From Candidatus Bathyarchaeota archaeon (GTDB lineage: Archaea; Thermoproteota; Bathyarchaeia; Bathyarchaeales; Bathycorpusculaceae), in contig CAWGZR010000005.1 in the NCBI GenBank assembly GCA_963827165.1, positions 416,001 through 480,000 on the forward strand: a stretch of DNA of 64,000 nucleotides. The letters run 5' to 3'. The notes below the pieces were generated by a model. It was given only the letters and a program-made list of their open reading frames with translations. It was not told the origin of the DNA and did no database searches. The first letter of the stretch is position 1. Each line of letters begins with the position of its first letter. A program made the position numbers and the translations under genes. Shown piece by piece: positions 1 through 64,000 of the stretch.

Positions 1-1466
1 GTCGTCATAAGCGGCTGGAAAAGTTTGGGTTTTATCTCGTCTGGGATACCAACGCCGGTGTCTGAAACCGTAACAATGATGCTGCTACCCTCGCCGAAGG
101 CTTTGATTGTCAGGTTGCCTCCATCAGGCATCGCCTGGATAGCGTTTGTCACAAGATTCACCAGGATTCGCTTCAGAAATGTATAATCGGCTTTTACTTG
201 CAGATTACCTTCTAATTCTTGAACCGCTTTGATATTGTTTGGAATCATAACTGTTGCAAGCATTTGTGGGATTGCGACGCTCAAGTCGATTTCACCGATT
301 TCAGGTTTGAGTGGCCTTGCGAAGTCTTGTAAATCAGAGATGATTTTGTTGATGTATTCTGCCTGTTCTTGAATTGTGCTAAGGCTTTCTTCGAATTCGG
401 CTTTGTCTTGGCCCTCAGGTAAAGCATCGATGCCTTGCTTCATCAAAAAAAGCTCGCCGGTAATTGATTGCAATGGATTGCGAATGTCATGGCCAATCAT
501 AGCCGCAGTTTGTCCTATAGCAGCTAGACGCTCGGCATTCTGAAGCTGCCTTGTTCGCTCCTCAACAATTTTCTCCAGATTCTTCGCATAACCTTCTAGC
601 TTATCTTCAATTAACTTGCGTTCAGTTATGTCCTGTTCAATTCCAACTATTCTTGAGGGTTTGCCATTCGGACTTATCTCCCTGACGACACGTTCGGAAT
701 GGATGGTTCTTATGGAGCCGTCGGGCCTGACAACGCGGTAATCAAAACTTGCTTTGGAAAGCAGCTTGGCGTTAAACAAGAGTTGCTCCATCTCTTCGTT
801 GATTTTTTCTCGGTCTTCAGGATGAATACGAGCAACATACTCAGCCGTATTGGGTCCATATGTTTGAAGTTTCATCCCGAAAATCCGGAATAATTCGTCG
901 GACCAAATCGCCCTATCTATTTTGGCGTAATACTCCCAACTGCCTACATGAGCGATTCTCTGAGCCATCTTTAATCTGTCTTCGCTTTCTTGAAGCGCTT
1001 CCTGCGTTTTAACGCGTTCAGTTACATCGTCAAAAACGGTTACAGCTGCGATGGGTGTGCCTTCCTTGTCGTAAAGTGGCCGTGCACTCACATTCATTAT
1101 AAAGCGTTTTCCATTTCTCTCGATGATTTCGGGCGCGTTTAGAATTGTCTCTTCTTTAAACAAGGCCCTGTAAGTGTAGAGTTGTTCGTTCGGGCAAATT
1201 TTACCGTCAGCCAAGTAAATCTTGTGTGCAGCGGCGTGCTCAGCTAATTTCAAACCATAAGGGTTCGAGCCAAACAGTTCAATGGCCCTTTTGTTTGCGA
1301 AAGTTATCCTTCCCTCAGGCCTTTCTATTACCATTACAGCTGACGGAATATTTTCCAAAATATCGTGTAGCCGCGCAGCTTCAAAGGGTAAAATGCAGGA
1401 TTCATAGGTAGGGCTTAAAACTTCTCCTCCAACAGGCTCTACCCCATTCTTTGGTTGTACCTTCAT
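1..1466 (-). CDS. PAS-domain sensor histidine kinase (3' end runs off window)
   Basis: Manual translation from ATG 1466: PAS/PAC regions, H-box IGHDIRNPLQ, N-box LVNLVTNAIQA, G1 box VSDTGVGIP; frame open to window edge so absent from ORF track. Confidence 0.9.
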   Translation of the reverse strand, partial: MKVQPKNGVEPVGGEVLSPTYESCILPFEAARLHDILENIPSAVMVIERPEGRITFANKRAIELFGSNPYGLKLAEHAAAHKIYLADGKICPNEQLYTYRALFKEETILNAPEIIERNGKRFIMNVSARPLYDKEGTPIAAVTVFDDVTERVKTQEALQESEDRLKMAQRIAHVGSWEYYAKIDRAIWSDELFRIFGMKLQTYGPNTAEYVARIHPEDREKINEEMEQLLFNAKLLSKASFDYRVVRPDGSIRTIHSERVVREISPNGKPSRIVGIEQDITERKLIEDKLEGYAKNLEKIVEERTRQLQNAERLAAIGQTAAMIGHDIRNPLQSITGELFLMKQGIDALPEGQDKAEFEESLSTIQEQAEYINKIISDLQDFARPLKPEIGEIDLSVAIPQMLATVMIPNNIKAVQELEGNLQVKADYTFLKRILVNLVTNAIQAMPDGGNLTIKAFGEGSSIIVTVSDTGVGIPDEIKPKLFQPLMT

Positions 1467-1755
1467 AATACAGGTCCCGCTAAACCTCACAGGAACCCTA
1501 ATATCGTTGGCAAAACGTATTATCGCTTTATAAGAGTTAAGTCTTTTGGGTTCTAATCCAGGTTGAATATTAGTAACCAAAATGGTACCAAGAAGTCACC
1601 TAAAAAAGCCAATTCTCATTAAAATTAAAAATGAAAAAATGGGCAAGCTGGCGTTTTCATGGAAGGCTAAATAGAAGATTTTTGCCGTACAGAATCCGTA
1701 AAACGATCAATAGCAGATTTCCGATTAGATGCTGTTCAATTCTCATGGGAAAAGG

Positions 1756-3363
1756 TTAGTTTTTGCTAACGGCTCTTTTCAGAGCGGCAAGAACATTTTG
1801 CTTCCCCATGGCAAGTACATACGGACCCAAGCGGGGACCTTGCGGCGCACCCATCAAGATTTGATAGAGTGTTTTGAAGAAGCTACCAGGTTGGACCCCG
1901 TTGTCTTTTGCCGCGTTAAAGATGGCGTTTTGGATTTTGTCCGGGTCATCTTCACATTCGAGCTTTGCGATAAGTTCTAGGACTGCTGCCTTTTCTTCAG
2001 CCTTCAGGGGTACATTGGTTTCCTTGATTTCTTCGAAGTCCCCAATCCAGTTCAAAGCATACTCAATTCGCTGCTTCAAGGCGTTGTCTAAGGCTTGGGT
2101 CTTCTGGAGGTAACCGTAGCTTCGAAGCTTCTCAGACACGTAATCGTCAAGGCAATCTTTAGGCGCCATCTTGACGAGAAATGCCATCAAATTATAAGGC
2201 ACATGAACGCTCGGCTTCGCCGGCGGCTTAGCGACATAGCAGTATTCAAACAGCCCTCTGAGACGCATAGCTTCTTTTTCGCCACCTTGCTTCTTCCCAA
2301 AGTACACGTCTTCTATGTAATCAAGCTCATTCATGTATGCCGGAATATCCGACACATCCAAAGTTCTCGTGCCAACGAACCTCTTTAGCATCAGCAGAAG
2401 CAACGATTGCGGAGAACCATACCGGAACCAAACTTGAGGCGTGAAAACGTTGCCAGCTGACTTTGAGATTTTCTTTCCGCCCTTATCAAGAAACATCTCA
2501 TATCTAGCGTGAGATGGCGGTTCGAAGCAGAGGACTTCACGGCATATCCGATCGTTGATTTTAACGGAGTCAGCAATGTCTTTCCCGAAGGCTTCAAAAC
2601 GAATATCTAACGCTTTCCAGCGGGCTGCAAACTCACCTTTCCAAGTTAGTTTTCCTTCGCCCTTTGTTATGTCTGCTTCACCCTCATGCCCACAGCCTTC
2701 GATGAGTCTGCCGCGTATCTCTAAGCCTTCGCATTTGTAGAGGACTTTGTCAGTTTCCGGTTCGAACTTGTAGGCTTTGGTGGTGTAGATGCGTCCGCAG
2801 TTGCTGCAGACAGGAAAGAATGGCAGGACCTCGGTGTAGCGTTCTTGACCGACTTCTTCTTTGACGATTTCGCCGGCTTTCTTAGCGTTAAGCAGGATAG
2901 TTCTGATTTCGCTGAGGAGCAGCCCCTTCTCGTATACGTCCTTCGCGGAGAAATAACGGTAATCAATCCCACATTTGTCTAGAGATTCAAGAAGAAGTGA
3001 GCTCATATGTTTGCCGTAGCTTTCGTGACAGCCGAACGGGTCGGGAATGCTGGACACTGGATAACCCAGATACTTCTCTAGATCTTTTGATAAGCCAACC
3101 GGAACCTTGCGCAAACCGTCTTTGTCGTCGCAGTAAGCGATTAACTCGGATTTGAAGCCTAAGTTCTCGAGGGCAAGCGTGACGGTGTAGGAACGTGCGG
3201 CATCACCTAAGCTGCCGATGTGAGGGAATCCCGAGGCGCCAAGACCCATCTCGGTGCGGAGCTTAGACATGTCTCTGCCCAGTTCTTTTTCGCGGTAGAT
3301 TACCTTCTTGGCCATCATGTCATACCATGTGCCGCGCCCGATAAGATCTTCAGTCATAACCAT
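1756..3363 (-). CDS. lysS: Class I lysyl-tRNA synthetase
   Basis: ASGFPHIGS (HIGH-like), KISKS, PQGPRLG motifs; 535 aa. Confidence 0.95.
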   Translation of the reverse strand: MVMTEDLIGRGTWYDMMAKKVIYREKELGRDMSKLRTEMGLGASGFPHIGSLGDAARSYTVTLALENLGFKSELIAYCDDKDGLRKVPVGLSKDLEKYLGYPVSSIPDPFGCHESYGKHMSSLLLESLDKCGIDYRYFSAKDVYEKGLLLSEIRTILLNAKKAGEIVKEEVGQERYTEVLPFFPVCSNCGRIYTTKAYKFEPETDKVLYKCEGLEIRGRLIEGCGHEGEADITKGEGKLTWKGEFAARWKALDIRFEAFGKDIADSVKINDRICREVLCFEPPSHARYEMFLDKGGKKISKSAGNVFTPQVWFRYGSPQSLLLLMLKRFVGTRTLDVSDIPAYMNELDYIEDVYFGKKQGGEKEAMRLRGLFEYCYVAKPPAKPSVHVPYNLMAFLVKMAPKDCLDDYVSEKLRSYGYLQKTQALDNALKQRIEYALNWIGDFEEIKETNVPLKAEEKAAVLELIAKLECEDDPDKIQNAIFNAAKDNGVQPGSFFKTLYQILMGAPQGPRLGPYVLAMGKQNVLAALKRAVSKN

Positions 3364-3423
3364 GAGCCTTCTGCCAATTCACTGCACAAAGACATAGAAA
3401 AATGTTTAGAGCAGCAAAAAGGC

Positions 3424-3771
3424 TCAAGGGGTCTTTTTTCGCATAGCTGAAGCGATGGCTATGCCACCTAGAGCAAGCAGCAGAAGTGCTACCGTGTAGA
3501 TCCAGCTGTAACTCCAAAGGAACCAGGCACCGCCTAAAGCCATGAGCAGAACACCCATTTGAACAGTGCTGTAAGGGGAGCGCGCGTACTTCTGCGGACT
3601 TTGAGCTCTCATGGCTGCCAGAACCAGAATCCAGACTCCGAACAAAATCAAGATTAGCTGGAAAATGTGCCCCCAGTCATGAGTTACGTTTGTCGGATAA
3701 AGCAGTATGGCGACAACTACTATTATTAGGAAAACACCGATTGTTAGCAGTTGCCGTCTACTTTCAGACAT
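3424..3771 (-). CDS. Small 4-TM membrane protein
   Basis: Four hydrophobic segments; start taken at MSESRR (3771) to avoid overlap with upstream gene. Confidence 0.75.
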   Translation of the reverse strand: MSESRRQLLTIGVFLIIVVVAILLYPTNVTHDWGHIFQLILILFGVWILVLAAMRAQSPQKYARSPYSTVQMGVLLMALGGAWFLWSYSWIYTVALLLLALGGIAIASAMRKKTP

Positions 3772-3782
3772 TGCTTCGCATC

Positions 3783-4775
3783 CTACGAGAGTGTTGCTCC
3801 GCACTCGGGGCAAAATTTGGAGCCTGCTGGGATCGAGTGGCCGCATTTGGGACAGTTGATTGTGGCTTGCGATGGAGGAGTAAGTGAGGTTCCGCATTCG
3901 GGGCAGAATTTTGATGTTGCTGGAACGTGTGCGCCGCATTTAGGGCATATGACGAGAGCTGCGGTAGGTGCTTGTGCCTGAACCTGCCCGGCTGAATTCA
4001 TGATTTGCGGTATGAGAACCATCCCCGTTCCTAAGCCTGCTCCGCCTCCGCCGCCCCCTTGACCGAGCGACGCAGCGGCGCTTTTCACCGTTTCCATTCG
4101 CAAGACTGTGTCAGCGGGGGTACTTCCTGTTTTGAGCCAGAATAAGCGTTCACGGTACTCGGGCGTGGTGTCGATACCTTCGAATCTGAGATCAGTTAGT
4201 TCGATTCCTAAACGTTTGAAGTAGTCAGAGACGGAGGTTTTGACAATCAGTGATGTTTCCTGCAGCCTCGTGAAGACAGTGACCAAGTCGTAGTGGGAAA
4301 TTTCAGCGATTATCTTTTCGTTCAGGAAGCCTCGGAGGAAGTTGTTGACTCCTTCAGTATCGAAGACGTTTTGTCCGCCTACAACCTCGTTGACAAACAG
4401 TGTGGCATCCTCTATCTTGAAGAGGAATTGCCCAAACACTTTGAGCGGAGCCAACTCCGTTGTTTGAGCACTTGTGCCCCATTTACCATTGAAAACTTTA
4501 GTGGCGATGTAGAGCACCATTGCCTTGAACGGTTTGTTACTGCCGAATCCAGCCAGATGTGTTAGCACACTTGTAAGTAGAGGCAAATTAAGTGTTGTTA
4601 GTGTGTGTCTTCCAGCGCCGAAAACGTCGTAGGCTTTGCCGTCTCTGAAGAACACGGCCATTTCATATTCATGAACAATGAGTTGGGCACCCCAAGTTAT
4701 GTCCTCGTTTGGGTACCTCCAGATTATTTCGTCAGAATTCGCGTTTGAACTTGCCCATTCTATTACTTGTGGCAT
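3783..4775 (-). CDS. SPFH/band-7-like (YdjI-type) protein with C-terminal double zinc ribbon
   Basis: GAQLIVHE..AVFFRDGK...GRHTLTT motif; CPKCG/FCPECG repeats. Confidence 0.85.
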   Translation of the reverse strand: MPQVIEWASSNANSDEIIWRYPNEDITWGAQLIVHEYEMAVFFRDGKAYDVFGAGRHTLTTLNLPLLTSVLTHLAGFGSNKPFKAMVLYIATKVFNGKWGTSAQTTELAPLKVFGQFLFKIEDATLFVNEVVGGQNVFDTEGVNNFLRGFLNEKIIAEISHYDLVTVFTRLQETSLIVKTSVSDYFKRLGIELTDLRFEGIDTTPEYRERLFWLKTGSTPADTVLRMETVKSAAASLGQGGGGGGAGLGTGMVLIPQIMNSAGQVQAQAPTAALVICPKCGAHVPATSKFCPECGTSLTPPSQATINCPKCGHSIPAGSKFCPECGATLS

Positions 4776-4777
4776 TT

Positions 4778-5320
4778 TTAGCTCACTCCCATGATTACTT
4801 CGTTACGTTGATCGAATGTGTTCTCTAAACTTTCAAGTTTGTCAGTTACGCTTTCAACCCGGGTTTTCAGGTTCGCCGTTGCACCGCTGGATAGATCAGC
4901 TTTGAAAGCGTCAATTTCCGCAGTTAGTGCGGTTATGCTATCCAGAAGCTTATTGTCAAAAGCTATCATGCTGTCAAGGTTGCCTTCCTTCACTTTTACA
5001 GCATCAAAAAAGCCGCTGTACCCATAAGAGGCGTGATTAATTTTTTCGACAACACGATCCATCTTGGCCACTAGTCGATCCATGTCTGTTAAGACATCGA
5101 AATAGCGGCGGTCAGCCAGCTTCTGCTCAATGTCCCTCAGATCGGTCTTTTCAATGTTTAGTTTCATATACAAGTGATTCCTGATTAGCTTGTCGCTTTC
5201 CCGACGCATTTCTTTCTCTTTGTAGCCACGGAATCCTGGAACAAAAGCGGCTATGCGCTCGGGAAGGCCCATTTGACCTTGAACCTTAGATAATACATCA
5301 CTATTATCGCTCATTTTCAT
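4778..5320 (-). CDS. Conserved helical hypothetical protein, operonic with SPFH gene
   Basis: 180-aa ORF, PGFRGYKEKEMRRESDK motif, 2-bp gap to next gene. Confidence 0.8.
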   Translation of the reverse strand: MKMSDNSDVLSKVQGQMGLPERIAAFVPGFRGYKEKEMRRESDKLIRNHLYMKLNIEKTDLRDIEQKLADRRYFDVLTDMDRLVAKMDRVVEKINHASYGYSGFFDAVKVKEGNLDSMIAFDNKLLDSITALTAEIDAFKADLSSGATANLKTRVESVTDKLESLENTFDQRNEVIMGVS

Positions 5321-5427
5321 ATCCCAGCCTATTTTATTATTGGTTCATAATATAGGGTCGCTTTTAAAGTTTCTCAGAAAATCAAAGATGGAAGTATTTT
5401 GCCGGAAAGGGACATTTTAGGGTTGTT

Positions 5428-6807
5428 CTACCCTAAATGTTCACGTTTCAGAATTTCCCGCGCCACAATCACACCTGAAGCCGAAGCCTGAATTAACCCG
5501 CGTGTGACACCTGCGCCGTCGCCAATGGTGAACATGTTTTGTATTTTGCTTTCTAAAGCGTTGTTGAGTTGTAGATGGGAAGAGTAGAACTTGACCTCTA
5601 TGCCGTAAAGCAAAGTGTCCCGTGAATGGATGCCAGGCGCTATGACGTCAAGGGCTTGGAGCATCTCGCGAATGTCTACCAAGTAGCGGTAAGGTAAGAC
5701 AAAGCTAAGGTCGCCTGGAGTCGCATTTTTCAACGTTGGGGTAACGACGCTTCGGGCTAAGCGTTCAGGTGTCGAGCGGCGTCCAACAGCCAAATCGCCT
5801 AGACGCTGAACCATCACACCTCCGCTTAAGAGGTTTGAAAGTCGAGCGACGTATTTGCCGTAGGCTATGGGTTCTTTGAAGGGCTCGGTGAATGAGGTGC
5901 TGACGAGGATAGCGAAGTTGGTGTTATCGGTTTTTCGCTCCGCGTAACTCCCGCCGTTGACAGTTAAGACGCCGTCATATGATTCTGTGGTGACTTCCCC
6001 GTACGGTGAAACGCAGAAAGTGCGAACTTGGTCATCGAATTGTCGCGAATAATAAACAAGTTTTGGTTCGTAAAGAGTCTTTGTCAGATTCTCCATAACA
6101 GAAGCTAAAACCTCGACACGTACACCGATGTCGACTGGGTTGTTTACAGTTTTTAGTCCGCGGACCTGAGCCTCGGTTTGAAGCCATTCAGCGCCGCTTC
6201 TTCCAGGGGCAATTATTACGTATTTGCCGAAGATTTTTTCGCCTTCAACTGTTTCCACGCCTTGTATCAGGTGGTTCTCAGTGATGAGCGCTTTAACATC
6301 TGTTTTCGGGCGAAAAGTTATTTTTCCGTTGAGTTCTTTGCGCATCCGATGCAGGGTTTCATTGCATTTGTCAGTGCCCATGTGACGGACTTCTTGCTTG
6401 ATAAGTTTTAATCCTGCCAGTGAAGCCTGACGTTCTATTTCATCTACTTTTTCGCTGTCGCCGCCGTAAACTTTCTCGCTGGCTCCAAATTTGAGGTAGA
6501 TGCTGTCGACGTGTTTGACCAGCGATTGAAGCTCCTTGGTTGAAACATACTGGTTTAGCCAACCGCCAACTTCCGTTGATAACGTGAGTTTTCCGTCACT
6601 GTAGGCACCCGCTCCGCCCCATCCTGAAAGAACCGAGCATGGTTCACAATGCACGCATTCGAAGCCGCGGCTTGATGGGCACTTGCGTTTGTCAATATCG
6701 GGTCCCCTGTCAATCATGAGGACATTCAAGTTTGTTTTTTCGGTTAATTCCAGCGCCGAAAAGATACCTGCTGGACCCGCGCCCACAATTATAACGTCAT
6801 ATTTCAT
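5428..6807 (-). CDS. FAD-dependent oxidoreductase (uncharacterised NAD(P)/FAD dehydrogenase family)
   Basis: GAGPAG Rossmann motif, GWGGAGAYSDGKL, GDGAGVTRG; GGAG SD before ATG 6807. Confidence 0.88.
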   Translation of the reverse strand: MKYDVIIVGAGPAGIFSALELTEKTNLNVLMIDRGPDIDKRKCPSSRGFECVHCEPCSVLSGWGGAGAYSDGKLTLSTEVGGWLNQYVSTKELQSLVKHVDSIYLKFGASEKVYGGDSEKVDEIERQASLAGLKLIKQEVRHMGTDKCNETLHRMRKELNGKITFRPKTDVKALITENHLIQGVETVEGEKIFGKYVIIAPGRSGAEWLQTEAQVRGLKTVNNPVDIGVRVEVLASVMENLTKTLYEPKLVYYSRQFDDQVRTFCVSPYGEVTTESYDGVLTVNGGSYAERKTDNTNFAILVSTSFTEPFKEPIAYGKYVARLSNLLSGGVMVQRLGDLAVGRRSTPERLARSVVTPTLKNATPGDLSFVLPYRYLVDIREMLQALDVIAPGIHSRDTLLYGIEVKFYSSHLQLNNALESKIQNMFTIGDGAGVTRGLIQASASGVIVAREILKREHLG

Positions 6808-6849
6808 GCCCACTCCTCCCATGGAACCCTGAAGTACATGTAACAAGTA

Positions 6850-6931
6850 AGATATATCTGTTAGCAAAAAACCGCAGAATCCAAAAATTGACGGTTTTTT
6901 CCTATGAATAGGCTCTTTTCAGGATATATCT
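6850..6931. promoter_or_regulatory. Two GATATATC palindromes in divergent promoter (candidate PadR operator)
   Basis: AGATATATCT at 6850-6859 and GGATATATCT at 6922-6931. Confidence 0.4.
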
Positions 6932-6978
6932 AAAAAACATTTATTATAGCAAAACAACGATTATGAATTAGCGAAAAA

Positions 6979-7452
6979 ATGTCCACCGACAACCAATCTG
7001 GAAACAATTTTGACGAGTTAATCAGCGACTTCTCACGCTTCTACATACTCACCATACTCTATGAGGGTCCAGTTCATGGCTACAGCATCATCAGCCGATT
7101 CAAGAAAAGAGTCAAAAAAGACGTTAGCCCAAGCTTAGTTTACCCCTTTCTTCAACAACTGGAAGAAAAAAGTTTAGTCACGCACACAGTAAAGGCGGTT
7201 GGTGAGAAGGAAAGAAAGATTTTTGAGCTAACGCAAACGGGAAGAGAACTGTGCACAGAACTTTTCAAACGTTTTGCCGACCTGATATCAATCGCAATTG
7301 AACCAAGCCTATATGTTTGCGCCCACTGTGGATGCAAAGTCTACGAAGGGGGCTATCGAGAAGTCATAGATTGCAAAGAAACAGCGTTTTGCTGCATCCA
7401 CTGCGCCAGATCGTACAAAGAAGCAAAGAAACTCGCGAAGCAAAGAAGCTAA
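6979..7452 (+). CDS. PadR-family regulator with C-terminal TRASH-like metal-binding domain
   Basis: PadR wHTH (HGYSII...SLVYPFLQQLE); CAHC...FCCIHC. Confidence 0.88.
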   Translation: MSTDNQSGNNFDELISDFSRFYILTILYEGPVHGYSIISRFKKRVKKDVSPSLVYPFLQQLEEKSLVTHTVKAVGEKERKIFELTQTGRELCTELFKRFADLISIAIEPSLYVCAHCGCKVYEGGYREVIDCKETAFCCIHCARSYKEAKKLAKQRS

Positions 7453-7662
7453 ATGAGAAAGCAGACAGAAGAAACCAACAGCACAATTTCAAGAGAGACA
7501 CCACAATAGACAGACTACCGAAAGCCGAAAAGCTAAACTCAAAAAATCATACGTGCGGTGGAGTAATCAGATAATATTACAGAGTTGAATCGGACCATTC
7601 TAAAATCAGTCAAAAGAAAAGATGAAAGAGTTTTAAAAAATAATTGAAGTTTTAGCGAAACC

Positions 7663-7893
7663 TTATTCGCCCCAATCTTCGCCTTCAATAGTTAACTCTT
7701 GAAGTTCTACGCATCCACCTCCAACACCTATTTTTTTGACTTCTAGTTCGAGTCCACAGCCTGGACAGCTAAGGATTTCTCCTTTCTCGATGTCGCAGGG
7801 AACATAAAGTTCCGATTCGCAGTCTGGACACGTGGCTTTGTTACCTTTACTTTGAGGAAATGAGTTTAGAGGATTTATCATTATTTTTTTCAC
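7663..7893 (-). CDS. lysW: LysW/ArgW amino-group carrier protein
   Basis: CPDC...CPGC zinc ribbon and diagnostic C-terminal EDWGE. Confidence 0.9.
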   Translation of the reverse strand: MKKIMINPLNSFPQSKGNKATCPDCESELYVPCDIEKGEILSCPGCGLELEVKKIGVGGGCVELQELTIEGEDWGE

Positions 7894-8080
7894 TTTTTTT
7901 ATTACTTTTTGAAAGCTGCGGAGAACTATTAAGTATTGTGACTTTCTTGTTACAAATTAGTACATTTCTGTTCTATTTGGGACAAAAGCGCTAACTGCCT
8001 CTGAGAAAGCTGTTGCGACAAGATGATACATCATATACTAATATCGTGGGCGTCAAAACTTAAAGTAAGGCTGTTACCAA

Positions 8081-8206
8081 GTGGCTGAATGTCCTTATTG
8101 TCATAATGAAGTCTTAAAACATCAAGCTATATTACGAAATAGCTTCTTTACAATCGAAACCTACACATGTGATAAATGCGGAAGAAGATTCACAATAACA
8201 AAGTAA
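8081..8206 (+). CDS. 41-aa zinc-ribbon microprotein
   Basis: Manual translation MAECPYCHNEVLKHQAILRNSFFTIETYTCDKCGRRFTITK; two CxxC pairs; below ORF-track cutoff. Confidence 0.65.
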   Translation: MAECPYCHNEVLKHQAILRNSFFTIETYTCDKCGRRFTITK

Positions 8207-8441
8207 TTCCTTTCTTCTGAAAGATGAGCGTCTGACAATTTGAACCATGGTTAACCTGAGATGTTTTTAAATTTTATAATTTTTTTATTTTTACTCAGCT
8301 TTCCCCTGAGTTGAAAAGTCGTTTCAACCGATAGAAAGACTTAAAGAAACAAGCCAACATTACGGATGCAGAGCGGAAGAACTTGGAAAAACACAGCGAA
8401 GATTTATTTACTTTTACCTTTTTGGGTTTTGGTGAAAATAT

Positions 8442-8615
8442 ATGAAAGATTTTAAGTGTCCAATATGCGGTGGATCAACTGAAGAGGTTTGGGAAAATGA
8501 AACTAAAACAAGATACGGAATGAGATGTAAGGAAGGTCATAAAAGCACCAGTAATAAATCAGGTGGTCCTCAAGAATACCCTGTGTTTCTTGTTTCAAGT
8601 GAAGAACTTGAATAG
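8442..8615 (+). CDS. 57-aa CPxCG zinc-finger microprotein
   Basis: MKDFKCPICGG...CKEGH...; GGTGA SD at 8431-8435. Confidence 0.65.
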   Translation: MKDFKCPICGGSTEEVWENETKTRYGMRCKEGHKSTSNKSGGPQEYPVFLVSSEELE

Positions 8616-8758
8616 TTGGTTACTTGTGAGAAATCACCTGTAACTTACACCAGCGGCTTTAATCCGTGCAACAATCATTCTTTCAAATATTTCCTTAGCA
8701 ACAAAAAAGAACTTTACTAAATAAGAATATATTTTCCGCCCTCTTTCTTTATCAAAAT

Positions 8759-8872
8759 CTATCGCCTATGAAATTTACGATTATGACGATTACTTTTAAC
8801 GTAGGCGTTTTTAGGTTTAGGTTTATTTTCTTCATTGGGTTTAATTTTGTTTTCTTCATTTTGGTTACTCAA
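8759..8872 (-). CDS. 37-aa microprotein with basic C-terminus
   Basis: TTG start after GAGGTCGGAG SD-like sequence; MSNQNEENKIKPNEENKPKPKNAYVKSNRHNRKFHRR. Confidence 0.4.
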   Translation of the reverse strand: MSNQNEENKIKPNEENKPKPKNAYVKSNRHNRKFHRR

Positions 8873-9145
8873 TTTACTCCGACCTCAAACTATTGTTAAA
8901 CGTTCGATACGATTACTGCGGCCATTCAGAAGTTAGAGACTTATTTATGGATTTAAGGCTATAAGAAAATAGCCAATTTAGGGAACGGGCGGATACTTTT
9001 TAAACTTTTGTCTTTTTGAAATTGCGTTTTCTAGCAACTTTTTCGCACATTCTAAGGGCAATCAAAAGTTAAGCAGTTCGCGTTAATTTTTTTCAGTTAA
9101 TTACTCAGAAAACCATTCGCGCCTAAATCTCGCCAAATAGTCGAC

Positions 9146-9403
9146 TTAATATTGCTTTTCAACCCCAAAAGACTTTGCAGTCGGCAGGGCTTGCTTAGAA
9201 ATTATGAATCTGCCCAATTCCAGCTGCAGTTTAAGGTTGTTTTCGGCGCCATAATCTGCTAAAAGTTCGTATGAGTCCTTGTCGAGCGTGCTTTTTTCAA
9301 CAGTTAAGACAAGGCCAACTTCGGGCAAATCCTCCATGCTTGCCTCAATATTGCAACACTCTTTTATCTGGCGTTTAATTTTCATCGCTTCGGACATATT
9401 CAT
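9146..9403 (-). CDS. Hypothetical protein
   Basis: 85-aa ORF with globular composition. Confidence 0.6.
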   Translation of the reverse strand: MNMSEAMKIKRQIKECCNIEASMEDLPEVGLVLTVEKSTLDKDSYELLADYGAENNLKLQLELGRFIISKQALPTAKSFGVEKQY

Positions 9404-9536
9404 TTTAGTTCTTGCATATAATAGTCTAAGGTTAATTGAATCTTGCCATTTTATTGATTTAAAGTAAATTGTGTTGGCAACCTGTGAATCTGCAGCTTCG
9501 GCATTTCTTAGCTTGTTATGATTAGCAAAATTTAGG

Positions 9537-9832
9537 TTACCCTTGGATAACGATTATTTGATTAACATGTCGTCGGGCTTTTTTGTTTTTGGTCTTTAAG
9601 TGCTTGCCGAGTGATTCGGCAGTGTAGCCTTCGAAACTTGGCAGGTTTGCCGCCGCGGAATAAAGAAGCATTAAGTATTTTTCGGTGTCAGGTTCTATGC
9701 CGTTCTCGATAAGCTGAGCCGCTATTACTCTGCGTCCATGCTTCTTGTGTTTTGAGTGTGTGAATAGGAATTTTTACAGGTTCCCGCGTGCACTTCTGAG
9801 CCTTCCTTGATTAACTGCTTGGCAGTGATGAC
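9537..9832 (-). pseudogene. C-terminal fragment of family B DNA polymerase (PolB2-like), frameshifted
   Basis: VITAKQLIKEGSEVHAG / frameshift near 9775 / KFLFTHSKHKKHGRRVIAAQLIENGIEPDTEKYLMLLYSAAANL; no start codon. Confidence 0.6.
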
Positions 9833-9839
9833 CCGAGGA

Positions 9840-10006
9840 AATACGCTAATTTACATAAACCTTGAAAAAGCACTCTTTCAAAACGCGGATGAGCAATACC
9901 ACGTAAAAGTTGCAGAAACCCTACAAGAAGCTTGTAAACTACACGAAGTAGGCGTGAATAGGTCACAGATCTAAACGGCGCTAAGCTGTATAGGAAAAGA
10001 AAGTAG
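9840..10006 (+). pseudogene. C-terminal fragment of tyrosine recombinase/integrase
   Basis: NTLIYINLEKALFQNADEQYHVKVAETLQEACKLHEVG / frameshift plus TAG / VTDLNGAKLYRKRK; TLIY matches the catalytic Tyr region. Confidence 0.7.
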
Positions 10007-10019
10007 TCTCTATGCTAAG

Positions 10020-10298
10020 TTAATCTTTTATGGCTTCGATGAAGCTCATGACGTTCCAGAGCTTGACCCGTGTATACGGTGGCATGTTGGGGTCTTGCAA
10101 AATCTCGTCAAGGAGCGAAACGGCGTTTGAAGCACGCACGGCTGGTGTGTACTCGCCGCTTTGCAGGGAGTTCATAGCGTCTTTTGCTGAGCGCCTGATG
10201 TTTCTTGGAGTTGTGCTGTCTTCGGAAACCTCTGCTAGCACCGTCAGTGCCTGCTGAATTTTGCCTTCATATTCCTCAGCTTTCTTTTTGCGGACCAT
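10020..10298 (-). CDS. UPF0147 family protein
   Basis: DSTTPRNIRR...DPNMPPYTR motifs. Confidence 0.9.
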   Translation of the reverse strand: MVRKKKAEEYEGKIQQALTVLAEVSEDSTTPRNIRRSAKDAMNSLQSGEYTPAVRASNAVSLLDEILQDPNMPPYTRVKLWNVMSFIEAIKD

Positions 10299-10360
10299 AA
10301 CGAATTACCCCAGTTCAATTCCCAGTAACCAAGTTATATAAGTATTGATACGTATTTACT

Positions 10361-10744
10361 TTGGGGTTCATCTTGCAAGAGAAAAAACAAAACAACACAC
10401 CGATCAAACGCATGGCCGACCTTCTAACACAAGGCGCCACCCTAACCGACTTATCATGCCCAGTCTGCTCATCCCCGCTTTTCAGGCTGCAAGATGGCAC
10501 ACTTTGGTGTGCAAAGGACGAAAAAAAGGTCGTCATTGTAAAAGAAGGCGGAGAAGCACCAACCGCACCCGCCTCTGCATCGGGGTACGACAAACTTGAA
10601 TCCACTTTGCGCGGTAAAATTGGGGACTTGCAGGAAAAAATTGAAAAAACCCAAGACACGGAAGAACTGCAAAAGTTAAGCGCTGCACTATCCCAGCTTC
10701 TTGACAGCCTCGATAAGATACAGAAAATGAAAAAAGCACAGTAG
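10361..10744 (+). CDS. UPF0148 / autoantigen-p27-like zinc-ribbon protein
   Basis: MADLLTQGATLTDLSCPVCSSPLF. Confidence 0.85.
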   Translation: MGFILQEKKQNNTPIKRMADLLTQGATLTDLSCPVCSSPLFRLQDGTLWCAKDEKKVVIVKEGGEAPTAPASASGYDKLESTLRGKIGDLQEKIEKTQDTEELQKLSAALSQLLDSLDKIQKMKKAQ

Positions 10745-10753
10745 GAATATCCA

Positions 10754-11269
10754 ACGCTGGGCGTATTTGAAAATTTTCCCCCAAACATCCATTTTGTACA
10801 GTGCTTCACTTCCGTAGCGCCCCGCCAGCAGCTCCAACGAACGTTAATCCAAGTTCTTTACGAAGTAAACAAGAGAGAATTCAGTTTTGAAGAAGCTGGG
10901 CACCCAACAATTCCGAGTTGCAGGATCTTTTTTGAGTTCGGGTTGGCCGACGCTGACAGCTTCAACTTTGTTGACAAGGAAGAAGTCAAAAAAACGTTGG
11001 ACCTGCTTGCGAATCAGGCTTTGGAGTACATGGATTTCTTCTGCGTCGTCCGCTATTACAAGGGCGAAGGGATAAAAAAGAGGGCGTTAAAATTTGATTA
11101 TTACTTTCTCAGAACGGTTTATGGTAGGGGTGTTTTTGAGATTCAAGTTTACCATAAGAAAGGGCTAAGGTATGTGCCGCCGGAAGATTTGACTATGTTT
11201 ATCTTCAAAAAAATAAATGAGGCGTCGAACCGAAAAGTGCTCAAGAAGCAAGCGAGCGACCAAACGTAG
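10754..11269 (+). CDS. Hypothetical protein, probable non-canonical (ACG/CTG) start
   Basis: Frame of ORF 10943-11269 stays open upstream to the TAG at 10742; reads TLGVFENFPPNIHF... Confidence 0.65.
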   Translation, partial: TLGVFENFPPNIHFVQCFTSVAPRQQLQRTLIQVLYEVNKREFSFEEAGHPTIPSCRIFFEFGLADADSFNFVDKEEVKKTLDLLANQALEYMDFFCVVRYYKGEGIKKRALKFDYYFLRTVYGRGVFEIQVYHKKGLRYVPPEDLTMFIFKKINEASNRKVLKKQASDQT

Positions 11270-11372
11270 AACTATTTAGCGACGCCCAATTCTACAGCCG
11301 AAAGTTATATTAACAATGTTTAACGCAGAAAACAGGAGAATGTTTAGTTAGCAGCAGAAAAAGGGGCACATC

Positions 11373-12338
11373 TTGTTGATTCCCATTGAAGTTCATTCCC
11401 TAAAAAAGAATTACGGAAGTCTAGCAGCCGTTAATGACATCTCATTCAACGTTAATACGGGGGAAGTCTTCGCGCTCTTAGGTCCCAACGGAGCAGGCAA
11501 AACCACCACAATCGAGATTTTGGAAGGCTTACGTGAAAGAGACGGTGGAGACACCAAGGTTCTGGGTTTTGATCCGTGGAAAAACGGTTATGATCTTCAC
11601 AAAAGAATCGGGGTGATCCCTCAGGAATTCAATTTCATTGAGAAGATAACTCCAAGGGAAGCCATTATTTATTACGCAGATCTCTTCAACATAAAAGTGA
11701 ACCCCGACGACATTTTAAAAGAGGTTTTGCTAGAGGAGTCGGCTAAAACCTATTTTGACAGCCTTTCAGGGGGGCAAAAACAAAAAACGGGGCTGGCTCT
11801 TTCTCTTGTGAATTCTCCTGAACTGCTTTTCCTTGACGAACCGACCACAGGACTGGACCCTAACGCAAGAAGAGCAATCTGGGACGTTATCCGCGGCTTG
11901 AAAGCGAAAGGCAAAACAATCATTTTAACAACTCACTACCTCGATGAGGCTCAGCAATTATCTGACAGAGTCGCTATCATGGATCATGGGAAAATCGTGG
12001 CGATGGGAACAAGTGACGAAATTATTGCTCAGTACGGTTCCGGAGAACGACTTGAAATCCGCGGGTCCGAAGAGTTAGCCAAGTACATCAAAGCCAACAC
12101 AGAATTGCACGTTGACTACGACGTTGCCCGCGGGGTGGTAAGCATACCGATCAAAAATAAAATTGATGCTCTCGCGGCTTTAGCGGCAGCGGAAGAGTCA
12201 AAAATGGATTGGAGCGAAATCCAAACTCGCCGAGACAGCTTAGACGACGTTTTCGTTAAGCTCGTCAGCAGAAAACTAAGCGACCACGGCGAGATACTTG
12301 ATGAGCACGCACACGGGGAAGGAATGAAAGATGTCTAG
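11373..12338 (+). CDS. ABC-2 type transporter ATP-binding protein
   Basis: GPNGAGKTT, LSGGQ, LFLDEPT. Confidence 0.93.
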   Translation: MLIPIEVHSLKKNYGSLAAVNDISFNVNTGEVFALLGPNGAGKTTTIEILEGLRERDGGDTKVLGFDPWKNGYDLHKRIGVIPQEFNFIEKITPREAIIYYADLFNIKVNPDDILKEVLLEESAKTYFDSLSGGQKQKTGLALSLVNSPELLFLDEPTTGLDPNARRAIWDVIRGLKAKGKTIILTTHYLDEAQQLSDRVAIMDHGKIVAMGTSDEIIAQYGSGERLEIRGSEELAKYIKANTELHVDYDVARGVVSIPIKNKIDALAALAAAEESKMDWSEIQTRRDSLDDVFVKLVSRKLSDHGEILDEHAHGEGMKDV

Positions 12339-13431
12339 TGCAAAAAGAATATTAGCTGACTTCAAAGTTTTCAGTCGAGGATACCTGAGAAACAGATTTG
12401 GCCTCTTCTTCGGGTTGATATTTCCAGTTATTTTAATTTTGATTTTCGGCGCCATCTTTTCAAGCAGCGGATCAGCCCAAATCAACGTCTACGCCCAAAA
12501 CAAGGATAGCGGCCCAATTTCATCACAGTTTTTATCTACACTTAACAGTTCAAGCACAATCAGAGTTCACACGGTGAATACTTCAGAGGACTTTTCAAAA
12601 TATCTCGCGGCGCATTCAGCATCGGACGGCATCGTTATACCAGAAAACTTCTCTGCCGATTACACAGCGGGTCGCCCCGTTAACGTTACAGTTTATGGGA
12701 ATCCGACGTCAACCACCAGTGGCATAGTAAGCGGCACAGTTAGCGGAGTCATCAACTATTTCAACCTTAACTACTACAAAGCGAATGCGATACCCATAAT
12801 CGGCATAACCCCAACCACCGTTAACACTCATCAAACAAAATACATTGATTTTCTTGTCCCAGGCTTAATCGGCTTCGCCATCCTTGTAAGCCCTATGTTT
12901 AGCCTCGTCAACATATCCTCAGACTACAAGAAAACCAAACTGTTCAAACAACTGTCGCTTACACCGCTTACAAAGTTTGAGTGGCTAGCCTCGAAGATAA
13001 TGTGGTATATCGTTTTAACAATCATAAGCTTCGTACTGATGGTTGTGGTGGGGATTTTGGTGTACGGCGCAAACGTGACGTTGACGCCTTGGCTTATACC
13101 TTTTCTGCTTATTGGACCGACCTTGTTCGCGTCGCTAGGCATGCTTGTGGGAACAGTCACAAAGAACCCTGAAACCGCAGGTGTAATAGGAAACATAGTG
13201 ACCTTCCCAATGATGTTCCTCTCCGGCACCTTCTTCCCAATCAGCATAATGCCACAATACCTGCAAACCATCGCCCACGTACTACCACTCTTCTACGTAA
13301 TTGAAGGCTTAAACAACGTAATGGTCTACTCAAACTACACAGGCGCAATAATCGATGTAGCAGTTGTCGCCGTCATAACTGTAGTCATTTTCGCAGCCGC
13401 CGTTAGACTGTTCAAATGGAGAGAAGACTAA
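12331..13431 (+). CDS. ABC-2 type transporter permease
   Basis: N-terminal TM, extracellular loop, further TMs, FLSGTFFP motif. Confidence 0.9.
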   Translation: MSSAKRILADFKVFSRGYLRNRFGLFFGLIFPVILILIFGAIFSSSGSAQINVYAQNKDSGPISSQFLSTLNSSSTIRVHTVNTSEDFSKYLAAHSASDGIVIPENFSADYTAGRPVNVTVYGNPTSTTSGIVSGTVSGVINYFNLNYYKANAIPIIGITPTTVNTHQTKYIDFLVPGLIGFAILVSPMFSLVNISSDYKKTKLFKQLSLTPLTKFEWLASKIMWYIVLTIISFVLMVVVGILVYGANVTLTPWLIPFLLIGPTLFASLGMLVGTVTKNPETAGVIGNIVTFPMMFLSGTFFPISIMPQYLQTIAHVLPLFYVIEGLNNVMVYSNYTGAIIDVAVVAVITVVIFAAAVRLFKWRED

Positions 13432-13497
13432 CAGTAAAAACCTCGTTTTTTCTATCACTCTTAATCTTTTTCAATTTTTTAAAACAAAACCCAAAGT

Positions 13498-14097
13498 TCA
13501 TTTTCCATCTTTAAGAAAGCGCGTAACTTTTGAGTGCAAAGAGTCTGCTACTGCGTCTTTGGACTTATCGCCATCAATAAGCACGAGCGCACCTATCGCC
13601 ACATATTTGAGATAGGTTTCCCTGACTTTTCGTTGGATTACTAAGGTTTCCATAACAGACTTCTTTCTTTTCAAACGTTCCAGCACCCGTTCAGGCGGCA
13701 CATCTATAAAAATAGCGTAGTCAGGCTTGAGAGCAAAGGAATTTATTTTTTTTATCCAGCCTAAATTCAACCCGGCGCTGCCCTGGTAAGCATACGATGA
13801 ATAAATATAGCGGTCGCAAATTACCACTTTGCCTTCAGCTAACGCGGGTTTGATTTCGTTGTCAACATGTTCTATTCGGTCCGCGGCAAATAGCAAAGCT
13901 TCAGATTCGAGGGGTAAACGTTTGTCTTCGTAGAGGCAGCATTCGCGGATGTAGGTTCCTGTTTTGCCTTGGCTGGGCTCAGCCGTATATACGGCTGTGT
14001 GGCTTTTGCTTAGTCGTTCAGTCAAAATTTTTGCCTGTGTGGTTTTTCCGCTCCCATCCAACCCTTCTACACAAATGAATACGCCTTTCCCACTCAT
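13498..14097 (-). CDS. tmk: Thymidylate kinase
   Basis: EGLDGSGKTT, LFAADR, DRYIYSSYAYQG. Confidence 0.95.
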   Translation of the reverse strand: MSGKGVFICVEGLDGSGKTTQAKILTERLSKSHTAVYTAEPSQGKTGTYIRECCLYEDKRLPLESEALLFAADRIEHVDNEIKPALAEGKVVICDRYIYSSYAYQGSAGLNLGWIKKINSFALKPDYAIFIDVPPERVLERLKRKKSVMETLVIQRKVRETYLKYVAIGALVLIDGDKSKDAVADSLHSKVTRFLKDGK

Positions 14098-14166
14098 TGT
14101 TATTGCTCCAGCCAGTCAGCGTTAACATTATAGGGAGACAAATAAATATAACTTGCATGTGGAGGA

Positions 14167-15453
14167 TTGCTTGTGCCCAAAGTTTACTGGGGAGAAGTAA
14201 AGGATCCGGTGCACGGGTACGTGTACATTTCTAAAGAGGAAAAAGACATTTTGGATTCCTACCCGATGCAGCGGCTCAGGCGTCTGCGGCAACTCGCGGG
14301 CTCCGAATATGTTTACCCAGGGGCGAATCACACTCGCTTTGAACACTGCGTCGGCGTTATGTATTTGGCTGGCCAAGTTTTGGAGAATCCCAATATCGGC
14401 AGCCTACTATCAGAAGAAGAAGCGGCAATGTGCCGAATTTCAGCGCTGCTCCATGACGTTGGACACGGTCCTTTCTCGCATGTATTCGAACAGCTTTTGA
14501 TTAAAGACCTCGAAAAAACACATGAAGACATAACATCATGGCTTATATTGAAAAGTGAGGTAGGGGACAAACTGTCTAAGATGGGTTACAACCCCGAAGA
14601 AGTGGCTTCTCTCGCCGTGGGCAAACTGCATAAGTCAAACAAAGCGTTTCTGGACCAGATAATAAGTAGCGCGGTGGATGTTGACAAACAAGACTTCATC
14701 GTTCGGGACACATACCACACGGGCGCCGAATACGGCTTCATCGACGTTTACCGCCTCATACACGCACTAGACGTCTTAGGCGAAAACTTAGCCGTGGAAC
14801 TTGGCGCCCTCTCAGCGCTGGAATCCTTCATAATAGCCCGTATCGAATCCTTCAAAAGCATCTATTTCCATCGAGTCGGCAGAGCCGCGCAAATCATGCT
14901 GGCTACAGCAATGGAAAAAGCCAACGTCGAATTGGGGTTGACCGCATTCAAGACGCCTGAAGAATACATGGCTCTTGACGACTACACAGTTTGGGCTTCA
15001 CTTAAGAAATGCGCGGCTTCCAAAGATATAATCGCCGACCTGGAAAGACGCAGAATGCTGAAATGCGCCTACGAGCGGACCTTCTACGAGAAAGACACTA
15101 TGGTATCCAACATTTTCGGCAGGGAAAGCTACCGACACCAAATGCAGAGCGAAATCGCCAAAGAAGCAGGTGTTAACATCGAATCAGTCATAATAGACGT
15201 CCCAACAGTCCCATCCGTTCCCTACCACCATGCTGTACTCATGGAAACTATGGAAATCCCAGTTTTCACTAAAAATCAGGTGGGCGAAAAATACCTGCAG
15301 CGGTTAAGTGAAATGTCAAAGATTTTTGAAACACTTAAAGGATTCATAAACATACTTCGGGTTTACACTGACGCAGCTGACCGCGAAAAAGTAGAGAAGG
15401 CAACCGCAAAAATCTTGGGCAAAATTCCCTCGGCGGCGAAAATCTCGTTTTAG
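14167..15453 (+). CDS. HD-domain phosphohydrolase (dNTP triphosphohydrolase/SAMHD1-like)
   Basis: QRLRRLRQL, HTRFEH, LLHDVGHGPFSH. Confidence 0.9.
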   Translation: MLVPKVYWGEVKDPVHGYVYISKEEKDILDSYPMQRLRRLRQLAGSEYVYPGANHTRFEHCVGVMYLAGQVLENPNIGSLLSEEEAAMCRISALLHDVGHGPFSHVFEQLLIKDLEKTHEDITSWLILKSEVGDKLSKMGYNPEEVASLAVGKLHKSNKAFLDQIISSAVDVDKQDFIVRDTYHTGAEYGFIDVYRLIHALDVLGENLAVELGALSALESFIIARIESFKSIYFHRVGRAAQIMLATAMEKANVELGLTAFKTPEEYMALDDYTVWASLKKCAASKDIIADLERRRMLKCAYERTFYEKDTMVSNIFGRESYRHQMQSEIAKEAGVNIESVIIDVPTVPSVPYHHAVLMETMEIPVFTKNQVGEKYLQRLSEMSKIFETLKGFINILRVYTDAADREKVEKATAKILGKIPSAAKISF

Positions 15454-15515
15454 CATCTTTGCTGCATCTTTTCTTAAATACTAGTTGCTGCTAAGAAGAA
15501 AAGCAGAGTAGCTAG

Positions 15516-16049
15516 GTGTTTGAGGAAGGATTAAGCGTGTCGAGTATCCCAGACAAGAAGGTCATCAGCGTAAGGATCAGGGGCAAACCTGAACCGAAAG
15601 TTGATCCTTCACTGCTTTTCAGCCCACAAGACGTTAGACTCTATGTCACCGAATTCGTGTCTTCGTGGATAAGGGGAGACATAATAATCCGTTTTCCAAC
15701 AGCCGCGGAACTATCTAAACAAACTCCTCTTAGCATAGCGTTTCCAACCGACCCCTCAGTCAACGCAGAACTCAAAATCAAAGAACATTACATTGACCAA
15801 CTATCAATCATCGCAGGGATAAAACCAGCATCAACCGAAGAACAGGAAAAAACCATAGCAGAAGTCTTCAAAATGCTGCTTATGTTCCGCAGCGCAAACC
15901 GCATCGAAGGAAAAATCATCTCAAACGACTTGGAAAAAAGAATCCAGGAACTCGAAAAAACCGTGAAGAACCAGGCTAAACTCGTTGACCAGATAACTGC
16001 GTTTTTGTTTAGACCGAAGGCTGCAACCAAAAAAGCCCAAGCCAATTGA
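15516..16049 (+). CDS. Hypothetical protein with C-terminal coiled coil
   Basis: 177-aa ORF. Confidence 0.7.
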   Translation: MFEEGLSVSSIPDKKVISVRIRGKPEPKVDPSLLFSPQDVRLYVTEFVSSWIRGDIIIRFPTAAELSKQTPLSIAFPTDPSVNAELKIKEHYIDQLSIIAGIKPASTEEQEKTIAEVFKMLLMFRSANRIEGKIISNDLEKRIQELEKTVKNQAKLVDQITAFLFRPKAATKKAQAN

Positions 16050-16118
16050 AGCTAAGTTCTTGAAGGGTAAGGTTTATTCGAGTGAAAAAGCATTCTGCTT
16101 GATGCTTTTAGTAAAAGC

Positions 16119-16196
16119 GCTCCGGTAGTATAGTCCGGTCAAGTATGCCGGCCTTTCGAGTCGGCGACCCGGGTCCAAATCCCGGCCGGAGCACCA
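16119..16196 (+). tRNA. tRNA-Glu (UUC), CCA encoded
   Basis: Acceptor GCTCCGG/CCGGAGC, anticodon arm CCGGC-CT-TTC-GA-GTCGG, T arm, ACCA end. Confidence 0.95.
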
Positions 16197-16364
16197 GACC
16201 ATTTTCCACGCCACACCTTTCGTCGAAAGCTACTATTAGTAATGAACAAAACTGTATGTTAGCAATACGTGCCTTCAGGTTTAGAACTTCTAATACAATC
16301 TAACCGATTGAACTTGAGTCAACCGCTGGTCAAGTCAACACTTGATGCGAAACGCTTTAGCGGA

Positions 16365-16577
16365 TTATTCGACCCGATGCCCAGTGTGTGGGCCGGTATG
16401 GGTTTTCTCGGGGTTCCCATGAACGTTCTCTAGGTGCCGGTCAAGTTCAGTGTGGGTTTTGAAGGCTTTCCCGCATATTTCGCATTCCAACCTGCTTGGC
16501 TCCGTTGAGCGAACGGGCTCCTCATGCATCGGGGATTCTCTAGAAGGAATTAACGGGGTTTTGTTTTGTTTAGCCAT
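16365..16577 (-). CDS. Small C2H2 zinc-finger protein
   Basis: CEICGKAFKTHTELDRHLENVH. Confidence 0.8.
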   Translation of the reverse strand: MAKQNKTPLIPSRESPMHEEPVRSTEPSRLECEICGKAFKTHTELDRHLENVHGNPEKTHTGPHTGHRVE

Positions 16578-16647
16578 AAAAAAATCTCCAAAATAAAGAG
16601 TGGTCAAGGTTTCACTTATAGTTTGGGTTAAGAACGGGTCTGGTTCA

Positions 16648-17238
16648 TTATGTTTTGGTTTTTCCCAGAATCAGAATCATGGATTTGATCCATTGGTCGT
16701 GTACCTGCTTGTTCGGGAAGCCCATGATCAGTTTCGCCAAGGTTCCAAGGTATAACCCAGTGAAAAGTTCAGCCAAAACTCTTGCATCCACGTCGGTTCT
16801 GATGGCGCCCTGCTTCTTTTTCTCCTCAACAAAAACTTCAACGGCTTCAATGTCTCTCTGATAATCCTCAACGATTATTTGCCTGATTTTCGGGTCATGC
16901 GAAGACAATGCGACAACTTCGAAATGCGTATGAAGGTTGCCTTTGAACTGTTCAGTTATTTTGGAGTAGATTTCATCCAGCGCACGCTCTAAATTCTCAA
17001 ATTTGCATGTTTCGCCTAGTACGTTTCTGAGGGTTCGGTGTCCTTGGAGGCTAATTTCTTTAAGCAGGCTCTCTTTGCTTTCAAAATATGAATATAGGGC
17101 GCCTTTGCTTACGCCGACTTCCGTGGCTATGTCGTCCATGGTAGCATCGTGATAACCTTTTTGGGAGAAGACGGATCTTGCAGCTTTGATAATTTTGGCT
17201 TTGGCTTCTTCCTTGTATTCGGGAATGACTTTAGGCAT
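16648..17238 (-). CDS. TetR/AcrR family regulator
   Basis: FSQKGYHDATMDDIA..VGVSKGALYSYFESKE; start at MPKV. Confidence 0.92.
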   Translation of the reverse strand: MPKVIPEYKEEAKAKIIKAARSVFSQKGYHDATMDDIATEVGVSKGALYSYFESKESLLKEISLQGHRTLRNVLGETCKFENLERALDEIYSKITEQFKGNLHTHFEVVALSSHDPKIRQIIVEDYQRDIEAVEVFVEEKKKQGAIRTDVDARVLAELFTGLYLGTLAKLIMGFPNKQVHDQWIKSMILILGKTKT

Positions 17239-17331
17239 ATTGACCGACTTAATTATAGTTGCTTTCAACTTTAAAAGATTGCTGACGATAAGTATATTAA
17301 TTGACTGGTAGTCGCTATTTCTAAACAAAAG

Positions 17332-18801
17332 GTGACACGAATGGATTCAGGCACCACAAACCAAACTTCCACAGGCGCTCGCATAAGTTACCCCTCGAAA
17401 GTTCTCCTCACGGTAACCTCGGTTGCACTTCTAGTAAACTACGTTGAAACAATGGTTATCCCAGGCATCCCCACGATCCAAGCACATTTTTCGTCCACCG
17501 CAACCATTGCCTCATGGATAACCTCAGCGTTCCTAATCGTAGGCGCCGCGGTTTCTCCGCTCTTCGGAAAACTCGGCGACATCTATGGAAAGAAAAAGAT
17601 TTTCCTAACGGTTTTGCTTTTCTACATTGCGGGAGTAGGTTTAGCCGGGTTTTCAACAAGCATCTACATGCTCATAGCTTCAAGAGCCATCCAAGGCATC
17701 GGCTTTGCCATAGTTCCATTAGGCTTAGCAATCATCACCGACATTTTCCCCAAAGAAAGAGTAGCCACCGCACAGGGCATAATCAGCGGAACCTTCGCCA
17801 TCGGAGCCGCGGCAGGCTTAATCATCGGCGCCTATATTGTACAGGATCTAAGTTGGGAATGGGCTTTCCACACGGCGTTCATCCTAAGCATCATTCTGTT
17901 TTTCATTGTTGTTGTAATGCTCAAGAAAGATGTGCCTGGCGAAAAGAGCAAGGTTGACATCACAGGTGCGACAATGCTTATGGCGGGCATAATTCTAGTG
18001 CTCCTTTATCTTACAGAAGCCCCCAGCATTGGTTGGCTATCGCTTGAGAACATTGCCTTCCTTGTACCTGGCTTAGCTTTGACGCTTGGTTTCTTCGTAT
18101 TCGAGAACAGCCGCACCACACCCCTCATAAATCTGGGGCTACTAAAAATTCGAAACGTACTTGTCGCAAACTTGGTTGGTATACTATCAACCATGTCGAT
18201 GTTTCTATTGTTCTTCGCCGTCATCTACTACGCTCAATACCCTAAACCATACGGATTAGATTTGAGCATAATCAACACAGGACTAACGCTCGCGCCAGCA
18301 ACACTTGTAATGCTCATAGTTGGACCCATTATGGGCAGACTCGTTACGAGGATAGGACCTAAACCTATACTTGCTCTGGGTGCGTCGGTCAGCATCTTGG
18401 GTTTGCTTCTGTTCACTTTCTTTAGGGGGACCACGTTGGAATTATCCATTGATGTTGCAGTAGCTCTGATCGGAGTCGTTTCCCTCATAATTCCAATAGT
18501 GAACATGATTTCGGTGTCTGTGCCTAGGGAAAACACTGCTGTAGGCTTGGGGATGAACACTATGCTCAGAAACTTGGGGGGCGCCATTGGACCAGTCCTC
18601 GCAACAACCATAATATCCACATACTACACTAGTGTAAAATTGCCTGTGCCGTCGTCCACCCTCACTTTCGGAGACAAAACAGCCTTCAATACAATCTTCG
18701 CCATAGGTATTGTCTTAATGATAGTGATAATTGCCCTAAGTCTAACAAGCAAAAATTATACATTCACCAAAAACAACGGCAAGAACCCAAGTAAAAAATG
18801 A
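17332..18801 (+). CDS. MFS drug-efflux-type transporter (14-TM)
   Basis: GKLGDIYGKK motif A, RAIQGIG; divergent from TetR gene. Confidence 0.92.
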   Translation: MTRMDSGTTNQTSTGARISYPSKVLLTVTSVALLVNYVETMVIPGIPTIQAHFSSTATIASWITSAFLIVGAAVSPLFGKLGDIYGKKKIFLTVLLFYIAGVGLAGFSTSIYMLIASRAIQGIGFAIVPLGLAIITDIFPKERVATAQGIISGTFAIGAAAGLIIGAYIVQDLSWEWAFHTAFILSIILFFIVVVMLKKDVPGEKSKVDITGATMLMAGIILVLLYLTEAPSIGWLSLENIAFLVPGLALTLGFFVFENSRTTPLINLGLLKIRNVLVANLVGILSTMSMFLLFFAVIYYAQYPKPYGLDLSIINTGLTLAPATLVMLIVGPIMGRLVTRIGPKPILALGASVSILGLLLFTFFRGTTLELSIDVAVALIGVVSLIIPIVNMISVSVPRENTAVGLGMNTMLRNLGGAIGPVLATTIISTYYTSVKLPVPSSTLTFGDKTAFNTIFAIGIVLMIVIIALSLTSKNYTFTKNNGKNPSKK

Positions 18802-18920
18802 AAAATTCTTATGTTCGGAGTTGCAAAGTTTCTTTTATATTTGCGGAAAGAACAAGAAAAACCTGAAATCAAGTCGTTTATATAACGGATTGAGTTATTT
18901 CCAAAAAATAAAGAACGGTT

Positions 18921-19562
18921 TTAAGCTGGCGCCAGCTTTCTTCCGCAGTGTGGACAGAAAGTTGCATCTGCCGCAACTGGTGCGCCGCAATTGGGACAGT
19001 ATCTTGTTGCTTGCATTGGTGGAGGGGTTGACGTTGGCGGCGGCTGGTAAGCGTATTGCTGCGTCTGCTCGGTTTTTATCGAGAAGAACGCGATTGTCGC
19101 AATTATCCAAGCTACCAGTATTATCAAGAGCCCGATGAAGAAGACTATTGTTAGAATTGCGCCGACAAACAGGAGAAGCCCCGCGGTTTCAAACATGTGT
19201 TCGCCTGACTTTTGTGCAAGCGAGTTGAAGGCTCTTCGCAGATACATTGCTGCTATCAGGTAAAATATGAAAACAACCACCGCTAACCCGAACAACCCGA
19301 GCAAACCGAAGCCGATTCCGAAGACACCAAAAGCCCCGCTTAGGAAGAATATGGGGATGGCTGCTGCGACGGCTATCAACGCTATGAAGGCGAAGATGGC
19401 GCCCCAGAGGGCGTTCTGGTAGATGCTTGGGTCTTTGTAGTAGTTTGACATTCCCCGCATGCCGATTAATACAAGTATTATGCCGACGATGCTGATGAAC
19501 GGGAAAATAAGCAAGATTGAACCGATGCCAGCTAAAGTCTTATCAGATTCTAAACTGCTCAT
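18921..19562 (-). CDS. DUF996-like membrane protein with C-terminal zinc ribbon
   Basis: LAGIGSIL N-terminus, TM helices, YCPNCG...FCPHCG. Confidence 0.82.
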   Translation of the reverse strand: MSSLESDKTLAGIGSILLIFPFISIVGIILVLIGMRGMSNYYKDPSIYQNALWGAIFAFIALIAVAAAIPIFFLSGAFGVFGIGFGLLGLFGLAVVVFIFYLIAAMYLRRAFNSLAQKSGEHMFETAGLLLFVGAILTIVFFIGLLIILVAWIIATIAFFSIKTEQTQQYAYQPPPTSTPPPMQATRYCPNCGAPVAADATFCPHCGRKLAPA

Positions 19563-19702
19563 TTTAATTTAGCCTCACAAAACCAAATTCTATTCTATCG
19601 TTGTTTTCAGATAAAGCTTTCTATATACCCCTAATCCGCTTGGCAGCCCAGCCACTGTGTTTTTAACAGAGTAGCAACAGAGAGAATAAAGGCGAACAGC
19701 AA

Positions 19703-21238
19703 TTGACAAATAATAATTTAAATTCACAATACAAACAGCTTTTAGAGAAAACCGAAGATTTAATGGTTCTGCAGACGGCTGAAGGTTTGATTCACTGGGA
19801 CATGGAAACCATGATGCCTCCTGGCGCAGTGGAGCAAAGAAGCATGCAGCTGTCCCTTTTAACCCGTATCAGCCATCAAATGAGCACTGACCCAAAAATC
19901 GGAAAATTATTAACATCTATCCAGGCAAACCCTCTATACGAGTCAATGGAGCAAGCTGAGAAACGTAACGTTTACCTCATAAAAAAAAGCTACCGGGAAC
20001 AAACAAGCCTGCCAGAAAAACTAGTTGCCGCCATCGCCAAGCAAGAAGCAGTCGCGGTGAATGTTTGGAAAAAAGCTAAAGCCCAAAAAAACTTTGCCCT
20101 TTTCAAACCTGACCTGCAAAAAACAGTGGATTTGACCTTGGAAGCTGCGGAAATTCTCATGCCAGTAAAAGAAGTCAAGACGCCGTACGAAGCTTTAATC
20201 GATAATTTTGAGCCTAAGATGAACGCCGAAACTATTACGTCAACGTTTAACCAGCTTCAAAGCGGATTGAAACGACTAATAGAAAAAATTCAAGATAGCC
20301 AAAGTAAGCCAGACACCTCGGTTCTCAGCATATCTGTTCCAGTTGAAAGCCAGCGGCAGATTGCTCAGGTTTTGACTCAGACTTTAGGTTACGATACTTG
20401 TTCGCTTGAAGCTCGAGGAAGAATCGATGAGACAGAGCACCCCTTCACCGAAGGCTATTACGACGACGTCCGAATAACCACACATTATTACCCGAACAAT
20501 TTCGCTAGCTCTATCTTTTCTGTCCTCCATGAAAGCGGACATGCTCGCTACGAGCAGAACCTCAACTCAAAATGGAAGTTCCAGCCCATAGGTTCCCCCT
20601 GCTCGTTTGGCATACACGAGTCACAATCGCGTCTCTACGAAAATCTAATTGGACGATCTAAAGAGTTCTGGACCGGTCTCATACCAAGAATAAAGAAGGT
20701 AGCTCCTAGCCTTGCGAACCTAGAACTGGACAAGTTCGTGAAAGCCATCAACAGGGTGGGGCTTTCTAAAATACGCATAGAAGCCGACGAGGTCACGTAT
20801 AGTCTGCACATAATTGTGCGCTTTGAAATTGAAAGGGATCTTTTCGCCGGTAAAATCAAAGTCAACGAGTTGCCGCAGGTTTGGAACCAAAAATACGCGG
20901 ATTATCTGGATGTTAAAGTTATGGATGATTCGGAAGGGGTAATGCAGGATACTCATTGGGCAAGTGGATTATTCGGTTACTTCCCGAGCTATGCTCTAGG
21001 CAACATCTACAGCGGACAAATATTGGCGGCCATAACCAAAGACATGCCTGATTGGCGGAACCAACTCGCGGCTGGGAAGCTCGACGAGCCGAATGAGTGG
21101 TTGAAAAGAAACATACACGGCTTAAGCAACCTCTACGACCCCGAGGAACTTATAAAGAGAGCGACTGGAAGAAACCTGAATTCTGAAGCGTTCATGACTT
21201 ATTTGAATGAGAAGTACGGTGCGATTTACGGGTTCTGA
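19703..21238 (+). CDS. M32 family thermostable carboxypeptidase
   Basis: HPF, HESGH, GIHESQ, IRIEADE, QDTHW, GYFPSYALG. Confidence 0.95.
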   Translation: MTNNNLNSQYKQLLEKTEDLMVLQTAEGLIHWDMETMMPPGAVEQRSMQLSLLTRISHQMSTDPKIGKLLTSIQANPLYESMEQAEKRNVYLIKKSYREQTSLPEKLVAAIAKQEAVAVNVWKKAKAQKNFALFKPDLQKTVDLTLEAAEILMPVKEVKTPYEALIDNFEPKMNAETITSTFNQLQSGLKRLIEKIQDSQSKPDTSVLSISVPVESQRQIAQVLTQTLGYDTCSLEARGRIDETEHPFTEGYYDDVRITTHYYPNNFASSIFSVLHESGHARYEQNLNSKWKFQPIGSPCSFGIHESQSRLYENLIGRSKEFWTGLIPRIKKVAPSLANLELDKFVKAINRVGLSKIRIEADEVTYSLHIIVRFEIERDLFAGKIKVNELPQVWNQKYADYLDVKVMDDSEGVMQDTHWASGLFGYFPSYALGNIYSGQILAAITKDMPDWRNQLAAGKLDEPNEWLKRNIHGLSNLYDPEELIKRATGRNLNSEAFMTYLNEKYGAIYGF

Positions 21239-21486
21239 ACGGCTGGTGTTTGAGGCGAGGGCATGGGCTTCTTGGTGAATTCCTTATATATGTATATCAC
21301 GAGGTAAACCATGATTGAGCCAATGGAAAGGTAGAGACCGGTGTCACCGACTATTAAACCCTGGATGGGGGTAACGTCCTTACCTACAGATGTGCCGCCC
21401 CAAAGTTGAATGTTAGCGCCCACCACGAATAGTATGAAACCAAGGATGAATGCGGCTAGGCACGCCCAGTCAATCCGAGACATCAT
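21226..21486 (-). CDS. Small 2-TM membrane protein
   Basis: Two hydrophobic helices; GAGG SD upstream. Confidence 0.7.
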   Translation of the reverse strand: MMSRIDWACLAAFILGFILFVVGANIQLWGGTSVGKDVTPIQGLIVGDTGLYLSIGSIMVYLVIYIYKEFTKKPMPSPQTPAVQNP

Positions 21487-21696
21487 ATTACCTCAGAGGA
21501 TGCAACAAATAAAACTCCAAGGTATATAGATTTACCGCTGAAACTTTCCCGGTGAGAAGCAAATGTTACCGCCCAACATTCAATAGGTAAAATTACGTCA
21601 AATATCGAGAATTAAACCGACGGCCCTAAATATTTTTCGAAGCCTCCGACATTTTTATATATAAGATAGTACACAGGAAAGCGCTGAGGAGATCAA

Positions 21697-23145
21697 ATGT
21701 CGGGAGCAGATGTTAAGAAGCCAGAAACTCGGGAAGAATTTGTTAAAGTGTTGACAGAAGCCGCGAAAAAAGAAGTTGATTTGAAAAATAGGCCGACAAA
21801 ACCGACAATCGTCGGAACGGCAAAAGAAATGGACATTCATCGAGATACACTTTATAGTTGGTTGAAAGAATTTAATGTCGATTTTAAAGAGGTGGGCGAC
21901 CGCGTACCGACAGCTATTGCAGATGCCCCAGAAAAAAAATCCGGAAGCATTTACTTAATCGGGGAATCTCTGGTTGGGGAAGGAAACGAAGTTGCACACA
22001 TCGACCTTATGATTGGCAATAAGGATGGCCCAGTGGGGCAAGCCTTCGCCAATGGCATGACAAGCCTGTCGGCGGGGCACACGCCGCTACTGGCCGTTAT
22101 TAGACCCAATTTGCCGTCTAAACCTCACACGCTAATCGTACCCAAAGTAACCGTGAAGAACATGGAGGATACGGGAAAGATTTTTGGTCCCGCTCAGGCG
22201 GCGGTTGCCAAAGCCATCGCTGACTCCGCAGAAGAAGGAATCATTCCACGCGAGCACCTAGACGACTGGGTTATAATCTGCAGCGTTTTTATCCATCCGC
22301 AAGCAGCTGACTTCAGAAGAATCTACCAGTACAATTATGGCGCAACAAAAATGGCGCTCCAACGTGCACTGAAGAATTACCCATCGTTCGAAAAAATGAT
22401 CTACGAAAAAGACCGTTCAAAGCACCCCATCATGGGCTTCAAAGTTCCGCGCCTATGGAGGCCACCATATCTGCAAATTGCATTAGACGCGCCAAATCTT
22501 GAAGGGGCAAAGAAGGTTCTTGAACAACTGCCAGGAAGCGACAGAATCATAATTGAAGTCGGAACCCCCCTCATAAAACGGTACGGCACACGCGTAATCA
22601 ACGAGCTGCGCCAAACCGCGAAAGCCAAAGACAAATTTGTGATAGCAGACCTCAAAACCCTTGATGTGGGCAAAGTTGAAGTAGACATCGCATACGAAGA
22701 CACGGCAGACGCAGTTGTCGCAGCAGGCTTAGCACCTCCAGAAACGCTTGACGCAACGGTTTCAGAAGCCAGACGTATGGGAATCTACGCAGTCATAGAC
22801 ATGCTAAACGTGGAAGATGTTATGGCAAAGCTGAAGTCAATTAAAGATTTACCGGATATTGTCATACTGCACAGAGGCATTGACCAAGAAAGTGGCAGAA
22901 CCTGCGGACTCGAACGCATAAAAATGATACGGGACGCCTTCCCAAACAGGAAACTCCTCATAGCAGTTGCCGGAGGAATCGTGCCGGAAACCGCTAAAGA
23001 AGCCTTGGAGCTTGGCGCAGACATCCTAATCGTCGGCAGATACGTCACTCAGAGCAGAGACATCGTTCGGGCAGTAAGAGACTTCCTTGAACTAACACCA
23101 GCCATGCGTGAAGACATCGATCTCTACAGAGTACACACAGAATAA
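21697..23145 (+). CDS. fae-hps: Bifunctional formaldehyde-activating enzyme / 3-hexulose-6-phosphate synthase with extra N-terminal HTH
   Basis: Fae: GEGNEVAHIDLMIG, GPAQAAVAKA; Hps: PYLQIALD, IEVGTPLIK, ADLKTLD, LHRGID. Confidence 0.92.
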   Translation: MSGADVKKPETREEFVKVLTEAAKKEVDLKNRPTKPTIVGTAKEMDIHRDTLYSWLKEFNVDFKEVGDRVPTAIADAPEKKSGSIYLIGESLVGEGNEVAHIDLMIGNKDGPVGQAFANGMTSLSAGHTPLLAVIRPNLPSKPHTLIVPKVTVKNMEDTGKIFGPAQAAVAKAIADSAEEGIIPREHLDDWVIICSVFIHPQAADFRRIYQYNYGATKMALQRALKNYPSFEKMIYEKDRSKHPIMGFKVPRLWRPPYLQIALDAPNLEGAKKVLEQLPGSDRIIIEVGTPLIKRYGTRVINELRQTAKAKDKFVIADLKTLDVGKVEVDIAYEDTADAVVAAGLAPPETLDATVSEARRMGIYAVIDMLNVEDVMAKLKSIKDLPDIVILHRGIDQESGRTCGLERIKMIRDAFPNRKLLIAVAGGIVPETAKEALELGADILIVGRYVTQSRDIVRAVRDFLELTPAMREDIDLYRVHTE

Positions 23146-23211
23146 AACCGAGCGAAAGCTCATCAACTTTTTCTTTTATTTATTTTTTAATGTTGTTGCT
23201 TCAGGAGAATC

Positions 23212-23545
23212 GCCCATCTATCGCCAACTATATCTTTTGTATGATAGCCTTCTTTTGCCGTTGACTTTTATTGACTATTACTGACTATTACAGACTACTA
23301 TCGACTATTAAAGACTATTACAGACTATTAAAGACTCAACCTGCAACCAATCCAAACCCTAAATCAAAAAAGCAACCCAAAACACAAAGAAAAAAATTTC
23401 CGCGCCGAAAACCCGCCGTCCGTTCCTACTTCCAAAGGGTTCTTCTATCGTCACCCGAAATTTTTCGGGATATTCTAAGATGGTTTGAGATGATTGTGGC
23501 ACCCAAATCAAGCCTAAACCAAGAAAAAACAGCCTAAACCATCCC
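23212..23545 (+). repeat. Composite repeat element, copy A (two modules of 10-bp array plus conserved segment)
   Basis: 8 x nnGACTATTA at 23261-23336, conserved segment 23337-23431, 3 x GAT-initiated decamers 23469-23498, truncated second segment; homologous to reverse complement of 35495-36070. Confidence 0.85.
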
Positions 23546-23625
23546 CAAAGACGGGGGAACCTTACTGAGAGAGCGGATATGGTTTTTATAAACAAAACCA
23601 ATCACACGAGACACACCTAACCATT

Positions 23626-24876
23626 TCATCTAAAAAGTTTCAAAGTTAAGAAGGCAACTAAGAAAAAAACGGCTGTTATAACGAACATTGGGGTGTAGTT
23701 GAGGCTGAATGCAAGGAATGGCCCTAGGAAGGCACCTATGGCTGATCCTAAGCCGACGAGGCCGTCGAAGAAGCCGGCTTTTCCTTGGGGTATAACCTCC
23801 ATTGAGAGGGAAAGCATCATAATGTAGTACATGGCGTAGGCGAACCCCATGAAAATCAGCAAAATTCCCGTCATAATTGTGGGCGCCAAAGCAAACACGA
23901 TGACCCCGACTAGCGCAAAAATAAGTACGCTACGCAGGAGGACAAAACGCGGCATCTGCTTTCGTATATCCATTGAATGTGCCCGATGCGCGATCAGAAA
24001 ATACCCTGTTGTCCCTCCAACAGAGTTCAAGATATATGCGACGTAAACCCAGCTTGTCGACAAGCCTAAACCGTCTCTAAGAAAAATCGGCAACGGAGTG
24101 AAGAACAGGCTCGTTGCAAGAGCAAACAAAACTATCGCTAAAGCAAACCCAGCGAAACTCTCCTCCTTTAGCGAACCGTTCCAACGCAGCCCATCCATAA
24201 GCCTCGAAGAACCCTCTAACCCGCGATTAGCAATATCCATCTTTCTCTCTATGGCAACCAGACGCCTCTCAAAAATCAACAACGGGTCAGCAACAAGCAA
24301 CGCCGCCAAAACCAAAGCCACCACGCTCAAAACGCTGCAGATATAAAACGTGTAATTTGACAAAACAGAGAAACTGAAAGTAGACGCAAAAAGAATTATT
24401 CCCATTGCCAAACCGGAAATTGTGCCTAGTTCAGTTATACCTTCATAAACCCCGAAAGTTCTTTCCCAATCGTTGCGGCTGTAATGCTCTGTAACGAGCA
24501 CATTCTTTGGCGATTCATGTGCCACATGAAGCATTTGCATAGCCACGTACAAGGCAACGAAGACTATTAGATTCTGGGCAAAAGGAAGCGTCATGAGGAA
24601 AAGAATCAGGGCTATCGAAGCGAAAGCAAGAAGAATGAAGATTTTGTAGTGACGTGTAGCATCGCAGAGGTACCCCCAGAGAAACGAGGCAGGAATCGAG
24701 CAAAAAATCGCAATTGAAGTCATAACGCCCAAGGCAAGCAACGGCCCGCCCAAGATACTGGTGTTCTTAAAAGCAATGACATAGAGTGGAATGAAGACGG
24801 TTAGTAATCCGAAAGCCATGTCATGAAAGAAGAACCCCAACCGCCACATAGCAAAAAATGCACTCCTATGTTGCAT
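23626..24876 (-). CDS. MFS transporter
   Basis: About 12 TM helices, WGYLCD motif-A variant. Confidence 0.88.
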   Translation of the reverse strand: MQHRSAFFAMWRLGFFFHDMAFGLLTVFIPLYVIAFKNTSILGGPLLALGVMTSIAIFCSIPASFLWGYLCDATRHYKIFILLAFASIALILFLMTLPFAQNLIVFVALYVAMQMLHVAHESPKNVLVTEHYSRNDWERTFGVYEGITELGTISGLAMGIILFASTFSFSVLSNYTFYICSVLSVVALVLAALLVADPLLIFERRLVAIERKMDIANRGLEGSSRLMDGLRWNGSLKEESFAGFALAIVLFALATSLFFTPLPIFLRDGLGLSTSWVYVAYILNSVGGTTGYFLIAHRAHSMDIRKQMPRFVLLRSVLIFALVGVIVFALAPTIMTGILLIFMGFAYAMYYIMMLSLSMEVIPQGKAGFFDGLVGLGSAIGAFLGPFLAFSLNYTPMFVITAVFFLVAFLTLKLFR

Positions 24877-24998
24877 TAAAGCTTTTGCCTGCCCAAAACG
24901 GACTTGCTTAAAAAAGGCTACTCAGACACGTTTTGCATATAAATCCTTAATAGAGAGATGCCCCAAATTCATACTCCGCTGGAGAGTAAAATCAGCAA

Positions 24999-25403
24999 AT
25001 GGCAAAATTCAAGATAATAGTGTCAGACCCTGAAGCGGGAACATCAAAAGTTGTAGAGCTAGAAGAAGCAAGAGCAGCACCATTCATTGGTAGACGAGTC
25101 GGAGAAACCATTGACGGCTCAATAGTTGACTTACCGGCTCACAAAGTGCTAATAACTGGTGGATCTGACAAAGATGGCGTCCCAATCAGAGGAAACGTAC
25201 ACGGCGGAGTCCGACGAAGAGTCGTCCTAAGCGGCGGAGCAGGCTTCAAACCAGAGAAAAAAGGAGAAAGAAAACGCAAAACAGTCCGAGGAAGCACCTT
25301 AACCGACGAAATCGTCCAAATCAATATGAAAATCGTTGAGAGACCAGGCGCAAAACCCGCCGAAGCCAAGCCAAAGCAACCCGCAAAACAAGCGACAGTT
25401 TAG
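24999..25403 (+). CDS. rps6e: 30S ribosomal protein S6e
   Basis: ITGGSDKDG, GERKRKTVRG. Confidence 0.96.
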   Translation: MAKFKIIVSDPEAGTSKVVELEEARAAPFIGRRVGETIDGSIVDLPAHKVLITGGSDKDGVPIRGNVHGGVRRRVVLSGGAGFKPEKKGERKRKTVRGSTLTDEIVQINMKIVERPGAKPAEAKPKQPAKQATV

Positions 25404-25480
25404 AAGACTGTTTGCTTAAACCTTATAAACTTCTATAGTTCTTTCATAATTCATTACGTTTATTTAGAGAAGAGAAAAAC

Positions 25481-26734
25481 ATGAGTGACGCGAATAAAGT
25501 GCTGCCTAAGCAGCCGGAAGTCAACGTTGGCACAATTGGTCATGTAGACCACGGAAAAACAACTTTGGTGCAAGCGTTAACTGGCACATGGGCTTCCAGA
25601 CACAGCGAAGAACTCAAAAGAGGAATCACCATCAAACTGGGCTATGCGGACATGCCCATTTACAAATGCCCTAAATGTCAACCGCCCAACAATTACACTC
25701 ACAAGCCATACTGCGAAAAATGTGATTCACCCGCAGAATTTGTCCGAGCAATAAGCTTTGTCGACGCACCTGGACATGAAGCATTGATGGCAACAATGCT
25801 TAGCGGCGCAGCAATCATGGACGGCGCAATCCTTGTTATAGCGGCTGATGAACCGTGCCCTCAACCGCAAACCCGCGAGCATCTTGCAGCGGCGGAAGTC
25901 AGCGGAATCAAAAACCTAATTATTGTACAGAACAAAATTGACATCGTAGATCAGAAAAGAGCACTAGAAAGCTACAACGAAATCAAAAACTTCATCAAAG
26001 GAACAGTCGCTGAAAAAGCCCCCATCATCCCAATCTCAGCCCAAAGAAGCATAAACATCGACGTACTGCTCACCGCAATCGAAACAATCATACCCACGCC
26101 AAAAAGAGACGAAACTAAAGACCCACTCATGTACATCGTCCGCTCTTTTGACATTAACAAACCGGGAACCACAATAGATACTTTAGAAGGCGGCATCATT
26201 GGCGGAACAATCGCTCAGGGAAAATTCGTTGTTGGAGAGGAAATAGAGATTCGCCCAGGAATCAGCGTTGAAAGAGAAGGCAGGACTCTCTATGAACCGC
26301 TTATCAGCGAGATAGTCAGCCTTCACGCAGGAGACCAATGCGTGAAAGAAGCCACATGTGGAGGATTGGTAGGCGTTGGAACCTTGCTTGACCCATCTTA
26401 CTCAAAAGCAGATGGCTTAACAGGAAGCATTGCAGGAAAAGTTGGAATGCTTCCACCTACTCTTACAGAGATCACATTAGAAACCCATGTGTTGGAACGA
26501 GCAGTTGGAACAAAAGAATTGCTTAAAGTCGAGAAATTCAACCCAGACGAGCAACTTTTGCTTCACATTGGAGCGGCTGTAAATGTCGGTAAAATCCTCA
26601 GCATAAAGCAAAACGTCATAAAAGTGAAGCTGACAAGACCAATTTGCGCCCTTCCGGGTTCAAGAGTTGCCATAAGCAGAAAAATCACTGCGCGCTGGAG
26701 ACTCATCGGATACGGACTCATAGTGACGAAGTAA
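25481..26734 (+). CDS. eif2g: Translation initiation factor aIF2 gamma
   Basis: GHVDHGKT, EELKRGITIKLGYA, DAPGHE, NKID, WRLIGYG. Confidence 0.97.
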   Translation: MSDANKVLPKQPEVNVGTIGHVDHGKTTLVQALTGTWASRHSEELKRGITIKLGYADMPIYKCPKCQPPNNYTHKPYCEKCDSPAEFVRAISFVDAPGHEALMATMLSGAAIMDGAILVIAADEPCPQPQTREHLAAAEVSGIKNLIIVQNKIDIVDQKRALESYNEIKNFIKGTVAEKAPIIPISAQRSINIDVLLTAIETIIPTPKRDETKDPLMYIVRSFDINKPGTTIDTLEGGIIGGTIAQGKFVVGEEIEIRPGISVEREGRTLYEPLISEIVSLHAGDQCVKEATCGGLVGVGTLLDPSYSKADGLTGSIAGKVGMLPPTLTEITLETHVLERAVGTKELLKVEKFNPDEQLLLHIGAAVNVGKILSIKQNVIKVKLTRPICALPGSRVAISRKITARWRLIGYGLIVTK

Positions 26735-26735
26735 G

Positions 26736-27176
26736 TCAATATTCTACGGGTTGTATTATTCCTTTTTTCTTCAGAAAATCTTGCGCTTTCTGCAAAACAT
26801 CTTTGGAGTTTTTGAAACTTAATTTCTCCAAAGCATGTTTGTAATCCAGCCAAATGTAACCTACATGTTCAAAAGACAATTCTACCTTGTCGGTGAAGGC
26901 TTCCATAACGAAGAAGACCACTTCTTTATGGACAGTCAACCCTTGTCGCCTATAGAAGTAGGCGATAGCTTCCCTAAAGTCGTCTATAAACTGTGCGCCA
27001 GTTATGCTTGTTTCCTCTTGTAATTCACGCACAACAGTCTGTTTCTCACTTTCGTTAACTTCGACGTTACCCTTTACGAAATCCCAATGCCCAGCTGCAT
27101 AGTTCAAAAGAAGATATTTCGCGGTATCATCTTTTCTTATGAATACCACTGCACCGCAGGATTTTTCGCGAAGCAT
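26736..27176 (-). CDS. NUDIX hydrolase (Ap4A hydrolase-like)
   Basis: HWDFVKG...RELQEET Nudix box, LSFEH. Confidence 0.9.
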   Translation of the reverse strand: MLREKSCGAVVFIRKDDTAKYLLLNYAAGHWDFVKGNVEVNESEKQTVVRELQEETSITGAQFIDDFREAIAYFYRRQGLTVHKEVVFFVMEAFTDKVELSFEHVGYIWLDYKHALEKLSFKNSKDVLQKAQDFLKKKGIIQPVEY

Positions 27177-27335
27177 ACATTCACCTGACTGCTGCTCAAA
27201 TCATTTACTCAAGCTATTTAAATTAACTGTTAATTCGGGGATCCATCAGATACATCAAATAGGAAAGAAACGAGATTAACAAAATGTTTAAGCAGACAAA
27301 AAACAATCTTTCCGAGAGATCAGGGGCCACGTAAC

Positions 27336-27758
27336 GTGTCAAACCCGCACAAGTCAAACGAACCGCTAAAAATTATCTTGGATTCAAACGCGTTTTTTAT
27401 TCAGCTAGAATTGAAAATCGACGTCTTCGAGGAAACAAAACGCTTGCTGAACAGAAATCTCGATTTTATCCTGCTCTCACCAGTTAAAAATGAGCTTGAG
27501 TTGTTGGCAACCAAGGATTCGCTAAAAACACGCAGAGAAGCCGCATATGCATTGAAGCTATCTGAAAAATGCAGGCTTGTCGCCGTTGAAAACTCCGAAA
27601 AAATGGCAACTGACGATGTAATACTCAAGGTTTCTAAGGCATGGAATGCGCCCGTGTTCACAAATGATAGACAACTAAGGAAGAGGCTAAAAGATATAAG
27701 TGTGCCAGTGATTTATGTGAGACAAAAATCGCGCCTAGATATTGACGGATTGATATAA
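27336..27758 (+). CDS. PIN-domain protein (Fcf1/Utp24-like)
   Basis: ILDSN, TDD, TNDRQLR; conserved position before rpoE. Confidence 0.88.
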   Translation: MSNPHKSNEPLKIILDSNAFFIQLELKIDVFEETKRLLNRNLDFILLSPVKNELELLATKDSLKTRREAAYALKLSEKCRLVAVENSEKMATDDVILKVSKAWNAPVFTNDRQLRKRLKDISVPVIYVRQKSRLDIDGLI

Positions 27759-27760
27759 CT

Positions 27761-28348
27761 ATGTTTAAGCTGATAACTCTTCAGGATACTATCCGCATTC
27801 CTCCAGAAACCTTTGGCAACCCTCTAGAAAAGGTTGGCCGTGAACAGGTAAAACAGAAGTATGAAGGTGTCGTCGACGAGGAGTTGGGATACGTAATCGC
27901 AGTCACAACAATTGAAGTGAGCCCCATCGGAAAAATTATCCCAGGCGACGGAGCAACATACCACAAAGTATCATTCTCCCTACTAACATTCTATCCGGTA
28001 ATCCAAGAAATCGTAGAAGGCGACGTAGTTGAAATCGCAGATTTCGGAGCTTTCCTTCGAATAGGACCAGTAGACGCTCTCCTTCACGTTTCGCAACTCA
28101 TGGATGACTACATCTCATACGATGAAAAACAAGGAGTCCTGCTTGGGAAAGAAAGCAAAAGAAAGCTGCAGGCAGGTGATCAAGTGCGCGTTAGAATAAC
28201 TGCCGTTTCACTTGGGCGAGCTGGAAGCTCAGGAAAGATCGGTGTAACAGCCAGGCAACCATTCCTAGGTAAACTAGATTGGTTAAAGGAACCATTTGGA
28301 GCTCCAGTTGAAAAGAAACAAGTGGAACCTAAAGAGAAAACAGAGTAA
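27761..28348 (+). CDS. rpoE1: RNA polymerase subunit E' (Rpo7)
   Basis: IRIPP, IIPGDGA, FGAFLRIGPVDALLHVSQ, RQPFLGK. Confidence 0.96.
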   Translation: MFKLITLQDTIRIPPETFGNPLEKVGREQVKQKYEGVVDEELGYVIAVTTIEVSPIGKIIPGDGATYHKVSFSLLTFYPVIQEIVEGDVVEIADFGAFLRIGPVDALLHVSQLMDDYISYDEKQGVLLGKESKRKLQAGDQVRVRITAVSLGRAGSSGKIGVTARQPFLGKLDWLKEPFGAPVEKKQVEPKEKTE

Positions 28349-28363
28349 AGGAGCGAAATGTAA

Positions 28364-28549
28364 TTGAGTGAAAAAGCATGCGCTAACTGTCATTTCATAA
28401 CGAAAGAAAATGTGTGTCCAAAATGTCGCTCGACAAGCTTCAGTGAAGACTACAGCGGCCTAGTCGTAATGTTTGACCCTGAGACCTCAGCAATCGCCAA
28501 AGCCATGAACATCAAAGAGAAAGGCAGATATGCCCTAAAAGTACGTTAA
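28364..28549 (+). CDS. spt4: Transcription elongation factor Spt4 (RpoE'')
   Basis: CANC..CPKC, GRYALKVR. Confidence 0.95.
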   Translation: MSEKACANCHFITKENVCPKCRSTSFSEDYSGLVVMFDPETSAIAKAMNIKEKGRYALKVR

Positions 28550-28616
28550 CCATTTTTTTAAAGTAATAAGTTCATAGCCCAAAAGACTCTTCTCTTTGGG
28601 TCAAGAGGTTGAAGCG

Positions 28617-29165
28617 ATGACTGTAGAATACGCGTTAACACCTGAACTTCGAATCAAACTTAAAGACCCCTTCGGCACCCTTATTCGAGGCACATTCGAC
28701 GAAACAATGGCTAAAATGAAGCAGTTAATCAAAGAAGAGAAGCCGCCCAAACTAATTTCAGTCGGAGATGTAGTTTCCGTCAACCTTCACAAGCACAGAA
28801 TTAACCCACAATTGACAATAATCGATAACAAGTCCCTTAGAAGTCAAGCGATGCCGGAAACGGCCAAAGTGGAAAAAACCATCTGTGTCGTTAATCCCCA
28901 AGGAACGATAACCAAGGAAGCAGCGGCAGCGGTCAAGGATGCTTTAGATAAGAATGAACACACGCACATCGTTATCGATGGCGAAGAAGACTTACTAACG
29001 TTGATCGCGGTTTATTATGCTCCTGAAAACTCTTTTGTAGTGTATGGTCAACCCTACACAGGAATTGTTCTCGTCAAGGTTACTCAGCAGAAAAAATGTC
29101 AGGTTGAGAAATTTCTAAAATCCATGCAAGTCTTCGAAAAGCTAAATAGGAAGAAGATTGTTTGA
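28617..29165 (+). CDS. GTP-dependent dephospho-CoA kinase (DUF359)
   Basis: VGDVVS, DGEEDLL, YGQP. Confidence 0.9.
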   Translation: MTVEYALTPELRIKLKDPFGTLIRGTFDETMAKMKQLIKEEKPPKLISVGDVVSVNLHKHRINPQLTIIDNKSLRSQAMPETAKVEKTICVVNPQGTITKEAAAAVKDALDKNEHTHIVIDGEEDLLTLIAVYYAPENSFVVYGQPYTGIVLVKVTQQKKCQVEKFLKSMQVFEKLNRKKIV

Positions 29166-29189
29166 ACTAACCGCTTTAAGTGAACATTT

Positions 29190-29501
29190 ATGCAGATAAA
29201 AGTAGATTCAAGCAAGGATAACCCGCTTCTGAAGCGAAGAGAGGTAGGCTTCACAATAATTATGGGTCCCAAAGAGAAGACTCCGCCGAGGCTTCAAGTC
29301 AAGACAGCTTTAGCTATGGAGATGAAAATTGGGGACGACGTGGTGTTCATTAAGAGGATGCACACAAAAACCGGAACAAACATTACACAAGGAGACGCGA
29401 ACGTTTACCAAAAAGCAGAGCAGGCCAAAATAGTTGAGCCTGAATACATCCGCAAACGCAACAGTCCACCTGAGAAACCCAAAGAAGAGGCGACAGCATA
29501 A
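29190..29501 (+). CDS. rps24e: 30S ribosomal protein S24e
   Basis: NPLLKRREV, EPEYIRKRN. Confidence 0.95.
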   Translation: MQIKVDSSKDNPLLKRREVGFTIIMGPKEKTPPRLQVKTALAMEMKIGDDVVFIKRMHTKTGTNITQGDANVYQKAEQAKIVEPEYIRKRNSPPEKPKEEATA

Positions 29502-29788
29502 TGTCCAAGAAACCTCCAGTAGCTAAAAAAGAAGAACCAGCCAAAGCAGCACCCGCCGCAACACCAGAAGCAACGGCAGCAGCGCCAGCAAAGAAAGCTG
29601 AGAAAGGAAAAAGAGAGAAGAAGCATAAAGAAGAAAAAGGAGTCAAAGCAATGTACAAGGTCGAAGGCGACAAAATCTCTCGAGCGCGTCCAACTTGCGA
29701 GCGATGTGGACCCGGCTACTTTATGGCAGATCACCATGACAGGTACACTTGTGGCCACTGCGGATTCACTAGGTACAAACAGAAATAA
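29501..29788 (+). CDS. rps27ae: 30S ribosomal protein S27ae with low-complexity N-terminal extension
   Basis: CERCGPGYFMADHHDRYTCGHCG. Confidence 0.95.
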   Translation: MSKKPPVAKKEEPAKAAPAATPEATAAAPAKKAEKGKREKKHKEEKGVKAMYKVEGDKISRARPTCERCGPGYFMADHHDRYTCGHCGFTRYKQK

Positions 29789-29835
29789 ACAGTTTTAAAT
29801 CCTGCTGAAGCGTTTAGGTTCTGGGTTGACCAACA

Positions 29836-30264
29836 ATGCTTAGAGTAAACGTTGTCATAACGAGCATTTCTGCCGAACGCTTTTGGGATATGAGGAAACC
29901 TATCCCGCCAATTCAAATCAACACTAACATCAATGTTGTCGGCATGGAAAAGAAGCAGGATGAATCTTTGGAAGTCCCATTTGTTCTTTCAATTACCTTT
30001 AATCCGTCAATAGCTCAAATGAGCCTGAAAGGAAACGCTTATGTTACAGGCGAAAAAGCCGAAGTTGATAAGGTTCTGAAAGATTACGAGCAAAAGAAAC
30101 CTCCAGCACAAATTGTAATCCAATCAATATCAAATGTTGTTTTCATCGAGTCAGTGTTAATATCGAGAATACTTAACATTCCACCTCCAATTCCGCTACC
30201 TCAAATAGCTGAAACTGGAAAACCACAAAGCTCCAAACCAGAAGGAAGAGACTACAGCGCCTAA
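29836..30264 (+). CDS. Conserved archaeal hypothetical protein (possibly SecB-like fold)
   Basis: ITSISAER N-terminus, NIPPPIPLP C-terminus. Confidence 0.75.
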   Translation: MLRVNVVITSISAERFWDMRKPIPPIQINTNINVVGMEKKQDESLEVPFVLSITFNPSIAQMSLKGNAYVTGEKAEVDKVLKDYEQKKPPAQIVIQSISNVVFIESVLISRILNIPPPIPLPQIAETGKPQSSKPEGRDYSA

Positions 30265-30272
30265 TTGTAGCT

Positions 30273-31787
30273 CTATAGGAACCCCTTAGATTTTCTGGCA
30301 ACAGCATCAGCAATTTTTAGTTCGACAGGAAAAGCAAAGTACCTATGTTTCCAACGGTACTTTTCAATTTTGTTCATAATTGAGTAAGCCATCTTGAATG
30401 TGAAACCGCGTTCTTTTATTCTCTCTGCAGGGAAAAAAGCAAGCCGGCTAACAGCTGAAATCGTATGTAGTTTTGCCACTTGCTTGTTGCTGTGCCACGG
30501 CGGGTCAAAATGGAAAACGTGAATGCTACCCCATTCTTCAAGCGACTGAGGAGGAGAAAAACCCGATGGCAACACATGGGTTAAGGGACTTGGAAAAGGC
30601 GTGTAGACGAATATACCATAATGCTGAGTTTTCGGGTTCACTTCAGCCATTTTATCCATTAAATCAAAAGTTTCCTTGAGGTCTTCGTCTGTTTCTCCTG
30701 GCAAACCGCTCATCCATGACACGTAAGGTTCGATTTTAGGTGCCCAAGCCTTAAGGTTTGCAACAGAGCGGAGCATTTGGCCCGCAGTCACGTCCTTGCA
30801 GATAAGTTCCTGAAGTCGATGTGAACCCGATTCGCCCCCGAAATCAAGCTCAACGCAGCCAGCTCGCTCCAAAAGACCGAGAAACTCTCTGTCGTAAGTG
30901 GACAAATAATCGAATCGGCAGTTAGCCCGCCACTGAATATGTATTTTTCTGTCTAGGATACCTTGACAGATTTCTTGAACTCTCTGCTGATCCACGAAAA
31001 CATTGTCGTCGATGGGATCAATTATTTTAACGTTCGGAAACTTTGTCAGTATGTATTCTATTTCGTCGAGAACGCGATTGGCGCTTTTTGCCCGCCACCT
31101 ATTCTTATTAAATAATGTGTTGTAGCAGAAGCCGCATCTGTGGGGACATCCTCTACTGGTTTGGATGTGGAATCTGCCTGATTTCACCGACGGATAGTGG
31201 TCCATTTGTAGAAGATCGTAGGGCAGCTCGATGGGTATGTCGTCTAAATCGATTACTGTGCCGTCGAGGTTGCTTTTGATTTCGCCGTTGACTTGGTAGG
31301 TTATGCCTGCGACGTTATCGAGCCGTTGACCTGACGCAAGCGCGTCGGCCAAGTCCTTGATTATTAGCTCTCCTTCTCCCCGAACCACGATATCCACGTA
31401 GTCGTTGATTGCGGTTTGTTCAGGCAGTAAGGTTGGGTGGACGCCTCCCCAGACCAGTGTGCAGGACGGATTTTGCGTTCGCATAAAACGGGCGAATTCC
31501 AATGCGTATTTGATTTGCAGGCCGCTCATGCAGCTGATGCCCACGAAGAAAGGGTCGCCGATTTTGAAGCGGCGGTAATCCTCGAGTCGCATGTCGAGGA
31601 CTCTCACAGTGAAGCCTTCTTCTTGCAGACTTGCGGCGATGTGAAGGGTGGCCAGTGGAACTTGAGGGTCAGGCGCTTTGAATTTTCCGGGAAAAACAAG
31701 CAGGACCTCTTTTTCTTTGCCGCCTGCGGTCAGGTTGCAGGAATCAGATAGGCACGTATGGGATCTGTGCACTTCAAAAAGCCTCAT
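30273..31787 (-). CDS. Cobalamin-binding radical SAM protein
   Basis: WGGVHPT and VRGEGE B12-domain motifs; TSRGCPHRCGFC. Confidence 0.92.
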   Translation of the reverse strand: MRLFEVHRSHTCLSDSCNLTAGGKEKEVLLVFPGKFKAPDPQVPLATLHIAASLQEEGFTVRVLDMRLEDYRRFKIGDPFFVGISCMSGLQIKYALEFARFMRTQNPSCTLVWGGVHPTLLPEQTAINDYVDIVVRGEGELIIKDLADALASGQRLDNVAGITYQVNGEIKSNLDGTVIDLDDIPIELPYDLLQMDHYPSVKSGRFHIQTSRGCPHRCGFCYNTLFNKNRWRAKSANRVLDEIEYILTKFPNVKIIDPIDDNVFVDQQRVQEICQGILDRKIHIQWRANCRFDYLSTYDREFLGLLERAGCVELDFGGESGSHRLQELICKDVTAGQMLRSVANLKAWAPKIEPYVSWMSGLPGETDEDLKETFDLMDKMAEVNPKTQHYGIFVYTPFPSPLTHVLPSGFSPPQSLEEWGSIHVFHFDPPWHSNKQVAKLHTISAVSRLAFFPAERIKERGFTFKMAYSIMNKIEKYRWKHRYFAFPVELKIADAVARKSKGFL

Positions 31788-32038
31788 TAGAAGATTAGCG
31801 AGAATGTGCTTTAAACCTTTCTTGATGCTGCTTAAGAGCGGTTCAGAATAGCAACTTTTGCTTGCCTCTCATTCGACAGCTTCCCTGGGAAAGCCATAGC
31901 TATCCACCAGAAACCAAAGGAAAACTTGCAGACAGCATGTTACGGGAGCGGCCGGGAAAGTCGCAACTTTCACCACGGCAAAAGTCTCAACTTAAAAAAC
32001 GCAAGAACCGAAAAAAGAAATAGAATTGAAAAAAACGT

Positions 32039-32443
32039 TTATTTAAGCGGCACATACATCGAAGAACGTGACGCACCGATTCCTGGAGTTCCATGTCTAA
32101 CGGGTTTGTTTGTTATTGCGAATTCGCCTGTATAGTGTCCGATCATTTCAGGTTTTATTTCAACCGCAACGAATTCTTTGCCGTTATGTATCTGGATTTT
32201 AACGCCGACCATTTCGGGCAGAATAATAAGGTCTCGAACGTGAGTTTTAAGGTTGACTTCTTTGCCTTGCTTTTGTGCTTCCTTAGCTTCACGCAGCTTT
32301 TCTAGCAGTATGCGTTGTTCGGGGGTTAAACCGCGTTGAAGGCTTCTTCGCTGTCTTGAGGGAAGTAGATTGATGAATTCATCCATAGACATCCCTGTCA
32401 AATTGGCCAAGCTTTGTCCGCGGTAACTAAATTCTTTCGGCAT
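32039..32443 (-). CDS. rps19: 30S ribosomal protein S19
   Basis: [24 protein letters not shown]. Confidence 0.97.
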
Positions 32444-32496
32444 TTTTCATCTTCACCTTAAACTCTTTCTAAACGCTATAAACCTTATCCCCGATT

Positions 32497-33237
32497 CTAG
32501 CGGATTGCTCGCTTCTTTTTCTGCCCCGGGCCTCTTGCAGCGATTAAGCCTACTTTCTGTCCTGGTGGAGCGCCATGTGAAGTCGTTGTGCATCTGCGAG
32601 AGCTTCGTTTGCTACTTCCATATGGATGGACAGCTGGAACCATTTTACGTCCGCTCGTTCTCGGGTACTTGTGGCCTTTAGCTTTCATTAGATGGAATTT
32701 TTCGCCTGCTTTCAGAAAAGGCTTCTCGATTCTTCCCGAGGCGGAAACCACGCCTACGGTTGCTAAGCAATAATCGTCAACGTACCTAGTTCTTCCTGAG
32801 GGTAACCTAATCATTGTACCTTGAGGTGTGTGACCGACAACGGTTGCGTATGCGCCTGATGATTTTGCCATTTTGCCGCCGTCGCCTGGCCGGAGTTCTA
32901 TTCCACAAACGATTGTTCCTTCAGGTATCTTTCCCAGTGAAACGATGTTGCCTATTTCAGCAGGTGCATTTCCGCCGTAGGTGATTTGTTGCCCTGTGGA
33001 GACGCCTTCAGGGACAATCGTGTAAAATGACAATCCGTTTGCGAACTTTATTAGTGAAAGGGGTGATCCTCTGCCTGGATCATGCATTAGTTCTTGTACT
33101 GTGCCGCTTAGTGAGGCGTCGAATGATTCTTTTGGCGTTATCGCGGGGTATTTTGCTGGAGCAACTCGTTTATGAGTGGAAGCTCGCCAGTTTCGTCCGC
33201 CGCGACCGCGTCTCTGAACACGAATACGTTTTCCCAT
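32497..33237 (-). CDS. rpl2: 50S ribosomal protein L2
   Basis: MGKRIRVQRRGRG, HDPGRG, GQKVGLIAAR. Confidence 0.97.
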   Translation of the reverse strand: MGKRIRVQRRGRGGRNWRASTHKRVAPAKYPAITPKESFDASLSGTVQELMHDPGRGSPLSLIKFANGLSFYTIVPEGVSTGQQITYGGNAPAEIGNIVSLGKIPEGTIVCGIELRPGDGGKMAKSSGAYATVVGHTPQGTMIRLPSGRTRYVDDYCLATVGVVSASGRIEKPFLKAGEKFHLMKAKGHKYPRTSGRKMVPAVHPYGSSKRSSRRCTTTSHGAPPGQKVGLIAARGPGQKKKRAIR

Positions 33238-33257
33238 AAGTCATGCATCCAATCAGT

Positions 33258-33518
33258 TTATAATATTCCTAGTTTAATTGCGACGTCTGAAGCCTTAAAT
33301 TCAGGTTTTAGTTTCACGAAGGCTTTCTTCACGCCTTGCGGGGTAATAAGCAAGTTTATTTTGTTTACTTTTACCTCGTAGAGTTCTTCAACAGCTTTTC
33401 TTATGTCGTTTTTTCCAGCTTTAATGTTTACGATGAAGATCAGTTTGTTATCTTTCTCAACCATTACGCTTGCGGATTCTGTCATTAACGGGTAAAATAT
33501 AACATCATTGATTTCCAT
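33258..33518 (-). CDS. rpl23: 50S ribosomal protein L23
   Basis: PLMTE, KKAFVKL. Confidence 0.96.
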   Translation of the reverse strand: MEINDVIFYPLMTESASVMVEKDNKLIFIVNIKAGKNDIRKAVEELYEVKVNKINLLITPQGVKKAFVKLKPEFKASDVAIKLGIL

Positions 33519-34312
33519 TATTCGGTTTCTCCATGACTGTAGAGTTTATCTAAACTTTCGATCGCGCCACTGGTCCAAAGAGTCAATCTGCCCGGATGAG
33601 TTCCAGGCGCTAACATTTCAGTGTTAAGATTTTTGACCGTGGTTACTTGTACTCCTGGAACGTTGCAAGCAGCGTTTTCCAATCCTTTATTGTCAACTAC
33701 TACAATTAGCGGTCCAACGGCTTGCTTCATTTTTCGGCCTCTGTGCTTGCCTTTGCCCGCGCGGATTTTTCGGCTGTCTCGAACGCGGGTTATGTCGTTT
33801 AGTACGCCGAGTTTTGTTAGGGCTTGCTCGACTTCTTTTGCCTTTGTTAAGCTTTCAATGGCGTTGTCAACTATTAGAGGTATGTCTACGACGTCTTGAA
33901 TCTTGTGTCCACGCGAAGCTACGGTTTCTTTTTGAGCTGTTGCAGCAATCGCCGAAAACAACGCTAATTTTGCCTCCTTTTTCGGGATGCTTTTTAGTAT
34001 TTTCTTTTCGGCTTTTGGAGGATGAGGTTGTCGTCCTTTGACTGTGCTTGGAGCAAAAGCTGCTCTTCCGCTGCCGCCCTTGATGCGGGGGATTCTTGCT
34101 GTTCCGCTACCTGTTCCTCGTGATTCGGCGCTTGTCCTTTTTCCAGCCATCGGGTCTCTGCCTTGCGGCTGTAACCTGCTTGACTGTATGGCTAGGACTG
34201 CTCGTTTTATGATGTCGGGTCGAAGAGGCGTAGAGAATACGCTTGGAAGCGTGACGTTGCCGGTTGATTCGCCCTGTAAATCGAAGATTTTCGCTGTTTT
34301 TTGCTGTGACAT
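33518..34312 (-). CDS. rpl4: 50S ribosomal protein L4
   Basis: RPDII, IRAGKGK.RGR, LAPGTHPGRLTLW. Confidence 0.97.
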   Translation of the reverse strand: MSQQKTAKIFDLQGESTGNVTLPSVFSTPLRPDIIKRAVLAIQSSRLQPQGRDPMAGKRTSAESRGTGSGTARIPRIKGGSGRAAFAPSTVKGRQPHPPKAEKKILKSIPKKEAKLALFSAIAATAQKETVASRGHKIQDVVDIPLIVDNAIESLTKAKEVEQALTKLGVLNDITRVRDSRKIRAGKGKHRGRKMKQAVGPLIVVVDNKGLENAACNVPGVQVTTVKNLNTEMLAPGTHPGRLTLWTSGAIESLDKLYSHGETE

Positions 34313-34325
34313 AACTTTTTCAACC

Positions 34326-35339
34326 TTACTTTCCTTGTGGTGATTCCAGCGACACGTATGTTACTTGTGGCGGCGCTTCAGGGATTTCCCGTGGTGGACG
34401 TGCTGGAACACGTAAGCGGATTTGGCGTTTTTCTGTTCCTGGGATGCTTCCTTCCATGAGTATGTATGGCCCTTTAACTTCGCCGTAGCGTATGTATCCA
34501 CCTTTGACGGTTACTTCTTTGCCGTCTTTGCCGATTTTGAGTATGCGCTTGTTGAATTCTATACGTTGGTGATAGCCCATTTGTCCCGCTCGTGGAATAG
34601 AGTACATGAGGTGATGTGGGTTCCATGGACCCAAAGTGGCAATTCCACGTTTGGTTTTGCGGCCTTTATGCTGCAGTTTGGTTACTCCCCAACGTTTAAC
34701 TGGTCCTTGGAAGCCTTTTCCAACTGTGACTCCTGCGATGTCGATGTATTGTCCGTCTTTGAAAACTTCTTCAGGCGTCACTGTTTTGCCTAAAATCTGT
34801 TTGGCATATTCAAGCTGCTGTGCTATAGTGCCTCCGCCAATTTGGACTTCACATGCGTCAGGCTTCTTCTTTGAGAGGCTTGTCTGGGTAGGTTGTGTTG
34901 CTGTAATTACTCTTACGATTGTTGTGTTTTCAAGGTTCTGCTGGAGTTTGTCAAGCATTGCTTCTGTGTCAAAGTTTTCTGGCAGAACCATCATGCGGTC
35001 CAGGATTGCTGGTGGATCTTTCATCCATGCCTCGCTGATGTTCTGGAGCCCGTATGGCGTTTTGGTGTAAGTTCGGATGCCGCAGACAATGATCGGCGGC
35101 GTCTCGAGTATGGTTGCTGCCCGCATGACTTCTTTGCCGAAGTTGGGTGAACGTTTACGGTCTTCGATGGTGAAGACATATGTCATGCCTGCTTTGTACG
35201 CTGAGAAACCAAGCAGCCTTGGAGAATCAGATTCTATTTTTGGCCAATATCGGATCCGCGCAACTGGATTCTTAGCGCGTTTCCTAGGTAAATAAGCAAG
35301 TGAACCATGCTTAGGAGCGTGAGTTTTACGATGTCCCAT
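34326..35339 (-). CDS. rpl3: 50S ribosomal protein L3
   Basis: GSLAYLPRKRA, YKAGMT, GKGFQGPVKRWG. Confidence 0.97.
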   Translation of the reverse strand: MGHRKTHAPKHGSLAYLPRKRAKNPVARIRYWPKIESDSPRLLGFSAYKAGMTYVFTIEDRKRSPNFGKEVMRAATILETPPIIVCGIRTYTKTPYGLQNISEAWMKDPPAILDRMMVLPENFDTEAMLDKLQQNLENTTIVRVITATQPTQTSLSKKKPDACEVQIGGGTIAQQLEYAKQILGKTVTPEEVFKDGQYIDIAGVTVGKGFQGPVKRWGVTKLQHKGRKTKRGIATLGPWNPHHLMYSIPRAGQMGYHQRIEFNKRILKIGKDGKEVTVKGGYIRYGEVKGPYILMEGSIPGTEKRQIRLRVPARPPREIPEAPPQVTYVSLESPQGK

Positions 35340-35494
35340 AGATTATCCGCTTCGCGCCATTAGCAAATATAAGGAGAGGTAATAAACATTACCGTCAAAA
35401 ACTGTAAAGGAAAGCGCACAATCAAGTTTCGTTTTCGGCTTTGTTGTGGCTGACTTTTTTGTTGTTTTGAGTGTAGATTTTTGAGTTGAGACCT

Positions 35495-36070
35495 TTGGTT
35501 TTTGGAAATTTCGACTTTTCGCAGGGGTTCTTTGTGTTTTTGGTTGCTTTCGTGGAATAAAGCTTGGATTGGTTACAACTGTAGGCTAGAATATGCTATA
35601 ATATGTTATAAGACGCTATAATGAGCTAGAAAAGGATGGAAAATACAATACGGTCAACGCTGGGAAGAAGAAGTGGAAGTTTATGGCGGTTTTGATTTTT
35701 TTTCGCAGAATTTTTTCTTTGTTTTAGATTGGTTTTTTGGTTTGGGGCTTGGATCGGTTGCGACTAGTCTCCCAAAACATCGTGAAACATCTCAAAACAT
35801 CGCTGGAAGAAACTGTGAAGTAGGAGCGGATAACAGGTTTTTGGGTCGGAAATTTTTTTGCTTTGTGTTTCAGATTGCTTTTTTGCATCAGGGTTTGAAT
35901 CGTCTTCAGGTTGCGTCATGAAACGTCACTAAACGTCATGTAACGTCATAAAAAGTCATGAAACGTCGCCAAACGTCATAAACCGTCACAAAACGTCACT
36001 AAAAGTCAACCAAAGTCAACAGGTGGCCACTACCGTCACTTAAGATAAAAGTCAAAGATCGTGATGGGAG
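35495..36070 (-). repeat. Composite repeat element, copy B (three modules of 10-bp array plus conserved segment), inverted relative to copy A
   Basis: 11 x AAACGTCAnn at 35911-36020, 3 x AAACATC at 35772-35801, 5 x nnnnGCTAKA at 35581-35630; each followed on the minus strand by a related A/C-rich segment. Confidence 0.85.
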
Positions 36071-36277
36071 AGCGAACGCGCAGATAGATTTCTTTTTTTG
36101 GGGGGGCTTGAAGGTTTCTGTGGACTGCGACTTTCGTTTGGGAATTGGTTGTTGAATTGCGTTTGGTTTTGGGGCGTCTTTTGTGTTGCTTTGTCATAGC
36201 AAACAGTAGACCCTCCTGCGCTGGTCAGTTTCCGTTAGAAAACGTTTTTACAGCCCAGACACAAATCCTATACCTGC

Positions 36278-36399
36278 GCCGGGGTGGCGGAGTGGTTAAC
36301 GCGCCAGCCTCGAGATCTAACAAAAGAGGGCTAAGCCAAAAGGCAAGTTAGCTGGTGGGCTTCGTGCTCGCAGGGGTTCGAATCCCTTCCCCGGCGCCA
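36278..36399 (+). tRNA. tRNA-Ser (CGA) with ~35-nt intron at 37/38 (36315-36349), CCA encoded
   Basis: Acceptor GCCGGGG/CCCCGGC, discriminator G, anticodon stem CCAGC/GCTGG, long variable arm, GTTCGAAT T loop. Confidence 0.9.
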
Positions 36400-36588
36400 A
36401 CAACATTCTATTGGATAAATCCCAGCATGAGGTTATTGACTTTCTAGAGATCCTTCCATTTTTTAACTCTCAGGTTCAATTTTGAAAATATTTTTATCCA
36501 AGAAAGGCTCGAAAAAATTTTAGAATCGCCAAAACTCAAAACTCTGGACACAAGGAAAAACGCGGTTTATTTGGCGATGTGTTAAAAT

Positions 36589-36607
36589 ATTAGTTAGAAA
36601 AGCTAAT
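36589..36607. promoter_or_regulatory. Imperfect palindrome ATTAGTT-N5-AGCTAAT, candidate MarR operator
   Basis: Lies 20 bp upstream of the marR ATG at 36628. Confidence 0.45.
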
Positions 36608-36627
36608 TGTTAGAAGATGCAATTAAT

Positions 36628-37089
36628 ATGACTTTGTCTCCTAAAGAAGCCGCGCGCCAGTTACTTGAAGTAATTCCAGTCGTCATGAGAGAGATACGTT
36701 CAGAAATGCGCAGTCGAAGATCACCAGACTTAACAGTTCCTCAGTTTCGCGCCCTTTCGTTCGTAAGCCGAAACGTCGGCACCTCGCTCTTGGAGGTGGC
36801 AAATCACCTCGGTTTAACTCCGCCCTCAACATCCAGGCTGGTGGACGGCTTAATTTATCGAAACATGATGACAAGAGAAGATCACCCAGACGATAGGCGA
36901 CGAGTAAAATTAACTGTAACTCATGTTGGAGAACAGATCCTTGAAGCCTCGCGGCAAGACGCATTAACCTATTTATCCACAAAACTAAGCAATATTACCG
37001 CTAACGACAGGGAAGCTATCGTTAAAGCCATGAACGTTTTGCAGCCCATCTTCACAAGTGACGCAAAAACCAGAATGGGGTTGAAGTAA
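36628..37089 (+). CDS. MarR family regulator
   Basis: LTVPQFRAL, SRLVDGL, DDRRR. Confidence 0.92.
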   Translation: MTLSPKEAARQLLEVIPVVMREIRSEMRSRRSPDLTVPQFRALSFVSRNVGTSLLEVANHLGLTPPSTSRLVDGLIYRNMMTREDHPDDRRRVKLTVTHVGEQILEASRQDALTYLSTKLSNITANDREAIVKAMNVLQPIFTSDAKTRMGLK

Positions 37090-37887
37090 ATGTTCATTTT
37101 AACAACCGAGCATCTTACTCGCTGCTTCGGAGATTTAACTGCAGTTGACGACCTGACGATATCAGTAGAAGAAGGCGAAATATTCGGTCTCCTCGGCCCG
37201 AACGGAGCAGGCAAATCGACAGCGATTAAGATGATCACCACTCTTCTGCCTCCGACCTCTGGATGCGTAAGTGTCGGCGGTTTTGACTTGGCGCATGGCG
37301 CAAACCAATTCAGAAGATTGATTGGCTACGTGCCACAAATCCTCTCAGCTGATGGAACACTAACAGCCCGTGAAAACCTTACCGTCTTCGCCAGCCTATA
37401 TGATATTCCAAGAAATGAACGTTCCAAAAGAATTGATGAGTCGTTGGCGTTAATGGAACTGACGGAAGCCTCGGATAAACTTGTGAAAAATTATTCTGGT
37501 GGCATGATTAGACGTTTAGAGATAGCACAGTCAATGCTTCATCGACCTAAAGTTCTGTTTTTAGATGAACCAACCATAGGCCTTGATCCTGTTGGGCGCA
37601 AAGCAGTTTGGGACCACATCCAAAAACTGCGGGACAATTTTGGTACAACCATTTTTCTTACAACACATTACATGGAAGAGGCAGACAAATTGTGTTCCAG
37701 AGTGGCGATTATGCATTTAGGGAAATTAGCTGTTGTCGGTGTCCCAACTGATTTGAAGATGTCGCTACATTTGGAGAATGCGACACTTGAAGATGTGTTT
37801 ACTCATTACACTGGAGGAGCACTTGACAGGGGAGACAGTTACCGAGAAGCAAGAATTACAAGACGAACAGCGAAGAGGCTCGGCTAA
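37090..37887 (+). CDS. DrrA-like ABC exporter ATP-binding protein
   Basis: GPNGAGKS, YSGGM, FLDEPTIGLD. Confidence 0.93.
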   Translation: MFILTTEHLTRCFGDLTAVDDLTISVEEGEIFGLLGPNGAGKSTAIKMITTLLPPTSGCVSVGGFDLAHGANQFRRLIGYVPQILSADGTLTARENLTVFASLYDIPRNERSKRIDESLALMELTEASDKLVKNYSGGMIRRLEIAQSMLHRPKVLFLDEPTIGLDPVGRKAVWDHIQKLRDNFGTTIFLTTHYMEEADKLCSRVAIMHLGKLAVVGVPTDLKMSLHLENATLEDVFTHYTGGALDRGDSYREARITRRTAKRLG

Positions 37888-37888
37888 A

Positions 37889-38695
37889 ATGAGTACAGAT
37901 AAATTGAAGACCGTTTGCAACTCGGTCAGTTGTTTCTTTAGTAAAACTTTGAGTATCGCAGCGATGGATGTTCGGAAGCTTCGTCATGACCCCGCTGAGT
38001 TGATTACTCGAGCAGTACAGCCAGCACTTTGGCTTCTGGTCTTCGGAGAAGTTTTTACAAGAGTACATATCATACCGACTGGCAGTCTGTCTTACTTGTC
38101 TTTCATGGCGCCGGGGATTTTGGCTCAAAGCGTACTTTTCATAGCTATATTCTTTGGCATTACTGTTATTTGGGAACGAGATTTAGGCATTGTCCATAAA
38201 TTTTTGGTCAGCCCTACTCCACGTGAAGCATTGGTTCTTGGAAAAGCCTTGTCCGCAGGAGTCCGTGCCCTTTCTCAAGTAGTTATCATTTACTTGTTGG
38301 CTGTGTTAATTGGTGTTGGAATAAATTGGAACCCCATAAATCTAACACTGGTCGCAATCGTTGCAATATTGGCTTCAGCATCGTTCTCCACGTTTTCACT
38401 CATCATAGCTTCGGTCGTAAAGACAAGGGAACGTTTCATGGGCATCGGTCAAATCTTAACCATGCCATTGTTTTTTGCAAGCAATGCCATTTACCCGCTT
38501 TCAATGATGCCGAGTTGGTTACAAGCGGTTGCACAAGTTAACCCACTAACATATACCGTTGACGCTTTGCGAGGGCTAATGATCGTTGGAGGAACCAGTG
38601 TCTACGGTATTGATTTGGATATGCTTGTACTTTCAGTTAGTATGATAGCCTTGATAATTATCGGAGCTAAGCTCTATCCGAAAGTGATCATTTGA
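37889..38695 (+). CDS. DrrB-like ABC-2 permease
   Basis: YLSFMAPGILAQ, WERDLG, NPLTYTVDALR; start taken at MSTDK. Confidence 0.9.
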   Translation: MSTDKLKTVCNSVSCFFSKTLSIAAMDVRKLRHDPAELITRAVQPALWLLVFGEVFTRVHIIPTGSLSYLSFMAPGILAQSVLFIAIFFGITVIWERDLGIVHKFLVSPTPREALVLGKALSAGVRALSQVVIIYLLAVLIGVGINWNPINLTLVAIVAILASASFSTFSLIIASVVKTRERFMGIGQILTMPLFFASNAIYPLSMMPSWLQAVAQVNPLTYTVDALRGLMIVGGTSVYGIDLDMLVLSVSMIALIIIGAKLYPKVII

Positions 38696-38926
38696 GGCTT
38701 TATCTTGCCCCGAGCAATCTATAGAAAAAAATTAATGCTTGAAGCATAAACGAGATTACTAGTCAGGTGGGTTCGAATCGAATCCTTTTTCCCAATTAGA
38801 ATTTTATAAGAATCTTGGAGAAAGAATTTCAGTCCAATATTTAGTATTTGGCAAAGCATTCTTGAGTGCTCTGCTCTGGATATCAGACCAAAACGCTTTA
38901 GTTATAATTTAGCCTACTTTGAAAGC

Positions 38927-39328
38927 ATGATTGCTATCAGACGCCCTTTGTATCTAACGCGTTTTAAAAAGGATGTTTCGGGCGCCCGAAAGCACCTTCT
39001 TGAGGCTGATTATGTTCAAGCGTCGGAAGATGTTTGGGGAGCTTTCTCTTCGTTAGTAAATGCTTGATCAATAGTAGAGGTTGCGTCGGTTGCAGTAAAG
39101 AAGGAAAAATTTGCTGAATTGTTTCAACTTTTAATTAAGGAAGATTCCAATTTGAAACAGTCATTGCTTGAGTCACACTTTGATAATCCATTACATTTTG
39201 CTTCAAAAGCAGAAGGCTTACATCTTTACTTTTTGGGGAAAATGGATTACCCAGAAGACTTCATGAAATCTACATTAGAAGACTGTTTAAGAGTGCTCGA
39301 AGAAGTGGAGAAAGTTGTGGTCAAATAA
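38927..39328 (+). pseudogene. PaREP1/HEPN-like gene with in-frame TGA at 39065
   Basis: ADYVQASEDVWGA before the stop and AEGLHLYF after it, same frame. Confidence 0.65.
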
Positions 39329-39891
39329 TTTAAGTAATTGAACGAATTGATCGTTGCTAAATCGCTAAGCCCAAAGTAATTGAACGCAGTCCTGTATTCG
39401 TAATATTCTACCAAAACCGCATTTTGAGACAGATTGAGCTTAATTCTTGAAAACAATGTAAGAATGTTCCGTATTGAATCGAAATCGCCCATTAGCAGCT
39501 TGCCATCTTGATTAACTTGTGATAGAAGTCCATCAAAGGTTAACAACGAATCAAGAAGCATAGAGTAAAGATTGTTGTCTATAAGATTACGTTTTTTCAG
39601 CTCTGCGATAACTTGAGGAGTTTGGGCTTTATCTGTTAGTGGTTCGCCAAGAGCACCCGCAACTCGTTCGAAGCTGTCGAATAGTTGCCTATCAACGGAG
39701 TTTATAGTGCTTACATACTGCCCGCCGCCAAAAGTGCTCATTGTCCTTTGAACATTAATGTTTGGAAAAACTGCGCTTTCTGTGCTTACAAACGATTTAA
39801 GGACAAAAATGTTCTGGGCAAGGCTATGAATGTATTTGGCATTTTCTTTCTGACAAAAATTGCTAAATAAAAGAGGCGAGTATGTTGACAT
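39247..39891 (-). CDS. Hypothetical protein (AT-rich islet)
   Basis: Long ORF; 3' end overlaps the convergent PaREP1-like gene by 82 bp. Confidence 0.6.
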   Translation of the reverse strand: MSTYSPLLFSNFCQKENAKYIHSLAQNIFVLKSFVSTESAVFPNINVQRTMSTFGGGQYVSTINSVDRQLFDSFERVAGALGEPLTDKAQTPQVIAELKKRNLIDNNLYSMLLDSLLTFDGLLSQVNQDGKLLMGDFDSIRNILTLFSRIKLNLSQNAVLVEYYEYRTAFNYFGLSDLATINSFNYLNYLTTTFSTSSSTLKQSSNVDFMKSSG

Positions 39892-39905
39892 AAACGTTAT
39901 TCGCC

Positions 39906-40331
39906 TTAAACAGCGCGTTTCCAACTGACTATAGGCGACCAATTAACAACATAAGCAGGCTCATTAAGTTCATTTTTGTAATTCAAATTAACAGCAGCCA
40001 TTGAAGGTATCGCTTTTAGGGTAACCACGAAGGAGCCTTTTGTTGTTTCTACTTTAGTGTCTGAGGAGGCCAGAGTAAATTTGACGATATCAACAATTTG
40101 CCATCCATAGGTCGGTTGTTCACCTGTTTGGAGAAGAGGTTTGTCTTTCACCATTTCCGATGCTTTTGCCCCGATTTTTGTTATCGCAATTCCTCCAGCA
40201 TGTTTCACGAGAATATTTACTCCGCCAAATACAGAGAAACCGCCCTCACGTGCATCTATAATACTTACAGCAACTTTCAGAACCGAACCATCCACCAATT
40301 CTACTGAACCGTCAACACTATTGCAACTCAT
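39906..40331 (-). CDS. Hypothetical beta-rich protein (AT-rich islet)
   Basis: ORF co-oriented with the downstream gene, 14-bp gap. Confidence 0.7.
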   Translation of the reverse strand: MSCNSVDGSVELVDGSVLKVAVSIIDAREGGFSVFGGVNILVKHAGGIAITKIGAKASEMVKDKPLLQTGEQPTYGWQIVDIVKFTLASSDTKVETTKGSFVVTLKAIPSMAAVNLNYKNELNEPAYVVNWSPIVSWKRAV

Positions 40332-40714
40332 TGTAACCACTTTATTAATAAATGGATTCAAAAACTATTAAAAACTTTGTCTGTAAAACAATGTAAGTAC
40401 TGACAGGATATTTTCGTTCTATCTAATTTTATTGCCTTATTACCTTTTTTCCTTTTTTTTCAACCATTAAGCTTAAGGAATTTGTGCCTTTTTGCGTGAA
40501 TTGACTTGGGATATCGCCGAAGCTTCAAAACCTGATTTTAGCATTGAAGCCCAACGGGTTTGAATTGTTCGCTTCAAGCCGCTTGATAATCTTTCGGGAA
40601 ATGTTTTGGCGGAATGAAAAGGCCAATTTCAACAATTAGCAGTATTGTTCAACAGTCTTAAAATCTCGAACCAGAATCTCAAAACTTATATAATGAGATT
40701 TAATAAACGAGATA

Positions 40715-40933
40715 GTGGTGAAAAGAATGACCCTCACTTTGGAAGCAAAATTAATTGGAAGCGCCGCAGCCTACGCCGTTGCGGTCTTATTGTTGTTTGA
40801 GCTTGTCATCGCTAACAGTATCCTACCTAGCGTCTACGTCGCAACTGTTATCGCATCCTTCGCTGTCTTGATAGGATTGATCTACACATTTTACAGAACG
40901 AAAAAACGCGAACGCCTCATGTTCCACCTCTAA
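40715..40933 (+). CDS. Small 2-TM membrane protein
   Basis: Two hydrophobic helices and basic tail; TATA-like TTATATAA upstream. Confidence 0.65.
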   Translation: MVKRMTLTLEAKLIGSAAAYAVAVLLLFELVIANSILPSVYVATVIASFAVLIGLIYTFYRTKKRERLMFHL

Positions 40934-41188
40934 CCAGGATTAAAAAGCTGTAGGTGGCGTCCTTATCGCTTGGATAGTAGCTTTGCTCTTCGCCGACATT
41001 TTCCGGTTAAGACACCTAAAACCCAGACAAACAAAAGAAGTAAGATAGGCCTAAAATCGGGAACTAAATGAAGCTTCCTTTCCCTTTTTATGATGCTATT
41101 ATTGTCTGAGCCAACTTTGATCCCACTCGCGTTTAGAAAAACTCGAATTATGGATAATTTTATATCTAAATCAAATATTATTTTGATT

Positions 41189-41401
41189 ATGAGCGGGCTT
41201 GGCAAGATGGAAAAGATGGCTGAAGGCATCAGTGACTTCGGTGATTTTAAAGCTATTTTGTTTAGGACATCTAATGGTCGCCATTTCGTCAGGTTTGAGC
41301 CTTTGGGTGGTCATGAAAATGCACATGTTGAGTGGCTCAACGGCGATGATCATTTGGAATGGCTCAGATGCTGGGACCACGAGTCAACCGTTGAAAAGTA
41401 G
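41189..41401 (+). CDS. Small hypothetical protein
   Basis: ORF with TTTATAT box about 25 bp upstream of ATG 41189. Confidence 0.45.
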   Translation: MSGLGKMEKMAEGISDFGDFKAILFRTSNGRHFVRFEPLGGHENAHVEWLNGDDHLEWLRCWDHESTVEK

Positions 41402-41499
41402 GGAAAGTTTCAGTTGCAAAGTCACTTTGCAGATTGACCCCAAAAGAAGAAGAATGGAGTAAATATAGAAAACCGTTTGCCATCTAGAAATTATTAGGG

Positions 41500-43350
41500 C
41501 TATTCAGTCATGTATGTTATGTCGTCCCATGGATGTCTATAGAGTCCTTGTTTCAGCCGTTTCTGGTCGAGAAAGTGGGCTGTCATGCCGATGGTTCTGC
41601 CTACCACGAAAAGGCCGTTGAGGGCGCCCATCTTGATGTATTCGTCGGCTTCCTGCTTCGGCAGCTCGTTTCGCAGCATGTCGACAAAGCATATTCCGAT
41701 GCATCCATCCACGTTTAGGATGAGGTTGTCTTTTTTAGCGGTGGTGATTTTCTCCACTTCCAGCGCATAATCCAAGAGGGGCGTTGACTTGAAATGTTTC
41801 TTTGCGTACTCCTTGAGGATGGTTACGCGCATGTCAGGGTTGTTTATGCTTTTTATTAGGTGACCGATGCCCTGGATATTTTCGCCTTTCCGCTTCATTT
41901 CCTCAACAAACTCGGCTGGACTCAAACCCCTGTCGTAGGCTTCAGAGAAGCTTTGTGCTGCGCCGTCGATGGCTCCTCCGAACCTTGGTCCGATGGTGAG
42001 CATGCCGCTTGCAACTGAGGAAACCAGGTCCTTGCCTGCACGGGCTGCAACTATGGTGTTGTGGGCGCCTGAAACTGCGGGTCCATGGTCAGCCGTAACC
42101 ATGATTGCCATCTCGATGAATTTGGTTGCATAAGCGGGAAGCTGACGCTTAAACCACAGGATGCTTAGTACTCCGCCGATTCCAATGTCTTTTTTGAAGA
42201 CTTCGGAGATAGGCACATTCCCATAAAGTAGTTCTTCGCCTCGATCGTCGGATATGGTACAGATGAAGTTTGAGGGTTTTCTGATTACGCCTTCCTTTAA
42301 CGCTTTAGCATAGTCCATCGGGATTCTTGGTTTTGGAGGTTCAGACTTTGGCTTGATTACGCATTCTCGGACAAGTTTTTCGTATGTTTCTTTTATTTTT
42401 TGGCCGTAGTCGTCGTATGAGTTGGGAACTATTGCGCCCGCTTGTCTAAGAGCTGAATTTTTTGCATCAGCGGTTTCTGATTCGCAGCCTGCTTTGGCGC
42501 CTGCATGCCCGAATTGGACTTCGGTTTTGAATGCTTTAGAGCAGGTTCCTGTAACCCAAATGACAAGAGGCTTAGTGATTTTCTTTGTTTTAAGAGCCGC
42601 GGCAATCTCGTATTCTCCGCTGCCCCCTACTTCGCCAAGAGCAACGAGCATCTTGATTTCTGGGATGGCTTCGAACCTCAAGAGGTGCTCTAGCAATGTT
42701 GAGCCTGGGTATGTATCTCCGCCGATCGCTATGCCTTCGTATAGTCCGTCTGTGTTTCTGGCGATAATGTTGTAAGCCTCGTTGCTTAAGCCGCCTGATT
42801 TGGAAACAAAACCCACCGAGCCTGGTGTGTGAAGTTTGGATTCGACGATATTTTCTATGGTGCCGCCGGCATTGCCGATTTTGAAGCAGCCTGCTTTTAT
42901 GCCGCCGACAGTCGCGGGGCCAATGATGACTTTCCCAAGAGCCTTTGCTTTTGCGGTAAGCAACTTCATCCGCCGCTCAGGCACCCCTTCGGCGATTATC
43001 ACAACTGTTCTGATTTGAGGTATCGCCAAGGCTTCCTCAGTTGAAGAAGCGGCTGACCTAAAAGACGCAAAGTTTATCATCACGTCAACTTTGGGATGCG
43101 TCTGTGCTGCTTTCTCAAGGGTTTTATACATTGGCAGCAGGATTTCGCGTTTACCGAAAAAGAACTTTGAGTAGCTGTCTGAGCCTGTCGGGTTGATTAT
43201 TGCCGCAACAGATGGCGTCTTGCGTCCGGAAGCATAGTCGAAATCCAGCATCCTCTGAGTTGCTGCTGCCTGGTTATTGTAGATGAACGATTGGGTATCT
43301 TTGTCGAATAATTCGTTTGGGTTAGCCTTCTTGGTTGGATCTGTCGCCAT
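41500..43350 (-). CDS. aclA: ATP citrate lyase alpha subunit
   Basis: [24 protein letters not shown] (phospho-His), [26 protein letters not shown]. Confidence 0.94.
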
Positions 43351-43351
43351 T

Positions 43352-44665
43352 TTATTTTGCTCCTTTAAGAGCCATTGAAACGATTTTGGTCATATGGGTT
43401 TCTGGCCCGTAAACTTCAATTGGAACGCCAAGCTTCTCGCCCAACTCTCTCATCTGGCACAAACCTTCTTGATAGTTCGGTCCACCTCTGCGAACGTATA
43501 TCTTAACCTTGTTCTCCTGCAGATCCTTCTGAAATTCCTTGAGCGCTTTTATTATACCTTTGAAAGTGGCTGCGACATCGGTGAAATTCGCGATTCCTCC
43601 GCCGATTAGCAGGAACTTGCCCTTCGGGTTTGGTTTTCTAGTCATAAGTTCAAGAATTGTTTTGGCGTAGAGATACGTGAATTCCTCGCTTGGATCCCCA
43701 GAATATTCGCCGTAATTAGCCAGTTCATTCATGAAGCCCAGGTCTGTGATTGTGTCGGCGTAGATTACTGAGGCACCGCCGCCTGCCACCATCGTCCAGA
43801 CTCTTCCTTCCGAATTGAGAACCGTGAGTTTGAGAGAAGCCCCTGTTTTTGAATCCAAGTCTTCGATGAAAGTTTCTTCCTTACTTGAAACTCTTCCGAA
43901 AGGCGCTGGAAACTCGATTTTACCCCATTTGCAGCCGCTTTCAAATTCCGCGGTGCTGTCCAACTTGGCGGCAAGATCTAATGGAATAATTGTGTCTTTG
44001 GTTACTACAAGTGGATTTATCTCTAAATATGTGAAGTTTAGGTCTGCATAGAATTTGAAGAGCGCTTCGATGAAACCTGCAAGGTGGCTTTTGCAAATAG
44101 CTGGAACTTTTTCTAAGAGTTTTTTCTGGATTTCTGAGGAGGTCGGGTATGTGCCTATGAGTACTTCTAGGCGCGCTGCTTTGCTGTCTACATCTCCGAC
44201 GTTTACTCCGCCTTCGTTGTAAAACAGGATGGTGTCGCCGTATTTGGAAGAAGTAATGGCAAGGTAGCATTCATCTGAATCTTTGTGGGGTGTCAGCGGC
44301 TCGATGATGAAGTGAGTCAGCTTTCCGACGGTTCCTTTGCCTGTGGGTTTGCCGTCTGAGTCGAAGCTGCCGTACACGGTTATCGGCGCTTTAGACTCCT
44401 CGTCTATCCAAGCCTTGGCTTGGGCGTAGTCTGCGTCGACAAGGATAAGCTTGTTTTTTCCTCGTCGTTTTATCAGTTGGTCGGGTTTAACTACCAACCT
44501 TTCAGTATTCAACCACTTATATTGATTGGGCAGTTTAGCCAAATCAGTGTCTGGTCCTACGCTGACAATTTTGTCTGAAACAGTATATTTCCCATCAGAA
44601 TATTCTTTTAGCAAACGCGCCAACATGCATTTACCGTCAGCTTCTCTGATCGCTTTATGAGCCAT
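43352..44665 (-). CDS. aclB: ATP citrate lyase beta subunit
   Basis: [51 protein letters not shown]. Confidence 0.94.
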
Positions 44666-44676
44666 TCACATTCCCT

Positions 44677-45909
44677 TCATTGAAACGTCTTTAGTCGTTT
44701 TGCAACCTCAGCGATGAATTCCTCGGTATATACCTGACGGTTTTTCGGGTTTGGCGTTGAAACCTGCATCAAATCGCCAGTTAGAATGCCGCTTTCAACT
44801 GTCTGCAAAGCTGCCATCTCCAGGTTCTTTGCGAATTCAACGACTTCAGGCGTATTGTCTAGTTCGCCTCTTTTTGTTAGGCAGCCGCTCCAAGCGAATA
44901 TCAGAGCCATTGGATTGCTTGATGTTTTTTCGCCTTTGAGATATTTGTAGTAGTGTTTTTGAACGGTACCGTGTGATGCTTCAAACTCGTAGTATCCCTG
45001 CGGGCTGACGAGGACGGATGTCATCATGGCTAAGCTCCCGTAGGCTGACCCTAACATGTCGCTCATTACGTCGCCGTCGTAGTTCTTGCAAGCCCAAAGC
45101 AACCCGCCTTCAGACTTCATTATTCTAGCAACTGCGTCGTCGATTAGAGTAAAGAAGTAATCGAGCCCCGCTTGTTCAAATTTGACTTTCCAGTTCTTTT
45201 GGTATTCTTCCTCGAATATCTTGCGGAACTGTCCGTCATAAGTCTTGGAGATTGTATCTTTAGCGCCGAACCACAAGTGAAGTTTCTGGTCGTACGCGTA
45301 GGTGAAGCAGGCTTTGGCGAAGCTTTCGATGGATTTGTCAGTGTTATGAATGCCCTGGATGATTCCTGGACCCTTGAAGTCATGGATTGTTCCGCGGAAT
45401 AGCTCCTTGCCTGCTAAGTTTGTGAATGTCAATTCGGCTTTTCCTGCTTCTGGAACACGAAACTCAAGGTTTTTGTAAACGTCACCGTAGGCGTGTCGTC
45501 CGATATGGATTGGTTTTTTCCATGAGCGGACTGCAGGCGGAATGTTACTGACTAAAATTGGCGCACGAAACACAGTACCATCCAATGCGGCGCGAATGGT
45601 GCCGTTGGGGCTGCTCCATTCTTTCTTGAGATTGTACTCTTTCACGCGGTCTTTGTTAGGGGTGATGGTGGCGCATTTGACGCCGACACCGTATTTCTTT
45701 ATGGCTTCTGCCGCTTCGAGGGTTATTTTGTCATCTGTTTCGTCCCTTACTTTGAGCTGCAGGTCATAATAGGCAAGGTTGAGGTCCATATAGGGTAGAA
45801 GAAGCTGATCCTTTACCATGTGCCACATTATGCGGGTCATTTCGTCGCCGTCCATCTCGACGATGGGGGTCTTCACTTTTATCTTGGTCATTTCTGCATC
45901 CTCCTTCAA
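44677..45909 (-). CDS. icd: NADP-dependent isocitrate dehydrogenase (type II, eukaryote/bacteria-like)
   Basis: [31 protein letters not shown]. Confidence 0.94.
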
Positions 45910-47852
45910 TTTTGCTTGACTGTGTATGGAAGCAAGCCGCCCGCGAAAAGAATGTCTTTTTGTCTCTGTGAAAGATTGTAGACGAGTTCGATTTCCAGTT
46001 TCTTGGTTTTGTCCAATAGAATTACTTGTTGGTTGTTTTGCAGTTTCTTTTTGATGTCGGGAATTTCGATTTCGTCGCCTTGATCCAACTTGTCATAGTC
46101 AGCCATGTTCTTGAACGACAAAGAGACTATGCCGAAGTTCACAAGGTTAGCCGCGTGGATACGCTCCACAGATTTGGCTATTATTGCTTTAACGCCGAGA
46201 TACATCGGGCACAGTGCAGCGTGTTCTCTTGAGCTCCCTTGACCGTACGATTCGCCCGCAACTATGACCGTGTGAAGTCCCTTTTTCTTGGCGTCCATTG
46301 CTCTTTTTGGGAAAGCGGGATCGATCGGTTCGAAAACGTATTCCGAATACTTGGGCACGTTAGACCTGTACTTTAGCCTGGCTCCAGCAGGCATTATATG
46401 GTCGGTTGTAATTTTATCCCCGACCTTTATTCCGACAACGCCTTTTATCTGCTCGGGCATTTCATCGTTTGTTGGGGGCGCCCCGATGTTTGGTCCTCGG
46501 GCGACTTCAACGGTTCTGTCAGCGTCTTTTGGGAAAATAAACATGGAGTCGTCAACGAGGAATTTTATTGGCATGTTAACTTTCGGGTACTCGAGGCCTG
46601 TTTTTCTTGGGTCGGTGAATTTGCCAGTGATCGCGGCAACGGCTGCTACTTCGGGGCTTACAAGATAGACCTGGGCGTCGGCGGTGCCGCTTCTTCCCTC
46701 AAAGTTTCGGTTGCTTGTCCTTAGAGACACGCCAGCCGATTGAGGGCTTTGGCTGTTGCCAATGCAGAATCCACAGGTTGCCTCAAGAAGTCTAGCTCCA
46801 GAATCCAGCAGATCAACGATGTAACCGTCCCTTGCCGCCATTTGAAGAACCTGCCGTGAACCAGGTGCGACTCCGAAGGAAACATCGGGATGAACTTTTT
46901 TGCCTTTCATTATCTTGGCTATGGTGGCTATTTCTTTGTAGGATGAGTTGGTGCATGATCCAAGCATGACTTGGTCGACTTTGATGTCTTTCATGTCGCT
47001 TACACGGACCACGTTCCCTGGGCTGTGGGGCGCCGCTGCAAGAGGCTCCAATTGGGAGAGGTCAAGGTCAACGACTTTGTCGTATTCTGCATCGCCGTCG
47101 GCTTTTAGTTCAACCCAATCTGCTTCCCTACCCTGTGCTTTAAGGAACTTTTTGGTCTCCTCGTCTGAGGGAAAGATAGAGGTGGTAACGCCCATCTCCG
47201 CGCCCATGTTTGTGATTGTGGCTCGCTCTGGAACTGTGAGGCTTTTAACACCGGGTCCAGCATATTCCATGACGACGCCAACGTTACCTTTCACCGTGAA
47301 TATTTCCAGCATCTTGAGGACTACATCTTTTGCAGTAACCCATGGTTGAAGGCTGCCCGTCAGGTTTATCTTGTAGATCTTCGGGCAAGTTAAGTAGAAT
47401 TCGCCTCCGCCCATCGCAACTGCGACATCCAAGCCTCCTGCGCCAATAGCCACCATACCGATACCTCCCCCGGTAGTTGTGTGGCTGTCAGAGCCTAGGA
47501 GCGTTTTGCCAGGTTTCCCGAACCGTTCAAGATGGACTTGATGGCAGATTCCGTTTCCAGCCTTTGAGTAAACGATCCCGTATTTGGCGGCTACCGTTTG
47601 GAGGTACTTGTGGTCGTCTGCGTTCTCAAAGCCTACTTGAATTGTATTGTGGTCGACGTAGCTTACGGAAAGCTCGGTCTTTACTTGTTTAAGACCCATT
47701 GCTTCGAACTGTAGGTAAGCCATTGTCCCAGTGGCATCCTGAGTTAGGGTTTGGTCAATTTTTATGCCAATCTCATTTCCCGGAACGTACTGACCTACTG
47801 CAAGGTGGTTTTCAAGTATTTTTCTGGCTAGGGACTTTCCCATAGATGACAC
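45906..47852 (-). CDS. acn: Aconitate hydratase
   Basis: [47 protein letters not shown]. Confidence 0.94.
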
Positions 47853-48125
47853 GTCCTTTGGAAAGGTTTGTTTTTCTTAAGCGTATATAAATGTTGTCAA
47901 TTTAGAGGAGAGCCGCATCCCCGTATTTACTTAATCCGATTTTCCCCACAATAATTGCGACTCAAAAAACGCCGCCTAAAGAGATTGAATCTTTTTGAGC
48001 GTTTCACTACTTTTGAGCTGAATATTAGCATAACACGAAGCGGTCGGACATGCATCCACTGAGATATCCTAGCAAAAACTAAATTCTCAGGATGTAATTA
48101 TTTGACAGACGCCTTGGTGAAGTGA

Positions 48126-49304
48126 ATGAAAGTTCTATTAAACGACGGAATGGATGAAGAAGGGATAAGACTTTTCAGAAACGCAGGAATCGAGACAGAC
48201 AATGACAAGCGTGATCCAAAGTCTCTTGTTGAGCAAATCGGGGAATTCGATGCTATAGTTGTGCGGAGCGCGACTGTGGTGACAAGGGAAGTGATTGATG
48301 CTGGTGTCAAGGGAAAGTTGAAGGTTGTAGGGAGGGCTGGAGTAGGCACAGACAACATTGACATCAAAGCTGCAGTTGAAAACGGTGTCATAGTTAAGTC
48401 GGCGCCGTTTGGAAACACGAACGCCACAGCCGAGTTGGCACTCGCGTTGATGTTAAGCATTTCAAGGAGGGTAGCGCAAGGGCATCATTCTTTGAAAAAG
48501 GGTGTTTGGAGAAAGAAGTGTTTCGAAGGTACAGAACTTTCCGGCAAGACAATGGGCATAATTGGTTGCGGTAGAATTGGGCAGAAATTAAGTGAGCTTG
48601 CAGTTGGCTTCAACATGGAAACTATAGGCTATGACCCAATTGTTAAGGTCAGCTCCAGAATAAAACTTGTGTCAAAAGAAGAGGTTCTATCACAGGCTGA
48701 TTATGTTAGCATCCACGTAAACGGAAACGAAAACGTGATTGGAGAGAAGGAGTTGTGGTTGATGAAGCCGAACGCCTATTTGATTAACACTGCGCGTGGA
48801 CGAAACGTAGACGCGAAGGCGCTGTATAAAGCGCTCAAAAGCGGAAGCATAGCGGGGGCAGCCCTAGATGTTTTTGAGGATGAACCCTCACAAGAAAATT
48901 CAAAATTTGCAAACCCTCTGCGCCGGTTGGACAACATTGTCTTTACTCCCCATTTAGGAGCATCCACCGTGGAGGCACAGATGAAAACGTCTATGGAAAT
49001 GGCAAGAGTTATTGTTGATTACCTATTGCACGGGGATTTCTCGAACGCGGTAAACGTAGGAGAAAGCATCGAGTTGGAGGAAAGACCATTCTATCCTCTT
49101 TTCGTTTACCATGTTGACAAACCGGGGATGTTTGCTAAGATTGACAAGGTCCTTGCGGACAACGGCGTGAACATAAGGGAGAACCCGTCCCGCCAGATAG
49201 GGCAAGGATGCGCCATTGCCATTTACCTCGTACATCAGAGAGTCGGGCAAGGAGTTATAGACGAATTAAACAGGCTAGAAGGCGTCATCAGAGCCACGAC
49301 TTAA
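48126..49304 (+). CDS. serA: D-3-phosphoglycerate dehydrogenase-like protein with C-terminal ACT domain
   Basis: GRAGVGTDNID, GCGRIG, INTARG, TPHLGAST, HVDKPG. Confidence 0.8.
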   Translation: MKVLLNDGMDEEGIRLFRNAGIETDNDKRDPKSLVEQIGEFDAIVVRSATVVTREVIDAGVKGKLKVVGRAGVGTDNIDIKAAVENGVIVKSAPFGNTNATAELALALMLSISRRVAQGHHSLKKGVWRKKCFEGTELSGKTMGIIGCGRIGQKLSELAVGFNMETIGYDPIVKVSSRIKLVSKEEVLSQADYVSIHVNGNENVIGEKELWLMKPNAYLINTARGRNVDAKALYKALKSGSIAGAALDVFEDEPSQENSKFANPLRRLDNIVFTPHLGASTVEAQMKTSMEMARVIVDYLLHGDFSNAVNVGESIELEERPFYPLFVYHVDKPGMFAKIDKVLADNGVNIRENPSRQIGQGCAIAIYLVHQRVGQGVIDELNRLEGVIRATT

Positions 49305-49888
49305 GAAGAAAAAAAGCTCTCTGAAAAATCTGACCCACTAGCCTACCTTAAGCCGATTTACCTGCAAAAAGTCTTGTTTTTGTTGTTGCTGACCGATGAC
49401 CACAAAGAAATATTAACACTACTGAGAATCTTTCTTTGTAACTAAGAAAAAAGTCATCGTCGTTCTTTGATTTTGAATCGTTTCATTCTATGGATTGCTG
49501 AGTCGGTTGAGTGATTTTTTGACAGAAATTATAATAAAGGTTAAACAACCCTTCAACAGCGTGGATTCAATCATATTTGAAGCAGCCCTAACCCTTAATG
49601 CAATCGAAACCCTTAACAAACAGCGTCAATACGTTAGCTGACCCGCATTTTAGTTCCGAATAAGCGTGATTAGTATGGAAAGCCAGGGAAGCCACACTTT
49701 AAACCTGCTTTGGTAATACTGTCCAATCTTTTTTTTCTGATTCGCTAACTTATATAAGCCACATGGCTTCCTCTGCTTATTCAATGTTCCAGCATATTCT
49801 TCGGAACTGTGAGTCACCACGGCAAGTTTTGGAAAATAGTAGATTTGCCGCGTCGGAAGACTTCCAAAAATAGGGGGTAGGAAGAAAC

Positions 49889-50428
49889 TTGGGATGGCAT
49901 CAAGAAAAAGAGAATAACACGATTTGGGTAAGCCGAGAGTTTTCAAAATGTAGTGGCTGCCGAAAATGTGAAATCGCATGTTCTCTTGAAAAAGAAAACA
50001 AAATTTGGCCAGAAGCGTCGAGGGTTCGTGTTTTTATGTTGGTTCCGGGCGCCGAGTTTCCCCATCTTTGCACTCAATGTGAAGATTATCCCTGCGTCGA
50101 AGTCTGTCCTTTTAAGGCTCTCGGCGTCAACAAGGATACCAGCGCCGTCACAATTGAAGTAGAAAAGTGCATAGGCTGCGGAAAATGCATCGATGCATGC
50201 CCAGGAAAAGTCCCTCATATTCACCCGAAAACCAAGAAGATTTTGATTTGCGATCTTTGCGGCGGCGACCCAAAATGTGCCAAAGTTTGCCACGACGGTG
50301 GTTGGAACTGCCTAAAAGTTGTTGCTCGGGGAGACAGAGAGTTTAAACTATATTCCCGAACACCTGAGGAAACCTCACGGAACCTGGCAGTGAAAATGTA
50401 CGGTGAAAAAGCGGAGGAATTTATGTAA
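49889..50428 (+). CDS. 4Fe-4S polyferredoxin, small subunit of WOR5-type oxidoreductase
   Basis: Four Cys cluster motifs, IWPEASRVRV; 1-bp overlap with the large-subunit gene. Confidence 0.9.
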   Translation: MGWHQEKENNTIWVSREFSKCSGCRKCEIACSLEKENKIWPEASRVRVFMLVPGAEFPHLCTQCEDYPCVEVCPFKALGVNKDTSAVTIEVEKCIGCGKCIDACPGKVPHIHPKTKKILICDLCGGDPKCAKVCHDGGWNCLKVVARGDREFKLYSRTPEETSRNLAVKMYGEKAEEFM

Positions 50429-52293
50429 TGCTGGGTTACGCTGGGAAATTCTTGGAAGTTGACCTTTCAAAATCAAGCTTCAAGGATACGACTCTGCCTG
50501 AAGAATGGCTACTGGATTATATGGGTGGCAGAGCTCTTGCAGCCAAAATCCTAAGCGAAAGGCTGATTCATAAATGGGAAAAAGTGGATCCTTTGGGTCC
50601 TGAAAACCTCCTGTTTTTCATGTCAGGTCCCTTCACCGGTTACTATCCAGGCGGCAGAACCTGCGTAACCGGAAAATCGCCTCAAAGCAATGGCATGGTA
50701 GGCTCAACTGTAGGCGGCGAATTTGCGGTGGAGCTTAAATGCGCAGGCTACGATGGCATTATCGTTTCTGGCAAGGCGGAGAAACCTGTTTATCTTTTCA
50801 TTAAAGATTCCGACATTGAGCTCAGGGATGCCAGCGGCGTTTGGGGTAAAGACTGCAAACAGACGGAGGCGTTGCTAAACCGTGAATGTCGAAAGCTGAT
50901 GGCTGAGCGTTATCCGCGCGTTGGTGTTTGGAAAGAGCCAGCAAAACTCTACATTGGCCCCGCGGGAGAGCATAAAGTCAGACCGTCCGCAGTAATTGCC
51001 AAATGGACTCATGCTGCTGGCTATGGCGGTTACGGCGCGGTAATGGGTTCAAAAAACCTTAAGGCGGTGGCTGTTAAAGGTACGGGCCCTCTGCCTGAAG
51101 TGGCCGATTTAGAAAGGATCAAAAAAATGATTGATGACGTTTGCAAAGGCTGCTATGGTAACGTGATGTGGCGTAGATACGGGACGGGGGGAGGAGGCTA
51201 CAGCTTCGGCGCAGACACCAGTTCGGAGCCAGTCCGAAACTGGCAGGAGGAGTGGCATGACCAAAGAAGCTACGGCGTTGACCAGTTTGAAAATCGTGTT
51301 TGGGTAAAGCCTGCTTGGAGCGATTTCGGCTGCCCGACTAATTGTCTCAAAATCAGCTGCATCCGCGCAGGCAAATACAAGGGCGCGATAAGCGACAACC
51401 CAGACTACGAACTACAAGCTTTTCTGGGTCCCAATCTGGGACTATTCACCCCGGAAGAAAACGTGCATCTGTCTTCTCTTATTGAGGATTTAGGGTTCTG
51501 CGGAATCCAAGGGGGCAGCGTGCTTGGCTTCGCAGCTGAACTTTTCCAGAGAGGCATCCTAACCATCGAAGACCTAGATGGACTTGAGCTAAAATGGGGC
51601 GACGCAGATGCCTTCGCCGTTTTGGCAAAGAAAATCGCGAATAGGGAAGGCATAGGTGACATTCTAGCTGAAGGAACACATAGAGCCGCAATTAAGCTCG
51701 GACAAATGAAAGGCAAAAACCTTCTCCCCTACGCTGTAACTGGCAAGGGCATTAGCATCGGCGCGCATGGAATCAGGAGCGGTAGGGATTTTTCACGTGA
51801 AATAGGTTATGCATGCAGTGTTCAGGGCGGCGACCACACATCGATGACTGATTTCCCTATTGATGGATGGGGCAGCGAGATTTGGACGATATTTAATGAT
51901 TCTGCTGTAATGTGCATTTTCACCTCGTTTAGCTTGACTCCGACCTTTCGATACGAGTTCTACAACGCGCTCACAGGCAAAACCTTGACACGTAAGGAGT
52001 GGCTTTGCGGTGGAGGAATGAAGACTCTGGAAATTCAGCGAGCTCTACTGCTTCTCGGTGGACCTGATTTGACTTGGAATCCCAAGATTGACGATGATAA
52101 CCCGGAGAGGTTCTATGAACCGTTACCTACAGGACCATGTAAGGGGCAAACCGCCAGTAGGGCAAGCGTTAAGCAGAAGGTAATGCAGTACTATGGACAA
52201 GCAGGTTGGGACCAAAATGGCGTACCCACATCGGAAACATTAAGCAAGCTTAAACTTGAATATGTTGATGAAAGTTTGAAAAGATTACGATGA
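50428..52293 (+). CDS. Tungsten-containing aldehyde:ferredoxin oxidoreductase family enzyme, WOR5-like
   Basis: KSPQSNG, HAAGYGGYGAVMGSKNLKA, SSEPVRNWQEE, GAHGIRS, QGGDHT. Confidence 0.9.
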   Translation: MLGYAGKFLEVDLSKSSFKDTTLPEEWLLDYMGGRALAAKILSERLIHKWEKVDPLGPENLLFFMSGPFTGYYPGGRTCVTGKSPQSNGMVGSTVGGEFAVELKCAGYDGIIVSGKAEKPVYLFIKDSDIELRDASGVWGKDCKQTEALLNRECRKLMAERYPRVGVWKEPAKLYIGPAGEHKVRPSAVIAKWTHAAGYGGYGAVMGSKNLKAVAVKGTGPLPEVADLERIKKMIDDVCKGCYGNVMWRRYGTGGGGYSFGADTSSEPVRNWQEEWHDQRSYGVDQFENRVWVKPAWSDFGCPTNCLKISCIRAGKYKGAISDNPDYELQAFLGPNLGLFTPEENVHLSSLIEDLGFCGIQGGSVLGFAAELFQRGILTIEDLDGLELKWGDADAFAVLAKKIANREGIGDILAEGTHRAAIKLGQMKGKNLLPYAVTGKGISIGAHGIRSGRDFSREIGYACSVQGGDHTSMTDFPIDGWGSEIWTIFNDSAVMCIFTSFSLTPTFRYEFYNALTGKTLTRKEWLCGGGMKTLEIQRALLLLGGPDLTWNPKIDDDNPERFYEPLPTGPCKGQTASRASVKQKVMQYYGQAGWDQNGVPTSETLSKLKLEYVDESLKRLR

Positions 52294-52577
52294 TAAAGAT
52301 CCAGTACTGAGCCCCTTTGCTATAGGCTTTCAAATGCCGACGGTAGGAGTTTTTGAGAACTTTTAAATTCTTTCGTACTCTGGTTTACGAGCAAGCTTTT
52401 CATGCCGATATTCACGACAAAATCCAGGGTCAAGGATTCATTTTGCCTGGGTTAAGTGCGTGACTGAAGCGCTCGGAGGCAATGTGATTTTTTGAGAGCC
52501 AAAAGTATCTGGGAACAAAATTGATCGTTTACTGGCCAAAGAAACCAAAAGGAGAAACAACGTCAAACAACTGAGCG

Positions 52578-52874
52578 CTAACCCATTAAGGTTGGGTTAA
52601 TGTTTTCTTCGTTTATGTGATGCATTACATGGAGGGCTAATCCAGTCGCGGCGCCTGCTGAAAGCCCAATGAGTAGATCATTAAGAGGAGCATAGTTCCC
52701 AATCAATCCGAAAACAACTAGAACGTCGAAGACCACTGCTACAGCCAAGTAACCGACGCACCACATTTTAACGCTCATTCCCCTAGGCTTCTCTATGCCG
52801 ATAACGCCTAATACACCGAACATAATTAGGAAGCCTACTAAAGCGAAAATCCAGTCGTAACTCAACTTTTTCAC
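52578..52874 (-). CDS. Small 3-TM membrane protein
   Basis: Three hydrophobic segments. Confidence 0.65.
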   Translation of the reverse strand: MKKLSYDWIFALVGFLIMFGVLGVIGIEKPRGMSVKMWCVGYLAVAVVFDVLVVFGLIGNYAPLNDLLIGLSAGAATGLALHVMHHINEENINPTLMG

Positions 52875-52978
52875 CTGTTAGTCTGGCTATGTTGGGTTAG
52901 CGCCTTATTAGGTTATCGAATAAGATGCATCGTTACAGAACATGAGCAATTACCGTTAACCTTTTTTACCCTCAACCC

Positions 52979-55093
52979 ATGAATCAATACTACCTCAAGG
53001 ATGTGGAGTCATTAACAAATTTCGATCCGAAACAATGCCACCGATGGGCGCATCTCCTGGTTCTAAGGCGGCAAAAGCTTAGCCAAGCATTAAGCGCGTT
53101 TGAGGAGGAAAATTTTGATTTAGCGAAGCGTCTCTCTTCAGAAATTTTCTCTGGCGTAAATGGTAAGCAAGCTGATCCAGGCATGGCCGGATCTTTGCTT
53201 TATCACATGGCAATGGTTACAAAAATGGAGTCGGAGACCCGAGTTTTACTTGAGGAGCTGAAGGCAGATTTACCCCAAATAATCCAAAAGACCGATGCAA
53301 TTTATGGTGACTTTCAAGCTGACGCCAAAGAACTCACCCAAGGAATCACCCCTTTCACCTTAACCGCCCAAGAAATATCGGCAAGTTCACATCTTGAAAG
53401 CTCCGAAAAAATCACTCTTTTCAACAAACTAAACAAACAAAGAAAAACTGTTGAGAACCAAATAGCTAACAAAGATCCTAAAGCTTCTGAAGCGCTAAAA
53501 AAACTGTTCACTGTTTGGGCAGACCAGATTGTGAGAATGAGGCTTATCCAAGAGTACGAGACAATTAAGGGCTTCCTGGTTACAGCTGGTTTGGCAGATA
53601 CTTTTGGCGTCGACGCATTGGAAGATGCTATGCAGCGGGTGCAGGAAAGATTCGGTAAAGAAACCGTTGACATAGCTCTTGACGTGACGCTCAAAGTTGG
53701 CATGAGAAGAGAGAAGCTCCAGTCAATCATGTTAAGCGATCACGTTATCAGCTACTCCATGAGTACCGAAACATTGGATGGGCATATGGAGTTCATGAAT
53801 TGCCCAATATTTGGAAGCCACAAATACGCAGAGGAAAAATATGCTGTGAGCCCTAAGGTGGCGTCACTTTTCTGCCGTCACTTCTGTTTTGCCCATGCCA
53901 AAGAGATGCTGGACACCGTGCTTCCCTTCCCGTTTACCCTTTGGCAGTCCAAACGCTTGGAGACCCATGACAACTGCGAGTATTACCTTAAACTAGCTTA
54001 TTCGCCGCTTGCCGAAAAGGCAGAAAGGTTTGTTCCCCTTGTTATGTCCTGGAACATTACGCGCGAATGCAACATGAAATGTTCTCATTGCTACATCAAC
54101 GCTACTGAGAAAAAACTCGACAATGAACTAAACACGAAAGAAGCAAAAAACCTGATGGATCAAATCTACCAAGTCAGCCGACCCCTACTAATCCTGAGCG
54201 GAGGCGAACCTCTTCTGCGCCCTGACATTTATGAATTGATAAAATACGGAACAAAGATCGGTTTGAAAATGGGTTTGGGAAGCAACGGAAGCCTAATCGA
54301 CGAAGCCGCAGCAAGAAAACTCAAAGATGCAGGGATAGCGACGGTTTCAATCAGTTTAGACTCCAATATTCCGGCTCAGCATGACGCGTTCCGAGGAGTT
54401 TCGGGGGCTTTTGAGAAGGCAGTTGAAGCGTGCAAGGCTTTGAGAAGAAACAATGTGCTTGTCCAAGTAAACACTACTTTGACTCAGCAGAACTATAACC
54501 AAATAGACGACATAATGACTCTTGCAGAAAGCATTGGTGTTGAAAACTTCCACCTGTTCTTTCTTGTACCAACGGGGAGGGGAACCAAACTAGCCGACAT
54601 TTCCCCAGAGCAGTACGAGGAAATGATATCCAAAACCTTCGCAAAAACCGCCAACCACCAACTTAACGTCAGGCCTTCATGCGCACCTCAATTCATGAGA
54701 ATCGCGAAGGGCATGGGATTGGATATGAGGCAGTGGATTCGCGGATGCATTGCGGGAATGTATTACTGCCGAGTTTACCCTAACGGCGACGTGACGCCAT
54801 GCCCCTACTTGCCAATCAAGCTTGGAAATGTGCGGGAAAAGAATTTCAAGGAAATATGGCTTAATTCAGAAGTCTTCAAAGCACTAAGAGATCCAAACAT
54901 GCTGAAGGGCAAATGCGGCATCTGTGAACACCGTTCTTTATGTGGAGGCTGCCGAGCCCGAGCCTATGGCTTATCCAACGATTTCATCGACTACTGCGGA
55001 GATCTTCACGAACCCACAGAAATAAAAAGAGACTATCTTGCTGAAGACCCGTGGTGCGTTTACCAACCAAAAAATAATTCACAAAAACGGTAA
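52979..55093 (+). CDS. Radical SAM/SPASM protein (AhbD/NirJ-like) with ~350-aa N-terminal extension
   Basis: SWNITRECNMKCSHCY, SGGEPLLRPD, CAPQF, GCIAG..YC, KCGICE...CGGCRARA. Confidence 0.88.
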   Translation: MNQYYLKDVESLTNFDPKQCHRWAHLLVLRRQKLSQALSAFEEENFDLAKRLSSEIFSGVNGKQADPGMAGSLLYHMAMVTKMESETRVLLEELKADLPQIIQKTDAIYGDFQADAKELTQGITPFTLTAQEISASSHLESSEKITLFNKLNKQRKTVENQIANKDPKASEALKKLFTVWADQIVRMRLIQEYETIKGFLVTAGLADTFGVDALEDAMQRVQERFGKETVDIALDVTLKVGMRREKLQSIMLSDHVISYSMSTETLDGHMEFMNCPIFGSHKYAEEKYAVSPKVASLFCRHFCFAHAKEMLDTVLPFPFTLWQSKRLETHDNCEYYLKLAYSPLAEKAERFVPLVMSWNITRECNMKCSHCYINATEKKLDNELNTKEAKNLMDQIYQVSRPLLILSGGEPLLRPDIYELIKYGTKIGLKMGLGSNGSLIDEAAARKLKDAGIATVSISLDSNIPAQHDAFRGVSGAFEKAVEACKALRRNNVLVQVNTTLTQQNYNQIDDIMTLAESIGVENFHLFFLVPTGRGTKLADISPEQYEEMISKTFAKTANHQLNVRPSCAPQFMRIAKGMGLDMRQWIRGCIAGMYYCRVYPNGDVTPCPYLPIKLGNVREKNFKEIWLNSEVFKALRDPNMLKGKCGICEHRSLCGGCRARAYGLSNDFIDYCGDLHEPTEIKRDYLAEDPWCVYQPKNNSQKR

Positions 55094-55457
55094 CAGCCAG
55101 CCCACCAAGAAAAAGCCAAAACAAACCGCCTCGGTCGGAAACTATTTAAGACATCAATGTCTTTCAAAAACTTTAACTGGCAGTTAAATCGGCTTTGGCA
55201 GCCCGCACGCTACACTGTGACTGTGGACAGCCAAAATTTAAGGGATGGCGGAAAAATGCGAGGAGTCCACAAATCAAGAAATTCAAGAATTGCCCATAAA
55301 GCAGTCAATTCATCGAGTATGGCAATTAAACATGGAAGTTGCTACCAAGGCTTAACAAGCAAGCGTCTATTTTTGGGATCAAAAAAGCTTTCTTCTAGCC
55401 AACGTTAAGGGGGCAATCAGGATCTCAAATGGCAGCCTTTCAAGTTCTTTCTTTGGG

Positions 55458-56636
55458 ATGTTTAAGCAAACTACTCTCGCGTACCTATTCGACATAGCAG
55501 GGTTAATCGCAGGTTTTCTGATTGCTTATCAACTTAATGTTTTCGAGCACTATAGCTGGGCTTTGGCCCTTTATCCGGCTCTGATAAGTACAAGAATAAT
55601 CAACGGGTTGCTTAGCGGTCGCCTAAGCACAGGCCTGCATCTTGGAACAATAAACCCCCAATTCTCTAGAAATACCCGATCATTCTATAAACTTCTGCAT
55701 GGCATCATCGTCTTAACTTTGGTAACGAGCTTGACGGTCAGCGTAATATCGCTGTTTTTCGGCTACTTATTCTTAGGTATCAGACTAATTGATTTTCCGA
55801 CACTTCTATCTGTGACGGTGTGCACTTTGGCGATAGGTTTGCTTTTTTCCTTTGTGACAATAAAAGTCGCCTTTGTCTCTTTCAAAAAAGGATTAGACCC
55901 CGACATCATCGTTTACCCCGTTATCGCAACTTCAGCCAGCATCTTCATCACAATATGCTATGTTGGAGTGCTAAGGTTATCGACTTCCACGCCTGGCGCA
56001 TTATTAATCACAGCCATCGGTTTAGTCCATGTCTTCCTCGTTTTGTATCTATTCTCACGAGATAGGAAAGACTTTGAATTTAATAGAACCATACACGAAT
56101 CTTTCCTAATGCTGATTCTCGTATCATTAATTATAACTTTGACCGGAACAATTTTTGGAGGTCTTACAAGGTTCACGCAGATGGAAATCGTGATGGTCTA
56201 CCCCGCTTTACTTACTGCATACCCAGCTTTAATCAATAACATAAGCAACGTTGGCTCCGTTGTAGGCTCAACAGCCAATACTAAACTTGCTTTGGGCTTG
56301 CTTAAACCAAGCTTCAGCTCGATCCACAACCACGCCAAAAACATAACCAGCGCTTGGCTGGCGTCTTTTTCGATTTTCATCATATTAGCCTTAGGCTCTT
56401 TGGCGATAAACCGAGTCTCCTCGGTAGCTACTTTCGTTGATGTTATAGCGATAATCGTGGTATCCAACGTAATTGCAGTCGTCGGAATAGTTCTTGTATC
56501 CTTCGGAATAGCAATTCTTACTTTCCGAAGAGGATTAAACCCCGAGAATTTTGTTATCCCGCTTGAAACATCTTTTGCAACAGTTATTATGTCAGCATCT
56601 TTGCTACTGACCTTGTTCTTGCTCACGTTGCATTGA
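55458..56636 (+). CDS. MgtE/SLC41-like divalent cation transporter (duplicated membrane domain)
   Basis: GRLSTGLHLG, KGLDPDII.YP, RGLNPENFVIP. Confidence 0.85.
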   Translation: MFKQTTLAYLFDIAGLIAGFLIAYQLNVFEHYSWALALYPALISTRIINGLLSGRLSTGLHLGTINPQFSRNTRSFYKLLHGIIVLTLVTSLTVSVISLFFGYLFLGIRLIDFPTLLSVTVCTLAIGLLFSFVTIKVAFVSFKKGLDPDIIVYPVIATSASIFITICYVGVLRLSTSTPGALLITAIGLVHVFLVLYLFSRDRKDFEFNRTIHESFLMLILVSLIITLTGTIFGGLTRFTQMEIVMVYPALLTAYPALINNISNVGSVVGSTANTKLALGLLKPSFSSIHNHAKNITSAWLASFSIFIILALGSLAINRVSSVATFVDVIAIIVVSNVIAVVGIVLVSFGIAILTFRRGLNPENFVIPLETSFATVIMSASLLLTLFLLTLH

Positions 56637-56689
56637 GGGGATAATTAAAATAATTCAAAATGGTATCTTGTCTTAGAGGCACCTCTTGC

Positions 56690-57889
56690 ATGCCCAAATT
56701 CGAAAGAATAGAATACAAACCCATCCCAGTCAGAGAGCTCTTACTAGAAATGAAAAACCTATCTGAACTAATGATAGACTTAGCATACTCATCCGCTCTT
56801 TACAACGATAAAGACCTCGCCGAAGACGTTTTGGCGCTTGAAAGTCGAGTAGACACGTTAGCGTACCTTCTCGATATGGAAATAATGGTCGCTTCAAGAA
56901 ACCCGAAGGAAGCAGAGGCAATGGTGGGGATTTCCAGGGTAGCTTCCGCTACAGACAAGATTTCGGATGCTGCCGCAGACATCGCGGCAATCGTAACCCG
57001 AAACATCGGAGTTCATCCCGTTGTGGGGGAATTTTTTGAGAAAGTGGAAGAGCACCTGATGAAAGTAACAGTGAAACCTAATTCAACGATAGTTAAGAAA
57101 ACTATTGATGAGCTTGAGTTAGCCCCAACTATGGGTATTGACATAATTGCGATCCGCCGCAACAAAGATTGGATTCTTGATCCAAAAGGACAGGAAAGGA
57201 TCTTTCAAGGCGACGTTCTAATTACACGTGGAGCCCCAACGGGAATTGAAGCTTTCAAAGATTTAGCAGAAGGCGAATTTGCTAAACTTAACGTTGAAGA
57301 ACGGGCGAAATTCGAGGAAATCGGCTTAAGATTCGTTGAGCTCAAAGATACCTCGGAGCTAATGCTGGATTTAGCCTATTCCGCGGTTATGTTGAACAGT
57401 AAAGAGTTAGCTGAAGAAGTAGAACGTCTCGAAGAGCAAGTAGATCTACTTCACACTGAATTTGAATTGCTTGCCCTAAAAAGCGACTTCAAAAAAGAGG
57501 AAGCCTCAGGTTTCCTTGGGTTAATCAGGCTAGGCGTGGCAACAGAAAAAATCGCTGATGCAGCCGCTGACATAGCGGGGGTCGTTCTTCGAGGTATTGA
57601 ACCACATCCGATTTTGAAATTGACTATCAGTGAGGCAGAGGAAACTGTGGCTCAGGCATGCGTTTCTGCAGATTCCCCGCTTGTGAATAAGACCCTGAAA
57701 GAAGCGCGAGTGCATGAAGGGACAGGAATGTGGGTTTTGGTTATCAAAAGAAGCGGAAAATGTCTGCGGCCCCGCGCTGATTCAAGAATCGAAGTTGGCG
57801 ACGTCTTAGTTGCTTCAGGATACGCCGAGGGCGCTGACGACTTAAAGAAGCTTGCTTCCCCAACGCAAACATGCAGTATAGATACTTAA
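56690..57889 (+). CDS. Tandem PhoU / TrkA-C domain protein
   Basis: MKNLSELMIDLAYS and LKDTSELMLDLAYS repeats, each followed by an RCK-C domain. Confidence 0.88.
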   Translation: MPKFERIEYKPIPVRELLLEMKNLSELMIDLAYSSALYNDKDLAEDVLALESRVDTLAYLLDMEIMVASRNPKEAEAMVGISRVASATDKISDAAADIAAIVTRNIGVHPVVGEFFEKVEEHLMKVTVKPNSTIVKKTIDELELAPTMGIDIIAIRRNKDWILDPKGQERIFQGDVLITRGAPTGIEAFKDLAEGEFAKLNVEERAKFEEIGLRFVELKDTSELMLDLAYSAVMLNSKELAEEVERLEEQVDLLHTEFELLALKSDFKKEEASGFLGLIRLGVATEKIADAAADIAGVVLRGIEPHPILKLTISEAEETVAQACVSADSPLVNKTLKEARVHEGTGMWVLVIKRSGKCLRPRADSRIEVGDVLVASGYAEGADDLKKLASPTQTCSIDT

Positions 57890-57984
57890 CGTCTGTATTT
57901 TGGATTCATCAATACTATAAAGCAGCAAACACAATCTCTAAACAACACCAGCCTATCGTTCACTGAAAAGAAGAAGGAAAAGAA

Positions 57985-58311
57985 ATGTTCACCTGCCCGA
58001 ATCCTTCATGCGGAAGAGATTTTCCCATGCCACTTAAAACCCTGAATTTGCGGGATTCGGCGGAACCCTACCAAGCTTGCCCTTTCTGCTTAACAAAAAT
58101 ACCGGAGCCACCGACTGAGAGCACCAAACCAGAAACACACGATGAAAATCGGTCTTCTAAAGAAAAGAAAGACAAAAATAAGCAAAAACCCCAATCATGC
58201 CCGTTTCATATGGGTTATTTGAGTGAAAGAAAAGAAAAACAGCAAATTCCAGAGGACTGCATTATTTGTCATGCCCTTCTCGATTGCATGTTACAAAAAA
58301 TGAGATCTTAG
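57985..58311 (+). CDS. Small Cys-rich zinc-binding hypothetical protein
   Basis: CPNPSC, CPFC, CPFHMGYL, CIIC...C. Confidence 0.75.
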   Translation: MFTCPNPSCGRDFPMPLKTLNLRDSAEPYQACPFCLTKIPEPPTESTKPETHDENRSSKEKKDKNKQKPQSCPFHMGYLSERKEKQQIPEDCIICHALLDCMLQKMRS

Positions 58312-58389
58312 CATCCCAATGAGCACAAAATAGGATATAAGTCAAGAAACCAAAAAAACAAAGAATTGTTTTTAAAAAAGAGTTAATTT

Positions 58390-58722
58390 TTATTTCTTTT
58401 TCTTAGCCGATTCGGTGGCAGGCGCTTCCATTGAAGATGTTTCTTCTGCTTTAGGCTCTTCTTTCTTCTCTTCAATCTCGGTCGTTATTTCTTCGATTGG
58501 TTTTGGAGGCGGTGTTGTTGCCATTGTCCAGCCTATCCATGCACCGATGGCGAGAATTGCTATGAATGCGATGGAAACGAGAACCAATACTGCATCTAGC
58601 CGAGCGGCGGTTGTGTTCAAGCCAAACAGACCTGGATCAGCCACTAAAATTATGTAACCTACAGCGACTATAACGCAGACTGCGAGTATTGCCCCACCTA
58701 TTCCTTGATCTTTGCTAACCAT
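58390..58722 (-). CDS. Conserved archaeal 2-TM protein
   Basis: AWIGWTMATTPPPKPIEEI motif. Confidence 0.85.
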   Translation of the reverse strand: MVSKDQGIGGAILAVCVIVAVGYIILVADPGLFGLNTTAARLDAVLVLVSIAFIAILAIGAWIGWTMATTPPPKPIEEITTEIEEKKEEPKAEETSSMEAPATESAKKKK

Positions 58723-58801
58723 TTAAGTCACCACTTTATAGCCAAGTATATTCTCAAACAATTTAAAGTTTGTCATGCTTTTGAGAGAGCTCTTGCTTGG
58801 G

Positions 58802-60058
58802 CTAGGTTGTTCCCATTTCCCAAGTTGACAGGTACTTTTTCTGCTCATCAGTCAGCTCATCGATTGCAACATTCATTGATTTCAGCTTTAAGTCAGCAAC
58901 GTTCTCATCGATTTCTTTTGGAACCGTGTAGACTTTCGGCTTCAAATCCGCTGCCTTAGCGATGTATTCAGAGCATAAAGCTTGATTAGCAAAGGACATA
59001 TCCATGACTTCAGAGGGGTGTCCTTCCGCCGCTGCCAAGTTCACGAGCCTACCCTCCGCTAGAAGGTAAAGTTTTCGTCCGTCTTTTAGTATGTACTCTT
59101 CGAGGTTTGGCCGCATTGTTCTTTTTGTTGTTGAGAGCGATTCTAAGTCTTTGATGTTGACTTCAACGTTGAAGTGACCACTGTTAGCCATTATGGCGCC
59201 ATCCTTCATTTTCTGCATATGTTCTTTTCGTATGACGCTGATGTCGCCTGTTGCCGTTATGAATATGTCACCGACAGCTGCTGCTTCAGCCATTGGCATA
59301 ACGCGTAAACCGTTCATGACTGCTTCCAAGGCACGAGTTGGTTGCACTTCAGTCACTATAACGTTGGCGCCTAACCCTTGAGCACGCATAGCTATGCCTC
59401 TTGAGCACCATCCGTATCCACAGACAACAAAAGTCTTTCCAGCAATCAAAATGTTGGTGGCGCGCAGTATGCCGTCCATGCTACTTTGCCCAGTTCCGTA
59501 GCGGTTATCAAAAAGATATTTTGTGTAGGCATCATTGACAGCGACGATCGGATATTTGAGGCTGCCATCTTTTTCCATCGCTCTTAGACGGATTACACCA
59601 GTCGTGGTTTCTTCTGTACCGCCTTTTACGGTTTTCAACTGGGCTTGGCGCTTGCTGTGTAGGGTGCCCACCAAGTCTGCACCGTCATCAAGAGTAATGG
59701 AGGGTTTGAAATCCAACGCGTAATCTATGCACTTGTAATATTCCTCGGTGTTTTGTCCTCTCCAAGCAAAAACGTTAACGCCACTCTCCGCCAAAGCGGC
59801 AGCAACATCATCCTGAGTTGAAAGAGGATTAGAGCCACATAACGCAACTTTGGCGCCGCCGACGGTTAATGCCTTAACCAAAACGGCTGTTTCTTTCGTC
59901 ACGTGAAGGCAAGCGCCCAACGTCAAGCCTTTGAAAGGTTTTTCTTTTTCTAACCTGTTTCTTATGAGTTTAAGCACCGGCATGTGACTTGTGGCCCATT
60001 CAATCTGTAAATGACCTTGAGGGGCCAAACTTTTGTCTTTAACTAGGAATTCTTCCAC
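58802..60058 (-). CDS. ahcY: Adenosylhomocysteinase
   Basis: [41 protein letters not shown]. Confidence 0.97.
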
Positions 60059-60184
60059 GAGTATGCCTTCTTTTCAGAAACAAGATAAACTTCAACCTAT
60101 TTAGATTTTCTTCAAACTACAGGAGCCAAAGCTGGAAAAAGCTTTAATTGCAACATACTTCAGAGCTAGCAGTAAGAAGGTTAA

Positions 60185-60793
60185 ATGATGAAAGAGCCTT
60201 TCTCCAAATTCATCCAAACAAATTTAGGTCCAAAGACTCTACTGATTACCACAGGGTTACCTGGAACTTGGAAAACTGAAACCTCCGAGGAAACCTCGAA
60301 AATCAAAGGCTACCCAATTCTTCGAAGCGACATAATACGTTTGGAGGTTCTCAAGAATGAGGATGTTTTCGATGCAAAGGTTGCGGGAAACATGAACAAA
60401 CGACTGTCTGTTTACGATGAAGTCTTTCGAAGAGCAGACGACCTAGCGCAGAAAGGAACTCTGGGAATCATTTTAGATGCAACGTTTGTTACCCAAGAGC
60501 TGAGGCGTCGAGCAGCTGAAATCGCGGCGAAACATGGAATGACGTTGGTCATTTTGCAAACAAGTTGCTCAGAAGAGGTCTCAGTAGCCAGAATTCAGCG
60601 GCGTACAAAAGAAAACTATGAATCAAACGCCCTAACGGTTGACGCGTATCTTGCTAATAAGAAAAAGTTTGAGCCCGTAGATATCGGCGACCTAAAAACA
60701 AAATATCCAAAACTCAACATACTCCATTTGACTGTTGACACATGCCACGACAACTCTAAAGACTGGTATGTTATTGGATTAGAAAGAGCCTAA
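60185..60793 (+). CDS. AAA_33 / P-loop kinase family protein
   Basis: TGLPGTWKT P-loop variant, LRSDIIR, ILDATF. Confidence 0.8.
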   Translation: MMKEPFSKFIQTNLGPKTLLITTGLPGTWKTETSEETSKIKGYPILRSDIIRLEVLKNEDVFDAKVAGNMNKRLSVYDEVFRRADDLAQKGTLGIILDATFVTQELRRRAAEIAAKHGMTLVILQTSCSEEVSVARIQRRTKENYESNALTVDAYLANKKKFEPVDIGDLKTKYPKLNILHLTVDTCHDNSKDWYVIGLERA

Positions 60794-60809
60794 GGGAACC
60801 AGTTAAAAA

Positions 60810-61676
60810 ATGATAATTGATTTGCACATCCACTCCAGCGCCTCAGACGGAAAATTTACTGTTCAAGAAATTTTCGAGGAAGCAAAGAAACGAAACATTA
60901 GTTTCATGGCAATAACCGACCACGACTCAATCGGCTGCCAAACACAAGCCATCGCGGCCGCCAAGGAACAATCCATCAGTTACGTCAATGGGGTCGAGTT
61001 AAACGTAACCTTCGCACACCCTGAATACCACGAAGGCAAACCTGTTTCACTCGATTTTCTCGGGTACCAATACGACGCCTCGAATAAAGCGTTAGGAAAC
61101 AAGCTCGAAACAATGGCAAAATATAGGGAAGAAAGGGCAGGAAAAATCCTCGACAAACTAAATACTGAATTCAAGAAAGAAAGCATTCAAGCGTTAACAA
61201 AAGACGACCTTGGGAGAATTGAAGAGTCGGTTGATGGCGTACTCGGCAGACCCCATATCGCAGATTACTTGGTCAAGAAAAACATTGTAAAGACGCGTCA
61301 GGAAGCATTCGACAAGTACCTTGTTAAATGCGATGTGCCCAAATCCCCGCTTTATTTGGAAGAAGCATCAAAACTTGTTAGGGGCGCAGGCGGAAAACTG
61401 GTTTTAGCCCACCCTAATGACCCTCACGGAACTTCATTGGTTGCCTTAACTAAGTCTTTGGTTGAGCAAACGGAGATTATTGAGGAAAAAATGCTGCCGC
61501 ACCTGGACGGAGTGGAATGCTGGCATTCAAGAAACACAGAAGAAACAACAAGCCACTATGTTGCGTTCGCAAGTCAACAGGGGTTGATTATGACCGGCGG
61601 AAGCGACTGCCACCAAAAACCAGTTTTGATGGGCACAGTTAAAATTCCCGATTGGGTAGCTTACCAATTCTCTTAG
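60810..61676 (+). CDS. PHP-domain phosphoesterase (TrpH/YciV-like)
   Basis: DLHIHSSASDG, AITDHD, GRPHIA, LAHP, GGSDCH. Confidence 0.92.
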   Translation: MIIDLHIHSSASDGKFTVQEIFEEAKKRNISFMAITDHDSIGCQTQAIAAAKEQSISYVNGVELNVTFAHPEYHEGKPVSLDFLGYQYDASNKALGNKLETMAKYREERAGKILDKLNTEFKKESIQALTKDDLGRIEESVDGVLGRPHIADYLVKKNIVKTRQEAFDKYLVKCDVPKSPLYLEEASKLVRGAGGKLVLAHPNDPHGTSLVALTKSLVEQTEIIEEKMLPHLDGVECWHSRNTEETTSHYVAFASQQGLIMTGGSDCHQKPVLMGTVKIPDWVAYQFS

Positions 61677-61679
61677 GAG

Positions 61680-62687
61680 CTACATTTTTCTGGCGTACTC
61701 CGCTGACAGTTTGAAGTATGCTTGTGCATCTTTGACTGCTTCAGCTCTTTCTTTATCTTTGATGCTTGGGTCGTCAAGTTTGAACGAAATCACTTTTCCG
61801 CGGATATACGCGCGGTAGCATTTGTAGAAAGCAAGCAACTTTGTAAGGCCACGGTCTTTTGAATACTCTGTGTATTTTTCTATGAGGTAATCGGATAAGT
61901 CGGCTCTTTTTTGATAGTCAAGATCCATGGCTAAAAAGGCGATGTCTGAAGCCACGTCCGAGTATCTGAAGCGATCGTTGAATTCTATCGCGTCAAAGAT
62001 GCAGATTTTGTCAGTTATGAAGATATTTCCAGAATGTAAATCGCCGTGGCAATCCTTAATGTTTCCGTTTTTAATTCTTTCTTCGAAAAGCGCGTTATTG
62101 GTTTCCATAAAACTGCCGACCGTTTTCTGTATAAAATGGTATTCCGTCTGCGTGATTGCTTGGTCAATGTATTTTTTGGTTTGAGCGAAGTTTTCGTTCC
62201 AGTTGACCTTGATAATTTTAGAGGATCCGAACTCGGCTATTTCATTGCTGGTTTGGGCGTTTGAATGAAAATCCGCGATTATTTTTGCCAACGAGTCAAT
62301 CGTTTTTTTGTTCACTTTGTTTTCGCCTATGAGTTTCGTCATTATTGCTTCTTGGGGAAGACGTTTCATCTTTAATGCATATTCAACTGTTTCGCCATCG
62401 CCCTCTATCTTGATATTTGTTGACTTGTTAATTGTCACAACTTTAAGATAGATTTCGGGGCAAAGACGTCGATTTAGCTCCAACTCTTTTTCACAGAAGA
62501 AGCCACGTTTTTGCAATGTTGAGAAATCCAGAAACCCAAAGTTCACCGCTTTCTTGACCTTGTAAACATATTTTTCGGTTAGAAAGACAAAGGAGATATG
62601 GGTTTGGATCAGCTCGATTTTGCCTGGCCCTTCAGAGTAAGCGCCAGGTTTGAGGAGGGCGTCGACCACTTGCTTTTGGGTTTGCAT
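61680..62687 (-). CDS. Aminoglycoside-phosphotransferase-like kinase (N-terminal half of Rv2004c-type proteins)
   Basis: QTHISFVFL, YKVKKAV.FGFLDFSTL, CHGDLH, FDAIEFN, YRAYIRGKV. Confidence 0.85.
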   Translation of the reverse strand: MQTQKQVVDALLKPGAYSEGPGKIELIQTHISFVFLTEKYVYKVKKAVNFGFLDFSTLQKRGFFCEKELELNRRLCPEIYLKVVTINKSTNIKIEGDGETVEYALKMKRLPQEAIMTKLIGENKVNKKTIDSLAKIIADFHSNAQTSNEIAEFGSSKIIKVNWNENFAQTKKYIDQAITQTEYHFIQKTVGSFMETNNALFEERIKNGNIKDCHGDLHSGNIFITDKICIFDAIEFNDRFRYSDVASDIAFLAMDLDYQKRADLSDYLIEKYTEYSKDRGLTKLLAFYKCYRAYIRGKVISFKLDDPSIKDKERAEAVKDAQAYFKLSAEYARKM

Positions 62688-62873
62688 TATTGTGCTCTTC
62701 CTTTGAATTGTACAATTCAAGCAGCTTTCCAATAAAGGTAGAGTAGCTTTTTAAGAGGTTGCCTGATTACCGTATATTCTGGGGATGCAAAGTGGAGAAG
62801 GATAGGTTAGTTAAGGACCTAAAAAAAGCACTTTTGATGTATGGTTATTCAGCCAAAGTTTCAGAGCAAATTC

Positions 62874-63509
62874 TCAAGTGGTATTCTTAGGCGCTTGAAA
62901 ACTTTTCACGTATGCAAGGACCTCGTAGGCCTGTTCCTTGGAAATATGCTGTTCAGATAGAGATTTTACGAGATCAGAAACTTTAGCCAAAGCGTGCACT
63001 CTAAAGCCCAGTTTCTCCAAGTTTTCCTTGCCTCCCTGCTCCCGGTTAACAACTACAAGGAAATCTTTGACGACGCCCCCTAGTTCCTGAAGAGGCTTGA
63101 TACCTTCAATTTTGGATAGCCCCTCACTTATAACATCATCAAAGAAAAGTATTTTATCGCCTCTTTCTACGTCGGCGCCGGCAATTCTGCCCGTTACTCC
63201 ATAAGACTTATCCTCTTTCCGCACTATGATGCAAGGTAGATCAAGCTTACTGGCAATGCTTGGAACAATCAGCGCCCCCTTAAGCTCGATTGAGGCCAAC
63301 TTGTTTATTCCGTTGGCAACAACTATTTTCTTGGCCTGCTCAGCAGCGGCATCGACTACAATGCAAAGTTGCTGTGGCGCAGCCAAGAGACGGGCAAGGT
63401 CAATATAATATGGGCTCGTTGCACCCGACTTGATTTTGAAGTCCCCGAATTTTAGGCATCCTGACAGGTAGAGAGCGTTAGCCACTTTATCAATTGTGCT
63501 AGACGACAT
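62874..63509 (-). CDS. pyrE: Orotate phosphoribosyltransferase
   Basis: KFGDFKIKSGATSPYYIDL, VRKEDKSYG, FDDVISEG. Confidence 0.9.
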   Translation of the reverse strand: MSSSTIDKVANALYLSGCLKFGDFKIKSGATSPYYIDLARLLAAPQQLCIVVDAAAEQAKKIVVANGINKLASIELKGALIVPSIASKLDLPCIIVRKEDKSYGVTGRIAGADVERGDKILFFDDVISEGLSKIEGIKPLQELGGVVKDFLVVVNREQGGKENLEKLGFRVHALAKVSDLVKSLSEQHISKEQAYEVLAYVKSFQAPKNTT

Positions 63510-63579
63510 TTCATTTTCCTCAGGTGTGAATGTAAACTTCGAAATTTAACCCTTTATCCCACTCGAAAGGAGTATCCGG

Positions 63580-64000
63580 TTAAGCTACTAAATCTGCGAT
63601 ATCTACGCTGTGCTCGTAAATCTGTCTTAGGAAAGATGCTGTAGCCAAGATTTGAGGCATCAGATCCACCGAAGCCCTTTTCGCGACACTTTCAATGCTT
63701 GCCGAGGCCGCGTCAACTTCTACATGCATGCGGCGCACGCTTGCGGCTAAAGCGATGTCTTTTGTAACAAAAGACTTCAATGCTTGCTCATGAGCGCCGT
63801 AACAGATAGTTTCCAACTCAACAAGTAACTTTTGTAGCTCGCCCGAAAATTTATGTCCGTTTAACGCAATGGCTTTTGAGGCAACTTGCACGCATGCGTC
63901 GCCGATTCCTTCGATCAAACTCGCAGCTAAACGGTAATCTAAGCATTCAATCGGCGTTATCCCGAGCTTCTCATTTAATCTTGGATTCTGAATTATAGTC
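63580..64000 (-). CDS. PhoU-family phosphate uptake regulator (5' part outside window)
   Basis: Frame open to window edge: ECLDYRLAASLIEGIGD...LRQIYEHSVDIADL. Confidence 0.82.
   Translation of the reverse strand, partial: TIIQNPRLNEKLGITPIECLDYRLAASLIEGIGDACVQVASKAIALNGHKFSGELQKLLVELETICYGAHEQALKSFVTKDIALAASVRRMHVEVDAASASIESVAKRASVDLMPQILATASFLRQIYEHSVDIADLVA

Follow-up and report, generated by a model that had tools for sequence, protein, structure and literature searches.

Helically phased 10-bp repeat arrays with a conserved core in a Bathyarchaeia genome as candidate operators of PhS018/MraZ-like proteins

Two intergenic regions of a Bathyarchaeia genome (G000), region A (23212-23545) and region B (35495-36070) of the 64,000-nucleotide stretch of DNA that was analysed here (the window), carry head-to-tail arrays of 10-bp units next to a conserved segment, which raises the question to what these modules belong and how they came to lie where they are. 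The original prediction described them as two inverted copies of an array-plus-conserved-segment architecture. The homology is real, as blastn against the whole genome pairs 23337-23445, behind the array of region A, with the reverse complement of 35817-35913 at 79.4% identity over 97 nt (E 4e-17), in agreement with the 75-80% and the single indel estimated by hand. The architecture is upheld by period-10 arrays, called with Tandem Repeats Finder at 23261-23330 (7.0 copies), 35921-36008 (8.8), 35773-35803 (3.1) and 35585-35622 (3.8), and by a core profile built over three nhmmer rounds, which recovers four strong cores in the window (E 9e-12 to 1e-9; 34-41 bits), while the maximum over five mononucleotide shuffles of the window is 6.6 bits. 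In each module, an array of 2-12 units keeps a fixed register relative to a core of ~59 nt rich in C and A. This register is strict for all unit types, with G at phase 3 in 74% of units; the 10-bp phasing is exact, G(A/T)C halves alternate with T-rich halves, and the information content of the arrays increases toward the core. However, the two regions do not form a lone inverted pair but are only 2 of 62 intergenic loci, which hold 85 cores and are found by profile search on all 14 contigs of the 3.13-Mb genome (assembly 94.5% complete). A dispersed, non-autonomous element, one of the options proposed at the outset, is supported. We found no published account of such a family in the literature, which agrees with the earlier statement that it was not recognised as a described one.

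Table 1. Features in the window. Strands of modules give the favoured promoter direction; the module sense used in the original prediction is the opposite one (+ for region A).
Feature	Position	Strand	Description
Fae/Hps fusion gene	21697..23145	+	Pfam Fae E 1e-70, OMPdecase E 2e-34
Region A array 1	23260..23339	-	8 units of 10 bp, type GACTATT
Region A core 1	23340..23400	-	~59-nt C/A-rich segment, end A7T3; putative promoter region
Region A linker between modules	23401..23467	.	common to four other two-module loci
Region A module 2	23468..23545	-	3-unit GATG-type array (~23468-23499) and decayed core (~23500-23545)
MFS gene	23626-24876	-	Pfam MFS_1 E 5e-27
Ribosomal protein L3 gene	34326..35339	-	Pfam Ribosomal_L3 E 4.5e-85; bounds region B, core side
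Region B module B3 core	35528..35579	+	nhmmer E 2e-10
Region B module B3 array	35580..35631	+	~5-6 units, type GCATATT
Region B module B2 core	35709..35764	+	nhmmer E 1.4e-9 (profile bounds 35709-35763)
Region B module B2 array	35765..35803	+	~4 units, type GATGTTT
Region B module B1 core	35855..35910	+	nhmmer E 9e-10; 79% identity to region A core
Region B module B1 array	35911..36020	+	11 units of 10 bp, type GACGTTT
Core-like remnants, decayed, TGCGACTTT units	36096..36194	+	direct-repeat families D3, D5, D7; adjoin tRNA-Ser
Intron-bearing tRNA-Ser	36278..36396	+	Rfam tRNA 49.7 bits; bounds region B

Region A sits between the 3' ends of the convergent Fae/Hps fusion and MFS genes, in a spacer that measures 484 nt here but 44-84 nt in 20 of the 29 other species compared. 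The terminal unit of its first array, AAAGACTCAA, abuts the core (nhmmer 23341-23397, E 9e-12), and array and core together are 88-91% identical to five other array-plus-core copies of the genome; the GACTATT type of this array has a resident cognate gene at G000:C1:49642-49920. Both of the modules originally counted in region A are present, but the second is decayed and only one is strong, the second core reaching no more than 3.8 bits in the profile search, inside the shuffle background. We regard it as a decayed family member because 23399-23560 matches other copies with a blastn E of 9e-9 and because the composite of module 1, linker and module 2 is alignable to four other loci (the linker alignment comprises A, C5:182694, C5:677851, B1-B2 and C10:371974). 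In region B the three modules counted originally were all recovered as strong profile cores, and older remnants follow beyond the limits first proposed for the region. These remnants are probably the ancestral module of the rpl3/tRNA-Ser spacer; modules of the TGCGACTTT type are found in the orthologous spacer of the species G053 and G016. The distance between the aligned blocks on the rpl3 side and at the tRNA of this spacer is 264 nt in G016 and 308 nt in G051, which have one weak core each, and 812-821 nt in G000, which has three strong cores. At the sites orthologous to A and to B alike, species differ in the modules present, so that cassettes are gained and lost. The tRNA-Ser, found by ARAGORN in intron mode at C5:452278-452399, has its own BRE/TATA-like element, AAAACG-TTTTTAC.

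The modules are linked to the gene of a protein of ~92 amino acids. All seven tblastn matches to it in G000 (five intact genes and two pseudogenes) have array and core directly upstream, and the genes start 20-100 nt past the distal array end, divergent from the module sense first proposed. Across the genus, 74 loci were examined and 68 contain a full-length gene; the profile finds a core on the far side of the array in 60 of these 68, and six of the remaining eight show a visibly decayed one. The complete unit runs from the conserved core through the 10-bp array and a short spacer with a Shine-Dalgarno-like GGAG to the start codon. Presence of modules and protein is concordant in 22 of the 24 sister genomes G001-G024 (both in 14, neither in 8), modules being missing from nine of them. 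Moreover, among 248 flanking ORFs the protein is the sole recurrent neighbour and no transposase family is enriched; the modules are physically linked to the gene of this small protein of predicted swapped-hairpin fold and not to cdc6, par or smc genes. The five intact G000 genes are neighboured by unrelated housekeeping genes and tRNAs, with neither a partition NTPase nor a toxin gene beside them. At 79 of the 85 G000 cores no coding remnant was detected by protein or DNA profile; one orphan cassette retains the first ~12 codons of the gene.

The ~92-aa protein is predicted to be a single-chain swapped-hairpin barrel of the AbrB superfamily, PhS018/MraZ-like. Its AlphaFold2 model (pLDDT 85.9, pTM 0.77) consists of two beta-beta-alpha-beta halves, and the best Foldseek match is PhS018 of Pyrococcus horikoshii (PDB 2GLW; E 4e-6, TM 0.72), followed by MraZ chains (probability 0.97-0.99, TMq 0.44-0.49). 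When the protein profile was searched against PDB sequences with hmmsearch, 2GLW was matched over residues 8-73 (E 3.5e-4) and AbrB-family chains weakly (E 0.47-0.65). No Pfam family is matched: for PF04014 (AbrB/MazE/SpoVT) there was no match, and PF02381 (MraZ) was matched by one of 60 members at E 0.084 and by none of three G000 proteins at E <=0.01, which counts against the reading favoured below. At 90% identity, PhS018-like proteins fall into 795 clusters; a Pfam domain is absent from all of the 120 clusters listed, and those with a name are mostly called 'hypothetical protein'. Some relatives are auto-annotated as 'PrlF antitoxin-like'. PhS018 is described, in the portion of the literature account available, only as an uncharacterised, predicted DNA-binding protein (PMC4333400).

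The arrays fall into about a dozen sequence-specific unit types, and unit type follows protein clade. Non-Arg 'N[KTA]VQIP' proteins are paired with A/G-rich ..ACG../..GTCGC.. units, 'KSERIQIP' proteins with GTGTCT units, and 'QK[QK]NR..+K[SN]GRIRIPDL' proteins with GTAC units. A Mantel comparison of unit type with protein clade gave r 0.24, with 0 of 2000 permutations as high, a result that is supportive at most because kin are not independent. More than half of the orphans of G000, in its 94.5%-complete assembly, are of a unit type without an intact resident gene (GATGTT 11, GACGTT 8, GCTTAT and GCATAT 9, GTCAAA 4, GACGGT 4). These orphan types count against the operator-cassette reading favoured below.

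We consider it probable that the arrays are operators of the ~92-aa proteins, that the core is the promoter region of their genes, and that regions A and B are orphan cassettes that lack the gene. Each module would represent the control region of a member of the PhS018/MraZ-like gene family. One protomer, in itself a pseudo-dimer, would bind each 10-bp unit from one helical face, and the original idea of sites presented on one face to a protein finds support. Protomers may assemble cooperatively over the 2-12 units, by analogy with MraZ on its 10-bp-spaced boxes, and each paralogue would read its own unit sequence. In the favoured reading the BRE/TATA of the core points into the array, so that the protein-bound array would cover start site and leader and the protein would repress its own gene. 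Cassettes of array and core would have been copied to, or recombined into, ~80 intergenic sites of G000. The orientation of these orphans towards neighbouring genes is unbiased (29 vs 33, 31 vs 31), which makes a regulatory role for most of them doubtful.

The tRNA genes of G000 have AAAGC-TTAAAT-like BRE/TATA elements, and among 54 distinct gene-linked cores of other species TTAAA occupies a constant position in 26, as part of GCAAAGC-TTAAAT when read toward the array. In 34 of 67 units no more than 20 nt separate the array from the start codon, and 26 of 66 units lack an A/T-rich octamer at -55..-26 relative to the start codon. Homologues in other genera, inspected by eye, show the order TATA, 10-bp repeats, start codon. 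We favour the core as a promoter region with its presumed BRE/TATA aimed into the array. TTAAA is kept in only four of the 85 G000 cores; most read CTTGGATT or CTTGAATC, poor TATA boxes, including four of the five cores beside intact genes. An A/T-rich octamer near the gene, a potential proximal promoter, occurs in 40 of 66 gene-linked units, and in one clade a clear AAACGC-TTAAGTAT element lies 35 nt ahead of the start codon; in view of both, the core could serve as a second, divergent promoter or as a terminator/insulator with a T-run. It is also conceivable, if somewhat unlikely, that the core promoter fires away from the array (+ sense for A), with the array as upstream operator, and drives short non-coding RNAs, antisense RNAs or genes, for example the rpl3 operon past region B, at which all three B modules aim in that sense. 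The TATA region reads nearly as well in reverse, as AAACA-ATTTAAG, which resembles several tRNA promoters, conservation stops ~25-30 nt past it, as expected for a start site, and a proximal TATA-like element of their own is present in many gene-linked units. However, the gene past the core is convergent at 33 of 62 loci, no conserved sequence follows the core in the 58 gene-linked units inspected, and the protein gene would be left without visible promoter in the 26 of 66 units that lack the octamer.

The spread of the cassettes bears on a further reading, which we judge unlikely, namely that they are a true non-autonomous mobile element, an analogue of MITEs or REPINs copied by an enzyme encoded elsewhere, to which the small protein gene would be linked only secondarily as 'master copy' or passenger. 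The number of copies (85 in 62 intergenic loci) is in line with it, as are the sharp ends of homology at the first array unit and the core A-run, with an interior 88-96% identical, the variation of module content at A and B among species, and insertion without preference for the orientation of the flanking genes (34 tandem, 15 convergent, 13 divergent). Against it, terminal inverted repeats are missing in A and B, where only internal 12-17-nt pairs with 76-92% complementarity were found and a MITE is not supported, and the flanking ORFs show no enriched transposase family. By eye, no target-site duplication was seen at the ends of seven GACTATT-type copies. Furthermore, some junctions lie inside cores (C3:82945 vs C6:40106), which, together with the ~12 codons kept in one orphan, fits homologous recombination and deletion rather than transposition. 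A REPIN/RAYT system is not supported, as folding is no better than in shuffles and the associated protein has a predicted AbrB-like fold and is not an HUH transposase. Distinctly less credence is given to PhS018-like proteins and arrays as a self-propagating system, in which array-assembled protein would help its promoter-operator cassette to be copied or recombined into further intergenic sites. Such a system would be a mobile element without canonical transposase, and would give rise to regulator/operator pairs that diversify rapidly, are orthogonal to one another and each have a separate set of genomic sites.

That the modules are genes of a non-coding RNA family, the arrays acting as protein-bound repeat RNAs or as sponges, is very unlikely. 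Under the favoured promoter direction the arrays would be transcribed as leaders and orphans would yield short repeat RNAs that terminate at the T7/T6 runs of the core that follows, and two RNA-library contigs, assembled and strandless, overlap the core of region A with foreign flanks, one of them being probably unrelated. However, proteins of the AbrB/MraZ fold are known to bind DNA, according to the part of the literature available (PMC4333400). Moreover, the C/A-rich core is unable to self-pair, folding energies are no better than those of shuffles on either strand (z -0.79 to +0.43), and in Rfam tRNAs alone reach the gathering score, the best other match having E 0.7 (terminator region 23131-23189), so that a structured RNA family, another option of the original prediction, is not supported. 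Centromere-like sites, origin iterons or histone/SMC positioning, also proposed originally, are hardly credible: exact phasing and the alternation of G(A/T)C with T-rich halves resemble bent or positioning DNA, and ParR/parC and omega-type centromeres are direct-repeat arrays before an autoregulated gene, but the 85 copies lie on all 14 contigs, modules are missing from nine of 24 sister species and not conserved at the orthologous A site, unit types are sequence-specific and not a shape-only signal, and 62 loci without an NTPase beside the five intact genes do not support a parC/parS-like partition centromere. A CRISPR array, denied from the start, is not supported either, the units being 10 bp long and head-to-tail without spacers, compared with 24-48-nt repeats with unique spacers.

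The operator-cassette proposal would assign PhS018-like proteins, a structural-genomics orphan fold, a testable role as autoregulators that read long 10-bp direct-repeat operators. It would extend the DNA-binding mode of MraZ, protomers on helically phased boxes, to archaea, with arrays up to three times as long, and would provide a natural library of related protein/operator pairs for studying specificity evolution and as orthogonal parts. The control region of a regulator would here be the genome's most abundant dispersed repeat, and may be one way in which binding sites, promoters and terminators come to be scattered over the intergenic DNA of an uncultured lineage. Among known systems, ParR/parC and omega arrays consist of 7-11-bp repeats joined head to tail, to one face of which a small autoregulator binds cooperatively; these binders have a ribbon-helix-helix fold, a partner NTPase and one locus per replicon, whereas a different predicted fold, no NTPase and dozens of loci are found here. 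In REPIN-RAYT systems each RAYT type is paired with a REP type. According to the portion of the account available, these systems likewise combine few gene copies, each with its own repeat type, with many gene-less intergenic repeat copies (PMC8049555); in contrast, the modules here have no palindromic hairpin and no HUH transposase, and belong to a putative small DNA binder without catalytic domain. The reuse of promoter-bearing sequence away from its gene recalls 'putative mobile promoters', as far as the accessible text describes them (PMC3575422). AbrB, MazE and SpoVT share the swapped-hairpin DNA-binding fold and, in the available part of the source, autoregulation of their own promoter (PMC4333400), but are homodimers of one half-domain rather than a fused pseudo-dimer as predicted here. 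PhS018 is the best match in both sequence and fold, and both proteins have 92 aa; the accessible part of the same source reports no operator or repeat array for it (PMC4333400). MraZ, as described in the available portion of its account, has 3-4 GTG(G/T) boxes in front of its own gene, repeated every 10 bp with 6-nt spacers, which it binds cooperatively as an octamer, and the start site falls inside box 1 (PMC12957436). It resembles the ~92-aa protein, as modelled, in being a single chain of two swapped-hairpin halves behind 10-bp-period direct repeats before its own gene. Unlike MraZ, with 126-141 residues for the chains among the Foldseek matches listed and 3-4 boxes, the proteins described here have ~92 aa, face arrays of 2-12 units in an archaeon without dcw cluster, and occur as many paralogues per genome with their own unit sequences and ~80 gene-less copies of their control region.

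Searches of the source genome (3.13 Mb) were performed in three nhmmer rounds at a cut-off of E 1e-3, seeded with the first 66 nt past the array of region A, and the number of matches to the C/A-rich core rose from 10 to 82 and then to 85. The original prediction had suggested counting the copies genome-wide, and this count places the 85 cores on all 14 contigs, 48 on the plus and 37 on the minus strand. Its hand-made alignment of regions A and B also holds, as the segment following the array in A matches the reverse complement of 35817-35913 with 79.4% identity over 97 nt (E 4e-17). The four strong cores in the window reach 34-41 bits by profile, and five shuffles of the window give nothing above 6.6 bits. 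Region A carries a second module with a decayed core (3.8 bits by profile), which despite this decay is still homologous, because the two-module composite of A aligns with four other loci.

The modules of the source genome are grouped into 62 loci (45 with one module, 11 with two and 6 with three), and in none are the orientations mixed. Each of the 85 cores is preceded by an array, which comprises 6-12 units in 60 cases. The register of the array relative to the core is identical throughout, one phase being G in 74% of units, and the information content of the array increases toward the core. About 12 unit types recur, including GATGTT and GACTTT (11 each), GCTTAT/GCATAT (9), GACGTT and GAGATT (8 each), GACTAT (7), GTCTAA/GTATAA (6), GTCAAA and GACGGT (4 each), besides others. 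The loci occupy 34 tandem, 15 convergent and 13 divergent spacers, near the 2:1:1 expected at random, and orphans, i.e., cassettes of array and core without the gene for the ~92-aa swapped-hairpin protein, display no orientation bias toward neighbouring genes on either side across the 62 loci. Modules are at most weakly enriched near tRNA genes, with 7 of the 62 loci within 600 nt of one (null mean 3.0; 7 reached in 35 of 1000 random placements).

Among the 248 ORFs flanking module loci, the ~92-aa protein is the sole recurrent neighbour, and no transposase recurs there. The source genome contains seven copies of its gene by tblastn, five intact and two pseudogenes, and all seven begin 20-100 nt past the distal end of an array and point away from it. 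A tRNA gene directly follows two of the intact genes. Across the genus 74 loci were fetched, 68 of them with a full-length gene; beyond the upstream array a core was detected by profile for 60 of these 68 and a visibly decayed core for six of the other eight. Owing to this genus-wide linkage, the complete unit is composed of core, array, short spacer and gene, and the cassettes at regions A and B lack the gene. Remnants were sought with the protein profile in three frames over 520 nt past each array and with a DNA profile covering the gene's initial 120 nt; both recover only the seven known copies, and beside 79 of the 85 cores neither finds a coding remnant. The exception is the orphan at C5:220370, which by eye retains about 12 codons. 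More than half of the orphans in this 94.5%-complete assembly carry unit types for which no intact gene is resident.

Features of regions A and B and intact genes of the ~92-aa protein in the source genome
Feature	Position	Strand	Remark
Fae/Hps fusion gene	21697-23145	+	3' end borders region A
MFS transporter gene	23626-24876	-	3' end borders region A
Ribosomal protein L3 gene	34326-35339	-	start borders region B
tRNA-Ser, intron-bearing	36278-36396	+	borders region B; detected by Rfam and ARAGORN intron mode, missed by ARAGORN default mode
Period-10 array	23261-23330		Tandem Repeats Finder
Period-10 array	35921-36008		Tandem Repeats Finder
Period-10 array	35773-35803		Tandem Repeats Finder
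Period-10 array	35585-35622		Tandem Repeats Finder
Intact gene	C1:49642-49920
Intact gene	C7:3043-3333
Intact gene	C10:65800-66078
Intact gene	C10:79785-80060
Intact gene	C10:89725-90003

No Pfam model matches the ~92-aa protein. At 90% identity its family falls into 795 clusters, and of the 120 clusters listed none has a Pfam domain, those that are named being mostly called 'hypothetical protein'. The AlphaFold2 model, calculated with 60 aligned relatives (pLDDT 85.9, pTM 0.77), consists of two beta-beta-alpha-beta halves; Foldseek returns PhS018 of Pyrococcus horikoshii first (2GLW; E 4e-6, TM 0.72), followed by MraZ chains (probability 0.97-0.99), and 2GLW is also matched by a profile search of PDB sequences (E 3.5e-4). 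PhS018 is described as uncharacterised in the part of the source available, where DNA binding is predicted for it as for AbrB-type domains (PMC4333400). Unit sequence in the array tracks the protein clade across a tree of 67 gene-linked units, and the five intact paralogues of the source genome each adjoin a different unit type. Distances between proteins and between units are correlated (Mantel r 0.24, reached by 0 of 2000 permutations); since gene and array are linked and the copies related, this correlation is supportive of a specificity between unit and protein, not decisive. In one clade the first Arg of an R-x-Q-[IV]-P motif is lost and the units are A/G-rich with CG, which could, in this single clade, reflect a change in a DNA-contacting residue.

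The reading favoured from sequence is that the core would be the promoter of the ~92-aa protein gene and the array an operator covering start site and leader. The tRNA genes of the source genome possess AAAGC-TTAAAT-like BRE/TATA elements, and among 54 distinct gene-linked cores of other species 26 have GCAAAGC-TTAAAT at a fixed position, directed toward the array, so that the start site would fall in the first array unit. This position argues for the core as promoter, as do the short spacers (array end at most 20 nt before the start codon in 34 of 67 units), the lack in 26 of 66 units of any A/T-rich octamer at the distance expected of a promoter, and the order TATA, 10-bp repeats, start codon seen by eye for homologues in other genera. 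The case is not closed, because the BRE/TATA element of the core reads almost as well in the opposite direction, because 40 of the 66 units have a candidate proximal promoter, and because TTAAA is retained in only 4 of the 85 cores of the source genome. On the strand reading toward the gene the core contains T7 and T6 runs, which would halt incoming transcription. A conserved motif downstream of the core (TGTTGTTCTTCT...) occurs in some relatives and is not general over the 58 units read. In two peat metatranscriptome runs 8-9% of sampled words were present, and the assembled contigs, which carry no strand, starts or levels, are 100% identical over neighbouring genes in the window. Two transcript contigs overlap 23334-23381 and 23343-23400 near A, both with foreign flanks; one has array-like flanks, and an unrelated A-rich sequence probably accounts for the other.

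The original prediction had proposed chromosome functions such as a partition/centromere-like site or origin-like iterons; single-locus functions are excluded by the copy number together with the patchy distribution. A MITE is not supported, terminal inverted repeats being absent, and a CRISPR, as had been stated, is excluded because the units are 10 bp long and stand head to tail without spacers. A core encoding a peptide (QPATNPNPKSKK...), as judged by eye, was rejected since the copies differ by indels and 10-bp arrays cannot hold a reading frame. Rfam and folding of the modules gave no known RNA family or stable RNA fold, and a GCTTT/AAAGC hairpin noted by eye in the cores of relatives is absent from those of the source genome. 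A viral origin is likewise excluded: the core pattern matches seven viral contigs, and the profile confirms a core in none of them (best E 0.04).

Comparison of orthologous spacers indicates turnover at both regions of the window. The convergent spacer of A measures 484 nt in the source genome; among 29 other species, 20 have 44-84 nt there, five have other insertions, and two loci are not measurable from tblastn matches. The spacer seems to be a preferred site of several elements. Four other species (L129, L131, L137, L138) share a different insertion (…GAATAAGCCAAAACACC.GCTGCCTTAACGCTTA..TGCTGCCTATTTGG…) in this spacer. The gene preceding A, 81-91% identical throughout the genus, encodes a formaldehyde-activating enzyme (Fae) domain fused to a hexulose-phosphate-synthase-like domain of the OMPdecase family. 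At region B, the aligned rpl3-side and tRNA-Ser blocks are separated by 264 nt in G016 and by 308 nt in G051, a single weak core being present in either case, and by 812-821 nt in the source genome; modules B1-B3 were gained in the lineage of the latter. Units of TGCGACTTT type lie in this spacer in G053 and G016, with a decayed remnant in the source genome at ~36096-36194. In another genome (G020:C124, L275) about six tandem units of ~95-100 nt (TTTACCTATTGAAGTTTGATGTAAATAGTAGACCCCTCCC...) stand in place of B1-B3, and their AGTAGACCC(C)TCC motif recurs immediately upstream of the promoter of tRNA-Ser in the source genome (window ~36215-36235) and in G051. In recent duplicates the 93-96% identity breaks off precisely at the core's A-run or at the distal unit of the array. 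One pair (C3:82714-82945 and C6:39874-40106; 95% identity) stops inside the core, with differing array types beyond, and because of this junction the cores would also be recombination sites, providing portable homology that reshuffles modules. Between the pseudogene at C5:885622 and the C1 copy (C5:885461-885716 versus C1:49826-50081), identity is 96% across the cassette and the initial ~95 nt of the gene and far lower beyond, as if the 5' part had undergone gene conversion.

Among the 80 matches listed, the profile-confirmed loci all lie in Bathyarchaeota/Bathyarchaeia MAGs, and the pattern matches from other groups all fail the profile. The DNA family is present in 15 of 24 other species of the genus and in none of 16 genomes from other genera of the order. 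By profile the protein occurs in 36 of 61 genomes of the genus, several with 8 to 11 matches, many matches being fragments or interrupted copies; presence of protein and modules is concordant in 22 of 24 genomes (G001-G024). Of 197 genomes outside the genus, 10 contain homologues, and these belong to other genera of the class. In another family of the class (L239, G227) nine 10-bp units of AATAGACAGA type lie 130-230 nt upstream of a distant homologue, not abutting it.

In the literature searched, no description of these Bathyarchaeia intergenic repeats and no function for PhS018-like proteins was found. The nearest concepts are MraZ operators and AbrB-type autoregulation, and, as far as the excerpts available describe them, REPIN-RAYT systems or 'mobile promoters'. 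According to the part of PMC12957436 available, MraZ sites are composed of 3-4 GTG(G/T) boxes having gaps of six nucleotides, thus with a 10-bp period, located before its own gene, and MraZ binds them cooperatively as an octamer, with the start site inside box 1. Compared with that partial account, the arrays described here are alike in the kind of arrangement, but longer.
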